NCBI RefSeq assembly: GCF_036588685.1
Contig: NC_086378.1
Span: forward strand, 26,970,001-27,034,000
Length of the DNA stretch: 64,000 nt
Direction of reading: 5' to 3'
DNA from: Mytilus trossulus
Lineage: Eukaryota
Shown: positions 1 to 64,000 of the stretch, in pieces
Layout of the letters: every line of letters starts with the position of its first letter
Position numbering within the stretch: position 1 is the stretch's first letter
Made by a program: the position numbers and the translations under genes
The notes under the pieces: model-generated
What the model was told of the DNA's origin: nothing
Seen by the model: only the letters and a program-made list of their open reading frames with translations
The model's database searches: none

Positions 1-320
1 TCAAATCATTCATTAGATGGTTGGTATTTATTATCTAAGCTGCACACATTACTTATGATGTAAGCAGTTGTTACCCTCAAAAGCCTTAAATCCTGGTAGA
101 CAAAATGTAGCTGTAACAATTATAGTTTGTTTTCCGTTACACTTATATATTTTATATATGTATACAGGATTCATTGTGTTCTTTACAATGTAATATGTCT
201 ACCTATCCCATTGATAAATGAATTGGAATAATACACATTATTCACCAAATAGCTATTTAACACGGATATCGATGTTATACTGGAAGAACACATTTGAACT
301 TATTGCGCATCTTATGAAGT

Positions 321-1421
321 TCATGGGTTTTGTTCAACAGTTGATATTGCATCATCGTCATCGTCGTCAATATTCCATTCATGTACGAGAACATTCGGCG
401 AGCCGTAGTCGTGACTAGTTATTAACGTGTCCAGTTTTTCAGGAACATATTTTACTTCAAATCTTTTGTCATGTGTGAGTGTTATGTTCAGAATTTCAGC
501 TACTATTCCGAGGTAGACATCATCAATAAATATTTGTTTCACGTGAGGAAAAGTCTTTGATATTTCTTTTACCACGTCCATAGAGAGTAACATAGATCCG
601 CCACTAATGTATGGAGGCCAATGTTTGTTAGGGTACTCGTCGGTAGATACGTACCATTTAGATTCTTTCTTTCTACGAACTACAGCATGTTCATACTTAA
701 AACCAATGAACACATTCTCGTCTTCAAATTCAGTAATATTTTCTATAAGATCTAATAGTAGTGGTATGTTTACATAATAGTCATCGTCTACAAACAGAAC
801 AAACTTAGCTTGACTGCAGTCAGACACAGCCCAGTTAAATCCCATTATAGTCTTTAGAGTATTGTTTTTATACTCGTCCATGAAGTCCTCTTGCACCATG
901 TCTTCATACAAATCATATTCCATCTTAGTAAATGACGTTATTAGCGGTGAATCCCCTAATAAAAACGCTATTTGTATTGAATTGTTTGTAAAGTTTCCCC
1001 AAGTTGCTCGGATAGCCATGCGATGTCCAATTTGAAAGACATTAGATTTTACTAAAATTAATAATCTTGGGTCAACAGGATTACCGGTTGATTTACAAAC
1101 ACGGGATGGTATACGTTTATATCTATATGGATGTGGATTGATAATTTCGTCAAACAATACTCGAGGTTTGACAGTTGCATTACCTAATGTGGTAGTTTCG
1201 GTCGGAATGGTAGGAACGGTTGTGGCATATTTTGTTCTTGGGAAAGCTGTGATGATTAATGGCGGCAATTCTATTTCATCTGTTGGTATTGAGATTTCGT
1301 TTAATGTTGTGACTTCTATTTTCACGTGACGAGAAAGAACCATTAGCATAACACTTGATATACTGACCAGTAAGATAACTGCTGGTAATGTGCGCAGAAT
1401 TTTGATTATTTGTCTGTTCAT
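321..1421 (-). CDS. GT31 beta-1,3-glycosyltransferase (B3GALT/brainiac-like), copy 1, 366 aa, single coding exon
   Basis: Type II membrane topology (N-terminal TM, T/P-rich stem); motifs R-x-AIR-x-TWG, FVDDDYYV (DxD), WPPYISGG, IDDVYLG. Predicted 5'UTR intron 1476..2279 (donor CAG|GTAAGA, acceptor TTTCAG). Confidence 0.93.
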   Translation of the reverse strand: MNRQIIKILRTLPAVILLVSISSVMLMVLSRHVKIEVTTLNEISIPTDEIELPPLIITAFPRTKYATTVPTIPTETTTLGNATVKPRVLFDEIINPHPYRYKRIPSRVCKSTGNPVDPRLLILVKSNVFQIGHRMAIRATWGNFTNNSIQIAFLLGDSPLITSFTKMEYDLYEDMVQEDFMDEYKNNTLKTIMGFNWAVSDCSQAKFVLFVDDDYYVNIPLLLDLIENITEFEDENVFIGFKYEHAVVRRKKESKWYVSTDEYPNKHWPPYISGGSMLLSMDVVKEISKTFPHVKQIFIDDVYLGIVAEILNITLTHDKRFEVKYVPEKLDTLITSHDYGSPNVLVHEWNIDDDDDDAISTVEQNP

Positions 1422-1602
1422 ATTGTACTCTTCTGTTACATGAAAAAAGACTAGCTTCGTTTATATTCATCCAGTCTGAAACAAAGATATGGCTTATATT
1501 AAGATCATGAAAATAAAGTTAGACAAAAAGTAAATAAAAGTAAATATAAATATACACCAAATGGTTAGCAAGTCGATTACAAAAGTAACCAAAAAATGTA
1601 CA

Positions 1603-1920
1603 CGGAGGCGTCTATTAAAGTGTGTATGTGTTTGTAGATGGAGGCGTCTATCAAAGTGTATATGTGTTTGTAGATGGAGGCGTCTATTAAAGTGTATATG
1701 TGTTTGTAGATGGAGGCGTCTATTAAAGTGTATATGTGTTTGTAGATGGAGGCGTCTATTAAAGTGTATTTGTAGATGGAGGCGTCTATTAAAGTGTGTA
1801 TGTGTTTGTAAATGGAGGCGTCTATTATAGTGTATATGTGTTTATAGATCGAGGCGTCTATTAAAGTGTATATGTGTTTTTAGATGGAGGCGTCTATTAA
1901 AGTGTGTGTGTGTTTGTGAG
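1603..1920. repeat. 36-bp minisatellite, ~9 copies, inside the predicted 5'UTR intron of copy 1
   Basis: Unit TGGAGGCGTCTATTAAAGTGTATATGTGTTTGTAGA repeated head to tail; one unit is 30 bp. Confidence 0.95.
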
Positions 1921-3092
1921 TGTGTGAGAAAGAGATACATTTTCTGGAATCTTCGTAAATAAGTTCTTTTAAAATTGATTTGTATTAGAAGCACATAGAA
2001 TCGGCGAAAAAATAAAAAATGTTCAAAAATGTGTCTCGAAATCATCAAATCTAGAAATAAAATTTGATATGCGGATGATTAGTTAATATCCGTTTGAACG
2101 GGATAAAATATTAAATCTTGACTCAGTGTCACCGACTTCTTCCTTAATCTTGCATGTCGATACGTGAAAATGTAAGGTACATACAAGAAAAAGAATTACA
2201 CTTTATATAAAAACAAAAAGATACAATAAAGTAACACATAATGCTCGCTAGTACTAAAAGCAAGCTCAAAGTATCTTACCTGCCGATTCGAAAAAATATA
2301 TGACGGTTCTGGATGAAGACTTTGTATTTATACAATGTATCTTTTTGATATACATAAACAATAAGGATGATAACAAATTATCTGTTTATATTTGATCATT
2401 ATGGTGTAAAGACGTGTTTACTTAAGTCAGTGATATACACTATTTTTTGTTTATTTTTGAAATAACAAAATCACTATCAAAGTCAAATTATGTAATATAA
2501 GTGCAGTGACAGTACTGCTGTTGTTAATCAATTGATTGATGTTCGTTTCAGTACGTTTACAGCAATTGATTTTGTTCTTTTACTTTATCGTTTGTTTATT
2601 AATTTATGTTGCAATTTACTGAGTGTTTATCCTTGCACCAGGTGTATTTCACGTGGTTATTGACATATGACATCAACTTCCAAGCAAGGACCGAAGCTCA
2701 TAAACCTTGCCGTCATCGGTATTTTTGTTAAACGCAGGACTTCGGGAATGTCCGGAGAGCCGACAACCTTGCTTCGGAAGTTGATATGACATAAGTCCGC
2801 TGTTATTAGTCTACAGTTGTCATGCTGCTGATCTTTTCTTGTCAATACTTTACTTTTAATTAAAGCAAATTAAAGCACATTTAGTTTTTTCTTGTTATTA
2901 AATATGTAAGGTTTTTAAGCGTACGATGACCTATTATAGTTGTGTCATTTTGGCCTCCTGTGGAGAGTTGTCTAATTGGCAATCATACCCCCATCTTCTT
3001 ATTTATATTCATCCGGAATCTAAAATCTAATTTACGATAACATCATCGCTGCAAGACATACAGTACTAAACAAGATTTCAGAGAATAAGTAC

Positions 3093-3230
3093 GCCTGTAC
3101 CAAGTCAGGAATATGACAGTTCTTGTCTATTCGTTTTTGATGCGTTTTGTTATTTGATTTTGCCATGTGATTATGGACTTTCCGTATTGATTTTCCTCTG
3201 AGTTCAGTATTTTTGTGATTTTACTTTTTT
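3093..3230 (+). repeat. Interspersed repeat family B (CCTGTACCAAGTCAGGAATATGACAG...TTCAGTATTTTTGTGATTTTAC)
   Basis: Related copies at ~10800-10920, 17100-17235, 39450-39750 (interrupted) and 41600-41790. Confidence 0.75.
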
Positions 3231-3459
3231 CTTCAATATATTAATAAGATTTGAACAAAATTGCATATAACTTACTGACGATAAAATCGAAACATCCTTA
3301 TTATCACAGCCAATCGGATAATAAGATATGTGATTCTGTTCAATTAACATTTTGCTTTAAAATATTGCAATAATTTATCAAAATAATCAAGTCAAGGTTT
3401 ATCATTCCGCAGTTTAAGGTCTTTTTAAAGGATGGTTGTTTATTATGTGTTTATCAAAA

Positions 3460-3670
3460 TAAAAAGATGTGGTATGGTTCAGTGCCAATAAGACAACTTT
3501 GTACGAGAGTCCAAATGATATTTTCCTTCAACAATGAGCAAAACCCATACAGCATAATCAGCTATTTTTATAAAAGGCCCCGAAATGACAGATGTAAAAC
3601 AATTCAAACGAGAAACCCAAAGGATGATTTATGTTCAAAACTAAACACAAAAAAACAAATATAATATACG
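3460..3670 (+). repeat. Interspersed repeat family A, diverged copy
   Basis: AAGATGTGGTATG...GCCAAT...AAAAGGCCCCG...AAAACAATTCAAACGAGAAA, similar to 5046-5270. Confidence 0.8.
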
Positions 3671-4454
3671 GAAACAGATTTGACTTTTTGTCTGATAGAA
3701 TCCTATAGTTTTATACACGAGTGCCAATTGAATTTTTTCCCTCCAAACCCCTTTCATTCTTTTCATAATTTGTAACATATAATTCCAAATTCCTTTAAAA
3801 TTTGTTAAAATCGTATACAGTATTTGTATTTTTTTCATAGATTTTGATAGAAAATTGATTCAAATGTTTCCTGCCAAGTTTTCAGAAATCTTTTCAGTAC
3901 TTTTAAAGTTCCGTTATTTATATATAGTCTTTTAAAAGAAGGGCTTGTTTTTTTTTAAAACGGTAAAGTGAAAAATTCTTCAAATGTTTACGGGTGTGAC
4001 CTTAAAGCTTTAACAGCGAATTATTCAGTACATTTTATGGTAAATATATAATTTTGAGAGTCTCAAACTAACACGAACCCTGCTATATAGTGTTATCTAA
4101 ATCAAGCTTATAATATCTGATAGTAAATACATATGTTGCCAACTATAGGGTGATTGTAAGGAGTGTGTGAATAGATGTTACGTGTTGCTTTACAAATTCT
4201 TTAATATGTTGCAATGCAAACAACTGCAATATTGACAAAGTTCTTAACCGAATAGCAAAGTAAACTCGCTTATCTAATGTATTTCCTGATTACACGATGG
4301 AATGAGGTTCATCTCTTAAAACCATTCAATATTTCGATAGCTGACATTTTTTTTCGAAGAGAAACTGAATGAATTTCAAATACTCCTACCCGCTTAATGT
4401 ATTTGCTTCCCAAATTTTGCTTCATAAAAGATATATGCAAACAAACTAATTATT

Positions 4455-4659
4455 TTTTTTACATAAATAAGGCCGTTAGTCTTCTCGTTTGAATTGTTTT
4501 ATATTGTCTTATCGGGGCCTTTTATAGCTGACTATGCGGTATGGGCTTTGCTCATTGTTGAAGGCCGTACGGTGACCTATAGTTTTTAATGTTTGTGTCA
4601 TTTTGGTCTTTTGTGGATAGTTGTCTCATTGGCAATCATACCACATCTTCTTTTTTATA
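4455..4659 (-). repeat. Interspersed repeat family A (very abundant ~200-bp non-autonomous element)
   Basis: Near-identical to 61256-61443 and reverse complement of 5046-5270. Confidence 0.9.
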
Positions 4660-5045
4660 GGTTCGTATGGGAATTATTTTCTTCAATTGTATCACTGATA
4701 TTTATTTATAAATAAGTAACATAAGTTACCATGGACTGTTATACCTAGAAACATGTTTCAAACCCATATAGGTATTATTTTAAGATGCGATGAGGAGGTA
4801 GTTTGGTTTTGTTTAAAATATCCTACTTTAATAATAGTAATCTTTTTTTGTAAAGGTCAATCTTGTTGTAGTTTAGAGACCTTTTGCAATATTGGAAGTA
4901 AGATAAATGGTTAAACAATCATGATTTGATGCTATCAGAAACTATTTGAAATGAAAAATAGATTTAGCTTCTTTTTTTTGACACGATGGAATACAGTTAA
5001 CTTGTATAACAGGAAATAGCTCCATAAGTTCAAATTCAGGAGTCA

Positions 5046-5270
5046 TATAAAAAAGAAGATGTGGTATGATTGCCAATGAGACAACTATCCACAAAAGACC
5101 AAAATGACACAGACATTAACAACTATAGGTCACCGTACGGCCTTCAACGATGAGCAAACCCCATACCGCATAGCCAGCTATAAAAGGCCCCGATACATTG
5201 TAAGACAATGTAAAACAATTCAAACGAGAAAAAAATAAACGAAAAACAAATATGAAACACTTAAACAAAC
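5046..5270 (+). repeat. Interspersed repeat family A
   Basis: AAAAAAGAAGATGTGGTATGATTGCCAATGAGACAACTATCCACAAAAGACCAAAATGACAC... Confidence 0.9.
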
Positions 5271-6162
5271 GTCAGTATATCAGTGGTTTTCTTTGATTGC
5301 TCTCTGTCATAATTATTTTTTCGTTTTATATTGGTTTGTCATAAATTATGCTATTTGTATCACATTTTGTCAATTGGAGGGTTTTACAGCTGATCTTACG
5401 GCATTTATAACAGCCCTCTTTAATCTTTTAATTACACTTTCATTTTAAAGTGTCTGCAAATTTTGTGGTTTTGATCGTGAAATATGCACGGAACATAGAT
5501 AAACAAAAAAAATATCTATTTGCATTACATTTGACAAATTTCCGCCTTCCTGTTATCTGAGATTTCATGATTAAAAACTTTAAGTGTTTTACTTCAAATA
5601 ATTGTTTCTTATTATGAAACTTTGTTATTTTTCGAAAAACAATCATGTGTGTGATGTTTGTGAAATTGCATTTTTAAATGTTATACAGGAAAATAATTTC
5701 CCCGGATTTCCAAGTATTTGAAATTTCATGATAAAATCTTAGTTTATTAATCAGACACTGTACTTATATTTGTTCAATCAATTTTTGTATTCATATTCTA
5801 AAATTTTAAAGTTTTCATTGATTTGAAAGAAAAAAAATCCAATTTAATTCAATTTGAAACTAAGTTTATAATTCCAGAACTATTATCATAAATATTGAAA
5901 AATATAGTAAAAATGACAGATACAAATATTCTACATGGATGTGGGATGTTTAAAATGAATGCTTCTTCACATTTATACCAAATATCAATAGTGGTTTTCC
6001 TTCAACTCACAAACGTTAACACATTATTGACGGTCTCGTCTCTACAACTTAGTTGATGCGAGGCAAACGCTATCACTGCATGTTAGAGTTTGTCACTCAG
6101 AAAATTAGGATACTGCATATATGCAATGTAATGAATTGTGTATGTCCATACATGTATAAGTA

Positions 6163-6343
6163 TATAAAAAAAGATGTAATATAATTGCCAATGAGAAAAC
6201 TATTCACAAGCGACCAAAAAGACACAGCAATAAACAACTATAGGTCACCGTACGACCTTCAACCATGAGCTAAGCCCATTCCGCAAAGTAGTCTATAAAA
6301 GTCCCCAAAATGATAAATGTAAAACAATTCAAACGGGAAAACT
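6163..6343 (+). repeat. Interspersed repeat family A, diverged copy
   Basis: Shares ACAACTATAGGTCACCGTACG and AAAACAATTCAAACG blocks. Confidence 0.85.
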
Positions 6344-7359
6344 TACTATTTATTGTATTTATTAATTAATTAACTAGTATATTTATTTATTTATTATATA
6401 AGTTTTTTAGTTGAGAAACAAATTACAGAATATTAATACTTACTTGACTGAAAAGGAAATGGTCAAATCCGTCCATGTTTTACTGGAACAAATTAAGATA
6501 TAACCATTGATAGTGTATGATTGGAAAATTTTAACTTCCAACTACGATTATATTATGGTGAAGCCACCTTTATCGCCTCAAATAATTATTATTTCGCAAT
6601 TTTATCCTAGTAACATATTGTTCAGGAAGTTGATAAAGAAATTCTTTAGTCTCCGTCAGTTAATCTTATTTACATATGATTCGACAGGAGTGGTGACCAA
6701 ATTCACGACTGGCTTTATTCAAATTATTAGTGTGCAGAATTTAGAAACGAACATTGCACAATTACGCGATTATGATTATCACAAGTACATGTAAGATACA
6801 CAAACCTTATGTCAAAAGGTGACGAATAACTCTTATTTCAACTTAGTGCGGTGCATAACTACAAAACGGTCTCACAAGTTTGATATCAGCAATACAGGAA
6901 ATATATTCAGGCTAATTTCCTCAATACCTTACTATATTAAGTCATTGACATTTAACTGTCTTATCACATTATATTCAATACCAACAAGGATACGTAAGAT
7001 TTTTCAAACATTAGATTTTGAACAAAAAAATTTAATCTTCGCGTTATCATATTTATTCGTGATAATGAATTTGACCTTTCTTTGATCAGTACAAATGTAT
7101 ATCTTTATACGAGTATTTACTAGATGTCATTGGTTCACATTCAATACGTATATAGTGTCTGTTCCAACAAAAATCAATTGAGAAGATTATCGGGGGGAGG
7201 GGGAGGGACATACTAAGGAACCGAATGAACTCCAAAATGAACCAACAGAATAAGCGTCTATTGTTATGCACGCATCAGCAACAATACCAATCAACTATCA
7301 AGCAAACTGTCACAATCGAAAATTAAATAAAGACCCAACGGTTAATTGCTCACAGGAGT

Positions 7360-7516
7360 TTGACATCCTATCAAAACGGGGTAAAATATACAAAACTCGA
7401 CTATCACAGTAGAGCTTCGAGTTGAAATCCTATCACTAACGGCGTAAACATATATCAAACTCGACTATCACAGTAGAGCTTTTCTCGAAGAAACTGTGAT
7501 TGTCGAGTTTGGTATA
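7360..7516. repeat. ~62-bp direct repeat followed by a 24-bp-arm palindrome (possible Crypton-type end remnant)
   Basis: AAACTCGACTATCACAGTAGAGCTT twice; TATATCAAACTCGACTATCACAGT pairs with ACTGTGATTGTCGAGTTTGGTATA (2 mismatches). Confidence 0.6.
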
Positions 7517-7920
7517 ACGCACGATACTGGTGTCACCTAACGTTACACACCCAAAGACGTAAGACAAAATAAAAGCGTTGGAATGCATGTTGTTCAGATG
7601 GCTTTTAACAATTTTTTTTTTAAAAAAGGACTTGATTTTTTTCCCGAAGAAAGGATTTTTTTTCTTAGATAAAAGATGCTAAGCTTTAGATTTATTATCA
7701 AATCAAAAATAAAAAGTAACTTGAATTGAAACCATTTAGTTATATACATTTTAATTATAAAGGCAATCGATTTCTCAGGGTTTTTTATGGATAAACTATG
7801 CACTGCAAATGCATTCATTTTTGCACTCCAGAATGTCAAGGCGAGAGGACTACGGCATATCTAGCATGGCAGTTCTGCACAAATATATGCGAGGGAATTA
7901 GCGGGAACAATTATCATAGC

Positions 7921-8059
7921 GAGGGGGGATAGGAGAGGTCCTGATCCCGAAATCCCGGGCTTAAAACACGAAATCCCGAGGTCCCGAAAGGATCAATCCC
8001 GAAATCCCGTGCTTAAAAACAACCGATCCCGGAGTTCCGATAAAGATCATATCCCCCTC
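7921..8059. mobile_element. Small MITE-like element with internal ATCCCG repeats
   Basis: Imperfect terminal inverted repeat GAGGGGGGATA / TATCCCCCTC; GC-rich island with repeated GAAATCCCG. Confidence 0.55.
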
Positions 8060-11000
8060 TTTTTTTCTATTAATTTGTATTATAGCGGATCCGACTATTA
8101 TAGTCCGGAAAACACTTCAGTTCCGCGTGGAAATCTCTCTCACCCCTTCTTTCTGAATCGGTAGAGCTTCAACATAAAACATTAATTTTAACGGGTTTTT
8201 TTTATTAAGCAACAAAATAAAATAGCCGTATTCCAAATCGTCTGTGAAACCCGCAATCATTACAATTAGACGGAACGTTAGACGCATATTTTATTGAATA
8301 ACGTCAAAATCGTATGTGGGGACATTGTATCGGACATTTTAGTTTTATCCGATATCTCATATATTAGATTTAATTTATGGGAATTTAATATCAAAATAGA
8401 GATATTTTTTTGTACTTTTATCCATTATAATTTTTTCTTATGTAGCGAATGACACTGTATTAGATAAACATCACGAAAAAACAGAAAACAGAAAACGTAA
8501 CCCTAGTACGTTTAATTTGGTTTGAAGGGGACAAAATATCGGACATTGCTAATCAACTCGAATAAAAAGAATTTGTTTTAAACATTCCTGATTATTACAT
8601 GAGGCGAAAGTGTGATCTTTGTACAAAATACTAGTGTAAGAAGTATTTACTTTCGACATGGGGGTTGCTCTGGAATTCCCTTTTTCGGACAAATTAAAAA
8701 AAATTTACGGCAACCTTTTATGCATGGGACACATAATTTGTATCATCTTGATCCCTTTTTTTTTTTTTATATTTCCGTATTTTCGAGAGAGAGAAATCGA
8801 CATTACGTCATCGCCCACTTATAAATTGGTTGTTCTAGACACATTTTTATATCGTTTGGTAAAAACAAATTATATGTTTTTTACGGTATTCAGAATTTCA
8901 GAAAACTAAAAGTGTAACGCGGGACAAGGAAATCATATTGCAAACTAAAGGTTTTTATTGAATTTTAATTAATGAAAATGGTCTGTTACATATATAAAAT
9001 TGCAATAATCTGAAAGACGAGTTTTAAAGCTTTAAAATGATATACAACACTTTATAACATCATTTTTATGTTTGAAAATTAACTAGATGACTGTGGCTTG
9101 TCCGTGATTTCACCAAAGTAACACCAGTAGCGTGGTTTCATCATGATATAACTTTCTTTTCGTTATAAGGCTTAACGATTACCGTTATGCGTAGTAATTT
9201 GCACGGGTGGATTCACCCGTGCATACCTAAGCGGGAATTAATTCATTCGACGGTTTGCATTCAATCAGTCTACACGTTTAATTCAATTGCTGTTAAGGTC
9301 TGTTTGACTTTTATTTTGTTTTCGTTTTGAAACAAACGCAATTGTTGTTCTATAGGGGTTGTCTTTCACACGTATATTAAGATTATTCTTATAGAATTGT
9401 ACAATTCAGTAGATGCACATGTATACTGTACAGTATTTAATCAATTTTCTCTTTTCATTCAATTACATGTAGTTGTGAATTGTTTCTAATTTTTGTAATT
9501 ATATTTTGTAGATTGTTCAGGCTGTTGATCATACTTCTAGTGAAGAACATGTGATAAGGACTGTTTTTGGCGTAACACCCGCCATTCTAAATTTAGTTTT
9601 TTTTCACATGTTACTTATGTTCCGAATGTATTATTAAAAGACTGGATGCTGCAAACCTACATCCCATAGTATATTTGTGCGTTGTGTTATTAAGCCTAGT
9701 TGTATAGAAAAGAAATACTTTATGTTCGGTTGAACCCGTGAAAAAGAACTTAACTTGCTTTAATTAATACTCATAGGAGCACGGAAATTGACAAAAGGGC
9801 AGTGATCGGTCAGTATACTAGAGCCTCTTCAGCAGGATAAAATTATCAGCAATAGCCTTTTTAGAAAAGTTTTGTATGTTCAATGGCCAGGAAAACGAAA
9901 GCCGAAAGCGTTGAGTATTGGTCAAGTTTGACAGATCAACGAAGAATGTAGATGTAAGAATGTTATTTGGTTCTTTTATTGATTTTATCTGTTTTTAAAT
10001 AATAAAACTAATTTTTTAAAAAGAGTATATTTTGAGTAACCATATGCCTGATGAACAAATCAAAGCATAAAATTTGTTAAAAAAAGTTAACTTAATAATG
10101 GCCAAAAACGCTTTTCAAACCCCACCCCCCTTTTTTAACTCTGGATCCGCCAATGACATATAGTCTATGCGTAGTGACGGTAAGTTACATAGTGAGCTAG
10201 TGACCTTATACGATATATATGGGTTATTTTAAATTTTTAAATATATTTAATACAGTTCGTTGACTTTTTTTTTTAAATTTAAAACATGTTATTTAAAATA
10301 TTGTAGTAAATTAACTCAATAGTATTTATGTGTTATATCTAATCTAAATCAATGTCTCCACAACAGATCATGCAGATGTCATGCGAATAGAAACGGTTGC
10401 TAGGTCTCATGTATTTGATACGGTACCTTACTTCTTTTGATGCAAATTAACTATTCCATACGTTTAAATCTATCGAGCAAATCATGTTGAATTTTATATA
10501 GGTTTAAATAATTTTCACTTCGTACAAAGAAACGCCCAAACCTTTTTCAGAACGTATGCACTTGCCAACAAAATGGGCTTCAAAGTAAAGTGTCAGTCTT
10601 TAAATGTTTTTTGTTCCTTTTTCACAAAAGCTGCGAAACAACAACTAAACAATTACATTGTTAAATTTTGTTTAGGAAACCGAAAAAAAAAAATCCTTTA
10701 CTTTCAATCTATATCATTTAACCTGCCAGTGGCTAAAATTATGAAGTTATAAATAATTTAAACGAATCCATCATTTTCTACGCGCCAAGTGAATGGCTGT
10801 ACGTACCAAGTCAGGAATGGGACAGTTGTTTTCCATTCGTTTGATGCGTTTCACTTTACATTAATTTATTTGTGCAATTTGATGAGGGACTTTCCGTTTG
10901 GAATTTTACTTGGGATTCGGCATGCATGTTTGTTCATCAGTGATGCAAACGCATCTTGGACTTTTACTACACAATCTTATATGTGTGTTTCTCTTCGTTT

Positions 11001-11082
11001 CTGTTATATCATATATGGACATTTTGAGGATGCGGATTTCTTATCGTACATTAAATAAATTATCATCAATCGATCTGTAATT

Positions 11083-11660
11083 CAAATGGACTGCCCCTAC
11101 AATAGAAAAAAACAAAGTGACTGTCCCTACCATGAATAAAAACAAATGGACTGCCCCTACCATGGACAAAAACAAATTGACTGCCCTTACCATAGATATC
11201 AAAAGAAATGGACTGCCCCTACCATAGACAAAAACAAATTGACTGCCCTTACCATAGATAAAAACAAATGGACTGCCCTTACCACAGACAAACACAAATT
11301 GACTGCCCTTACCATAGACTAGATAAAAACAAATGGACTGCCCTTACCATAGACAAAAACAAATTGACTGCCCTTACCATAGATATAAAAAGAAATGGAC
11401 TGCCCCTACCATATGCAGAAACAAATTGACTGCCCTTACCATAGACAAAAACAAAGTGACTGTTCCTACCATAGATAAAAACAAATGGACTGCCCCTACC
11501 ATAGAAAAAAACCAGTGTCTTTTTCTACCATAGATAAAAACAAATGGACTGGCCCTACCATAGAAAAAAACAAAGTGACTGTTCCTACCATAGATAAAAA
11601 CAAATGGACTGCCCTTACCACAGACAAAAACAATCTGACTGCCCTTGGCACAGAAAAAAT
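11083..11660. repeat. ~30-bp minisatellite, ~19 copies
   Basis: Unit AAAAACAAATGGACTGCCCCTACCATAGAT with variants; no unique spacers. Confidence 0.95.
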
Positions 11661-11849
11661 CCCAAATTAACTTCCGTAGCATAGGAACAAAACTGTCATG
11701 TTGTGACTATCTAAAGACATCTAAATTGGTGTTCTTATCTTATATTGTAGGACAAGTCCAATGATATATTCTAATATGCAACAAATTTGACAAGCACGGT
11801 TATGACAAGAACAACTATAGTTTAAGAAACACTGAAGGAACAACATAAT

Positions 11850-14683
11850 TTGTTACTTACATGTTGTGTCGGTGACCTAATCAATATATATATATATATA
11901 TATGGGGTCAGTAAATTCCATATGGGCAGTTATCGAAGCTCAAAACCCGATATGAAATTTACTGACCTAATTTATATCATATTAGTCCACGAGACACCGT
12001 GTAACAACTTTATTTTGCTGACTATTTTTGTATGAGGTATTTAGACTATCAGCCTATCATAATGGTTATGTGTTTGATACTTAGTATTAAGAACCTACCA
12101 TTTGTCTACACAAAACAAATTCCAAAAATAAGAACTTATTAATTTAAATTTGTTTTATGAATTTATTTTAATTGTTCATTACTGGTTTGAAAGGGAAGTA
12201 ACTCCTTACTAACCCCATATGGTAATTAACCATATAGGGTATCTGTCTAACTGACCACATAATTTTTAGGACACCTTTTTTCCAATATACGTAGTCACCA
12301 CGTTAGTCATATAGGCAATCATGGCATTCCCATTAGTCCATATATATACGAGGTATAAGATAAATATGTATAATAGGTTCTTGAATTTAACATCGAAGAC
12401 ATGAGCACCTTGATAGGCCGCTAGTTTATAGATACATAACATGTGGTAGTCGGTAAGATAAACTCTTTCCGATTTAATTCAATATTTTTATTTAGGTCTA
12501 ATTTCTCAATAATATATAATACAACATGATTACATTTAGTTTAAAAAAAAATATAAAGAGTTTTTCTGTACAGAATTATAAGACTATAACATTTAAAACA
12601 TTATATAAAGAGTCCATCTATTATGAAACATATATATAGAAGAACATTACTTACAGTATATAACATTTCTACGTCTATTGAGCTTGGGTTATTGCTAAAA
12701 CTAATCCGAACTTCAGAGAAGGAGCTAAATATATTGTTGACCTATGTTCCGTCATCCGAAAATAAGAGTTGCCTCTCTTATGCAATAAATGTGGAAAGTT
12801 TTCTATAACACTATTGAGTATGTCATGTGTATGTGCGATCGTCTACCAGACTTAAGAGCGAAGCTTTGGGAGGACTTAATCAGTGTTAATCCGATTGTGT
12901 TCAGTGTGTATCTAGACAATCTAACGTCATCCACATTCACAGCAACTCTTTTGTCATGTTATACGGAATATGATCTGGATAATAATAACAGTATTTATTT
13001 TTCAAAAAGTTGTATTACACATGTTCAAAGAAATGTGCAGAGTTTTCTTTATAACAGTTAACTTTTCTTCAGAAGTATTATCAGTTCCTTTAAAGTAACA
13101 TTCAACCGATTCAATCACTCTAATTAATATGCGACATTCAAATTATTCAATCACTCTAATGTTTTGATCAATATGAAAATATAATTATTGTAAAAACATT
13201 GTTTAATACATGACAAATCTTCGACAAGAAGGAAATAAAGTTAATATATATTACATGCTTTGGCACAGCTACGAATCATATTGTAATCTGTAAATAAAAA
13301 CACTAACTTTTGTTTATCATCAAACACATAAAATCACCTTTAAACATGTGGTGCTTCGTCAACTATTTTGTTCTTTTAAAATTGTCATATAAAGGACACG
13401 ATAAAATAACATGGGCTTCATCTTCTAAAATATCCATACAATTATCACAGACTCGATCTTTTAAACTTTATTTTTCAAATCTCCCCGTTTGATAGGCCGC
13501 TAGTCTATCGATAAATAACACGTGGAAGTCGGTAAGATAAACTCTTAACGATTGAATTGAATTCAATATTTTTATTTAAGTCTCATTTCGCCTTAATATA
13601 TAATACAACATGATTACATTTAGTTTAAAAAATATATAGAGCTATCCTGTACAGAATTATAAGACCATAACATTTAAAACATATATATAGAAGAACATTA
13701 CTTACAGTATATAACATTTCTACGTCTATTGAGCTTGGGTTATTGCTAAAACTAATCCTAACTTCAGAGAAGGAGCTAAATATATTGTTGACCTATGTTC
13801 CATCATCCGAAAATAAGAGTTGCCTCTCTTATGCAATAAATGTGGAAAGTTTTTCTATAACATTATTGAGTATGTCATGTGTATGTGCGATCGTCTACCA
13901 GACTTAAGAGCGAAGCTTTGGGAGGACTTAATAAGTGTTAATCCGATTGTGTTCAGTGTGTATCTAGACAATTTAACGTCGTCCACATTCACAGCAACAC
14001 TTTTTTCATGTTATACGGAATATGATCTGGATAATGATAACAGTATTTATTTTTCAAAAAGTTGTATTACGCATGTTCAACGAATGTGCAGCGGTTTTTT
14101 TTATAACAGTTAACTAACTTTTCTTCAGAAGTATTATCATTTCCTTTAAAGTGACATTCAACCGATTCAATATTCGACATTCAAATCATTCAATTACTCT
14201 AATGTCTTGATCAATATGTAAATATTATTATTGTACAAACATTGTTTAATACATGACAAATCTTCGATAAGAAGGAAATAAAGTTAATATATATTACAGG
14301 CTTTGGCACAGCTACGAATCATATTATAATCTGTAAATAAAAACACTAATTTCTGTTTATCATCAAACACATAAAGTCATCTTTAAAAGTGTGTTGCTTT
14401 ATCAAATATTTTTTTTTCGTTTAAAATTGTCATATAAAGGACACGATAAAATGATATGGGCTTCATCTTCTAAAATATCCATACAATTATCACAGACTCG
14501 ATCTTTTAAACTTTATTTTCCAAATCTCCCCGTTTCGATTCTTAGTGGTGAACTACTACGATATACATAAAATTATATATGAGTCAGTAAATTCCGTATG
14601 GGGATTCGAGCTTCGGTCTCACCCCATTTGGAATTACTGGCCCCGTATATAGTGTATTATCTCACTTACACACCATGTAACTA
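11850..14683. mobile_element. Non-autonomous palindrome-ended DNA element (Crypton-like), 2.83 kb
   Basis: Termini TTGTTAC...GTAACTA flanked by ATAAT direct repeats (11845-49, 14684-88); terminal hairpins with core GTCAGTAAATTCC (11857-12004, ~14580-14645) in inverted orientation; empty site at ~25470 in the paralogous unit. Confidence 0.75.
12410..14535 (+). repeat. Tandem duplication (2 x ~1.07 kb) containing a degraded LINE-like ORF2 C-terminus
   Basis: Units start TTGATAGGCCGCTAGT at 12410 and 13489 and end CAAATCTCCCCGTTT; translation LCNKCGKFFYNIIEYVMCMC resembles a decayed LINE CCHC zinc knuckle. Confidence 0.8.
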
Positions 14684-15320
14684 ATAATATAAGGCATCCA
14701 CGAAATAAAAGATGAAGGTATAAAATAAATGGATAAAGACTTTGTAGCATGGTGAGCACTGATATTACTAGTATTTTATAATGTTATCAAACTTTGCAAT
14801 TGACCTGTATTTAATTTTGGACGTTCGTTATGCGGAAAACAGAAATTGCGATGAGAATGGAAGTTTGTATACTATGCTAAGGAAAAGTGAATTAAACACC
14901 AAGTGCTATATCAAACAAATTATCGGCAATTCGAACAATTTTCCCTTCAACATGCTGCCTTGTATTTTTTCTATGTCATGGACAGGCCCAGAATCTCGAC
15001 AATATTGGGCAATGCTGTCAATTAACAGTACATGAACTTCGCGCATGCTTGGTCATCTGCGTTGATTTATGAATAAAAGACTTCATGCAAATAATGCCAT
15101 ACAACCATACAACCGAGTTTTGTATATTTCCCACTTTATTGCATGTTCTTCACCAAATAATAGTGTTAAGACAAAATTGCAGAGAAAAAAGATAATGACA
15201 TATTGGTTTTTGATACTGACTTTATCAACAAAATAAATATATAGAATAAAACATTACTATCATGTTCAAAGATTTTACATTACAATTTATTAAAGTCGGC
15301 ATCTAAACAAATAGTAGACA

Positions 15321-16682
15321 CTATAGTACCATATCATATTTAATATAGAACTTTTTCCAGTCTTCAACTAATTTCATTGGAGATCTGAATCCATGGGATG
15401 AAAATAAATGGTTCATTTTGTCTGGTTGATAACGTACACTAAATCTTGGTTCATGGATTAGAGTAATGTGTAACTTTTTACATGCAATACCCAGGTATAA
15501 GTCATCTATAAATATTTGCTACATAAATTTGAACTGACTCAACAGTTTATTTATTATATCAACGGTCAATACCAACGAGCCACCACCGGCGTATGGTGGC
15601 AAAATATCATCCTTAAAGTCAACTTTTGAAATAAACCATTTAGAATTAGCATTCCTATGAGGTTTGGCACCTTTCCAGACATATCCCAAGTACACACTGC
15701 GCTTTCCAGCAATAAACAATTTATGCAAATGATCCCAAATGTATTTGGTATTCACAATATAGTCATCATCTACAAAAAAGATATACTTTGCACCACTGCA
15801 ATGGGTAGCAACCCATGTAAAACCCATTATTGTTTTTAATGTACTATTGTGGTAATCGTCTAGAAAGTTCTGTTGAATAATGTCATTATATGTGTCACTT
15901 TCCATTTGTATAAATTCTTTCATCAACGGTGAATACCCAAGGAGAAAAGCCAGTTTTATTCCTTGGTTAGACGTATTTCCCCAAGTATTTCGTATAGCTA
16001 TTCGATGGGCGATATGGTTAACATCAGATTTTACCACAAATAACAAGAAAGGATCAAATTTAGCACCATTTGATTTACACACTTGAACAGGAACATGAAG
16101 GTATGGAAATGAATACTCGTAAATTTGAGTACTCTTTACAGTATTGTGTTTAACTGGAACTTTTGTTGTTTTGGTTTTAACTGGAACTTTTGTTGCTTTG
16201 GTTTTAACTGGAACTTTTGTTGTTTTGATTTTAACTGGAATTTTTACAGTATTGTATTTAACTGGAACTTTTGTTGTTTTGGTTTTAACTGGAACTTTTA
16301 CAGTATTGTATTTAACTTGAATTTTTGTAGTTATATTTTTTAACAAAAAATGTGTAGTAGTAATGTTTATAACTTGAAATTTTGTAGTTTTGTTTTTAAC
16401 TAAATCAAAAACTCTTGTAGTATTGTTTTCAACTATAAATTTTAAAGTATTGTTTTTAAAAACAACTGTTGTTTTATTGTTTTTAACTACTGAATCCGTA
16501 ATTTTTGGTGACACCATATGAGAAACGGTGAACACTCTTGTATAAGGCTCCTTGTTCTCTGATGTCACAAGTGTTGGTTGCTGACTAGAATTGGAAGAAA
16601 GGTTTGCCAGACAGCAGACGATAAAGAGTACAGTTAGTGTCTTAAACATCGTTATTGAGAGTATACGAAGTTTCTTCCACAT
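15321..16682 (-). pseudogene. GT31 copy 2, interrupted by one in-frame TAG at 15519-15521 (young pseudogene, null allele, sequence error, or readthrough gene)
   Basis: After the TAG the frame continues QIFIDDLYLGIACKKLHITLIHEPRF...SHGFRSPMKLVEDWKKFYIKYDMVL to a TAG at 15321-23, colinear with copies 3 and 4. The paralogous codon is AAG (Lys). Acceptor TTTCAG at 16749-50. Confidence 0.85.
16135..16490 (-). repeat. 27-bp (9-aa) coding tandem repeat expanding the stem of copy 2
   Basis: KVPVKTKTT/KVPVKYNTV units x~6, preceded by degenerate VVKNNxTT-type units. Confidence 0.85.
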
Positions 16683-17529
16683 TTTTCCAGCGGGTATCCA
16701 AATTTAGTACTGCTAACTATTTACGTATGAAATCATTAAGTGTGGCATCTGAAATATAAAATTGAACTATTTATTTGGGTTTTGTAAATTGTAAATGTGC
16801 TTTTGTAGTTGGGTAACACTATCGTAAATTTGTAAATTGTAAATGTGCTTTTGTAATTGGATTGTGCTATTGTAAATTGTGTATTCTTGTCTTTCATTTT
16901 TGCTAATGAGTAATTTTGTCTATATGCATGATTGTACTTCTTTATTACATATTTATTTGTTTTTATAGTTATTAAGATTATTTCACAATGTTGACTGCTT
17001 TACCCCTATTTGTTATATTGTATCCTATCATGTGTGTTTGTTTTGTTCACACATTGTTATCAATATAAGGAATTTGATGCGATTGTAATTTGTGAGAGGT
17101 TCAGCTAGCTATATAACCAGTTTTAATCCCCCATGTTCAACATAAGGAAATGCGTGTACTTAGTCAGGAATATGACAATCAATATTCATTCGTTGAGTTT
17201 CCCTCGGAGTTCAGTATTTTAGTTTTATTTACTTTCACCACTATTGTCCAAAAGGCAACTCTACACAACTGTCAGACACACGGCCGGTTAAGAAAACTAA
17301 GTTTTCACCCATCTCACCAAAATACCTCTGCCAAGTCAGGAATATGAAAGTTGTATTTCACTCGTTCTGTTTGTTAGATTTTTTCACATTTAGAATTTAC
17401 CCTAATTATGCTTCTGTTCGTTTTTCTTAAGTTATTTTTCTATCATTAACAAGAATCTTGGTCTAATATCAAAGTCACACTTACTTTAGAAAGATTGATA
17501 TACGTAAATATATCAAATATAAACTGACT

Positions 17530-17752
17530 GTTTCTGTATTGAACCGTTATAGAATCGGGATTAGCTGTATTGGACCCGTTATAGATTCGAGAATAGCTGT
17601 ATTGGATACGTTATAGATTCGAGATTAGCGGTTTGGACCCGTTATAGATTCAATATTAGCTGTATTGGACCCGTTATAGATTTGATAATAGCTATATTGA
17701 CCCGTTATAGATTCAAGATTAGCTGTATTGGACCCGTTATAGATTCGAGATT
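17530..17752. repeat. ~32-bp minisatellite, ~7 copies
   Basis: Unit TTAGCTGTATTGGACCCGTTATAGATTCGAGA. Confidence 0.93.
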
Positions 17753-19228
17753 TTATGGCAGTGTTAAATATAACACTGGAGCTTTTTATATTTCAGAAGG
17801 TAAAAGACCTTGTTTAAAAATGCATTGTATTGCATAGTTTCTGTTTTCCGTAGTTGGACCATTGTTCTTGACCTTCTGTTACTGTCAGACATGGTTTAAC
17901 TGACCTCAACCTAATTTCATGAATTAGTAATTAAGGTTGAGTTTGCCATTTGATTAGCGACTTTCCCCCTTTTGAATTTTCCGTGGAGTTAAGTATTTTT
18001 GTGAGTTTACTTTTTATAGTTGTATAGTAAGTTCCGTTTCTCAGATACTGTAAAAAAATATATCAACTATATTTTATGAATCGTATGATTGTAAGGTTTA
18101 ATTGAAAGTCTGGATAGTTTCATCTGATATTGACACTATTTAATACAGTTCATCAGTAAATGTTACGTTTTTGTGTTTTCGGTCTTGGGATTGGTTTTGG
18201 AAGGCGGCTTACTTATGTAGTAAGTTTTCGGTCTGCTTTATAAATAATAAGTGAACTATATTTGGTGATGGATAGCTTGGTAGATGTAAACATCTGTCTG
18301 ACAGGTATATTTTGTCCGTGACCCTATTTTCATAATGTATTATTAAAAATCAAATTTCAGTAGTTAGAACGTCTTTAAAGACGTTTCAAGCACTATGTCA
18401 ACTATATTTGGTGGTGTTTACAGTGTGTACATGTCTGTTTGCAAGGGTATATCTCACTTTAACTTCATGATTGTCGTGGTTCATTGATTATTGTTATGTT
18501 TCCCTGTTTCTTGGATACTATAAGCAAAACCTTAAATTATATTTGATGCATGCAATCAGGTGTTCAAGTCTGTCTGCTTATGTTCATCTAACCATGACCT
18601 ACACCATATGTTACGGTAACAGAAGTATATGGAATGCCATTGGTGAGGACTGTTCGTATTCTTGCATCGTGTATTCATAGACATTGCTTTTCACAGTTCT
18701 TAAATTATTTCTATATCATTGTCATTTTTGAACTTTTAAGCTATTATTTTTTTGGAATTTTTAACTTACTTTTATTTATTGATTATTTAGGAATTTTGTT
18801 TAGCGAATATTTTATGAAGTTTTAACTTATTTTTATTGGTACGGATTCAATATCTCCTTAATTTTATCATGACCATTTTGTATAAATTATATTATATTGT
18901 TTCATCAATGCAAATTTTGTCTGTTTTAAACATGGCCTGTCATATTTTATTGTTAATACTAATATATGTGAATGGATATATATTACAAAGTGCTTAGGGT
19001 AATTTTAATATTACATAATGCTCTGTTATAAATACTGTATAATAATAATAATATTCAATAGAGGTTTAGCTTATAAATGGGGCTTTGATGTAAAACTATG
19101 TCGAAATCGGAAGCAATGTCCATTATGATAAAGTCAGTGTATGTGTAACTATTAATGATGTGTGACAGTTTTTGAATAAATCTTTTAGTTGTACAAGACC
19201 ATGATTTTGTAATTCATGCGCCGAAAAA

Positions 19229-19350
19229 GGTGTATTATATGGTATTTGCCCTATATGATACATCATGTGTATTATATGGTATTTGCCCTATATGATACAT
19301 CATGTGTATTATATGGTATTTGCCCTATATGATACATCATGTGTATTATA
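19229..19350. repeat. 37-bp tandem repeat, ~3.3 copies
   Basis: GTGTATTATATGGTATTTGCCCTATATGATACATCAT, perfect copies. Confidence 0.95.
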
Positions 19351-21321
19351 ATGATATGCACCACATGCACTTACAACATATACATGTTAGGGATAGAGGC
19401 CTGTTAATTACGCGTTTATATTTTAACCCTTCTTGATAGATATATTTGCAATCAGCAGTTGTTTCTTAAGTGGCAAAATGGCATCTTTTTTTCAAAGGTG
19501 TAACACCAGAGTAATTAGATCTTGAACTTTCATACAACTGATTGGTAAACTAAGAACCACAGATCATTGTGTTCAAAATATGTTCGATATCCTATGGTCA
19601 TTCTGGAAACAAGTCTCGGTTATTGTATAGAAAGGTATATACTATGAAAATTAGAGCGCGGGGCTTTGCTCCAAGCTCTTATTTTCATAGTATATACCTT
19701 TCTATACAATATCCAATTTAGCACATATTTACAACTTGAGTAATCCTGTAATTAGTCTATTGATATGTTTTGGCTGACTGGATGTAGCTCATGTACAAAG
19801 TTTTGTAAATCTACTCACTATAATATCATTGTAAAAATGGGATTTCAAAAGGCGCTTGACTTTAGAATGTAAAGAAGGTAGCTGCTGTAAGTATGGTTAT
19901 TGGTTATAAAGCGTTGTTTTACTATACATGTACTTATTTACATGGAAAGATGACAAAATGAATTGACCAAGAGCAGACAATTCTAAAATTGCAGTGACAG
20001 CTTTACATTCTTGAAAACATTTCTTAATTTCACATAAAACCTAAAACTATCTTGAAAATGCGTTTGAATGAGTACAAACAGTTGGACCCCCCTTCCACAT
20101 CTTTGGATGAAACACCTTTTAAAAATGGCTGGATCTACCCCTGGTATGTACCCATAGGTAGTCTAGTGAATAGTTTATATGCATGAAATATTTGTCACTA
20201 GACATTAGGCAACCAATTATCGACCAATTTATGACTAAATATATCAAATTGCTTTATTAATAATTTCCATTCAAAAGATTCACGGTTGACTCTTTTTGTG
20301 TACAAATTAATTGCATGGAAGATAAAGGATTACAAATTTTAGATTGAGTTGTACTTTAATCAAGGTATAAAGCACCATAATTATTACTCTTTATTTTAAT
20401 GAAAGAAACTTTTTTAATTGTCAAAACAAAATTTAGATAAAAAAAAAATGATTAATAGGATGTTAAAAATCTGTTTGAAAACTAATTACAAACTATTTAG
20501 TTAATTTGGAACACAGAATTTAATATTTCAAAATAGCCAGTAGCAATTTTTGTTCTAATATCTTGATTACAATACAATGAAATCTTACCCTTGTGTTCAT
20601 TCATGCGTAGTTACTTAGTACACGGACAAAGTATGTACTATGAAAATTAGAAGGCAAATTCAAGCAATTTGATTGGACGAGAAGTTGTAAGTATGTGCTA
20701 ATTATTTAATCATTATCGTTAGAACATACTCACCTCTCCTCGTCCAATCAAAAGTGTCGATTTGAGACACTAATTTTCATAGTACATGGTCAAACCATGT
20801 TCTATATTTCGTCACGCACAATTAACTTTGTATTGTACACAAGTATCTGCTAAATGTGAATACTTTTTAAGGATCAATAGGTAATTACAAACAAGCAGGT
20901 CAAATTCTGGTTCTACTTTAAAAAAAGTATGTCCATGCAATTATTTCACCCTTAAGCCATTCAAACAATTAAAATTTACCAACAGAAACAATAATTATTT
21001 CTCTATATACGCTTCCATTTTTCATTTAAATGGATACAAGTACTTTTCATTTACAACCTGAAATCATTTATTTCATTAAAATTTTAATTTGACACTCTAT
21101 GAAAATTTGAATTTTTCACCGAAAAGATTAGTGGAGATGCTTGAAATCATAAGAAATTGAAGGAATCTTCAATGAGTAAATCTATAAGTTTTAAATATAC
21201 AATCATAATAATAGTATAACTTCAATCATCTATTTATTGAGGATTTCCAATAAAGAACATGAGTCTCACAAACACATAGTTTTAAAAGATTAAAGGTAAC
21301 AATTTGAAAGTTAATTGTATT

Positions 21322-23206
21322 TTACATGTCAAATGACATAACCTTGCCATCGAAAGAGACAACTTTCAAACGCTTTACGCTCTTGGGTACATGAATGATC
21401 AATTCGTTTTCATCATTGTTGGACTGCACTTTTTGGTCCGTCGGGCGCGAACAAGATACATTGCTAATTGTCGGTATATTTTCCTTGTCATCAGATACAG
21501 TTGGGCGAGGGGGTTGTAATGCGTTACTTATATTTCTGCTCATTTCTGTGCTCTGTCTTTTGTATGTCTCTACTGCGTTACTACGATGACCACTGCGTGA
21601 TTTTACGGCCGAATCATCAAAACCACTATTGTATAGGGTTGTCACACACGAAACCTTTCCTGAATGGTTTGAAATATTGCGGTTTGAACAGTCTATTCCT
21701 GCTTTATCAAACATAAGTTTAATGTATGTAGACAGTTTATTGACGCCAATGACTTGGGCAGAAAATTTAGTTCCCTCGTTTTTCAAACTCATTTTCCCGA
21801 TTGGCCTTCTGTAAAATGGCCCTTCACTCGGAACATATTTCAAATATGTGCTAAACAGTTTAACAATGTCTCTTGGGTTTGAAGTATCTTCCCAGTGGGT
21901 TATTTGCTTTGGTTCAATTTTGCGGTGGTTGATTCCCCCTTGCACATTTTTGGATACCCTCCCGAAAAATTTCAAACAGCGTTTGTTTTGCGTATAATCA
22001 ATAAGAATTTTGTACTGTGAGACATCTAAATCTCTGTGCTCATCCATTCCTCGGAAACCGAACAGTTTACAATTGTAATAAAACACTGCAAAACTTAGAC
22101 CCTCAGATGTCGTCATGCTAAAAATTCCTTTCTCCCATAAGATCTTTTCATCATCAATAGATACGGGGTCTGCCCTCTTCTTATGAATTCCTACCAAAAA
22201 TTAAAAAAAAGATATCAGAAAAATAAAGAAAACTTGATTTGAAATCCTTTTGTGAAAAGGGGGGTGTATTAAGGTTTCCCCAAATACCAATGGGATATCA
22301 AACAAATACAGTTTTGAAAATTTTAAGAAAAATAGAAATCATCATTAAATATATAAATTCGGCAAACATCAAGTGTACATTGTTACTTAGATAAAGAGTT
22401 GTCTCATTGTCCCTCAAACCACATCTTCTCATACCTATAAGAGTAAATGTTTTTGAAAAACTATAATTACGATATATGAATAAAACAAGCATGCACTCTC
22501 AACAAGATAGTATGTCACTGCTTTTTCTCTCAATTTTGTTTTAAAAATTGGATCGCATCTTGAATGTGCTTGTAATACTTCTCACTGGAAGTTTGGCGAC
22601 ATTATTGATTTTTGATGTCATAGCGTAGAATTTGTCTTTATCTTTTTCATTTATAATACATTTTTTTTAAATTGACTTACCAATACCATCATGTGTTAAT
22701 TCTTTCATTCTTGCATCTAATGCCTTCTGAAACGTCGAAAACGTGGAGGTATTTTTTGGCAAAAAAAATATTTCAGGACGACCATTCTCTCTTAGGTAAC
22801 GCTGTAGTCCATTTGTCAAGTTCATGAGTGTATTAGGTGGATATGGCGACCCATCCTCGCGCCTGCATTCCATTATAAACCTAGACATCCAAAAGTCAAT
22901 CTGCGGTAAATCTGCAGATTGTATCTCAACCGGAACACATGTATAGTGTTCAGTAGCAGTTATAGGATTACAGTTTCTATTTTCAGCCCATGTTTGCCAA
23001 ACATTTACACTCCAGTTTGTAGAACTTTTAGTTTTTGCTGGTATTCTGTCACTTATGCGCTTTTCAAACTCTGTGGTTGAAACTGGATTTGAAAATCTAT
23101 TGTTATTGTCACTAAAAACCAACTGTTGAGTTTGAATTAAATCCAAATCTTCTAGTTCCCATTCGGTATCGTGTTTTGAAATTATTTGAAAATCAGGCAA
23201 ATCCAT
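21322..23206 (-). CDS. Crypton tyrosine recombinase (DUF3504/ZMYM-QRICH1-like), 2 exons: 23206..22681 and 22190..21322, ~464 aa
   Basis: GT-AG intron 22191..22680 (ATTG|GTAAGT ... TTTTGGTAG|GA) joins DGI-G-IHKKRADP in frame. Motifs: RREDGSPYPPNTL, LQRYLRE, FGFRGMDEH (Arg), SKNVQGG (Lys), NHSGK, SGHRS, VETY (Tyr). An in-frame GTG at 23224 is an alternative start. Confidence 0.9.
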
Positions 23207-23384
23207 ACTTTCTAACTCAGCCACTTTTACTTGTTTACAACTCGCATATCAAACTGTGTTTAAACACACAAACATTTTTGTGATTACAACTAACCACCAT
23301 TTTTGTTCTCTTTATTTTACTAGAATTGTTTAGTTGGATTATATAAATATTGTTCACTCAATTCTTGACCATAGCTATAACATA

Positions 23385-23665
23385 ATGCTTTTGATAAATC
23401 ATTAAGATGATTGCAAAGAAAGGCTAGCTTGATTACGATGATTGATTTTAATCATTGCTTGATTACTATGATTGTTTTTAATCATTTAGATGATTGCAAA
23501 GAAAGGATAGCTTGATAACAATGATTGATTTTAATCATTTAAATCATAGCTTGATTACTATGATTGTTTTAAATCATTTGAATGACTATAGTTTGATTAA
23601 AATGATTGATTTTAATCATTTCAATACTTTGTAATGTACTATAATTATTTTTAGTTATTTGATTG
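23385..23665. repeat. Degenerate ~30-bp repeats upstream of the Crypton ORF
   Basis: Repeated AGCTTGATTACTATGATTGATTTTAATCATT and GATGATTGCAAAGAAAGG units. Confidence 0.75.
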
Positions 23666-24271
23666 ATTGCATCGTCAATTACCAGCTAGGTATCAGTGTA
23701 GTAAACTTTTTTTCATTCTTATATGCACTTTTGAAAGGACAATTTTTACTCTTTTGAGAGAATGTCAAAATAAATTGCAAAGTTAATATTCTAAAATGTT
23801 CATACATTTTTTTTATATTTTCACAACAAAATGCTACATTAATTCATCTTGTAAATACATTAATTCATTTTGTAAATCAGTGACTTGCCTAAAGCTTTTA
23901 CACTAATGACATTAAACTTATATTGATAGAAGAAGTCTAATTGTATTACTTGGAGAGGTGAATATGTTCTAAATTGGTCAGACAATACTTGCTCATGTTT
24001 TATGAACATTTAAAGCCCTCGGCTTCGCCTTGGGCTTTAAATGTTCATAAAACATGAGCAAGTATGGTCTAACCTATAAGTAAAAAATAATTAAACATGT
24101 TCGAGTTAATTGAATTCTTCAGAGTGTCACATTTACAAAAAAATCAGTGTCCAACGGCATATCTCCAGAATAACTACATAGTGGTTAAACAATTTGAGTA
24201 CTACCACGAATGAATACGTAACAAATACAGAACAAAATACTATCCTGGATGAAAAATACCAGAAACAAATA

Positions 24272-25023
24272 CTGTGAAAGTACTTTTATTCGTGGGGTAC
24301 CAATTTTCGTGGTTTCGTGGATGACTTTATCCACGAATTTGAGTGTCCAACGAAATAATACAACCATTATCCAAATCACGACATAGAAAGATCCCCATCG
24401 GTAGGTTTGACTACTGATATGATCTAGAGAATATATTGAATAACGCCAAATCTGATAATTCTTTAATAGCAGTCTCAGAACTACAACTGCATGCAGGATT
24501 ATACCCATTTAATCTTTAACAACCTAAACTGTACAACTTTTGATATTTGAAACCTCATAAAAAATAATTTTGATCGATGAAAGTCAGATTTCCGATTTTG
24601 ATATGCTAGTATGATAAAGTGTTCATTTTATATCCTCATAGTTCTCGTAATTATGGGAAATATTAATTTCATGCTGGGCTTGATAATAATTATTTGACAA
24701 TTCAAGATACGTTTTAAGCATTTGTTAATGTTACTGTTTTCCAAAGGTGGCATGTTTATGGCCTAATTAACACCTTTGATGGTCTTTACTCTGTTGATCA
24801 CTTCATCATGGCTTAATCGGTGTTATTACTACGATTTACACGGGTCAATGTTCACTTTACAATTTCCTTCAATCCAGACTATGTGTAACCTTCGTTTCTA
24901 AATGCTTAAATTTTCATTTTTTTATTTTAGAAAACTAAAATCCACGAATTTAAAAACCCACGAACATGTAAACATTGCTCAAACCACGAAAATTGATACC
25001 CACGAATTAAAGTACTTTCACAG
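24272..25023. mobile_element. MITE with TA target duplication (Tc1/mariner-type inferred)
   Basis: TIR CTGTGAAAGTACTTT(T/A)ATTCGTGGG at both ends; TA at 24270-71 and 25024-25. Confidence 0.85.
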
Positions 25024-25119
25024 TATTTACTTTCCTATGTTGCAATCTACAGTGTTAACAATGATCCTCAATGCTCTTAAAAACTTTGTACTTGTTTGGC
25101 TTTATAAATATTTTGATAT

Positions 25120-25337
25120 GAGCGTAACTGATGAGTCTTATGTAGACGATACGCGCGTCTGGCGTACTCAATTATAATCCTGGTACCATTGATAACTATT
25201 AACAATAAGGTGTTTTACATACAATTTAAAGAATCAGTAAATATACCGTAAAGTTAAGACCATATTAAGACACATAAATTGGTGTTAGAACAATTCTTTC
25301 TGATGAGTCTTTTGTAGACGAAACGTGCGTCTGGCGT
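25120..25337 (+). ncRNA. Two degenerate type I hammerhead ribozyme copies (25122-25166, 25300-25337)
   Basis: The first has GATA in place of core GAAA; the second has an intact CTGATGA-GTCT/AGAC-GAAAC...GTC core but lacks the 5' strand of helix I. Confidence 0.6.
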
Positions 25338-25917
25338 ATACTAGTATACAAAAAAAATCCTGGTATTTCTGATGAGTTTATTTTCCTATGATATATATTT
25401 TACTGCGACAAATTTTATAAGCCCACTTATAACAAGAAAAAGAATAGTTTAAGGAACACGGAAGGGGCAATATATATATATATATAAGAAACACAGAAAA
25501 TAAAATAATGAAGGTATGAAAAATTAAATCAAAGCATACAGACTTTACAGCATGTTGAATGCTAATATTGATTTATATTGTGATTTGTCTTTAAAATTGA
25601 AATACTTTTCTCATTCGATAATCAGTATGCCGAAACCAGAAATTGCAATGAGATGAAAAATGATTAAATCTCCAGGTTCAATAAATTATCGGCAATACGC
25701 TCATTTTCTCTGTTCAACACACTGTTTTATATTTTTGTATATCATGGACAGCCCTTCATACTCGACAACAATGGGCAAGTAGCAGTCTAGAACGTCACGC
25801 ATTCATGTCCTCCCAAGGAAAACTTACCAATAAAAGGTTTTAAATGTTACTAACTATTTCATTTTTTTCACCAAAACATATTGTTAAGACAAAATTGCAG
25901 ATATAAAGGATAATTAT

Positions 25918-26262
25918 AAAGGAGTAGGTCCAGTAAGACCCCTTTTTGGCCCCAAAATATAGTAGTTTTACAAAATTGTTAAAATGTAAACGTTTAGTTA
26001 TTTATTGGAAGTAGAATGCTTCTGCTACATAAATATAGCCTGTTTTTGACAATACAATGCACATATATCGGGTGCTAGCATCATTAAGTCATGCTAAATT
26101 ACTGAAATCTTAACAATTCTAGCATTTTAGTCAAATTTAAGACGGTTTCCGTCTGAAATGAAAGTGGCCGCATTTGTGTTCATTCTTAATATTAAAATGT
26201 AAGTGGTAGTTGCTGATATTACATAACATATGTAAAGATTGAGGATGAACACGAATGCGGCC
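25918..26262. mobile_element. Truncated non-autonomous DNA element inserted in the 3' flank of copy 3
   Basis: Begins AAGGAGTAGGTCC; internal inverted repeat GGCCGCATTTGTGTTCAT / ATGAACACGAATGCGGCC; absent from the paralogous flank near 15195. Confidence 0.5.
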
Positions 26263-26426
26263 ATATCAATGATGTTTCAAAGTGCTGACTACTGGGCTTG
26301 TGATACCCTCTGGGAATAAAAACTGATCCAGCAGTGGCATACTATATAGGTTAAAAACATCAATATAATGTGCAAATATTTTACATAACATTTTATTAAA
26401 GTCAGCATCCAAACAGATAGTTGACA

Positions 26427-27560
26427 CTATATTAACATATCATATTTAATTTGGAACTTTTTCCAATCTTCAACTAATTTCATTGGAGATCTGAATCCAT
26501 GTGATGAAAATAAATGGTCCATTTTATCTGGTCGATAACGTACACTAAATCTTGATTCATGAATTAGAGAAATGTTTAAATTTCTACATGCAATACCCAG
26601 GTATACGTCATCTATAAACATTGGCTTTATAACTTTGAACTGAGTCATTAGTTTATTAATGATATCAACGGTCAGTACTAAGGAACCACCACTGGCGTAT
26701 GGTGGCCAAACATTATCCTTAAAATCATCTCGTGAGATGTACCATTTTGATTTAGTATTCCTTTTAGGTCTTGCACCTTTCCAGACGAATCCCAAGAACA
26801 AACTGCGCTTTTCAGCAACATACAAACTTTGCAAATGATCCCAAATGTATTTGGTATTGACAATGTAGTCGTCATCTACAAAGAAGATATACTTTGCACC
26901 GCTGCAATGGGAGGCAACCCATTTAAATCCCATTATTGTTTTTATAGTATTATTATGGTAATTGTCTATAAAATTCAGTTGAATAATGTCTTTATACATG
27001 TTACTTTCTTTCTGTATAAATGGTTTCATCACTGGTAAATATCCAAGGAGAAAAACCAGTTTTATGCCTGGATTTGAAAAAGCTCCCCAAGTATTTCGTA
27101 TAGCCATTCGGTTGGCCATGTTGTAAACATCAGATTTGACCACAAATAACAAGAAGGGATCAGATGTATTACCATTTGATGAACACACTTGAACTGGAAC
27201 ATGAAGGTAAGAAAATAAATATTCGTAAATTTGAGTACTGTTTGTGGTATTGTTTGTAGCTACAACTGTTGTAGTATTGTTTTTAACATGAAGTTTGGCA
27301 GAATTGTTTTTTGATAGAACTTTCATAGTATTGTTTTTTACAACTGACTCAGTATAATTTAGTGACACTACCTGATAAACCATTGAATCAACAGTACTAT
27401 TAGCAGTGTACACTCTCGCATTAGTTTTTTTGTCTATTGATGTTTCAGGTTTTGATTGTTGACCAAAATTAAGAACGAGGTTCGCAAGTATGAAGATGAG
27501 AAAAAGTATAGGTACAGTCATAAATAGCGCCTTTAAAAGTATACGAAAGTTCTTCCACAT
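26427..27560 (-). CDS. GT31 beta-1,3-glycosyltransferase copy 3, 377 aa
   Basis: Intact ORF from ATG 27560 (MWKNFR...), TM, FVDDDYIV, WPPYASGG, FIDDVYLG; acceptor TTCCAG at 27629-30. Confidence 0.93.
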   Translation of the reverse strand: MWKNFRILLKALFMTVPILFLIFILANLVLNFGQQSKPETSIDKKTNARVYTANSTVDSMVYQVVSLNYTESVVKNNTMKVLSKNNSAKLHVKNNTTTVVATNNTTNSTQIYEYLFSYLHVPVQVCSSNGNTSDPFLLFVVKSDVYNMANRMAIRNTWGAFSNPGIKLVFLLGYLPVMKPFIQKESNMYKDIIQLNFIDNYHNNTIKTIMGFKWVASHCSGAKYIFFVDDDYIVNTKYIWDHLQSLYVAEKRSLFLGFVWKGARPKRNTKSKWYISRDDFKDNVWPPYASGGSLVLTVDIINKLMTQFKVIKPMFIDDVYLGIACRNLNISLIHESRFSVRYRPDKMDHLFSSHGFRSPMKLVEDWKKFQIKYDMLI

Positions 27561-28107
27561 GTTTTCGAGCAGGTTTCCCAATTAGGCGTCGTTTAACTAA
27601 TCACTAATACAATCCAACGAGTTGGCACCTGGAATATATAATGACACTGTTATAAATATTTGCCCGACTGAATATGACAAAATTTCCGGATTTGTCAAAG
27701 AATTGTTCTTATGTTTGTTGAAACACCACTGTCTCTAATGAGTGAACGGTTTTTACAGGTCATAAACATGTTTAACTCTACCACATTCTGTATGTGCCTG
27801 TCCCGTGTCAGAACCCTGTAGCTCAGTGGTTGTCGTTTGATCAAGTATGTCATACTTACCTTTTGTAAACTGTCTTGTTATTAATGTGCCATTATTTCTC
27901 AATATCAGTATGGGTTTTTTTCATTGTTGAAAGGTATACGTTTGCGTATAATTGCTAACATCTACTTATTGTGAACTTAAATTGACTCATTGATAATTAT
28001 ATCACATCTCCTTATTCTTATATTGATAATGTATAAACAATAAAAGCTTATATCATTTAAGACTTAATTTAACAAACCTACATCTACTGTGATAAAAGTC
28101 GTTATTA

Positions 28108-28335
28108 GATATAAAAAGATGTAGTTTGATTGCAAATTAGACAACTCTTCATCCAAGGCATAATTTGGAAAAGTAAACAATTATAGGTCAAAGTACGGCC
28201 TTCAACACGGAGCATTGGCTAACACCGAATAGTAAGCTATCTATAAAGGACCTTACAATTGATAAGGGCAAAACCAACAGTCGTCTTTATAAAAAAAAAA
28301 CGAGAAACACTTATGAACCATCTCAACTAACGACT
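28108..28335 (+). repeat. Interspersed repeat family A variant
   Basis: AAAAGATGTAGTTTGATTGC...TATAGGTCAAAGTACGGCCTTCAACACGGAGC; similar to 57311-57577. Confidence 0.75.
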
Positions 28336-28379
28336 TATGTCAAAAAAAGAACATTCGATGTTGGGATGCTTTTAAAACT

Positions 28380-28900
28380 TATAAACATAAGAGAAGAATT
28401 TCAAATATAACTTCAATACAGATTCTGAGCTGTAAGAAACCTTTTGAAGAGAACAAAAATATTAACGACAAAAAAAAAGGCAAACATAAGATCTTCATAA
28501 AGAGAAAGATAACAGCTAGCACAAGAATCAAACATTGCCTGTAGCAAAGGAGATATAAAATCTGTACTAGAAAATTTACCGTTAGAAAATCCGATCCAGT
28601 AAAAGATACAAATGACAATGTAATTACAAAAATTGAAAAACAATAAACGATGGAAAGAACAATTTGAAGAACTGAATAGATCCCCTCACACAGACCACCT
28701 TGCAAAGTATGAAGACAACTTTTGAATATCAAGATAGGAGATATAATTAAAACAGATGTAAATGCAGCAGTAAAACATCTAAACAATGAAAAGCAGTAGG
28801 GATTGACAATAAAACCCAAGACGCTATTAAGCCATCGGATATCAACTGTATTGATAAACTTCAACAACAAAAACTACTTTACAAAATCCACAAACTAAAT
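28380..28900 (+). mobile_element. Degraded LINE (RTE-like) fragment, region upstream of the RT domain
   Basis: Frameshifted translation resembles ...DVNAAVKHLNN-KA-GxDNI...; many stop codons. Confidence 0.45.
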
Positions 28901-31900
28901 TTCGAAAATGATACTGTAACCTGTTATTTTTTTTCACTCCTAATATCTATCTGATAGTTGACAATGAAATATTAAAGGGTACTATTTTTTATGAATTTCG
29001 TATTTAGAGTTGTAGTAGAAATGAAAAAGAAAAATAATGTATTGATAATAATAATGTATTAATGATAGATAATGTATTAATGATAAATAATGTATTAATG
29101 ATAAATAATGTATAAATAACAAATACGAATAAACAAAATAATAGAGTTATAAATCTCCGGATAAAATATATGTCAAAATTTACCAAGAATAGGAACTTTT
29201 CATTTTAATGTAACTTGCAATACATTTTTTATCATAAAATAATCGCTTTAATCTTTCAAAGGATCTGACATATGTGCAACCACTTGCATTTCAGACACAA
29301 CGTATTTTAGTTACCGATACATCTTATAAAGAATTAATGAAGAGCATATATTTTTCGATACAGCTAAACTAGTTTTCTTCAAGTTTAAATTGTAGTTCTG
29401 TAGTAACATGAAACCAGTATGAGCTTTTTGGGGACCAGTAAGTGGTTGAGAGGTTCTTAGTTATTTAAGAAGACCTCATATTAAGCTGAAATTAAGTAAA
29501 CATTTCTTTACATTGATAAGAGAACTTTCCGAGTTAAAGTATGTCAGTATGCGTATATGTCAGATAGATTGAATAACAAATCATAATTATGCAAATGTCG
29601 TGAATTGTTTAAATTTTCTGAAAAGCACAAAAAGTTAAATTGATTATTCAAGAGAAATATTTTTACTCAATGATACACGAAAAAAGGACAAACTGCCAAC
29701 TTAGAGACATATTCTAGTGCATGAATCATCATTTTGTTTTAGAATATTAGTTATATGCCATCTACAGAATCGTGTAATACTGCTTACATAATCTGAAAAG
29801 TCTTAAAGGAATGCAAGATGAAATGAATCAACTTTGTTATTTTTTTTCATGATTTGGTACTTATACTATTCCTTTAAGTCAGATTAAATAGTATTGAGTT
29901 GGCAATCTAATAATTACTCCTGATTTACCATGTTTACTTCAGTTTTGATTTGAAACATAATATATTTGGTTATTGATCACTCTTACGTAATGGTGTAAAA
30001 TCAAAATAAGATGAAATCTGTAAGCTGGGGTAGGGGTATCATCTTTTACCTATTTTGGGGTAAACTAAGTGCAGACTGATATTATTTATTGTAAAATGTT
30101 TCGAGTACGAATAATATGCATCAATGTACATTTACAAATAAGGTTAAATCATACACAATGCGCCCCGCCAAACAAGGTCATATGGATTAACAATAAAGTC
30201 TTCGATTATCTTTTATCTTTTTTATCCATAAATTGTTCTACTAGAATAAATATATCTCTATTATACAGACCTTTCAATGTCATTTCCGGGTGTTCACACA
30301 AATTAATCACCTGTAACGCTATGTAGTTAGTATGTTGATGTAGTGCTGGATACGATAGCAATATGTATATTATTATGACGTGGAAGCTTTGGTTTCAATT
30401 TTACCTTTGGAATTTAGAATTCAGTTTAGCTTTTAATATTTAGACATGAGTTAAAGTTACTAGTAGTCTTGTAAACAAATAACCTGTAAGAGACTTTTTA
30501 AACTCCGAGTCTTGATTAACAAACACTGTTTCAAAATGGAAACACGAGTTTCATAATTTGAATACAGCACACATATGTATAAATTTGACATAATTGTGGT
30601 ACAACATCTAATAATGTAGTTATTAACAAACCTGTATATTCAAATAATTCGTCCATCATTGAGAAATCGCCTCGTTAACTCAGAGAAATCCAGAAATATG
30701 ATATAAATGTCAAGGTCCAAATCACTTTAAGTCTAACGATCGACGTGAATTTGAAAATCACCTAACCGTGCAGTTTATGTTTGTCAATAATTACATACAC
30801 CTACAGTCGGTATAGGTGTGGTTGAGAAACTTTCTATTTGACTGAACTTAAACATCAGTAGTCATAGGGTAACATATTTTGATTTTGGTTACCAAAGATA
30901 TGTAAATGTCTCCATACCTGATCAATTCAAATATATAATAAAAACAAAATTTCATATGCTACTTAGGTAGAATATTTTAATCTTAATTTTTAATGTGTAT
31001 TTGAAATTTCGGATTTATTGATATGTGTATACCTTGGGTATAAATACTTGCCAACCTTTTTTTAAAGGTGATAAAGGTTGTTGTAAAAAAACAAATAGAT
31101 TATCTTCTTTACATATTTCGTCCTCGGGCTAATAATTAAAAAAAAACAGTGAAAAATATATATCTTTTCTATGAATGGTACATTTTGAATTAGCCAAAAA
31201 AAAAACATTTTACGTAAGCGACACTATAACCTTCCTTATCTATACGAATTCGGTAACCCTATTATAAAAAGTTAAATGATAAAAATACCGTGGAAACACA
31301 AAACGGAGAGTCCCTTATCAAATGACAACATCAAAAACCAAAACACATCAAGCACATAATTATCATGATTATACTTTATCATTTCAAAACACTATTTTTA
31401 CCAAATCAATTGTTCAAGTTTTACAAAATATCTATGCATTGTTAACTGAATTGTTTTTGTACTTTTTAGACAAAATTAATTAAAAATTGCAGTACACATA
31501 TGCATCTTATGAAATTCAAATAAAGGCAACAGAAGCATACCTGAGTTCAAAGGTCATAAATCAATTGAGATAAAACAGGTTACACACTCAAAAATTTAAA
31601 CAGAGGGAATAAGCTTTCAAACAAAGTATAAACGATTTGGATGGATTGCCTTTTTCTCGCATATACACAACTAGTTAGGAAATACAGCCGGATAAAAAAT
31701 GTCTTAAGCTATTGGTGTGGATATATTTAAAAGAAGACCGGACATGTATTATTATATAGATTATGAGTTTTATATGGTGGCTCAAACATTTTCAAACCCA
31801 GTGAGAGATTACCTTAGTTGAATTTGGAAAAACCGTTTAGAGTTATGGATTCTCAATGCTCTTTGATTTAATTAAAAACTAATTGACCCCAATAAAGGAG

Positions 31901-32185
31901 ATGGTAAACAAATCTATATACTGAGTAAAAGTAGTAAAAAACAAGGTCTAACAAACAAAAAACAATTGTTTTACGAAGTATTTATAAGATGTAATTCTTG
32001 CCTTATTCAATAATTTTGTATATGTTCTTCTATGTCTCTATACAGTAATTCGAGCTCCAATTTACAAGAAGACGTGAAAACATCTAAAATATCATATGGG
32101 TCCTCCTATTGACTATTCAATAATTATAACACATTACAAAATGAATGCACAACAGTTGTTTTAAATGGGAATTAGCTGTCATTTT

Positions 32186-32533
32186 AGTTTAAACATATTT
32201 ATTTATAGTGGATTGGGAAACAAGTTTTGCAACTTATATTAATCCCTTTCCACTTTGCGGGTGCGAGTGCAGCCTTGTAGCGGCATTATCCTGCTCTTTT
32301 TCGAAATCTACAAGGGTGTCTTTAACGTGCAAGAGATATGGCTCTCTCTTAACACGGGTCAGCCATTTATCGTCCCCGTCCGACGGACTATCATCGTTTC
32401 CTCAAGACCATACTCGCAAATGGTGTCAAGGGAGAGCCGAAAATTAAGTCCCTGAAATTTTCATCCCAGACGGGAATCGAACCAGGAACCTTTGTGTTAG
32501 TAGTCCGATGCACTAACCACTACACCACGGCTC
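32186..32533 (-). mobile_element. tRNA-derived SINE with Deu/Nin-like central domain
   Basis: Head with A box TGGTGTAGTGG and B box GGTTCGATTCC; core GTCCGTCGGACGGGGACGATAAA...GCACGTTAAAGA; 7-bp TSD TCATTTT (32179-85, 32534-40). Confidence 0.85.
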
Positions 32534-32747
32534 TCATTTTTATGTGCATCGATTTGATACAAACTCTCATATTCGTTTATTAACATACCAAAACATCAAG
32601 TAAAATTAAAAAAAGTCCAAAAAAAACGATTAAAAATACATGGACATCATAATAATGTTAATTCTTATGTTGTTTGACAGTTTATATATTTAATTTGTGT
32701 ACATTGAATAATTGTGTTTCGTTGAATTTCACACTTGTAACATGAAT

Positions 32748-33108
32748 ATAGTTATCAAATGTACCAGTATAATAGTTTAGTACGCCAGACACACGTTTCG
32801 TCTACATAAGACTCATCAGTGACGCTCATATCAAAATACTTGTAAAGCCAAACAAGAACAAAGTTGAAGAGCATTGATAATACAAGATTCTAAAAAGTTG
32901 TGCCAAATACGGCTAAGGTAATATATGCCTGGTATAAGAAAATCCCTAGTTTTTCGAAAAATCCTAAGTTTTGTAAACAGGAAATTTATAAAAATGACCA
33001 CATTATCGATTTTCATGTCAACACCGACTTGTTGACAATTGAGCTGGTGATACCCTCGGAGACGAAACGTCCACCAGCAGTGGCATCGACCCAGTGTTGT
33101 AAATAGTT
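32748..33108 (-). mobile_element. Retrozyme-like ~355-bp monomer carrying a hammerhead ribozyme
   Basis: Bounded by ATAGTT repeats 355 bp apart; fragments of the same unit at ~25060-25200, 26285-26340 and 39515-39700. Confidence 0.65.
32782..32825 (-). ncRNA. Minimal type I hammerhead ribozyme
   Basis: GCGUCA-CUGAUGA-GUCU(uaugu)AGAC-GAA-AC(gugu)GU-C|UGGCGU: complete core, helix II 4 bp, minimal helix III, helix I 6 bp with G-U pairs. Confidence 0.8.
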
Positions 33109-34634
33109 GATGTCCGTTGTTGTGTTATGATTCGTATTTTACAGGCAAACAGCCTACCTGGACCTTATATCTATTTATCAAATGACTTTCTTAAATGTAA
33201 ATTTTCTGTTTTGTGTTTGCTTACGTTCAGTTACAATAGAGAATTTTAGGTTTTTGACGTACGTAATACACAACGTACCTTAACATTTCAAAAAATGTTC
33301 ATTGTTATCTCCCGTTGACCATTTAACTTGTAAATTAAACAAAAATAATATATTTTGACGTACGTAATACACCTTAACTTTGTCGTTGTAAAATTGTGTT
33401 TGTCTTCCTTTTTCCAATAAGTTCAAATCTATTTAAAATAGCGTATTCCGACAGCAAGAGTTTACACTTTTTTTTATATCTGAACATACGTAACGAAAAA
33501 GCAAACTTTGCTCGCAGGGGACACAGGTATATTTTGAGTGATATACAGTTAACAATGATTCTTATTTTCGTAAAAAAAAGACTTCTTTTCAAACTAATTT
33601 GTGAATATGGCGTGCCGGAGAGTATACGGGGAAATGAGCTCTTGGATTCTATATCTATTCTAAAAAGGATAAAATTTATCAAAGATTAAGGACATTGTAC
33701 AAGTTTAGTAATTCAGGTTTATATATACATGTAGGTTGTAGTGTTTTTATAATATTTAGGCATATCAAAATACCTGGATTATTTGATCATCAGATCGTTT
33801 TTGGTGTTATTTTATTTGGTTGTCATTAACATAAGTTAGGGCTTTTGTTAATATTTGTAAGCATACCAAACATATTTTTTTGTCTTATTGATAACTCAGC
33901 TTTTATTCACTTTTTAATGAATGATCTCTGTCGTGTGTGCCACAATCTATCAAAAAAAACTTTTACCTGGAAAATCAATTAAGGCAAGTGAAAAAAAACA
34001 TATCATGGTGTGATCAATTTGCTATGTTTAGAATCCATTTGATGATGTAGATTCAGGAGTGTCAACAGGGGTGTTACAAACGGACGTATCCGCCGGACCG
34101 ACAGCGCAATTGAAGGTAGCATTGTGTTACTATTACCATTCGAAGCATCCCTGATGAAAGGTTATTACTCTAGAAATAAAGAAAGCTGTCGCGCGAAAAG
34201 AAAAGGTCGGCGTTTCGACAAAAAAAATCCCAAGCGACATGTTTGTTATCCAAGGCGAGATACGGTATCAAATGATGCAGAGTGGGTTATCATATCTCAA
34301 CCATGTATGTCAAAGAAGCGTGACCTGATGCTAAGAGTATTGGACCCTTTGACGACAATCAGCGTACAAACTTAAGAAATTGACCTTCACAGGCAATTTT
34401 GTGTTGACCTAGCTGTCAATCAAAACAATATCTTACCATAACAGGTGAACCATGTAGAGTAGGGTTTTCGGAAATAACAATCTTAATATTTTTTTCCTGT
34501 TGTATTGCCTTAAATATTTGAGCCAAATTAGAGGCATAAGCAACAATCAACGCTAAATGAAGCAGCATATTTGATTCGTTTAAAATTACAGTCGTTTCAA
34601 TTTGGGTAGCTATCAGACTATATCTGCTTTATGA

Positions 34635-34830
34635 TAAAAGAGGGTCTAAAGATACCAGAGATACTGTCAACCTCATAGATTGAAACTAAACTGACAACGC
34701 CACGGCCTAAAACAAAAAGACAAACAGACAAATAATAAAGAAGACACAAAAACTAACGACTACGCAACACGGACCCACCAAAAACTGGGGGATCTCAGGT
34801 GCTTTGGAAGGGTACGCAAATCCTGCTCCC
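34635..34830 (-). repeat. Interspersed repeat family C, inverted relative to 35270-35470
   Basis: Diverged reverse complement of CTGCTTACCCTTCCGGAGCACCTGAGATCACCCC...TGGTATCTTTCGTC; partial copies at ~39843-39925 and 58650-58780. Confidence 0.8.
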
Positions 34831-35269
34831 GTCGTGTTGCTTATGTTAAATACAAATCAGGTAAAAAGTATAATTCGGTAGGTCACAGGGAATGGTATTG
34901 TAGATAATCCAGACTAGATTAGGAACAGGGGCGGATCCAGAAAGTTTAAAAAGAGGGTTCCAGAAAAAAAAGAAAAAAAAACAGTTGGTGTCTTCTTTAT
35001 TGCAATATTCACGTATTTTCTTTTTCAATTTTCGAAAAAAAAAAGGGTAGAATCCTATCACAGACCCCCACCCCTGGTACAGCCACTAAGTAAATTATTT
35101 GTAAGTTTTTATCCGCAGTACATGGTAAGCTTGCATGGTCTGCAGGCAAATTACCGAAATTGATGCTCTGGATTCCATAATTGATGACCCTGACCTTTGC
35201 CTTTTTTATTTGGTTTAAATTTCTTTTCAGATTCATAATTTTTTTTAAAAAATGTTTAAATGATATAAC

Positions 35270-35470
35270 AGGATCTGCTTACCCTTCCGGAGCACCTGAG
35301 ATCACCCCTAGTTTTTGGTGGTGTTCGTGTTGTTTATTCTTTAGTTTTCTATGTTGTGTCATGTGTACTATTGTTTTTCTGTTTGTCTTTTTCGTTTTTA
35401 GCCATGGCGTTGTCAGTTTGTTTTAGATTTACGAGTTTGACTGTCCCTTTGGTATCTTTCGTCACTCTTA
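35270..35470 (+). repeat. Interspersed repeat family C
   Basis: GGATCTGCTTACCCTTCCGGAGCACCTGAGATCACCCC...GCCATGGCGTTGTCAGTTT... Confidence 0.8.
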
Positions 35471-36534
35471 TTATTGTTCAGTATAACTCGTTTCCTCGAT
35501 GTATCTAACAGTTATTGTGTTTCGAGTCATATAAATCACGAGTCAAACGTTTAAGTTATTAAACTTGTTTATTTTAAATTATACTTGATGCACAAAATGT
35601 TCTCGAAGTGTAAAACTTACAACTAGTTACCAATAATCAAACTAAAATGGCCAAATCGAACTGAAAAGTCTTAAACATGTTAAATGACTGAGAAACAAAA
35701 ACATGTTTAGATTTTTCAGTTTTTACAGTTCAATTTTCAAATCACAGTCTGTGCTGTAATGCAAATCAGTTTAGACTGTTTAAACTCACTCACCTCTCAT
35801 CTCTCACGAGTTGGTATGACAAATGAAAAGGAATCGTCCTTTTTAAATTAACCTCAAGGAGTGTAATTTGAAAAATTGTCTGAAAAGGTTTTTAAATATT
35901 GACAATTTTATCTTGTAAGAACAAAATAAAAACAAATATTGCATGGCCTTATTCTACCACCATAGGAATATATCATTTATAAATTCAGCCCTTCTCCTTG
36001 CAAGTCCAACACATAATTCAACAGAGTTAACCTTTACACTGGTCAACCCGTCGACCTATGCATTTATCGACTTTTCAACATATCAACCTGTCAACCTGTC
36101 TGTAAAACTTTACAAATGTCAACCTGTCGACCTATGCCTTTATCGACTTTTTAACATGTCGACCTGTCAACCTTTCAACCTTAACACTTGTCAACCTTTC
36201 TGGTGTAAACCTGTCGACATGTTACTCTGTCAACTTATGTACAAACATGACTTAGCCGATTTACTTCTTAAGTTAAACCGATTGATGGGGTGCACAGATA
36301 CACTTTTATGGCGAAATTTCGATTGAGCCTATTTTGTCCAAGCTTGCTAACATTTTTCTTAACTGCAATTATCTTGTTTTGCAGCCATGTTTTGGTTCTG
36401 CCTTTCGATTTTGAAAATACTCTTCCAAAATCGGTCTCATCATAAATTCGAGGGTCCTGCCTGTTATTTCAAATTTGATCTAGGCCCCTCCCAAATAGAT
36501 ATGATTGTTATGAAAAAAGCTTATGTTTAACGCA

Positions 36535-36662
36535 TAAATATAGAATAACCATATATTGTCTCGAAATATCAATGCTTAGAATAGCCTCGCTTTTTACCCA
36601 TTCCTAAGCCTTGTACAAATAATATTGATATTTCGAGACAATTTACGGTTATTCTGTATTTA
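36535..36662. repeat. Isolated palindrome with 39-bp arms (possible Crypton-type end or mini-element)
   Basis: TAAATATAGAATAACCATATATTGTCTCGAAATATCAAT vs reverse complement TAAATACAGAATAACCGTAAATTGTCTCGAAATATCAAT (3 mismatches). Confidence 0.75.
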
Positions 36663-37637
36663 ACTTTTAATGATGTCATCGATCATTTACATGGGTTGGT
36701 TTTTTTTTTTGGGGGGGGGGGAGACTCTAACATTGAAATTTTTGTTTAAAAAATTATCTAATGGGAAAAAATATATTCATTTTATATTCTCCCCCCCCCC
36801 CCGAAAATCGAATGGTTATTGCCTTTTACATTAATGTTATTTTAGAATTAAAACAATATTATAACCATCCGACTGAAATCTGAAATACAGAAACCGGCGA
36901 AGGGAGACAACCACTATTTATATTATGTCTTATAAGTTCGATGCGTTTCCGTCAAAAACTCTGGTTTTAGTAAACATTATTAGTGCGTTTAGGTGCGTCG
37001 TCACTTCCGTTCCAATATTGAGCGAGTGGTTTGAAAATTATAAATCTATATTGTACGAATTATGCGGCAAATTGATTTCTCATAATTGACAAACAGCACT
37101 GCTTTCATTGGGATTTGTGATTAAGTACTAACAAAACACCTATTATTTCTAGTTTATCCTGCACAATGACGATTACTAAGACGCTTGATAAACGTTAATA
37201 GTACAGGGATACAGGCGACCCCCTCAATCTGGTAAATGATTTACACACGGATTAATTCTGCAGGGACAACAATATATTTGTCATAGAGTTAGGCCAAGTG
37301 CTTTGAAACAATTGGTCAATTATTGTATAATGTTAACAGATCCATTATTTTTTTCATTCTGTCAACGATCTGACAGTCCTTCTTCAATTGGAAAGAATAT
37401 CTACGGTAGTTTTTTGTGTTCTGGAAATGAACCAAATTATACTATTCATATTTTAATAGTTATTTAGTTAGAAAATAAAGATATGTAACTAATACACACA
37501 TTTTTTTTTTTTTTTTTAATTTTCAGTTAAAACATTTTTTTTCACTAGTTTTGTAAGAGGCTAAATCACAATGTAATGTTAAGTATGAGTGAAATGATGT
37601 TTAAACAAATATAACAACTGCCACATAATTAAAACGT

Positions 37638-37870
37638 GTACACTACCATATCATATTAAATATGGAACTTTGTCCAGTATTCTAGAGTTGAACCCATGTG
37701 ATGAAAACAAATCAATAATTACGACCAAATTTTTAATTGGGATTAGATAAATATTTAACTCCTTGCATACAATACCTTGATGTACGTCGTTCATAATATA
37801 TATTATAGGCTTCGTAAATTTGAACTAAATCAATATTTTTCATGTTTCATGACATCAATTATTGATACTT
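37638..37870 (-). pseudogene. Decayed fifth GT31 copy, C-terminal remnant
   Basis: ACACTACCATATCATATT, CCATGTGATGAAAA and GGCTTCGTAAATTTGAACT blocks are colinear with the 3' end of copy 4 (44652-44900), with indels. Confidence 0.8.
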
Positions 37871-38427
37871 AATGTTAAAAGATCTTTCATTTTTTTAAGT
37901 CTCCATATCTGATTCACATCAGAGTAGGTAGTTTCATAATAACCCAGAAGCCAGCTTTGATTGACGATAAAAGTAATGTTAATAATTTAGAAAGAGGTAT
38001 CATGGAGCACTTTGAAGACCAAGTAGGAAACCTCTGTTTGTGAGGACACTTGTGTAATTAATAATACAGTGAAGAATAATCCAGTTCTCCATCTTTGGTT
38101 GAAATTTTAAAAGAAGAGACCTTTGATTGACTATCCAGGATTTTCTAATTGGTATGGCTCATGGGTGTTGTTGTGCATTGTTTGCCGAAAAAACATAATA
38201 TTGGTCATGAATGTACATGTATATCAGGTGTTATGCAACATTTGGGTCTTTCAAAATTGATGTACAATATGTATTAATAGATTCAGGTTTGTTTCAGATA
38301 TGATTTCATCAACGAACTCACAACTTTATCCATTCAGAAATAGTATACACGTCTCCTTTTCGTGGTTATCTTCAACTCCGTATTTTATTTGGATTTGTTT
38401 TGTTTTTTTTTATATTTTTTGGATTCG

Positions 38428-38510
38428 AGGGTCCTTGATGAGCCTTTTGTAGACGAAATGCGCGTATGGCGTAAATACAAAATTTAATCCTGGTATCTGT
38501 GATTACTTTA
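38428..38510 (+). repeat. Degenerate hammerhead/retrozyme fragment
   Basis: TTGATGAGCCTTTTGTAGACGAAATGCGCGTATGGCGTA; core mutated. Confidence 0.6.
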
Positions 38511-39557
38511 TTTACCTACCACCTGTCATAAATAAGGACAACAGTAGTATACCGATGTTCAAAACTCATACATCGATAGAAAAAAACAAATCCGGGTCAC
38601 AAACCAAAACCGAGGGAAACGCATTAAATATAATAGAATGGCGACACAACATTAAAATGTGACACACACAGAAACGAACTAAGCATTAGACAAAATCCGA
38701 TGAGAGTAACAAATATAACATCAAAACTATATACATGAATTTGGGATAGAAAAGTACCGTGCCACGTCTTTTAATAATGTGAATTCACACTCAAATATAA
38801 AAGGAAACAAACGACACAAAAGAAACACAACATTAAAATGTAACACACATAGAAACGAACTATAATATAACAATGACCATATTCCTGACTTTATACAGGA
38901 CATTATTTTTTTTAAATGGTGGATTGAACCTGGTTTTGTAGCATGCCAAACCTCCCTCTTTTATGGCCATGTTATATATAACATTAAAATGACAACACAA
39001 CCTTACACGATAATACTCTCCCCAATCTAGCAGTATTTGGAAGTTGTGTTTCCAATTAAATGATTAAGGTTCATGATATTTCAAGCCCTTGGATAACACA
39101 TTTCGCAAAGAAAAGTTAAGGAATATGAATAATTGTTTTATTCATGAGTTTGTATTTTCGTATTGTTCCGGATTTTTCGAGACCAAGATTTTAAACATCC
39201 AGGTTTTCATCAACTGTGTTTTTTCTAGTGATTAACTGTGACTTAAAACTAATTTCAATATAATTTAGTAATGGACTAAGAATGTCCTTCTCGGCCATTG
39301 TTTAATTGTGTATATTTTTTTTCAAGATTCTGCTTTGGTCGTCTTTGGGTCAGCACAGATATGAAGATTTTCTGCATACAGCATAATGACAATTTAAAAG
39401 TGTTTGATATAAATCAATTCGAATCCCCATTTTATACATAAGAAAATCATTGTACCAAGTCAGGAATTTAAAAGTTGTTGTGTTTGAGTTTTTGATTTTA
39501 ATTACTCTTTGATCGTGAATAAACTCATCATAGATACCAGGACTAAATTTAGTATAT

Positions 39558-39599
39558 ACGCCAGACGCGTTTCGTCTACAAAAGACTCATCAGTGACGC
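39558..39599 (-). ncRNA. Minimal type I hammerhead ribozyme, shortened helix III
   Basis: GCGUCA-CUGAUGA-GUCU(uuugu)AGAC-GAA-ACGCGU-C|UGGCGU. Confidence 0.7.
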
Positions 39600-39929
39600 T
39601 CGAACCCAAAAAGGTTAAAAAGGCCCAAAAAAGTACGAAGTTGACGAGCATTAGACCAAAATTCCTAAAAGTGTTGCCAAATACAGCTAAGGTAATCTAT
39701 GACTTTCCGTTTTGAGTTTTGCGTTCAGTATTTTTGTGATTTTACTTTGTGTTTATCCATATCATAACAAAACATTATAACTTCATGTACATATTTTTTT
39801 TGAGTGTAATTATTTTAAACGGAAGAAAACAGCTTTAGTAATAAAAGAGGGACGAAAGATACCAGAGGTACATTCAAACTTATAAATCGAAAATAAACTG
39901 ACAACGGCATGGCTAAAAATAAAAAGGAC

Positions 39930-41540
39930 CGTGTTTATATGTCCCTTTGGGAAATTTGATGTGTCTGTGTACATCAATTAGAACCATAACGTCAAAATAA
40001 TTATGGATTCCAATGAAGACTATGCTAGAGCATGGGCTTAAGTAGGAGAAGTTAAACTGGACACTTTGTCAGAATTGATGAAAACATCAGGTCTCTAATA
40101 AAACATCGCATTCATTAATTTACCGAAGTCTGTGTGCTAAGGCTATTATATCCCTACGATAAGTATGTTGTTGTTCCAGTGGACAAAGATTCATAGATAT
40201 TTTCTCTGTATGTAAATTGTACTACTACAATTGTCTTGTAAAAGAATTAAAAAATAAACGAGCACTCAGGTTATCCCACATACAAGAACATATCATCTCA
40301 CAAGGAAGCGATTTAGGCGAATCATACGTCCTTAATGTTTATGACCCCTTCTGTAGTCATTTTTTTATGAACTTTTCAAACTTCAATTGTACCTAAATTA
40401 TAGATATAACGAATAATATAGATAGGCCATTTTGTAGATATACCAAGAGGGAAACTTGATGCAAAGCATTGTTATTTACTGTTTAATTGCATTTAACAGA
40501 AAAAGAGTAATGTGTGGCAAATAAACCAAGATTTTTATAGAAAATCCACAACCTTTAATACAGAAATTTGTGTTATAAAATTTGAAACATACATTACTCA
40601 CTTGCTTTTCTATAATGTGCTAGTGATTATATTTTACAGAAAGTTCTAACCAACCAAACAGAAAATTCCAAAATACCTCGTGCTGAGTCACTAAAGTCGA
40701 TCGCACCCTAAAAGGTGTACTTGATTTGGTCCATATTTTTATTTTTTTTAACCAATAACTACATTAATAAACTTGTTTAAAGGTAATCAATGCTAGCACT
40801 GCATGCAATAATTCCATATATATCAGTCATCAAATTACCAATAATGAGAGTACAAGGATAAAGGGATTTCTATAAAAATTCCATGTATCTAGTATTGAAT
40901 CAACATAAGGGTACATAATTCTTAATAGTTTCAATGAACATTACATTGAACAAAAAATAGGAGGACTTACCTTGTTTGTATTGGATCCATAAGCTTCTAG
41001 AAATTCCGTACAAAAAAAAACGGTACAATGCCGGCACATTTGAATGTTCGACTAAAAAAAAGTCGATTTTGTCCGCAGTGAATTAGGGTCTTCATAAGTA
41101 CTGTGAAACGGTTTGCTCACGTAGTGGTATTATCCATATGAGGATTCTAATAAAAAGTTCAAAGAATTCCCTGATGGTTTCAAAATTCGATCTTTCTCTG
41201 ATATTTTGATTTTTCAACCCTGTATACCATCATTCTCCATGTAAAATTAAAAAATCGTCTAAAAGAAATAATCAACATAAAAACCGAAGTTTACACTTTA
41301 AATATTTACTTTTGGATACAAAACGGCATATTATGTTAGTAGGGAACTAAAAGGTAAAACAAGCTACACAGAGGAGCAAGTTACCGGTATGCTGGAGTTT
41401 CTCAATATCAACATACTAGTTGACTCAGGAGGTAGAACTAATCAACAAATAGTCGGCATTCCTATGGGAACGAACTGTGTGTGCCTCTTCCTGCTGACCT
41501 CTTCTTATTTTCATTAAAGTCGAAGTTCCTTTAGACACTT
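39930..41540 (+). mobile_element. Penelope-like element reverse transcriptase remnant, interrupted at ~40335-40930
   Basis: Recognisable blocks DKYVVVPVDK (~40158), DLPCLYWIHKL (~40965), FDFSTLYT (~41205) and QQIVGIPMGTNC (~41443); many frameshifts. Confidence 0.8.
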
Positions 41541-42229
41541 GTTTTGTTCAGACACCGTTGTCAATAAAATGGAATTTTATACGACTTCCATACAAGTAAA
41601 AGGGTAAGCTAGTTGTAACATCAGCAGAAGTCAAACATATTCTACTTAACATAATGCCTGTACCGAGTAAAGAATGGGACAAATGTTACTCATTACTATG
41701 TGCTTGAGGTTTTGATTTTTAAAATTCTTATGCGATTTTCCGTTTAGAATTATCCTCGGAGTTTGGTATGTTTTTGTTTAATTTTTTGCTGTACACAGAA
41801 ATATCAACTTAAATTTTATGGTTTATTTATTTGGCATTAGAATGGAGATAATTGCATTATATTTGAAGTTTTGCTAACGTCCTTCGGTAGTTTTACAGTC
41901 ACACATATCCGTTTATCGGAATTTGCGACAGTTTGAAAACTACCAATTGAAATCTGCAAAACTTCAAATACGACACAATTACTCTAAATTCATTTGTGAT
42001 GAAAGACCAGCAAGTTACTAGTGTACACTTTACCGTTAGTTTTCACTTTCAAATGTATTTTTGTTGTTTAACTTTTTGGTTCTTATCGCGAGTCTAAAAC
42101 AAATTGTAATTTACTGAAATCATCTTGTGTTTTTATCTCACTGTCAGTTGAGCTGAAGCGGGCTGTTGTATTTTGGAGGTATGTTATCTATATAGACAAG
42201 GAACAACATTGGACCTTTTATTTTTCCTT

Positions 42230-42830
42230 GGAGTAACCCAGATGTAACGGTAGTTTTTGGGATACCATTGATGACGACTGTTTGTGAGCTCTGAGTAGAA
42301 ATGCCCAGATGCAAGTTATTTTGTATATCACCAAATTGGTTTTTCTACAGATGGCGCGAGTTGAAACTTTGTCGGACGGTTTGGCAAAGTCTGCAGCGTT
42401 TCTTGTTTCTCTAACAAGCTTTTTTTTACCAATTTGGATTGTTAGCCCAACGTTCAACCTCCACTACGGTTGACCTGGTTATTTCTCCGGGTAGTCCTTC
42501 CCGTATTGATTGCATTACCATGCTAACGGATTGCATCTGTCCGGATTTCTTTCTGATTGCCTCCCATAGTCCCATCTTTCAAAGTCACCCACAAGGCATT
42601 GGGGCCATTTACCCATTGCAGCGTGGGGCCTTATGCGACTTCTGCATGGCGCGGAGAGAATTGAGGTTAATGTAAGATTAAGGTTTGACAAATCTATTAT
42701 GATAACGACCGTTTGATTGTTACTATTGCTGTTGCGACAATTCTTGAACAAAATCAATAAGTTGTGTTTAAAAAGACGTAGATTTTTAAAACCATACTGA
42801 TGATCGTATACTATATGTTTTTTTAGGTGA
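42230..42830 (-). mobile_element. Degraded LINE fragments (RT QYGF region plus a possible RTE-like 5' segment)
   Basis: HLKKHIVYDHQYGFK resembles the LINE RT QxGF motif; adjacent GC-richer segment. Confidence 0.4.
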
Positions 42831-42834
42831 AACA

Positions 42835-43200
42835 TGCTACTGTTTGCACGAACTTACAGCATATATTGGTTAAAAATGTTGGCCTACAATCTACGGGTTC
42901 ACTTGGAACTTTCATTTTGATAGCTATCATGTAACAGCAACAGTCTAACCAATATAGTGTGATAGGATATGCAAACTTTTGATATCGTATCAACTGGCAG
43001 ATATGTACTTTATATGCATGTGCTGCTGGATAATTGCTATTATATAGAAATGGAAAGTTCACAATTTTGAATGTGAAATTATCTCTTTTTTCGTAAAGTT
43101 GCCTGGTTCTTAAAACTGTCCATCATTTTCAATTTCTAATGAAGTCGAGAGTCGGTCTTAAATGTGCCCGACGGGTATAATATAATGTCTAAAAGAATAG
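42835..43200 (-). mobile_element. Penelope-like RT C-terminal remnant
   Basis: LYEKRDNFTFKIVNFPFL...PAAHAY...QLIRY matches the typical PLE LYDKRDDFNFPIVNFP...SQLIRY pattern. Confidence 0.7.
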
Positions 43201-43679
43201 TTGCTCCCAACATATTCAACATACTTGAAATTATTTATTAGACATCATCTGTTTATAGCCGTATGTGAAGTTCAAGGATAATAACAGACCCTTTTTACTC
43301 TTTTTTTATGTATGATGTTGCCTCGAATGAATAAAGAAATAGGTCTAACAGAATAGGAACACATTTGATTCTACTAGTCTGAGACTACAGTTATCGTCCT
43401 TTGGATTTTGTTGTGCAAGAATATAGTCCTTAGTATGGACATTGTGTTCCTATTTTGTATATACCCCTTCCAAATTTATTTCTCTATGTTATATGCCTCA
43501 CGTAGCAATTCGAGTGTGAAATGACACTGTTAAAGAATTTGGGTCATGAATTTTGAAGTAAAGTAGTGATTAGATCCAGCTGAAAATGTTAAAAATCAGC
43601 ACTTCGGAAGCTGTTAAAAGATTTCAAGAACCCCTTAACATATAAATGTCCTAATTTTATCATGAGAAAGATTTGTTCA

Positions 43680-44310
43680 TGTTTTGTTTCATTCCAAACA
43701 GTGGTTCTCTAGAAGAAGACATTTGTATGTATTTCCTTTAGGGTCCTATGTCAAACTAAGTCCCCGCTGGCGGCCATATTGGATGATGGATCAGCTACAA
43801 AGTAACAAAACGTGGTTAGCACCTCATAAGGAACATTCATGCTATTTTTAGTTTCATTATATTCAGTGGTTCTCTACAATAAGACATTTGTATGTATATC
43901 CCCTAGAGTCCTATAGCCCTAGAGTTAAACTAAGTCCCCCCGTTGGCGGCCATCTTGTTTGAATTGATCAGTTAAGTAACAACACCTGGGCAACACTTCA
44001 TAAGAAAAACAATGCTATGTTTGGTTTCATTTCATACAGTGGTTCTCTATAATAAGACAATTGTATGTATTCCATATGGTCCTATGTTAAACTAGGTCCC
44101 CCTCTGGTGGCCATCTTGGATGATGGATTGGTTTCAAAGTAATAACACTTGGTCATCACCTCGTCAGAAACAACCATGCTATATTTGGTTTCATTCCGTT
44201 CAGTGGTTCTGTATAAGACAACATTTGTATGTAATTCCCATGGCGTCCTATGTTCAATAAAATTCTCCTCTGGTGGGCATCTTGAATGATGGGTCAGCTA
44301 CAAAGTACTC
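43680..44310. repeat. ~164-bp satellite, ~4 copies
   Basis: GGCGGCCATCTTGG-containing units at ~43767, 43943, 44105 and 44270; same monomer as at 50150-50500. Confidence 0.85.
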
Positions 44311-44650
44311 CATGCAAACAACCGAACAACAATCATAACGTTTTGTATTTCACTTACTACATATATTTAATCTTATTTCATATTCTTAAACAAATTGATG
44401 TTAAGACAAAATAGCATATAAAATAAGGATAATAGCATATTTTATTTGTGATTGTTCAATTTTCGATTTTCAAGAATATATTGCTTACAAAATACAAAAT
44501 CTAATATTGTTATTTATCAGAAAGTTTTACAATTTTGTGAAGAGAGCATTTCCTTTTTGCAACACTGCAACTGTTCATTTCTTTTAATATGATTAACTAA
44601 TAGTATGTGCAAATATTTTACATTACAAAGTAGGAAAACAAGCAAGTATT

Positions 44651-45760
44651 TTACACTACCATATCATATTGAATATGATACTTTTTCCAGTCTTCAATTA
44701 ATTGCCTTGGAGAGGTGAATCCATGTGATGAAAATAAATAGTTCATTTTACCTGGTTGATAATAACGCCAAAATCTCTTTTCCTGAGTAAGAGAAATCTT
44801 TAACTCTTTACATGCAAGACCTATGTATACGTCATCTATAAACATTGGCTTCATAAATTTGAACTGAGTCAATAGTTTATCAATGATATCAATGGTCAAT
44901 ACTAGGGATCCGCCACTGGCATATGGTGGCCAAAAATCATCCTTAAACTCACCTTTTGTTATAAACCATTTAGATTTAGCATTCCTAGAAGGTTTGGCAT
45001 TTTTCCAGACGTGTCCCAAGAACACACTACGCTTTTTAGCCCTATACAATCTATTTAAATGATCCCAAATGTATTTGGTATTGACAATGTAGTCGTCATC
45101 TACAAAAAAGATATACTTTGCATCACTGCAATGGGTAGAAACCCATGAGAAAGCCATTATCGTTTTCAATGTATTATTCTGGTAAGCGTCTACAAAATCT
45201 TGCTGAATGATGTCCTTATACATGTTACTTTCCATTTGAATAAAGGGTTTCATTAACGGTGAATATCCTAAGATGAAAACCAGTTTTATTCCAGGGTTAG
45301 ACGTATTTCCCCACGTCTTCCGTATTGCTTCTCGATGGGCGATTTGGTTAACATCAGATTTTACCACAAATAGCAAGAAAGGATCAAACTTAGCACCATT
45401 TGATTTACACACTTGAACAGGAACATGAAGGTATGAAAACGAATATTCATAAATTGGCGTTCTTTTTGTAGTATTGTTTATAACTGCAACTTTTGTGGTA
45501 TGATTTTCAACAAGAACTGTTGTTGTATTGTTTTTAACTACAGCTGAACTCGTATTTGCTAGTGACACCATATGAGAAAGATTAGAGTTAACCCGAAAGT
45601 TATCAGCGTACAATCTTGCATAAGACTCCTTGTCAAATGATTTCACAAGTTTTGATTGTTGACTAGAATTGGAAGACAAATTTACAAGAATACAGATGAT
45701 AGAAAGAATAGACACAGTCTTGAATAGCGTCATTGAAAGTTTACGAAGTTTCCTACACAT
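44651..45760 (-). CDS. GT31 beta-1,3-glycosyltransferase copy 4, 369 aa
   Basis: Intact; TM, FVDDDYIV, WPPYASGG, FIDDVYIG; predicted 5'UTR intron 45827..46152 (AAG|GTAAGC ... TTTTCAG). Confidence 0.93.
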   Translation of the reverse strand: MCRKLRKLSMTLFKTVSILSIICILVNLSSNSSQQSKLVKSFDKESYARLYADNFRVNSNLSHMVSLANTSSAVVKNNTTTVLVENHTTKVAVINNTTKRTPIYEYSFSYLHVPVQVCKSNGAKFDPFLLFVVKSDVNQIAHREAIRKTWGNTSNPGIKLVFILGYSPLMKPFIQMESNMYKDIIQQDFVDAYQNNTLKTIMAFSWVSTHCSDAKYIFFVDDDYIVNTKYIWDHLNRLYRAKKRSVFLGHVWKNAKPSRNAKSKWFITKGEFKDDFWPPYASGGSLVLTIDIIDKLLTQFKFMKPMFIDDVYIGLACKELKISLTQEKRFWRYYQPGKMNYLFSSHGFTSPRQLIEDWKKYHIQYDMVV

Positions 45761-47731
45761 GTTTTCCAGTGGGTTTCAAAATTGGTACTGCTTACTTTTC
45801 ACGGATGAAATTAAAAACTTTGGCATCTGAAAAAAAAACCAATTGATCTATTTATATGTTTTATCCGATGCAGTTTGGTTTTTCACCGATATTGTTTATA
45901 CAACGCAAATATAAAACAAAATACCAAACACATGGGAAGGTTTCACCACAATCTGATTGGTCGTTTCGAAAAACTAAATAAATTTTCGCAAAACAAAATA
46001 TGTAAATGCACTGCAAGAAACGAGAAGGAAAAGATCAAATCATCAAATGAAAAAATATTCTATCAAAATATGTCACTTTTCCGAGTCTGACAAATAATCT
46101 CTCGAAAAGAAACCAGTTCTACAAGATTAATTTCTACGAAGTATGTGCTTACCTTATTCAATTTGTTACAAATAGTCAATATAAGTGTATGTATACTTTC
46201 ATGTGAATTGATATAATGCACATACCGTAATTAAACACATGTAACATATTTAACATTAACGACCCACGTATATTGAATATAAATTACTATAGATTATGTT
46301 TTTCTTATTTCAATTATTTGTAATCGAAATTAAGGATAGGAAAGAGGTTTTGTGTAACAATCGGTATATCGTGTGCGATTGCTTATAATTATTTGCAATG
46401 TATGGTTTTTTTTTATCAAACAATATAAATCCTAAGAAAAACGAGCAGGAAGCTCTAGATGGGGTTTAAGATAAATAGAAAATACCTTTTGGAAAAGATC
46501 ATTAAATGGTCAATAAATATACAGAATAGAGAAAAATAGCACAAAATACAGAGAAAAATGGGGTGTTTGAATATAAATAATGGGTAAAAAAGATATGAAT
46601 AGAGAAACAAATGGTATATAAATTTCAAGATAAAGAAATGAAGGACCCTCCCCAAGAAAAAAAAAATGACCCTCGTACTAGAAACGAACATGAGAAAGGG
46701 GACGACTTTTTGTTCCTTATTGTTATTTGTTCAATTTTGGACGATGATGTTCCTTTTGTCTCCATCTTTGGGTGTTTATATATCACAACTTATTCGCTAT
46801 GCCCGTGTCTTCTGTGACCTTTAAGATTCCAATGAACTTAATCTTAAGTAACTGGTAACTTATTAAGTAAGGCATTTCGTTAAAACAAATACCTTTAACC
46901 TTTTATACAAATATTTGGAATGGATGTTTGGTCATACTTGTAGAAAATTTACTTCAAACTGGATAGCACATCCTCATTGTTACAAAGATGTTGTTTACCA
47001 AGCTCAGAAACTTAGATACGATCCTGGTAAACATCGATTATTTGAATAAACCTATTATAAAATGTCTATCCAAAACTGTAATTAGATATTTGAACATTCG
47101 TTTTATTGGTATTGATATTGATTTTGTCATCAGTGAATTCAAATCAACTATTTATTTTTTTATATACATACAGTTATTGTGTATACACACATTCATTGTT
47201 CTACAATCTGTTGATACCTGTATCTTAGCATTGCACAAGGTCATTTTTTTTTCTCTGACTGTTAATGACGTCTTTTTGGATGTTGGATGTATATTCTAAT
47301 TAATATGCTAGTCATAGATGCATGATTCTTTTTATTAGTTGTTGAAGGCGTCTTTGAACTAGCTGTCAGTAACTGTGTTTACTCTCAAATCTGTACTTAG
47401 TGTCTCTTTTGTTTGGATGTATAAGTATCTCCCATGACTGGTCGCAAGTTTATTTTTATATGTATTTTTTCTTTGTATCGATCTGATGAGTGACGCCCTT
47501 TTCATCTGATTTCTATACATGTAGTTTAGGCTTATGTTGCACTGGTACACCACTGTCCAAGGTAATTAAGGGTAGGAGAAACAATGTAAATTTTGATTTT
47601 ACATATAGAAAGAAATGGTTGTAGCGGTAGGTTAACAATTGAATTATCGGATTTCACACTAGTAAACCTAACGTTTTTTGTCATACATATAGAACTGATT
47701 GTATAGAATACACTTCCTCCTATTTAAAAAC

Positions 47732-48560
47732 AACAAGAGTACACACACTGAAATGTCCCGCCTTCTTACTAATCATTGATATTATGTTGATAGTCCTGAA
47801 TATAAAGCTTTATTACAACTGTCAAATAACGTAGCACTAACCAAGATAACTAAACATTGACCAATGTACCATGAAAACAAGGTCAGATGAACAATGCCAG
47901 GCAGACATGTACAGCTTACAATTCTTCCATAAAACAAATATATTTGGCGTATTGTTTATAGTTTTAAAAGAAAAACAGACCAAAACACAAAAACTTAATA
48001 CTGATCAACGAACCATAAAATGAGGTCAGGGTCAAATAAAACCTGCGCAACTGATAAATAGATCATAAAATATGTTCATACACCAAATATAGTTGACCTA
48101 TGGCTAAGAGTTAAAGATAACAAGACCAAAGCTTAACTAAAACCATTGAACCATGAAAATGAGACCAAGGTCAGATGACACCTTACAGTCCTTCCATACA
48201 CCGAATATACTAGACCTATTGCTTATAGTATCCGAGATATGAACCTTGTTCACTGATCCATGAAATGAGGTCGAGGTCAAGTGAAAACTGTCTGACGGGC
48301 ATGAGGACCTTGCAAGGTACGCATATACCAAATATAGATATCCTATTACACATAATAAGAGAGTATTTAACATTTCAAAAAATCTGAACTTTTTTTTTCA
48401 AGTGGTCACTGAACCATGAAAATGAGGTCAAGGACATTGGACATGTGACTGACGGAAACCTCGTTACATGAGGCCTCTATATACAAAGTATGAAACATCC
48501 AGTTCTTCCATCATCTACAATATAAAGCTTTAATAAGTTAGCTAACGCCGCCGCCGTATC
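47732..48560. mobile_element. HINE/Helentron-like non-autonomous element with internal degenerate repeats
   Basis: Starts AACAAGAG; repeated ACCATGAAAATGAGGTCAAGG units; ends in a GCC microsatellite. Confidence 0.6.
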
Positions 48561-48898
48561 AACTGACTAAATAATTAAAGCATACAAATAAATCTACAAA
48601 GACAACACAAATAGCAAAGACGCTAATCAAAATGTGTTTAGTACTATGACACAGTACACTCCATTTGGTCTGAACGAGGTTACTAGTTCGAACTGAATAT
48701 ACGAATAAGGATAAGAATTTCATAAGTTTAAAATCCAAACAATAGCATTGTTTCTAAATAAACAGACCATATGTATACGAGATACTGCTTCATCGTTGAC
48801 CTAAAACTGTACCAAACCTATGTCTGACTCAAGACTTACGGTGAAGACAGAAACGGCACCATGCAATGTCCATCAAATTTCCCATAGATATATGGAAA

Positions 48899-49162
48899 AA
48901 CAAGAATGTGTCCATAGTACACAGATGCCTCACTCGCACTATCATTTTCTATTTCAGTAGACCGTTAAATTCGGGTAAAAACTCTAATTTGGCATTGGAA
49001 TTAGAAAGATCATATCATAGATAACATGTTTACTAAATTTCAAGTTGATAAGACTTTAACTTAATCAAGACCTTCATCGACCAAAAACTTTAACCTGAAG
49101 CGGGACAGACGGACGGACGGACGGACGAACGGACGAACAAACTATCGTATGTGGGGCATATA
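48899..49162. mobile_element. Short HINE-like element with an ACGG microsatellite
   Basis: AACAAGAATGTGTCC start; (GACG)n tract; GGGGCATA end. Confidence 0.65.
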
Positions 49163-50079
49163 AATAACTGCTACTAAGGTAAAAAATTGTGAATATTAGA
49201 AATAAAATAAATTCGTTACTTAAACTTATTTCAAGTAGATATCCTTTAACGAAACATAAAATGCATATGTTTTGTAAAATAGAAAGAAAAATAAAGTGGA
49301 AAGCAGACAATTATTCGATGGTAAAAGTAACTCATCATAAAGTTAATCATTATACATGATTGATGATTGTAGAGAAACATATGTTTTTTTACTAATAGAT
49401 GTGAATATTGATCTTTAATTGTCTATAACATTTGATGCTTAAGACATTACTATTTTACATATTACTGTATATTTTGACCAAATGTTTCATTCGATGTTCA
49501 GACCACTGATATTTATTGATCTGTAATTATCTAAAATTCGATGCTGGAGACATTACTGTGTATAAATTGACCAACTGTTACCACTTAATGTAAAGTTATG
49601 TATACATGTTAAGAAAAATCAGATTTATAAAATGTAAGTGGACAATCATTTGATTTTTATGTCGGAACCTGGCAGTTTTTAGAAATAAATATTCTGGTCC
49701 TCATTTAGATGAAAATGAATAATCCTGTTTTCTTACAAATTTTTCAGTCCAAAATATATAGTTTAGCCCAAAATAAATATTTTAGTCCAAAATAAATATT
49801 TTAGTCCAAAATAAATATTCTTGTCGAAATAAATATTCTAGTCCAAAATACTATTTTGTAATCAATTTCAGAGATATCCAATATTAAATGAGCCGATGGT
49901 TATAAACTGGTTCAGACGTAATTAACATACTTTATAAGAATTTATCATTTCTATCGATCATCGCGCCGGGAAGTCGTCAAGAACACAGTATTATTTTATT
50001 AAGGGGACGACCATTTGATATTCTGGGGGGGGGGGGAGCAGGACGATTTTGAAAATAAATAACTCAGTCTTGATAATCA

Positions 50080-50610
50080 CAACTATTGCTCACCTGATTC
50101 TACTTGGGTTTTTGAAATCATATAAAAAAATATAAAATTTTGCTAAAAGTAACAACACAACCTCATAAGTAAAGGAACATTCAGGCTATGTTTGATTTCA
50201 TTTAAAAGTCTCCCGCTGGCTGCCATCTTGGATGATGGATTGGCTACAAAGTAACAACACTTGGTCAGCACCTCATAAGGAACATTCATGCTATGTTTTG
50301 TTTTATTTAATTCAGTTGTTCTCTAAAAGAAGTCATTTGTATGCATTTCCCATAGGGTTCTATGTTAAACTAAGTCCCCCTTGGCGGCCATCTTGGATGA
50401 TGGATCGGCTACAAAGTAACAACACTTGGTCAGCACTTCATAAGGAACATTCATGCCATGTTTGGTTCCATTCCATTCAGTGGTTCTCTAGAAGAAGTTC
50501 AAAATGTAAAAAGTTAAACGACGACGACGGACGACGGACGACGACGACGGACGACGGACGCCAAGTGGTGAGAAAAGCTCACTTGGCACTTTGGGCCAGG
50601 TGAGCTAAAA
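50080..50610 (-). mobile_element. HINE-like element with ~164-bp repeats, nested in a Harbinger-like remnant starting at ~50003
   Basis: GCTCACCTG / CAGGTGAGC subterminal inverted repeat; GACG microsatellite; host GAAAATAAATAACTCAG blocks on both sides. Confidence 0.75.
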
Positions 50611-52459
50611 ATAAATGGTTTGTTCGGTGGTAGTTTGAAAATAAATTACCTGACTTTTAATGTATTGAAAATAAATAACTCAGCAGGTCTAATGGAAAGT
50701 ATGAGATTGCCCCAGATTCTTCATTAATTCATCTTATTTCCCCCAAAAAAAATTGTGAAACACTTCCCACTATTTTTAAAAATAAAACTATGAATATTAT
50801 TTAAATTTACTTGAAATGTCCGAAAATTGGTTTCATTTAACTTGAGGTATATTGTCTCAGGAAACCTCACCTCACTTTTATTTTAACAAGGCCGTAAGTT
50901 AACTACATTGAGTCAAATGCCTCATGTAGGAAATTTCAAAACCAAACGCTTGTTTCCATATCAATTTGTGTTCTAGGCGAGTGTCCTGCAAGAAACCATC
51001 TCTTCTTTCCTTCAGATGTAGCCCTGGTTTTCCAGGATCAATGTTTCTTATTTATTATTGTCTTTTGTTCATTGATTGCCCTTCTGTATTCTGTTAGTGG
51101 TGCATTCCTTTTGTAATCTAGTAATTTTGTTATGAACTTGATCATGAGTTTGAAAAAAAGCAGCCACAGACTTAACTATATGTGAATTCCATTTTTGCTT
51201 TATCATGCACATTGGTCTTTTGTAGTTGTCCCTAGAAACTTAAGTCTTACACTGAATCTTTACATTTTGCTTTGAGACCAAAACATTGCCAAAATATTAT
51301 TAAAACAAAACTTGGCGCTGATTTTCAGTTATGAAAGAGTCTTCGGAACACCCAGAAAGCTTGATTTTGCATCATTTGTTCTATAGCTTCTTGGGCCTTC
51401 AGTGGTCGCGCCGCTCGGCGAAATACGTGTGCCAATACTTTTTAAAAGAGGCTAGTTACAACCAAACTTTAATACTATGTATGTATGCAATTCATGTATA
51501 TACAGTTGAAAATATAAAAGATTAATTACTGCATAGGATGATGATAATTCTGAGTAAATACTACATTATGACTTGACTATACATGTATTATTTATAATAA
51601 GCAAATAATTTAATCAAAGCACTGTAAGCGCTGTAGGCAGTTAACCAAAAACCAAGGCAAACATAATTATGAAATCTGTGGCAATGTTGCTTCAATTTTT
51701 TTTTTAAAGATTTTTAAAAAGAACAATCATTTTATGAATTAATCATTAAGGCAAATAATTTTTTTAAAAGCAACGCATATATCAAGTATATTTTTTTATG
51801 GTGATGAGTCTGCAGTGGAACAAGTTCGCAATGATTGCATTTCTTCTAGTTGATAGTTAACGTTGGTATTAGTTGACTGTTAGTAGTTCAATTTGACTTT
51901 AGTACGAGCTTGTATGAATGGACTTGCTTCCCTGGAAAGATTACTGAGTTTGCGTTCAAACGTTATGAGACACAAATCAGACAAAATGTTTACTACTACA
52001 GGGATCAAAGGTGAGGTCTAATTGACCTGTCCATAGTAAATGTAAATGACCCCCATCTTCACCCCAAGTCTATGATGTCTAAGTTTGGAATAAAATGACA
52101 GGTAATTATAAAAACAGTTGGTCAAACATTCTTGGGCTTGAAAAATATGTTTTCTTTAAAATGAGCCATATGAAAATAATTTTGTTTATAGAACCAGAAA
52201 TAATTCAAATTAAAATTAAGGTAAATTCTTTAAACCTAATAATTATTTTCCATCAATAAATTTTATAATTATCAAAAAAGGAAAAAAACATAACATAATG
52301 CTGTTACGAAGTCTCCCAAACAAAGTTCCCATAATTATTCATTCCCATGGTCACCTGACATTGGGCAAGGTCTAGTACACATTGGTAAGGTCTAGCATAT
52401 GTGACGCCTATGAGATTGGCCTTGGGTGTCATTCAATCTTTTTGAAATGACAAACAGGA

Positions 52460-53905
52460 ATGAATATGAGTTGGTATTTCAATCTTTTACAAGTTTTCAC
52501 AACACACACAAGAGGAAGTGGGGTGACCCTAGGGACTGCCCCTATGTTTCATTTTATTTTTTTATCTTGTCCCATACATATATATATGGTTTAAGGGTGG
52601 GGATCTCCACCGTTATCAAGTTTTAAAACAGGAGGGAGTGTGGTGATCCTTGTAACTACCCCTATATTTCATTTGATTTGTTATATTGTCCAATGCATCA
52701 ATATATATGGTTGAGGGGTGGGGATCTCATCAGTTTTTACGTTATCAAACAGGAGAGGGTATGGTGACCCTAAGGACTCTCCCTATATTTCATTTGATTA
52801 GGTCTCATGTATGAAAATATATGGTTTAATTTAAAGGTGGGGATGTGGATGCAGGGCCGGAATCCCCCTATATTTAATTTAATTTAGAGGTGGGGATCCC
52901 AACTGTTTCCAAATTTTTAAACAGGATGAATGGGGTGACCGCAGGGACTTCCCCTATCTTTCATTTAATTTGTTATATAATCCCATACATGAGTATGTAT
53001 GGTTACGGGGTGAGGATCTCGAATTTTCCCAAGTTCTCAAACAGAAGGGCGTACAGTGACCATAGGGGCCCCCTTATAATTCATTTGATTTGTTATATTG
53101 TCCCATACATGAATGATTTAGAGGTGGGTATCTTGATCGTTACCAAGTTCTCATACAGGAGAAGTGGGTGACCCCAAGGGACCCTCCCTATATTTCATTT
53201 GATTAGTTATATTGTCCCATACATGAATAAATATGGTTTAGAGTTGATTAACTCAAATGTTTCCAAGTTCTCAAACAAGAGAGTGTATAGTGACCCTAGG
53301 GACCCCCTTATAATTCTTTTGATTTCTAATACTAGTATTGTCCAACATGAATATATATTGTGAAGATTTGGGATGTCGACCGTTTTCAAATTCTCAAACA
53401 GTAGGGGAAGCCTGACCCCACGAACTTAACCTATATTTCATATGGTTTGTTATATTGTCCCATGTATGAATATATATGGTTTAGGGTGGGGATCTGGACC
53501 GTTTTCAAGTTCTCAAATAGGAGAGGGTGACCCCCAGGGACGTCCCCTACATATTTCATTTGATTTGTTATTTTGTCCAAAACATTAAGTTATATGGTTC
53601 AGGGGTAGGGATCTCGACCATAACCAAGTTCTCAAACAGGAGGGGTGGGGTGACCCCAGGGACTCCCCCATATTTCATTTTATTATATATATTGTTCCAT
53701 ACATGAATAAATATGGTTAAGGGGTGGGGATCTGTTTCTAAGTTCTAAAACATGAGCGGTGGGTGACCATAGGGGCTTCCCCTATATCTTATTTGATTAG
53801 TTATTTAGTTTCATACATGAATTTATATGGTCATTCATTTCAAAGTTATCAAACAGGAGGGGGTACAGTGGCCCAATGGACTCCACCTATATATCATATG
53901 ATTTG
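52460..53905. repeat. ~120-bp tandem repeat, ~12 diverged copies
   Basis: Recurrent CAAGTTCTCAAACAGGAGGG...TGACCCCAGGGAC...CCTATATTTCATTTGATTTGTTATATTGTCCCATAC. Confidence 0.9.
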
Positions 53906-53943
53906 CTTACATTGAGGTATCATATAATATAGTTGCACTATTT

Positions 53944-54227
53944 GTGCCTGTCCCAAGTCCGAAGCCTGTAATTCAGTGGTTGTCGTGTGTATATTTGTTA
54001 CATATTTGTTTTTCGTTATTTTTTTTATATAAATAAGCCGTAAGTTTTCTCGTTTGAATTATTTTACATTGTCTTATCGGGGCCATTTATAGCTGACTGT
54101 GCGGTAAGTGCTTTGCTCATTGTTAAAGGTGATACGATGACCTGTAGTTGTTAATGTCTGTGTCATTTTGGTATCTTGTGGACAGTTGTCTCATTGGCAA
54201 TCATACAACATCTTCTTTTTTTATATA
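53944..54227 (-). repeat. Interspersed repeat family A, longer copy
   Basis: Matches 4455-4659 plus a GTGCCTGTCCCAAGTC extension. Confidence 0.85.
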
Positions 54228-54439
54228 AGAAACTTCCAGCTATTTTATGATTTTTTTAGTGGATACATGTCGTTATTAACGGAATTATGTCGAAGCATCT
54301 ATAGGTTTCATAGCACAATCAACTATCAGCACAGATGTCCTTTAAAAATTTGATGGAGCATTTTGGGGACAGACAGTTTTTATGTGCATCCTTTATTTCT
54401 GTCCTAAATTATCCCAAAATTTGTATTTTCCATCTGTTA

Positions 54440-54676
54440 GGGAGCTACCATTTGATTTTTATGGGGGGCTAGGATGAAAAATGTTGTCCTGCATTTTTTT
54501 AGCTGTAAACTCTATTCTGCCTTTTTATTTTTCACTCTGTTCGGTCCTGCCTTCTTTTTTTTTTTAGTTTATCCTGACTTTTTTTACCTAAATTGTCGTC
54601 CTGACTTTTTTTTTTTTTGCAAGTGTCTCATCCTGCCCCCCCCCCCCCCCCGCATAAAAATCAAATGGTAGCTCCC
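54440..54676. mobile_element. PIF/Harbinger-type (Tourist-like) MITE, 237 bp
   Basis: Perfect 24-bp TIR GGGAGCTACCATTTGATTTTTATG; TTA TSD at 54437-39 and 54677-79. Confidence 0.9.
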
Positions 54677-54862
54677 TTATAAAATACAGACGGATTATAT
54701 ATCATACACCAGATCGAAAGGCAATTTTTTTTTAAATTAATGACCGAACTCAAAAATGTATATACAGAGTACAAAATGCGAGGAAGAAGGATCAACGCAA
54801 ACCAGGAAGGAAATGAAACTATATATATGGCGTACTCTATGGCTTAAGGCGAAATAACTTTA

Positions 54863-57158
54863 AACTAGAGGCTCTAAAGAGCCTGTGTCGCTCACCTTGG
54901 TCTATGTGCATATTAAACAAAGGACACAAATGGATTCATGACAAAATTGTATTTTGGTGATGGTGATGTGTTTGAAGTTCCTACTTTACTGAACGATTTT
55001 GCTTCTTACAATTATATCTATCATGAACATTGCCCATTAGTAACAAAGAACTATATTTGGTAAAAATTTACATAAATTTACCAAATTAATGAAAATTGTT
55101 AAAAATTGACTATAAAGGGCAATAACTCCTTAAGGGGTCAATTGACCATTTAGGTCATGTTGACTTATTTGTAGATCTTACTTTGCTGAACATTATTGCT
55201 GTTTACAGTTTATCGCTATCTATAATAGTATTCAAGATAACAAAAAAACGGCAAAATTTCTTTAAAAAATACAAATTGGAGGGCAGCAACCCAACAACCA
55301 GTTGTCCAATTCATCTGAAAAATTCAGGGCAGATAGATATTGACTTGATTAACAATTTAACTTCTTGTCAGATTTGCTCTAGATGCTTTGGTTTCATAGT
55401 TATAAGCAAAAAACTGCATTTTACCCCTATGTTCTATTTTTAGCCGTGGCGGCCATCTTGGTTGAATGGCCAGGTCATCGGACACATTTTTCAAACTAGA
55501 TACCCCAAAGATGATTGTGGCCTAGTAGTTTCAGTGGAGATTTTGTAAAAGATTACTTAGATTTATGAAAAATGGTTAAAGATTGACTATAAAGGGCAAT
55601 AACTCCTAAAGGGGTCAACTGACCATTTTGGTCATGTTGACTTATTTGTAGATCTTACTTTGCTGAACATTATTGCTGTTTACAATTTATCTCTATCTAT
55701 AATAATATTCAAGATAATAACCAAAAACAGCAAAATTTCCTCAAAATTACCAATTCAGGGGCAGCAACCCAACAACCGATTGACCGATTCATCTGAAAAT
55801 TTCAGGGCAGATAGTTCTTGACCTGATAAACATTTTTATCCCCATGTCAGATTTTCTCAAAATGCTTTGGTTTTTGAGTTAAGCCAAAAACTGCATTTTA
55901 CCCCTATGTTCTATTTTTAGCGGTGGCGGCCATCTTGGTTGGTTGACCAGGTCACGCCACACATTTTTTAAACTAGATACCCCAAAGATGATTGTGGCCA
56001 AGTTTGGATTAATTTGGCCCATTAGTTTCAGAGGAGAAGATTTTTGTAAAAGATTACTTTAATTTACGAAAAATGGTTAAAAATTGACTATAAAGGGCAA
56101 TAACTCCTAAACGGGTCAACTGACCATTTTGGTCATGTTGACTTATTTGTAGATCTTACTTTGCTGAACATTATTGCTGTTTACAGCTTATCTCTATCTA
56201 TAATAATATTCAAGATAATAACCAAAAACAGCAAAATTTCCTCAAAAATTACCAATTCAGGGGCAGCAACCCAACAACCGATTGACCGATTCATCTGAAA
56301 ATTTCAGGGCAGATAGATCTTGACCTGATAAACATTTTTATCCCTGTCAGATTTCCTCAAAATGCTTTGGTTTTTGAGTTATAAGCCAAAAACTGCATTT
56401 TACCCCTTTGTTCTATTTTTAGCCATGGCGGCCATCTTGGTTGGTTGACCAGATCACGCCACACATTTTTTAAACTAGATACCCCAAAGATGATTGTGGC
56501 CAAGTTTGGATTAATTTGGACAAGTAGTTTCAGAGGAGAAGATTTTTGTAAAAGATTACTTTAATTAACGAAAAATGGTTAAAAATTGACTATAAAGGGC
56601 AATAACTCCTAAACGGGTCAACTGACCATTTTGGTCATGTTGACTTATTTGTAGATCTTACTTTGCTGAACATTATTGCTGTTTACAGTTTATCTCTATC
56701 TATAATAATATTCAAGATAATAACCAAAAACAGCAAAATTTCTTCAAAATTACCAATTCAGGGGCAGCAACCCAACAACCGATTGACCGATTCATCTGAA
56801 AATTTCAGGGCAGATAGTTCTTGACCTGATAAACATTTTTGTCCCCATGTCAGATTTGCTCTAAATGCTTTGGTTTTTGAGTTAAGCCAAAAACTGCATT
56901 TTACCCCTATGTTCTATTTTTAGCCGTGGCGGCCATCTTGGTTGGTTGACCGGGTCACGCCACACATTTTTTAAACTAGATACCCCAATGATGATTGTAG
57001 CCAAGTTTGGTTTGATTTGGCCCAGTAGTTTCAGAGGAGAAGATTTTTGTAAAAGTTAACGACGACGGACGACGACGACGACGACGACGGACGACGGACG
57101 ACGGACGCCAAGTGATGAGAAAAGCTCACTTGGCCCTTCGGGCCAGGTGAGCTAAAAA
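54863..57158 (-). mobile_element. HINE/Helentron-like element with 4 internal ~500-bp tandem units
   Basis: End palindrome AGAGGCTCTAAAGAGCCTGT plus GCTCACCT; other end (GACG)n, GGCCCTTCGGGCC hairpin, AGGTGAGCTAAAAA; units at ~55106, 55583, 56084 and 56586. Confidence 0.88.
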
Positions 57159-57310
57159 CGGAAGATATATTAGATGTTCTGGAAGTCAGAGCGCTAAAGT
57201 CTAAAATTTGACCAAGAATAAGTAGAAATGGTACAAATAAGAACTAATAACGTTTTTCTTTTATGTAAAAATTAAACAATTCTGGTTAACTTATAGGGCT
57301 GGTGTAAAAT

Positions 57311-57577
57311 AGATATAAGAAGATGTGGTATGAGTGCCAATGAGACAACTATCCACCCTAGTAACAATTTTATATAAGTAAATCATTATAGGTAAAAGTA
57401 CGGGCTTCAACACGGAGCTTTGGCTCACACCGAACAACTAGCTAAAAAGGGTTCCAAAAATTATTTGTGTTAAACCATTCACACGGGAAAACCAATGGTC
57501 TAACCTTTATAAAAAAAACGAGAAACACGTATGAATCACATCAACAAATGACAACTACTGAACATCAGATTCCTGAC
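57311..57577 (+). repeat. Interspersed repeat family A variant
   Basis: AAGAAGATGTGGTATGAGTGCCAATGAGACAACT...CAGATTCCTGACTT. Confidence 0.8.
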
Positions 57578-57694
57578 TTCTTAAAGTCCATAAATTAAAT
57601 CAAAATTATCAAATTCAAAGACAGAAATTGACTTTTAAACAGATTCTTACTAAATTAAAATAAATACTTGTCAATATCTTGAATTCGATAAAGC

Positions 57695-60600
57695 CTAAAA
57701 TGTTTGTTTTGGTGCTGTTTTAGGTATAACTAAACTTTTCAGTTGTTCATAACTGGAACCTTTCGTGTACGGTCTGTCGGCATACCCACGTGTTCTTACT
57801 GGGTTGTCCTCTTCAAATCTTGATCCATCAAATTCTTCGTCATCTTTATGTTTATAATTTTCACTGCTAAGAGAGTCTTTCCTTTCGGGCTTTCGATCGT
57901 GCGATCGTTTACTTTCACGTGTTCTATGCTCAGTTTGTGGTTTTTCCTGTTTGCGTTCCTCTTTTTGAGCTGGTGGAGGCCTCTTATCTTCTTTGGCCGT
58001 TGTTTGTTGCACACGGTCAACCTTTTGTACAGTTGGTTCTTTAGCTTCTTGTTTGATTTCTTGATTGCGAGGCGGAAGTGGCTTTCCTCTCCTGTCACTT
58101 GTGGTGAAGATATCAAAGGAATCTATTGATTTCTCTTTTTGAACAATGGCATGAAAATTGTCATCTTGTTGTTTTGCAAGAAGAACTCTTACCTGAAGGG
58201 AAAATATTAGATATTATTGGGTGGTGTTTATTGCAAGACATGGTACAAAATTTAGTCCCTATATGCGTAGCTCCATGTATCACAAAATGATGTTGAGTTC
58301 ACACGTAGTTCGAATTCGATTCGCATTAATTTAACTAATTCGAATTAGTTTTGTTCGCATTCCAAACGTTTTACGTCCTAACGTCAATTCTAATTCGAAT
58401 TCTAATGCGCGTCAAATTCAAATACTGTCCAAACGACGTTAACTTTTAATTCGTAATAACAAAAGCGTATTTCTAATGCGAATCGGATTAAAAAAGAAGA
58501 GTGGGAATGCGATTAGCGAATTTGATTCGCATTCAATTCGAATTCAATTCGTGTGAACGTGGCATGATTATCAGGGTGTCGGAAAACACACAGTGAAAAG
58601 AAATAACTTATTTCGCTTAAACACTTATCGTTTAAACCCAGTAAAGGCTTAGTTTTTAGTTTTCTATGTTGTGTCTTGTGTTATTTGGCTGTTTACATTT
58701 ATCTGTTTTACCCTAGGCCTTTTCAGTTTATTTTCAATCTATGAGTTTGAATGTCCCTCTGGTATCTTTCGTCTGTTTTTTAGATCGAATATTTATACAT
58801 GAGAAATAGTTCTTTTTTATTCAAAGATTTGTTATTTTCTGTATTGTCGCTATATATATTGTTTCCAACGCAATTTTAAAACTCCTTATAATTGCTATGG
58901 TTTTGTTGGCACACCGCGATGAACAGATTATCCTACAGCAAAGGTATTTGTTTATACAAATGCACTAAACTCAAAAACTGATTTGATAAACCGACCACTT
59001 TTTTGTATCAAATAACAAATGATTGTACATAGGGCTTAACCGTATATAAAGGTGTCAAATGGTTAAATCTGTCTTTTCTTTTTATTGAAGTGCCACACTG
59101 TATTGATCTCAGACAATTACGCTACAGATTGAAATTCATTCTCAATGTTAGGATAACTTTGTACAATGCATATTATAAAATTAACATCATATGCAACATA
59201 TAATATACAATTTTGTAAAATACGGGAGGGTAGATATTATGGAACTCTTTTTCATTTTTTTGCATCAGTATTTTTCTGTTTGTGATGTAATCATGTTTTC
59301 TATTCGTTGATGTTTTACTCTTTTTAAATCTTAAATACAAAAAGACATTATAAATTAGGTAAATACCCTTGATGAATCAAATGGTGCACAACAGCAGCAA
59401 ACAGACGCAGATATAAGAGCAAATATTATTTCACAAAATGCAAAAAACATGACCAACAACGGCACTAACCATCGGAAGCCTTCTGGAGTTATCTGATGTC
59501 TCTGAAATAATAAATTTAGGTTTAGATCACAGTATAGTTGATTTCACAGCAAGTAGTGTTTGGTTGTGTCATTAATTCAACACTATTGACCTTTTGCCAA
59601 CTATTGCGCCTGTCCCAAGTCAGGAGACTCTGGTCTTTGTTAGTCTTGTATTATTTAATTTTAGGTTCTTGTGTACAATTTGGAAATTATTATGGCGTTC
59701 ATTATAACTGAACTAGTATATATTTGTTTAGGGGCCAGCTGAAGGACGCCTCCGGGTGCGGGAATTTTTCTTTATATTTTTAAGACTTGTTGGTGACCTT
59801 CTACTGTTGTTTTTTCTATGGTCGGGTTGTTGTCTCTTTGATTCATTCCCCATTTCCATTCTCACTGTTATGTCAATCGGAGACATAAAATCTAATGGTT
59901 GTTATATATTGCCTGTGACCAAGTACACGTACGTCGTGTTATTTTGGGTTTTTTTCCAAGCATTTCGTCTACAAAAAACTCACCATTGGGGATCGAACCA
60001 AAACACTTGCACTGTCAAAAAAATTAATTTAAGGGCATCTGATTCAATAACCAAAAAATCATAAAAGTTTAACCAAAAACATCAAACACATGCTAAGAAC
60101 ATGGATGGAGAGTTGTCTCATTGACCATAATATTTTGAATTTATGTATCAATATTTTGATTTTATTAATAAATATTTTGATTGTTTGAATGAATATATAT
60201 CTAAGTGTTATGAACAATTATTTATTTTTATAAACAATTATTTGTTTGCATGTACATGTACAAAATTAATACTCATTTCAGAACGTATATCAATGTTGTA
60301 TCCATATATAATTTATTTCATGAACACATGTTTTGATTTATTGAATAGATATTTTGTTTTTTATAAACTACTATTCGTTTTTACGAACAATTATTTAATT
60401 TTATGAAGTTCAACATATATTTAGTTTTTTTGTGACTATTGCAACGTTTCACGAGCAATATGTCTTATGATATTTACTGGGTTTTTTCCTATGTATTCAG
60501 TTACTGATTACCTAAATTCATACACTGAACATTTACTGTGCAAAATGTTATTCTTTTCACGGCACACATTTCGCGTTTTCTCATGAACTTAGGAGATCAC

Positions 60601-62797
60601 AGTATTTCTTATCAGGATCTTTTTGTATTTATTTGCAATTTTACGGATGCAAATTAAGTTTATTTGTGATGCGTCTGTTGAGTGGGTAAACAGATATTTT
60701 TAACAATCAAATAAAAAAAGCATTCTTATTTCATTTTAACCTTTTAAACACTAAAAGGAAAACATGACAAAATTTCGCATTTCAAATACTCGAGAGTCTA
60801 TAAAACCAACATAGACCTATGCAGACAGCCAAAACCATCCAAGCTTAACTTTGCCTGATTTATTGATAGGTGTCAATGCCAATATCAGCGCTCTTGTATT
60901 AGTTTTTTTATAGGTAGAGGAAACCAGAGTGCCAAGAGAGAACCACATATATTTGGTAAGAGTACTGGCTTTAATTCGCTATTCAGATAAGAGTCGAGCA
61001 CACCTGTCACGTGTCGGATTTAAACTCACAACATCAGACTTTTAAAAGATACAGAAGTGCGACCAATTAAACCACTCGTTCACGAAGGTCCCTAACTTTG
61101 TCAGAGGGAAGATTGACAAATCAAATTTATGTTATTTTTTCCATATTCAAATGATGTATAATTGCTAATCAGTAAAAGAAAATGGCTAATGTAATTAAAT
61201 AGGACGCACGTGTTCATAAATACATATAAAGTCAAATCCTAACAAACAGTCACATGCCGTTAGTTTTCTCGTTTGAATTGTTTTACATTGTCTTATCGGG
61301 GCCTTTTATAGCTGACTATGCGGTATGGGCTTTGCTCATTGTTGAAGGCCGTACGGTGACCTAAAGTTGTTAATGTTTGTGTCATTTTGGTCTTTTGTGG
61401 ATAGTTGTCTCATTGGCAATCATACCACATCTTCTTTTTTATACCGCACTGCAAAGACTTATGTTTTTCTTTCCTCTAAGTAGGGTACACGAACGCGGAA
61501 TTCGTGTTGCCATGGAATGATATACTTATATATTCGCTCTAGGTTTTAATATTAATATAACTTACCAAGTACGCCGATGTAACGCTGACAATCAAACAGA
61601 GAGGTCCAGAAACAGCAGCACATGTTATACTTAGTATCAAGAACGTCATTTTCTATCAAAAAATTATGCGCAGACAGTTATAATCCAAATACTTGTAATG
61701 TCATTTCAATTTAAAAATAATTAAATGAATTATTTTTTTTCGATTTTCAGATGCAGTACAATGAGCAAAATATGCGACATAGCCCATTCCTTGTTACTTG
61801 ACCGTATAGGTTGTAATTATATTGTCGATATTCTTTATTATACAAAACAGTCATCATATATAAAAGAGTAAATCTGAATTACAAAGTTTTTTTTACAATA
61901 AAGATTTAAAAAATGCGCCGTGTTGTGTAACAGTACAGTTTTCCAAAAGAAGATTTGAATTTATTCGGTTTGACAAAATTAGTTAGTGTCACAGAAACCA
62001 TTTTTGTCACAATTCCATATTTATTCATCAAACTTAAGTTCATGATCTCATATTCAAAATAAGTAAAAATACAAATAATTGTATCTCCTAGGATAATTAA
62101 TATTCGTTTTGCATGTATATTTGTTTTTAATTTTGATAACTTTTACCTACGTAATAATTAATGTTCGCAAGCTTCTTCTGTGATAAAATGGCGGCGAAAG
62201 CACCAGTAACACAAAACTGAAAGAAAAATGTGTGGTAGTATACTAAAGCGTGCCTATAAAAGTAATTAATTAACACACATATCCGGTTCTGAAGGGGATT
62301 TTCTTTAAATGCTTCTAAATAAACTTCTTGGACACGAAAAACAAGTCTTAACAACCAAAAGGCAATAGAATAAACAGAACACCAAAAACGATTCTAAGAT
62401 CGATCACATTTACAAATAAAACTTATTAAATAATCTGGTTATTTTTACTGATGGTAACATTTTTTTCTTGTCATTTATTAAAGAATTTTACGTTACATTT
62501 ACAGCAAAGCTCTAATATAATTCTATAAAGTTGTAAATATTTTACAGTACCTACCCATACACCACACCAGACTGGAGAAAAGGTCTTTGTAAGTGTGTCT
62601 ACCTTCTGGTAAGCTTCACTTTCCTTCATTTTTGGGTCAGGCACAAATTTGTCTTCAAAAAATATAAATAGCAAAAAATCTATAATTCCTAAACCAATAC
62701 ATATCCCGCCGATACCTATCTGTATGGAACCTAAAGTCTTCAACGCGGAGAATGGAAAGTTTCTCACTTTACCAACGTCTACGCCCTCTATCGTCAT
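57695..62797 (-). CDS. MS4A/CD20-like four-transmembrane protein, ~342 aa; exons 62797-62555, 62216-62151, 61652-61566, 59501-59367, 58192-57695
   Basis: All introns GT-AG and phase 0; LGSIQIGIG, PVWCGVWFCVTG, FLILSITCA, EIIFALISASVCCCC, then a charged cytoplasmic tail. An acceptor at ~62818 means an upstream exon exists, possibly coding. Confidence 0.85.
58291..58564. mobile_element. Harbinger-like MITE in the last intron of the MS4A-like gene
   Basis: Imperfect TIR with GTTCACACG / CGTGTGAAC core; TGA duplicated at 58288-90 and 58565-67; internal TTCGAA/GCGAAT repeats. Confidence 0.7.
60895..61092 (-). mobile_element. Degenerate tRNA-derived SINE (V-domain-like)
   Basis: GAGGAAACCAGAGTGCCAAGAGAGAACC resembles the reverse complement of the V-SINE GGTTTCTCCGGGTACTCCGGTTTCCTC motif; decayed A/B boxes near 61010-61090. 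Confidence 0.5.
61256..61443 (-). repeat. Interspersed repeat family A, intronic
   Basis: Near-identical to 4471-4658. Confidence 0.9.
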
Positions 62798-63397
62798 GTT
62801 CTCTTTTGTGTCCTCTGCTGTAAGAAAAAAATAGCAATGTATTCAATCTTAGTATACAAAAAGAGCAACGTCCGTTTACCGGCCATTGCAATGGAGAATG
62901 TCTTCTAGTTTCTTCGAACGAAATTGATGACAAGAAATATATGGCTCCTGCGTTAACAATGATACATCGTCTAGGGATAACAGTGGACTATATTATTTAA
63001 AAAAAAACTTTCTTAAATTCTCTTCTGCATACTATCGCTAGTATTCTGAAAATATTCATCGGAAATTAAATATAACTTGTATGCAGGGCAATATACGATT
63101 ATGTTTTGAACGGTGAGTTACAGGAATTCAATTGATATTCGATAACAGCTTCAGTACTAATTTGATATCAACCCCATAATAGTTGCAGTGAATTCATTAC
63201 CAACACCTTTTTAATTAATTAAGAGCATCAGTTAATTGCAATTCTATATATATCCATTCGTAAAATGCCTAAGTGACAATTTAACATCAATTAATGACAT
63301 GTTTCTCTCTGTACGTTAACGTTAACGTTATCGTAAAAATACTTCTTTTTTTTAAACAGATTTCGGAGAGAGAAAAAAAAACAGAAAAAGATGTCGT

Positions 63398-63490
63398 ACT
63401 GAAAAATGAATAGTAAGTGTTCACTGAAAAATGAATAGTAAGTGTCCACTGGAAAATGAATAGTAAGTGTCCACTAAAAAAAAGAATAGC
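63398..63490. repeat. 25-bp tandem repeat, ~3.7 copies
   Basis: ACTGAAAAATGAATAGTAAGTGTCC. Confidence 0.85.
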
Positions 63491-64000
63491 AAATATCTAA
63501 GTGTGTTAGAAAATTTGAATATTCAGATTATGGCTTTTTTAGAACTCTATTATTTATTAGCCAATAGGCTATTTTCTGGGGTAAACAAGCTATAACTCGT
63601 CTATTTTCGTCTATTTTCTGGGGTAAACAACCTAAAGCTATAACTCGTAACTTAAACTCAGCAAGCACTAAAAGCTAAATAATTCTATTTTTTTTCGGGA
63701 TATATAAATAATTATGTTAAATTAAATTACTACATACCCGCCATGTTAGGAATTATAACCAGTATCCTAAGGACTAAAGACTTTTCATGTTGAAGGTGTG
63801 TACTCGATAAAGCAGTTGAAATGAAAAGTAGTTCTTGATAAAAACTGTAATCTGTAAATAAGCAAATCTATGCATGTTCATTTTACTTATTTGATTATAT
63901 TATTTTTAGATAACTGCATAAAGGAATATGGGTGCCAACTAACGCGAGACTATTTCTACTATCGCTCTGTAAAGAGATTACATTCAAAACCGAAAGATTT

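What the first reader, a model, noticed from the sequence alone, without database searches (positions are those of the whole stretch)
19611..24081. Intact spliced Crypton with hairpin ends and defined boundaries
Seen: an uninterrupted two-exon tyrosine-recombinase ORF bracketed by two different large hairpins. The left has 37-bp arms with 1 mismatch (19621-19711); the right has 43-bp arms with 2 mismatches (23976-24074). Each is flanked on its inner side by the same subterminal inverted repeat, and the ends read AAGT-NNN-GGTTA ... TAACC-NNN-AAGT. Known: Cryptons are YR DNA transposons proposed to move via circular intermediates and to leave short direct repeats. Inference: a recently active, possibly autonomous copy whose cis sites can be read directly.
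Basis: partly seen in the sequence, partly recalled or inferred. Interest (0 to 1): 0.8.

Follow-up and report, generated by a model that had tools for sequence, protein, structure and literature searches.

The report
Two abutting mussel Cryptons, one-sided palindromes
The stretch holds two neighbouring mobile elements, not one: a short gene-less element and an intact tyrosine-recombinase (Crypton) transposon, each carrying a large palindrome at one end only, a layout not in the usual description of Cryptons.

Summary
The hairpins, the subterminal repeat and the open two-exon recombinase gene are all present. The unit is misread. Window 19613-20701 is a 1.09-kb non-autonomous repeat (family A). 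It stands alone, without ORF or right hairpin, in 22 of 25 copies aligned. The gene-bearing Crypton (B) is 20719-24079, with the same left end in 3 of 3 copies. It starts with a TTAGAACATAC inverted repeat inside an 86-nt end module. It ends with the inverted repeat, 3 nt and a roughly 105-nt palindrome.

A 0.9-kb non-autonomous family (C) shares only those two ends with B. Some C pairs are up to 99.8% identical at different loci. DNA after the palindrome end reads N-T-A-R-A, mimicking the element's own TTAGA start. This fits the Goodwin model of Crypton integration by short homology.

The same one-sided-palindrome layout recurs in four further recombinase lineages (43-65% identical). The recombinase carries Lys at the second catalytic Arg. 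B is the only copy of its family without stops in this assembly.

I saw no circle junction, empty site or spliced read. This scan had already noted the same architecture on other DNA of this genome (s1-820628, s1-820500). I class it as a new variant of a known kind.

The parts
19613..20701 (-). Element A: a 1.09-kb non-autonomous Crypton derivative. Its canonical orientation is the minus strand, with the module end at 20701 and the palindrome end at 19613.
   Evidence: At least 37 scored copies at 88-95% identity. 25 were aligned: the right end is sharp at ...GTATGTGCTAA and the left end is at GTCTCGG. It shares only its first 131 nt (95%) and last 140 nt (86%) with an autonomous 3.25-kb element on C4, L061:1629-4882.
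19618..19714 (.). A-type terminal palindrome (47-nt arms).
   Evidence: z = -14.6. The same palindrome lies next to the A-type autonomous gene in L061 (I4/I5).
19718..19737 (+). A sub-palindrome inverted repeat, TTAGCACATATTTACAACTT.
   Evidence: It pairs with 20682-20701, 20 nt at 95% (I10).
20615..20701 (-). A end module (87 nt), bounded by inverted TTAG-N-ACA motifs. Its outer inverted repeat is 20682-20701.
   Evidence: It is homologous (75-85%) to the B module (and I3/I4).
20702..20718 (.). 17-bp spacer between the two elements' module ends, which lie head to head.
   Evidence: Both families' homology stops at its edges. This arrangement was not seen in the other 24 A loci, 2 B loci or 29 palindrome loci examined.
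20719..24079 (+). Element B: a 3,361-bp autonomous-type Crypton. It is the only copy of its family without stops in this assembly.
   Evidence: The left end is identical in 3 of 3 copies, each with a different flank. The right end is fixed by 28 aligned palindrome ends.
20719..20804 (+). B end module (86 nt). The terminal inverted repeat TTAGAACATACTCACCTCTCC is 20719-20739, and the inner inverted motif CATGTTCTA is 20796-20804.
   Evidence: I7: 20719-20739 against 23952-23972, 21 nt, 95%. The first 72 nt are shared at 82% with family C.
21322..22190 (-). Exon 2 (including the stop codon): the DUF3504 / tyrosine-recombinase catalytic domain.
   Evidence: Pfam PF12012 at 1.8e-15. PF00589 at 5.9e-4, below its cut-off.
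22191..22680 (-). Intron (GT..AG), at a position conserved in paralogs.
   Evidence: Frame read. P0001 spans the joint. The same split is seen in L061 and L062 genes. Run X3 has contigs on the exons only.
22681..23206 (-). Exon 1, starting at the ATG at 23206: the QRICH1-type N-terminal domain.
   Evidence: Pfam PF25561 at 5.7e-15. P0001 starts MDLPDF.
23365..23666 (.). Degenerate tandem repeats upstream of the gene (units of about 30-83 bp). Their role is unknown.
   Evidence: D1, D3-D5. Also present in the C42 copy.
23952..23972 (+). B sub-palindrome inverted repeat, GGAGAGGTGAATATGTTCTAA.
   Evidence: I7.
23973..24079 (.). B-type terminal palindrome (51-nt arms) and the element's 3' end, ...CCTATAA.
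   Evidence: z = -14.4. At least 40 scored copies genome-wide, from 349 first-look candidates. Covariation is shown.
24080..24084 (+). Target-derived pseudo-repeat GTAAA, which mimics the element's 5' TTAGA.
   Evidence: In family C the flank after CCTATAA reads N, T 21/23, A 19/23, G or A 20/23, A 19/23.

Best explanation
The finding covers two related but separate tyrosine-recombinase (Crypton-type) elements. Their 'module' ends lie head to head, 17 bp apart.

Both elements share one architecture. The 5' end is an 86-87-nt module that begins with a roughly 20-bp inverted repeat, TTAG-N-ACATAC. The 3' end is the same repeat inverted, then 3-5 nt, then a roughly 100-nt imperfect palindrome that is the true terminus. 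The gene, where present, reads from the palindrome side towards the module.

Element B (20719-24079) encodes the recombinase. Element A (19613-20701) is a gene-less derivative of a sister element.

Inferred mechanism, which is not shown here. The element leaves as a circle, or pairs as a tandem, in which the palindrome end abuts the TTAGA start. The recombinase, bound to the inverted repeats on either side of the palindrome, exchanges strands at the ...TATAA|TTAGA... border. Its partner is a genomic site reading A-W-N-T-A-R-A. Integration therefore leaves the element's TTAGA at one side and the target's NTARA at the other. This is the Goodwin model for Cryptons.

The palindrome and the module are the cis-required parts, because they are all that the non-autonomous families keep.
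For: Shown:
- Family A stands alone in 22 of 25 aligned copies and has sharp ends.
- B's left end is at 20719 in 3 of 3 copies, each with an unrelated flank.
- 23 of 29 loci fetched with the B-type palindrome are a roughly 0.9-kb family C with the B-type TTAGAACATAC start.
- C shares only 72 nt (82%) and 122 nt (94%) with B. A shares only 131 nt (95%) and 140 nt (86%) with its autonomous partner on C4.
- C pairs at different loci reach 99.8% identity (L040/L049, with different flanks).
- The flank after the 3' end mimics the 5' TTAGA. In C it reads N, T 21/23, A 19/23, R 20/23, A 19/23. In A, T is 16/17 and A is 13/17.
- Five loci carry the exact tail-to-head joint CCTATAA|TTAGCACATAC. In run X13, contig 11 starts at 20719 and is preceded by 48 letters, 43 of which lie on the palindrome.
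- The palindrome-upstream-of-gene layout recurs in the C4 (65%), C14 and C12 (46-52%) and C8 (43%) paralog lineages, each with a different palindrome sequence.
- Within B-type palindromes 98.5% of cells pair, 3 pairs change on both sides and one indel is paired. The covariation score exceeds 500 of 500 shuffles.
- The recombinase keeps Arg47, Lys81, His176, His202 and Tyr210.

From papers (passages read):
- Active Chlamydomonas CryptonF-1 'terminates in CACCG and targeted CAYCG' (PMC9977147).
Against: - No circle junction, excision footprint or empty site was seen. The tail-to-head joints could be tandem copies or an old composite.
- The other three B copies are 89-93% identical and carry 5-11 stops. 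Recent movement of B itself is therefore unproven.
- C's 5' module is only 82% like B's, so C's true helper may be another element.
- The second catalytic Arg is Lys in this protein and in 13 of 16 aligned homologs.
- No laid contig shows the 22681>22190 splice joint. Three of four runs cover the intron, and the 'RNA' labels are guesses.
- The head-to-head spacing of 17 bp between A and B is far too close for chance, and this model does not explain it.
Confidence: 0.75

Rival explanations
1. One reading: one 4.47-kb Crypton, 19611-24081, bracketed by two different hairpins, with the internal palindrome at 20616-20804 acting as a DIRS-like internal complementary region.
For: Both palindromes and the shared subterminal repeat are present. 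The two halves of the internal palindrome match the two outer subterminal repeats (I7 and I10).
Against: Only the window itself matches the whole 4,471 bases. Positions 1-1091 form their own family. The ORF part starts at 1109 in all other copies. The internal palindrome is the meeting of the two families' ends, with unrelated sequence beyond each end at other loci.
Confidence: 0.03
2. The window gene is a domesticated or immobile host gene: a single intact copy with an altered active site that merely sits among Crypton-derived repeats.
For: It is the only copy of its family without stops. It has Lys at the Arg-II position. NCBI annotates it as a gene. The intron position is conserved across paralogs. 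Domesticated DUF3504 genes are known (PMC3212892, passages).
Against: It lies exactly between the same two termini that bound the broken B copies and family C at unrelated loci. Tyr, both His and Arg-I are kept, whereas the vertebrate domesticated genes lost Tyr (PMC3212892). Contigs of other samples show B's 5' end against other flanks (loose ends at 20719). The Lys variant is shared by the A-type autonomous element, whose derivatives reach 97.9% pairwise identity.
Confidence: 0.1
3. The palindrome is not a recombination site. It would instead be a promoter, terminator or replication-related structure, or a by-product of inverted duplication of module sequence.
For: It lies upstream of the gene in all five lineages, about 120 nt before the ATG in the C8 units. 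The arms of the A-type palindrome are 92% identical to a 24-nt stretch of the A module (D16), which suggests origin by inverted duplication.
Against: Gene-less families A and C keep the palindrome, and it forms their terminus. Its complementarity is maintained through two-sided changes. The element's end lies at its outer base in every copy.
Confidence: 0.1

Closest known systems
Animal CryptonA elements (Kojima & Jurka 2011, PMC3212892; passages read)
   Same: It is a DNA element encoding only a tyrosine recombinase, of the DUF3504/QRICH1-related kind. It has non-autonomous derivatives that outnumber the autonomous copy.
   Different: [quoted passage not shown] Here there are 20-bp inverted repeats, an 86-nt end module and a roughly 100-nt terminal palindrome. 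The Arg-II position holds Lys.
Goodwin model / active CryptonF-1_cRei of Chlamydomonas (PMC9977147; passages read)
   Same: A short sequence at one terminus resembles the target: CACCG/CAYCG there, TTAGA/NTARA here. The rearrangements and inverted copies at Crypton sites reported there resemble the inverted C4 pair and the rearranged C42 copy here.
   Different: It belongs to a different Crypton group (F). The passages read describe no palindrome or inverted repeats. Movement was observed directly there, but not here.
Integron gene cassettes and attC sites (recalled knowledge, not from a call)
   Same: The topology matches. The unit begins with the remainder of a core site and ends with the inverse core plus an imperfect palindrome of about 60-140 nt. 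The crossover is at the edge of the core. Units can lie head to tail. One strand folds slightly better.
   Different: Integrons are bacterial and use an IntI integrase. Use of a folded single strand is proven there and only conjectured here. Here the unit carries its own recombinase.
DIRS1-type retrotransposons
   Same: They use a tyrosine recombinase. Their terminal and internal complementary sequences are proposed to form a circle joint.
   Different: There is no reverse transcriptase or RNase H here. The apparent internal complementary region is the joint between two elements.
QRICH1 / ZMYM2-4 (domesticated Crypton-derived genes); QRICH1 structure 9hjt
   Same: QRICH1 is the best solved-structure match (E 1e-18). 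The same two Pfam domains are found.
   Different: According to PMC3212892, those genes lost the catalytic Tyr and the second Arg. This protein keeps Tyr210 and sits inside a mobile unit.

Membership tests
Crypton (tyrosine-recombinase DNA transposon), CryptonA/DUF3504 clade | Encodes a tyrosine recombinase and no reverse transcriptase or other transposase | tested here: met
   The only ORFs of 100 aa or more in 19000-24700 are the two exons and one 107-aa ORF outside the element at 24185-24508, which was not scanned. Pfam gives QRICH1 domain, DUF3504 and a weak Phage_integrase hit only.
Crypton (tyrosine-recombinase DNA transposon), CryptonA/DUF3504 clade | The recombinase is related to CryptonA/DUF3504 proteins | tested here: met
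   PF12012 at 1.8e-15 and PF25561 at 5.7e-15. 139 homologs were found, many named ZMYM2-like/QRICH1. QRICH1 is the best PDB hit. No phylogenetic tree was built.
Crypton (tyrosine-recombinase DNA transposon), CryptonA/DUF3504 clade | Complete catalytic tetrad R-H-R-Y | tested here: inconclusive
   Arg47, His176 and Tyr210 are present (exon-2 numbering), as are Lys81 and His202. The second Arg is Lys179, which aligns to the Arg of the HxxR motif of XerA. K is found in 13 of 16 aligned sequences and R in 3 of 16.
Crypton (tyrosine-recombinase DNA transposon), CryptonA/DUF3504 clade | A short direct repeat or microhomology between one terminus and the insertion site, with no true target-site duplication | tested here: met
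   The 5' TTAGA is invariant, while the flank after the 3' end reads N-T-A-R-A (C: 21, 19, 20 and 19 of 23; A: T 16/17 and A 13/17). A TSD is excluded because the left copy never varies with the right one.
Crypton (tyrosine-recombinase DNA transposon), CryptonA/DUF3504 clade | No terminal inverted or long repeats (the published descriptor for animal Cryptons) | tested here: not met
   There are 20-21-bp inverted repeats and a roughly 100-nt terminal palindrome. This is the respect in which it is a variant. The descriptor is a published observation, not a mechanistic requirement.
Crypton (tyrosine-recombinase DNA transposon), CryptonA/DUF3504 clade | Excision as a circle and reintegration | not testable with these tools
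   Only tail-to-head joints were seen. These cannot separate circles from tandem copies.
DIRS-like retrotransposon | Reverse transcriptase / RNase H, plus an internal complementary region matching both ends of one element | tested here: not met
   There is no RT domain. The internal palindrome is the junction between families A and B.
Helitron/Helentron (elements with a 3' hairpin) | Rep/helicase protein and a short subterminal hairpin before a CTRR end | tested here: not met
   There is no Rep or helicase. The palindrome is about 100 nt and terminal, and the ends read TTAG.../...TATAA.
Integron cassette / attC (analogy, not membership) | Recombination of a folded single strand of the palindrome | not testable with these tools
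   There is only a consistent small bias. The strand that reads from the outer end towards the inverted repeat folds 1.2-2.3 kcal/mol better in 5 of 5 palindrome types.

The most novel reading that the evidence does not exclude
This mussel Crypton clade recombines through a structured site. In the circle, the two inverted repeats flank the palindrome. The palindrome folds out, either as a cruciform or as a hairpin on the better-folding strand. That brings the repeats together around an 8-nt spacer (ATT...TATAA), so the recombinase exchanges one strand pair at the TATAA|TTAGA edge. This would be a eukaryotic counterpart of integron attC or CTX-phage single-strand recombination. New palindromes would arise from head-to-head module pairs such as the A/B joint in this window.
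Probability: 0.2. Interest if true: 0.85.

Novelty: new variant of a known kind. Interest (0 to 1): 0.6.

Why it matters
Crypton ends have long been called hard to define. [quoted passage not shown] Here the ends, the target preference and the minimal cis parts (an 86-nt module plus an inverted repeat and palindrome) can be read from dozens of copies. There are two autonomous/non-autonomous pairs and one intact recombinase gene.

That makes a direct test of Crypton mechanics practical, by combining a mini-element with the 464-aa protein. It also raises a testable question: does a eukaryotic tyrosine recombinase use a folded DNA site? In addition, mussel repeat libraries probably hold families A and C as unclassified MITE-like repeats. 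They can now be assigned.

Tried and rejected
- **True target-site duplication.** Rejected. The left TTAGA is invariant and forms part of the inverted repeat, while the right copy varies.
Rejected.
- **Hairpin-telomere / resolvase idea.** Rejected. An integrated element with a whole palindrome at only one end does not fit a linear form with closed ends.
- **Helitron-like 3' hairpin.** Rejected.
- **Rfam scan of 19000-24700.** It gave 0 matches.
- **Splice joint and empty sites in public runs.** No 22681>22190 joint was seen, and no contig bridges the A/B joint or skips an element. Only the exon-only pattern of X3 is usable, and its RNA label is a guess.
- **The 22294-22428 depth spike.** I suspected a nested insertion. 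The C42 copy has the same segment at 90%, and only its last 53 nt or so recur elsewhere, so it is not one.
- **Literature.**
  - Crypton + hairpin gave 45 papers, of which 30 were listed. I read passages of two. Neither ties a hairpin to Cryptons.
  - Crypton + Mytilus + non-autonomous gave 2 papers, neither on mussel Crypton ends by its title.
  - Searches listed nothing on Crypton palindromes.
  - Supplements are closed. The Crypton sequences in Additional file 1 of PMC3212892, and Repbase entries, could hold similar ends that I could not see.
- **Steps I did not take.** I built no tree, predicted no structure and ran no large representative protein search, because the family scans settled the protein.


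Full report
**What is in the sequence.**
The arms are 19618-19664/19668-19714 (47 nt, 89%) and 23973-24023/24027-24077 (51 nt, 90%).
- They are two of only four such structures in the 64-kb window. They fold far better than shuffles: z = -14.6 and -14.4, with 0 of 200 shuffles as good.
- Just inside each lies a shared 20-nt inverted repeat (I13).
- On the minus strand two ORFs join in frame over a GT..AG intron, 22680-22191.
- I scanned the exons apart and did not join them. Exon 1 matches the QRICH1 domain (PF25561, 5.7e-15). Exon 2 matches DUF3504 (PF12012, 1.8e-15) and, below its cut-off, Phage_integrase.
- A word search with exon 2 found a 464-aa NCBI protein of Mytilus trossulus, 100% identical over all of exon 2. 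Its sequence runs straight across the proposed splice.
- The organism is therefore a mussel. NCBI's independently annotated gene model (LOC134722460) uses the same splice.

**The unit is two elements.**
- A search of the window's own 1.3-Gb assembly with the whole 4,471 bases matched the full length only at the window itself.
- Query positions 1-1091 (window 19611-20701) matched at least 37 other places at 88-95%.
- The ORF part matched only three other places, and there it begins at query 1109 (window 20719).
- I mapped the parts on 30 loci and aligned 25 copies with their flanks. The left part, family A, ends sharply at ...GTATGTGCTAA (20701) and at GTCTCGG (19613).
- 22 of the 25 A copies have no ORF sequence or right-type palindrome within 1.5 kb.
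- The ORF element, B, begins with TTAGAACATAC at 20719 in all 3 copies, with three unrelated left flanks.
- The 'internal palindrome' at 20616-20804 is therefore the two families' homologous end modules lying head to head, 17 bp apart.

**The other end of B.**
- The right palindrome with 15 nt of the inner repeat (window 23958-24079) has at least 40 scored copies, from 349 first-look candidates.
- Of 29 loci fetched, 23 are a 0.63-1.26-kb family, C, with a median length of 916 bp. Each starts with B's TTAGAACATAC and ends with this palindrome. The other six had no such 5' end upstream of the palindrome in the piece held.
- C shares only its first 72 nt (82%) and last 122 nt (94%) with B.
- All copies end at ...CCTATAA, so B is 20719-24079.
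- C pairs at different loci, with different flanks, are up to 99.8% identical. The median over 253 pairs is 88.4%. Something has therefore moved B-type ends very recently.
- Family A has a pairwise median of 94.6%. Its best pair with distinct flanks reaches 97.9%.

**A sister autonomous element.**
- The nearest intact paralog (65% protein identity) lies on C4.
- It carries the A-type palindrome and TTAGCACATA repeat upstream of a two-exon gene. It ends in an 85-nt module (L061:1629-4882).
- Family A shares only 131 nt (95%) and 140 nt (86%) with it.
- This gives two autonomous/non-autonomous pairs. In each, only the module end and the repeat-plus-palindrome end are kept. That is the usual sign of cis-required sequences.

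**The layout is general.**
- Two paralogs at 46% and 52% protein identity (C14, L063:3041-6720; C12, L064:2220-4632) begin with TTAGAACATAG and an approximately 85-nt module. They end with ATATGTTCTAA, 3 nt and a palindrome with 30-34-nt arms.
- A 43% paralog on C8 forms 100% identical 3,661-bp tandem units. Each has one palindrome with 70-nt arms about 120 nt before the ATG.
- In all five lineages the palindrome lies on the gene's upstream side, and the palindrome sequences differ.
- Among 28 B-type palindromes (11 distinct) 98.5% of cells pair, three pairs changed on both sides, and one single-base indel is matched in the other arm. The covariation score beats 500 of 500 shuffles.
- Related copies inflate such scores, so I count this as support, not proof.

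**Target and joints.**
- After CCTATAA the flank of family C reads N (A9/T10/G4), T 21/23, A 19/23, G or A 20/23, A 19/23. The left flank is only weakly A/T-biased.
- For family A, 17 copies with distinct flanks were scored. Six of the 25 were dropped by my strict pattern but visibly follow the same rule. T is 16/17 and A is 13/17.
- The flank thus imitates the element's own invariant TTAGA start.
- This is the pattern of the Goodwin model, and of the active Chlamydomonas CryptonF-1, which 'terminates in CACCG and targeted CAYCG' (PMC9977147, passages).
- Five loci (at least four independent places) carry the exact joint CCTATAA|TTAGCACATAC, a C element sitting directly on the 5' end of an A element. 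This is what a recombinase that recognises a resident end would produce.
- In run X13, contig 11 starts at 20719 and is preceded by 48 letters, 43 of which lie on the palindrome.

**The protein.**
- I aligned exon 2 with 15 homologs and compared the profile with XerA.
- Exon 2 keeps Arg47, Lys81, His176, His202 and Tyr210. It has Lys179 where the HxxR arginine should be.
- 13 of the 16 aligned sequences have Lys there and 3 have Arg.
- The vertebrate domesticated relatives lost the tyrosine (PMC3212892, passages). This protein did not.
- In this assembly it is the only copy of its family without stops. The C42, C7 and C14 copies have 5-11 stops in their main matches.

**Expression.**
- Only Logan contigs could be laid, and the 'RNA' labels are guesses.
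- Three runs cover the intron and look like DNA.
- Run X3 has contigs on 21217-22174 and 22680-23180 only. One of these stops at the exon-1 boundary. Depth is near zero on the rest of the intron, apart from a bin holding a widespread repeat, and on most other non-coding parts of B.
- That pattern fits a spliced transcript, but no contig shows the joint itself.

**Strand bias.** In 5 of 5 palindrome types the strand that reads from the outer end towards the inverted repeat folds better by 1.2-2.3 kcal/mol. This is the gene's sense strand. The effect is small but consistent.

**Comparison with what is known.**
- A 2022 curation guide gives a short terminal direct repeat as the only distinguishing feature.
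- My searches listed no paper describing a Crypton with a terminal palindrome. Supplements and Repbase were not visible to me.
- Two earlier follow-ups of this scan (s1-820628, s1-820500) reported the same hairpin-ended Crypton design on other pieces of this genome, with an attC-like reading. I reached the same topology from this locus, but it is not an independent discovery.

**Unexplained.**
- The A/B module ends are 17 bp apart. With at most 1,665 A-like candidates in 1.3 Gb, I estimate the chance of such a meeting at about 5e-5 per B copy (my arithmetic).
- The C4 locus is a 100% identical inverted pair sharing one module, with a further module after the second palindrome. It may be an assembly fold-back.
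- The C42 copy of B has its left flank and first 24 nt re-joined to the palindrome loop.
- Such rearrangements resemble the Crypton-mediated inversions reported in Chlamydomonas. They are not explained here.

**Verdict.** The true object is an intact Crypton of 3,361 bp with one terminal palindrome, lying against a non-autonomous cousin.

Noticed in passing
window 11845-14688 (ends near 11896-11977 and 14585-14650): Another element with hairpins at both ends. The arms read GGGGTCAGTAAATTCCATATGGG and are of a different sequence type, without the TTAG-N-ACAT repeat.
   Followed up: partly
window 36535-36662: A palindrome with 39-nt arms (92%) and a 50-nt loop. I did not examine it.
   Followed up: no
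window 19230-19350: A 37-bp unit repeated in tandem with 100% identity, seen as three overlapping 47-nt copies, just left of element A (D2).
   Followed up: no
L061 (G000:C4:955500-965000) 1629-8120: Two copies of the A-type autonomous Crypton form a 100% identical inverted pair with 3.2-kb arms. They share a single 85-nt module, a poly-C/poly-G tract lies in each arm, and an extra module follows the second palindrome. This is either a real recombinase-made inversion dimer or an assembly fold-back.
   Followed up: partly
L002 3125-3580 (G000:C42, 3' end of the broken B copy): The left arm of the palindrome is interrupted. About 350 bp later, a duplicate of this copy's left flank (at least 60 bp) plus the first 24 nt of B is joined to the palindrome loop and right arm. 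The joint shows a TCG microhomology.
   Followed up: partly
L062 (G000:C8:8979500-8989499): Tandem 3,661-bp units of a 43%-identical Crypton lineage, 100% identical to each other. Palindromes of three units lie in the 10-kb piece, and one search lists three gene copies. Each unit has a two-exon gene and one palindrome with 70-nt arms.
   Followed up: partly
window 22376-22428 (inside the intron): A stretch of about 53 nt recurs in unrelated loci. It gives a depth spike of up to about 18,000 in public contigs. It is probably a fragment of a very abundant short repeat.
   Followed up: partly
window 21844-21854 (minus strand, inside exon 2): A fifth exact match to TTAGNACATAY lies inside the coding region. 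It may be chance, or a site for the recombinase within its own gene.
   Followed up: no
window 20740-20752, 20668-20680, 23973-23977 and 19713-19717: A CCAAT/ATTGG motif sits at a fixed distance from the inverted repeats. It appears in both modules (TCGTCCAATCAAA) and directly beside both palindromes. It is also kept in the C14 and C12 lineage modules as GACCAATGAAA.
   Followed up: no
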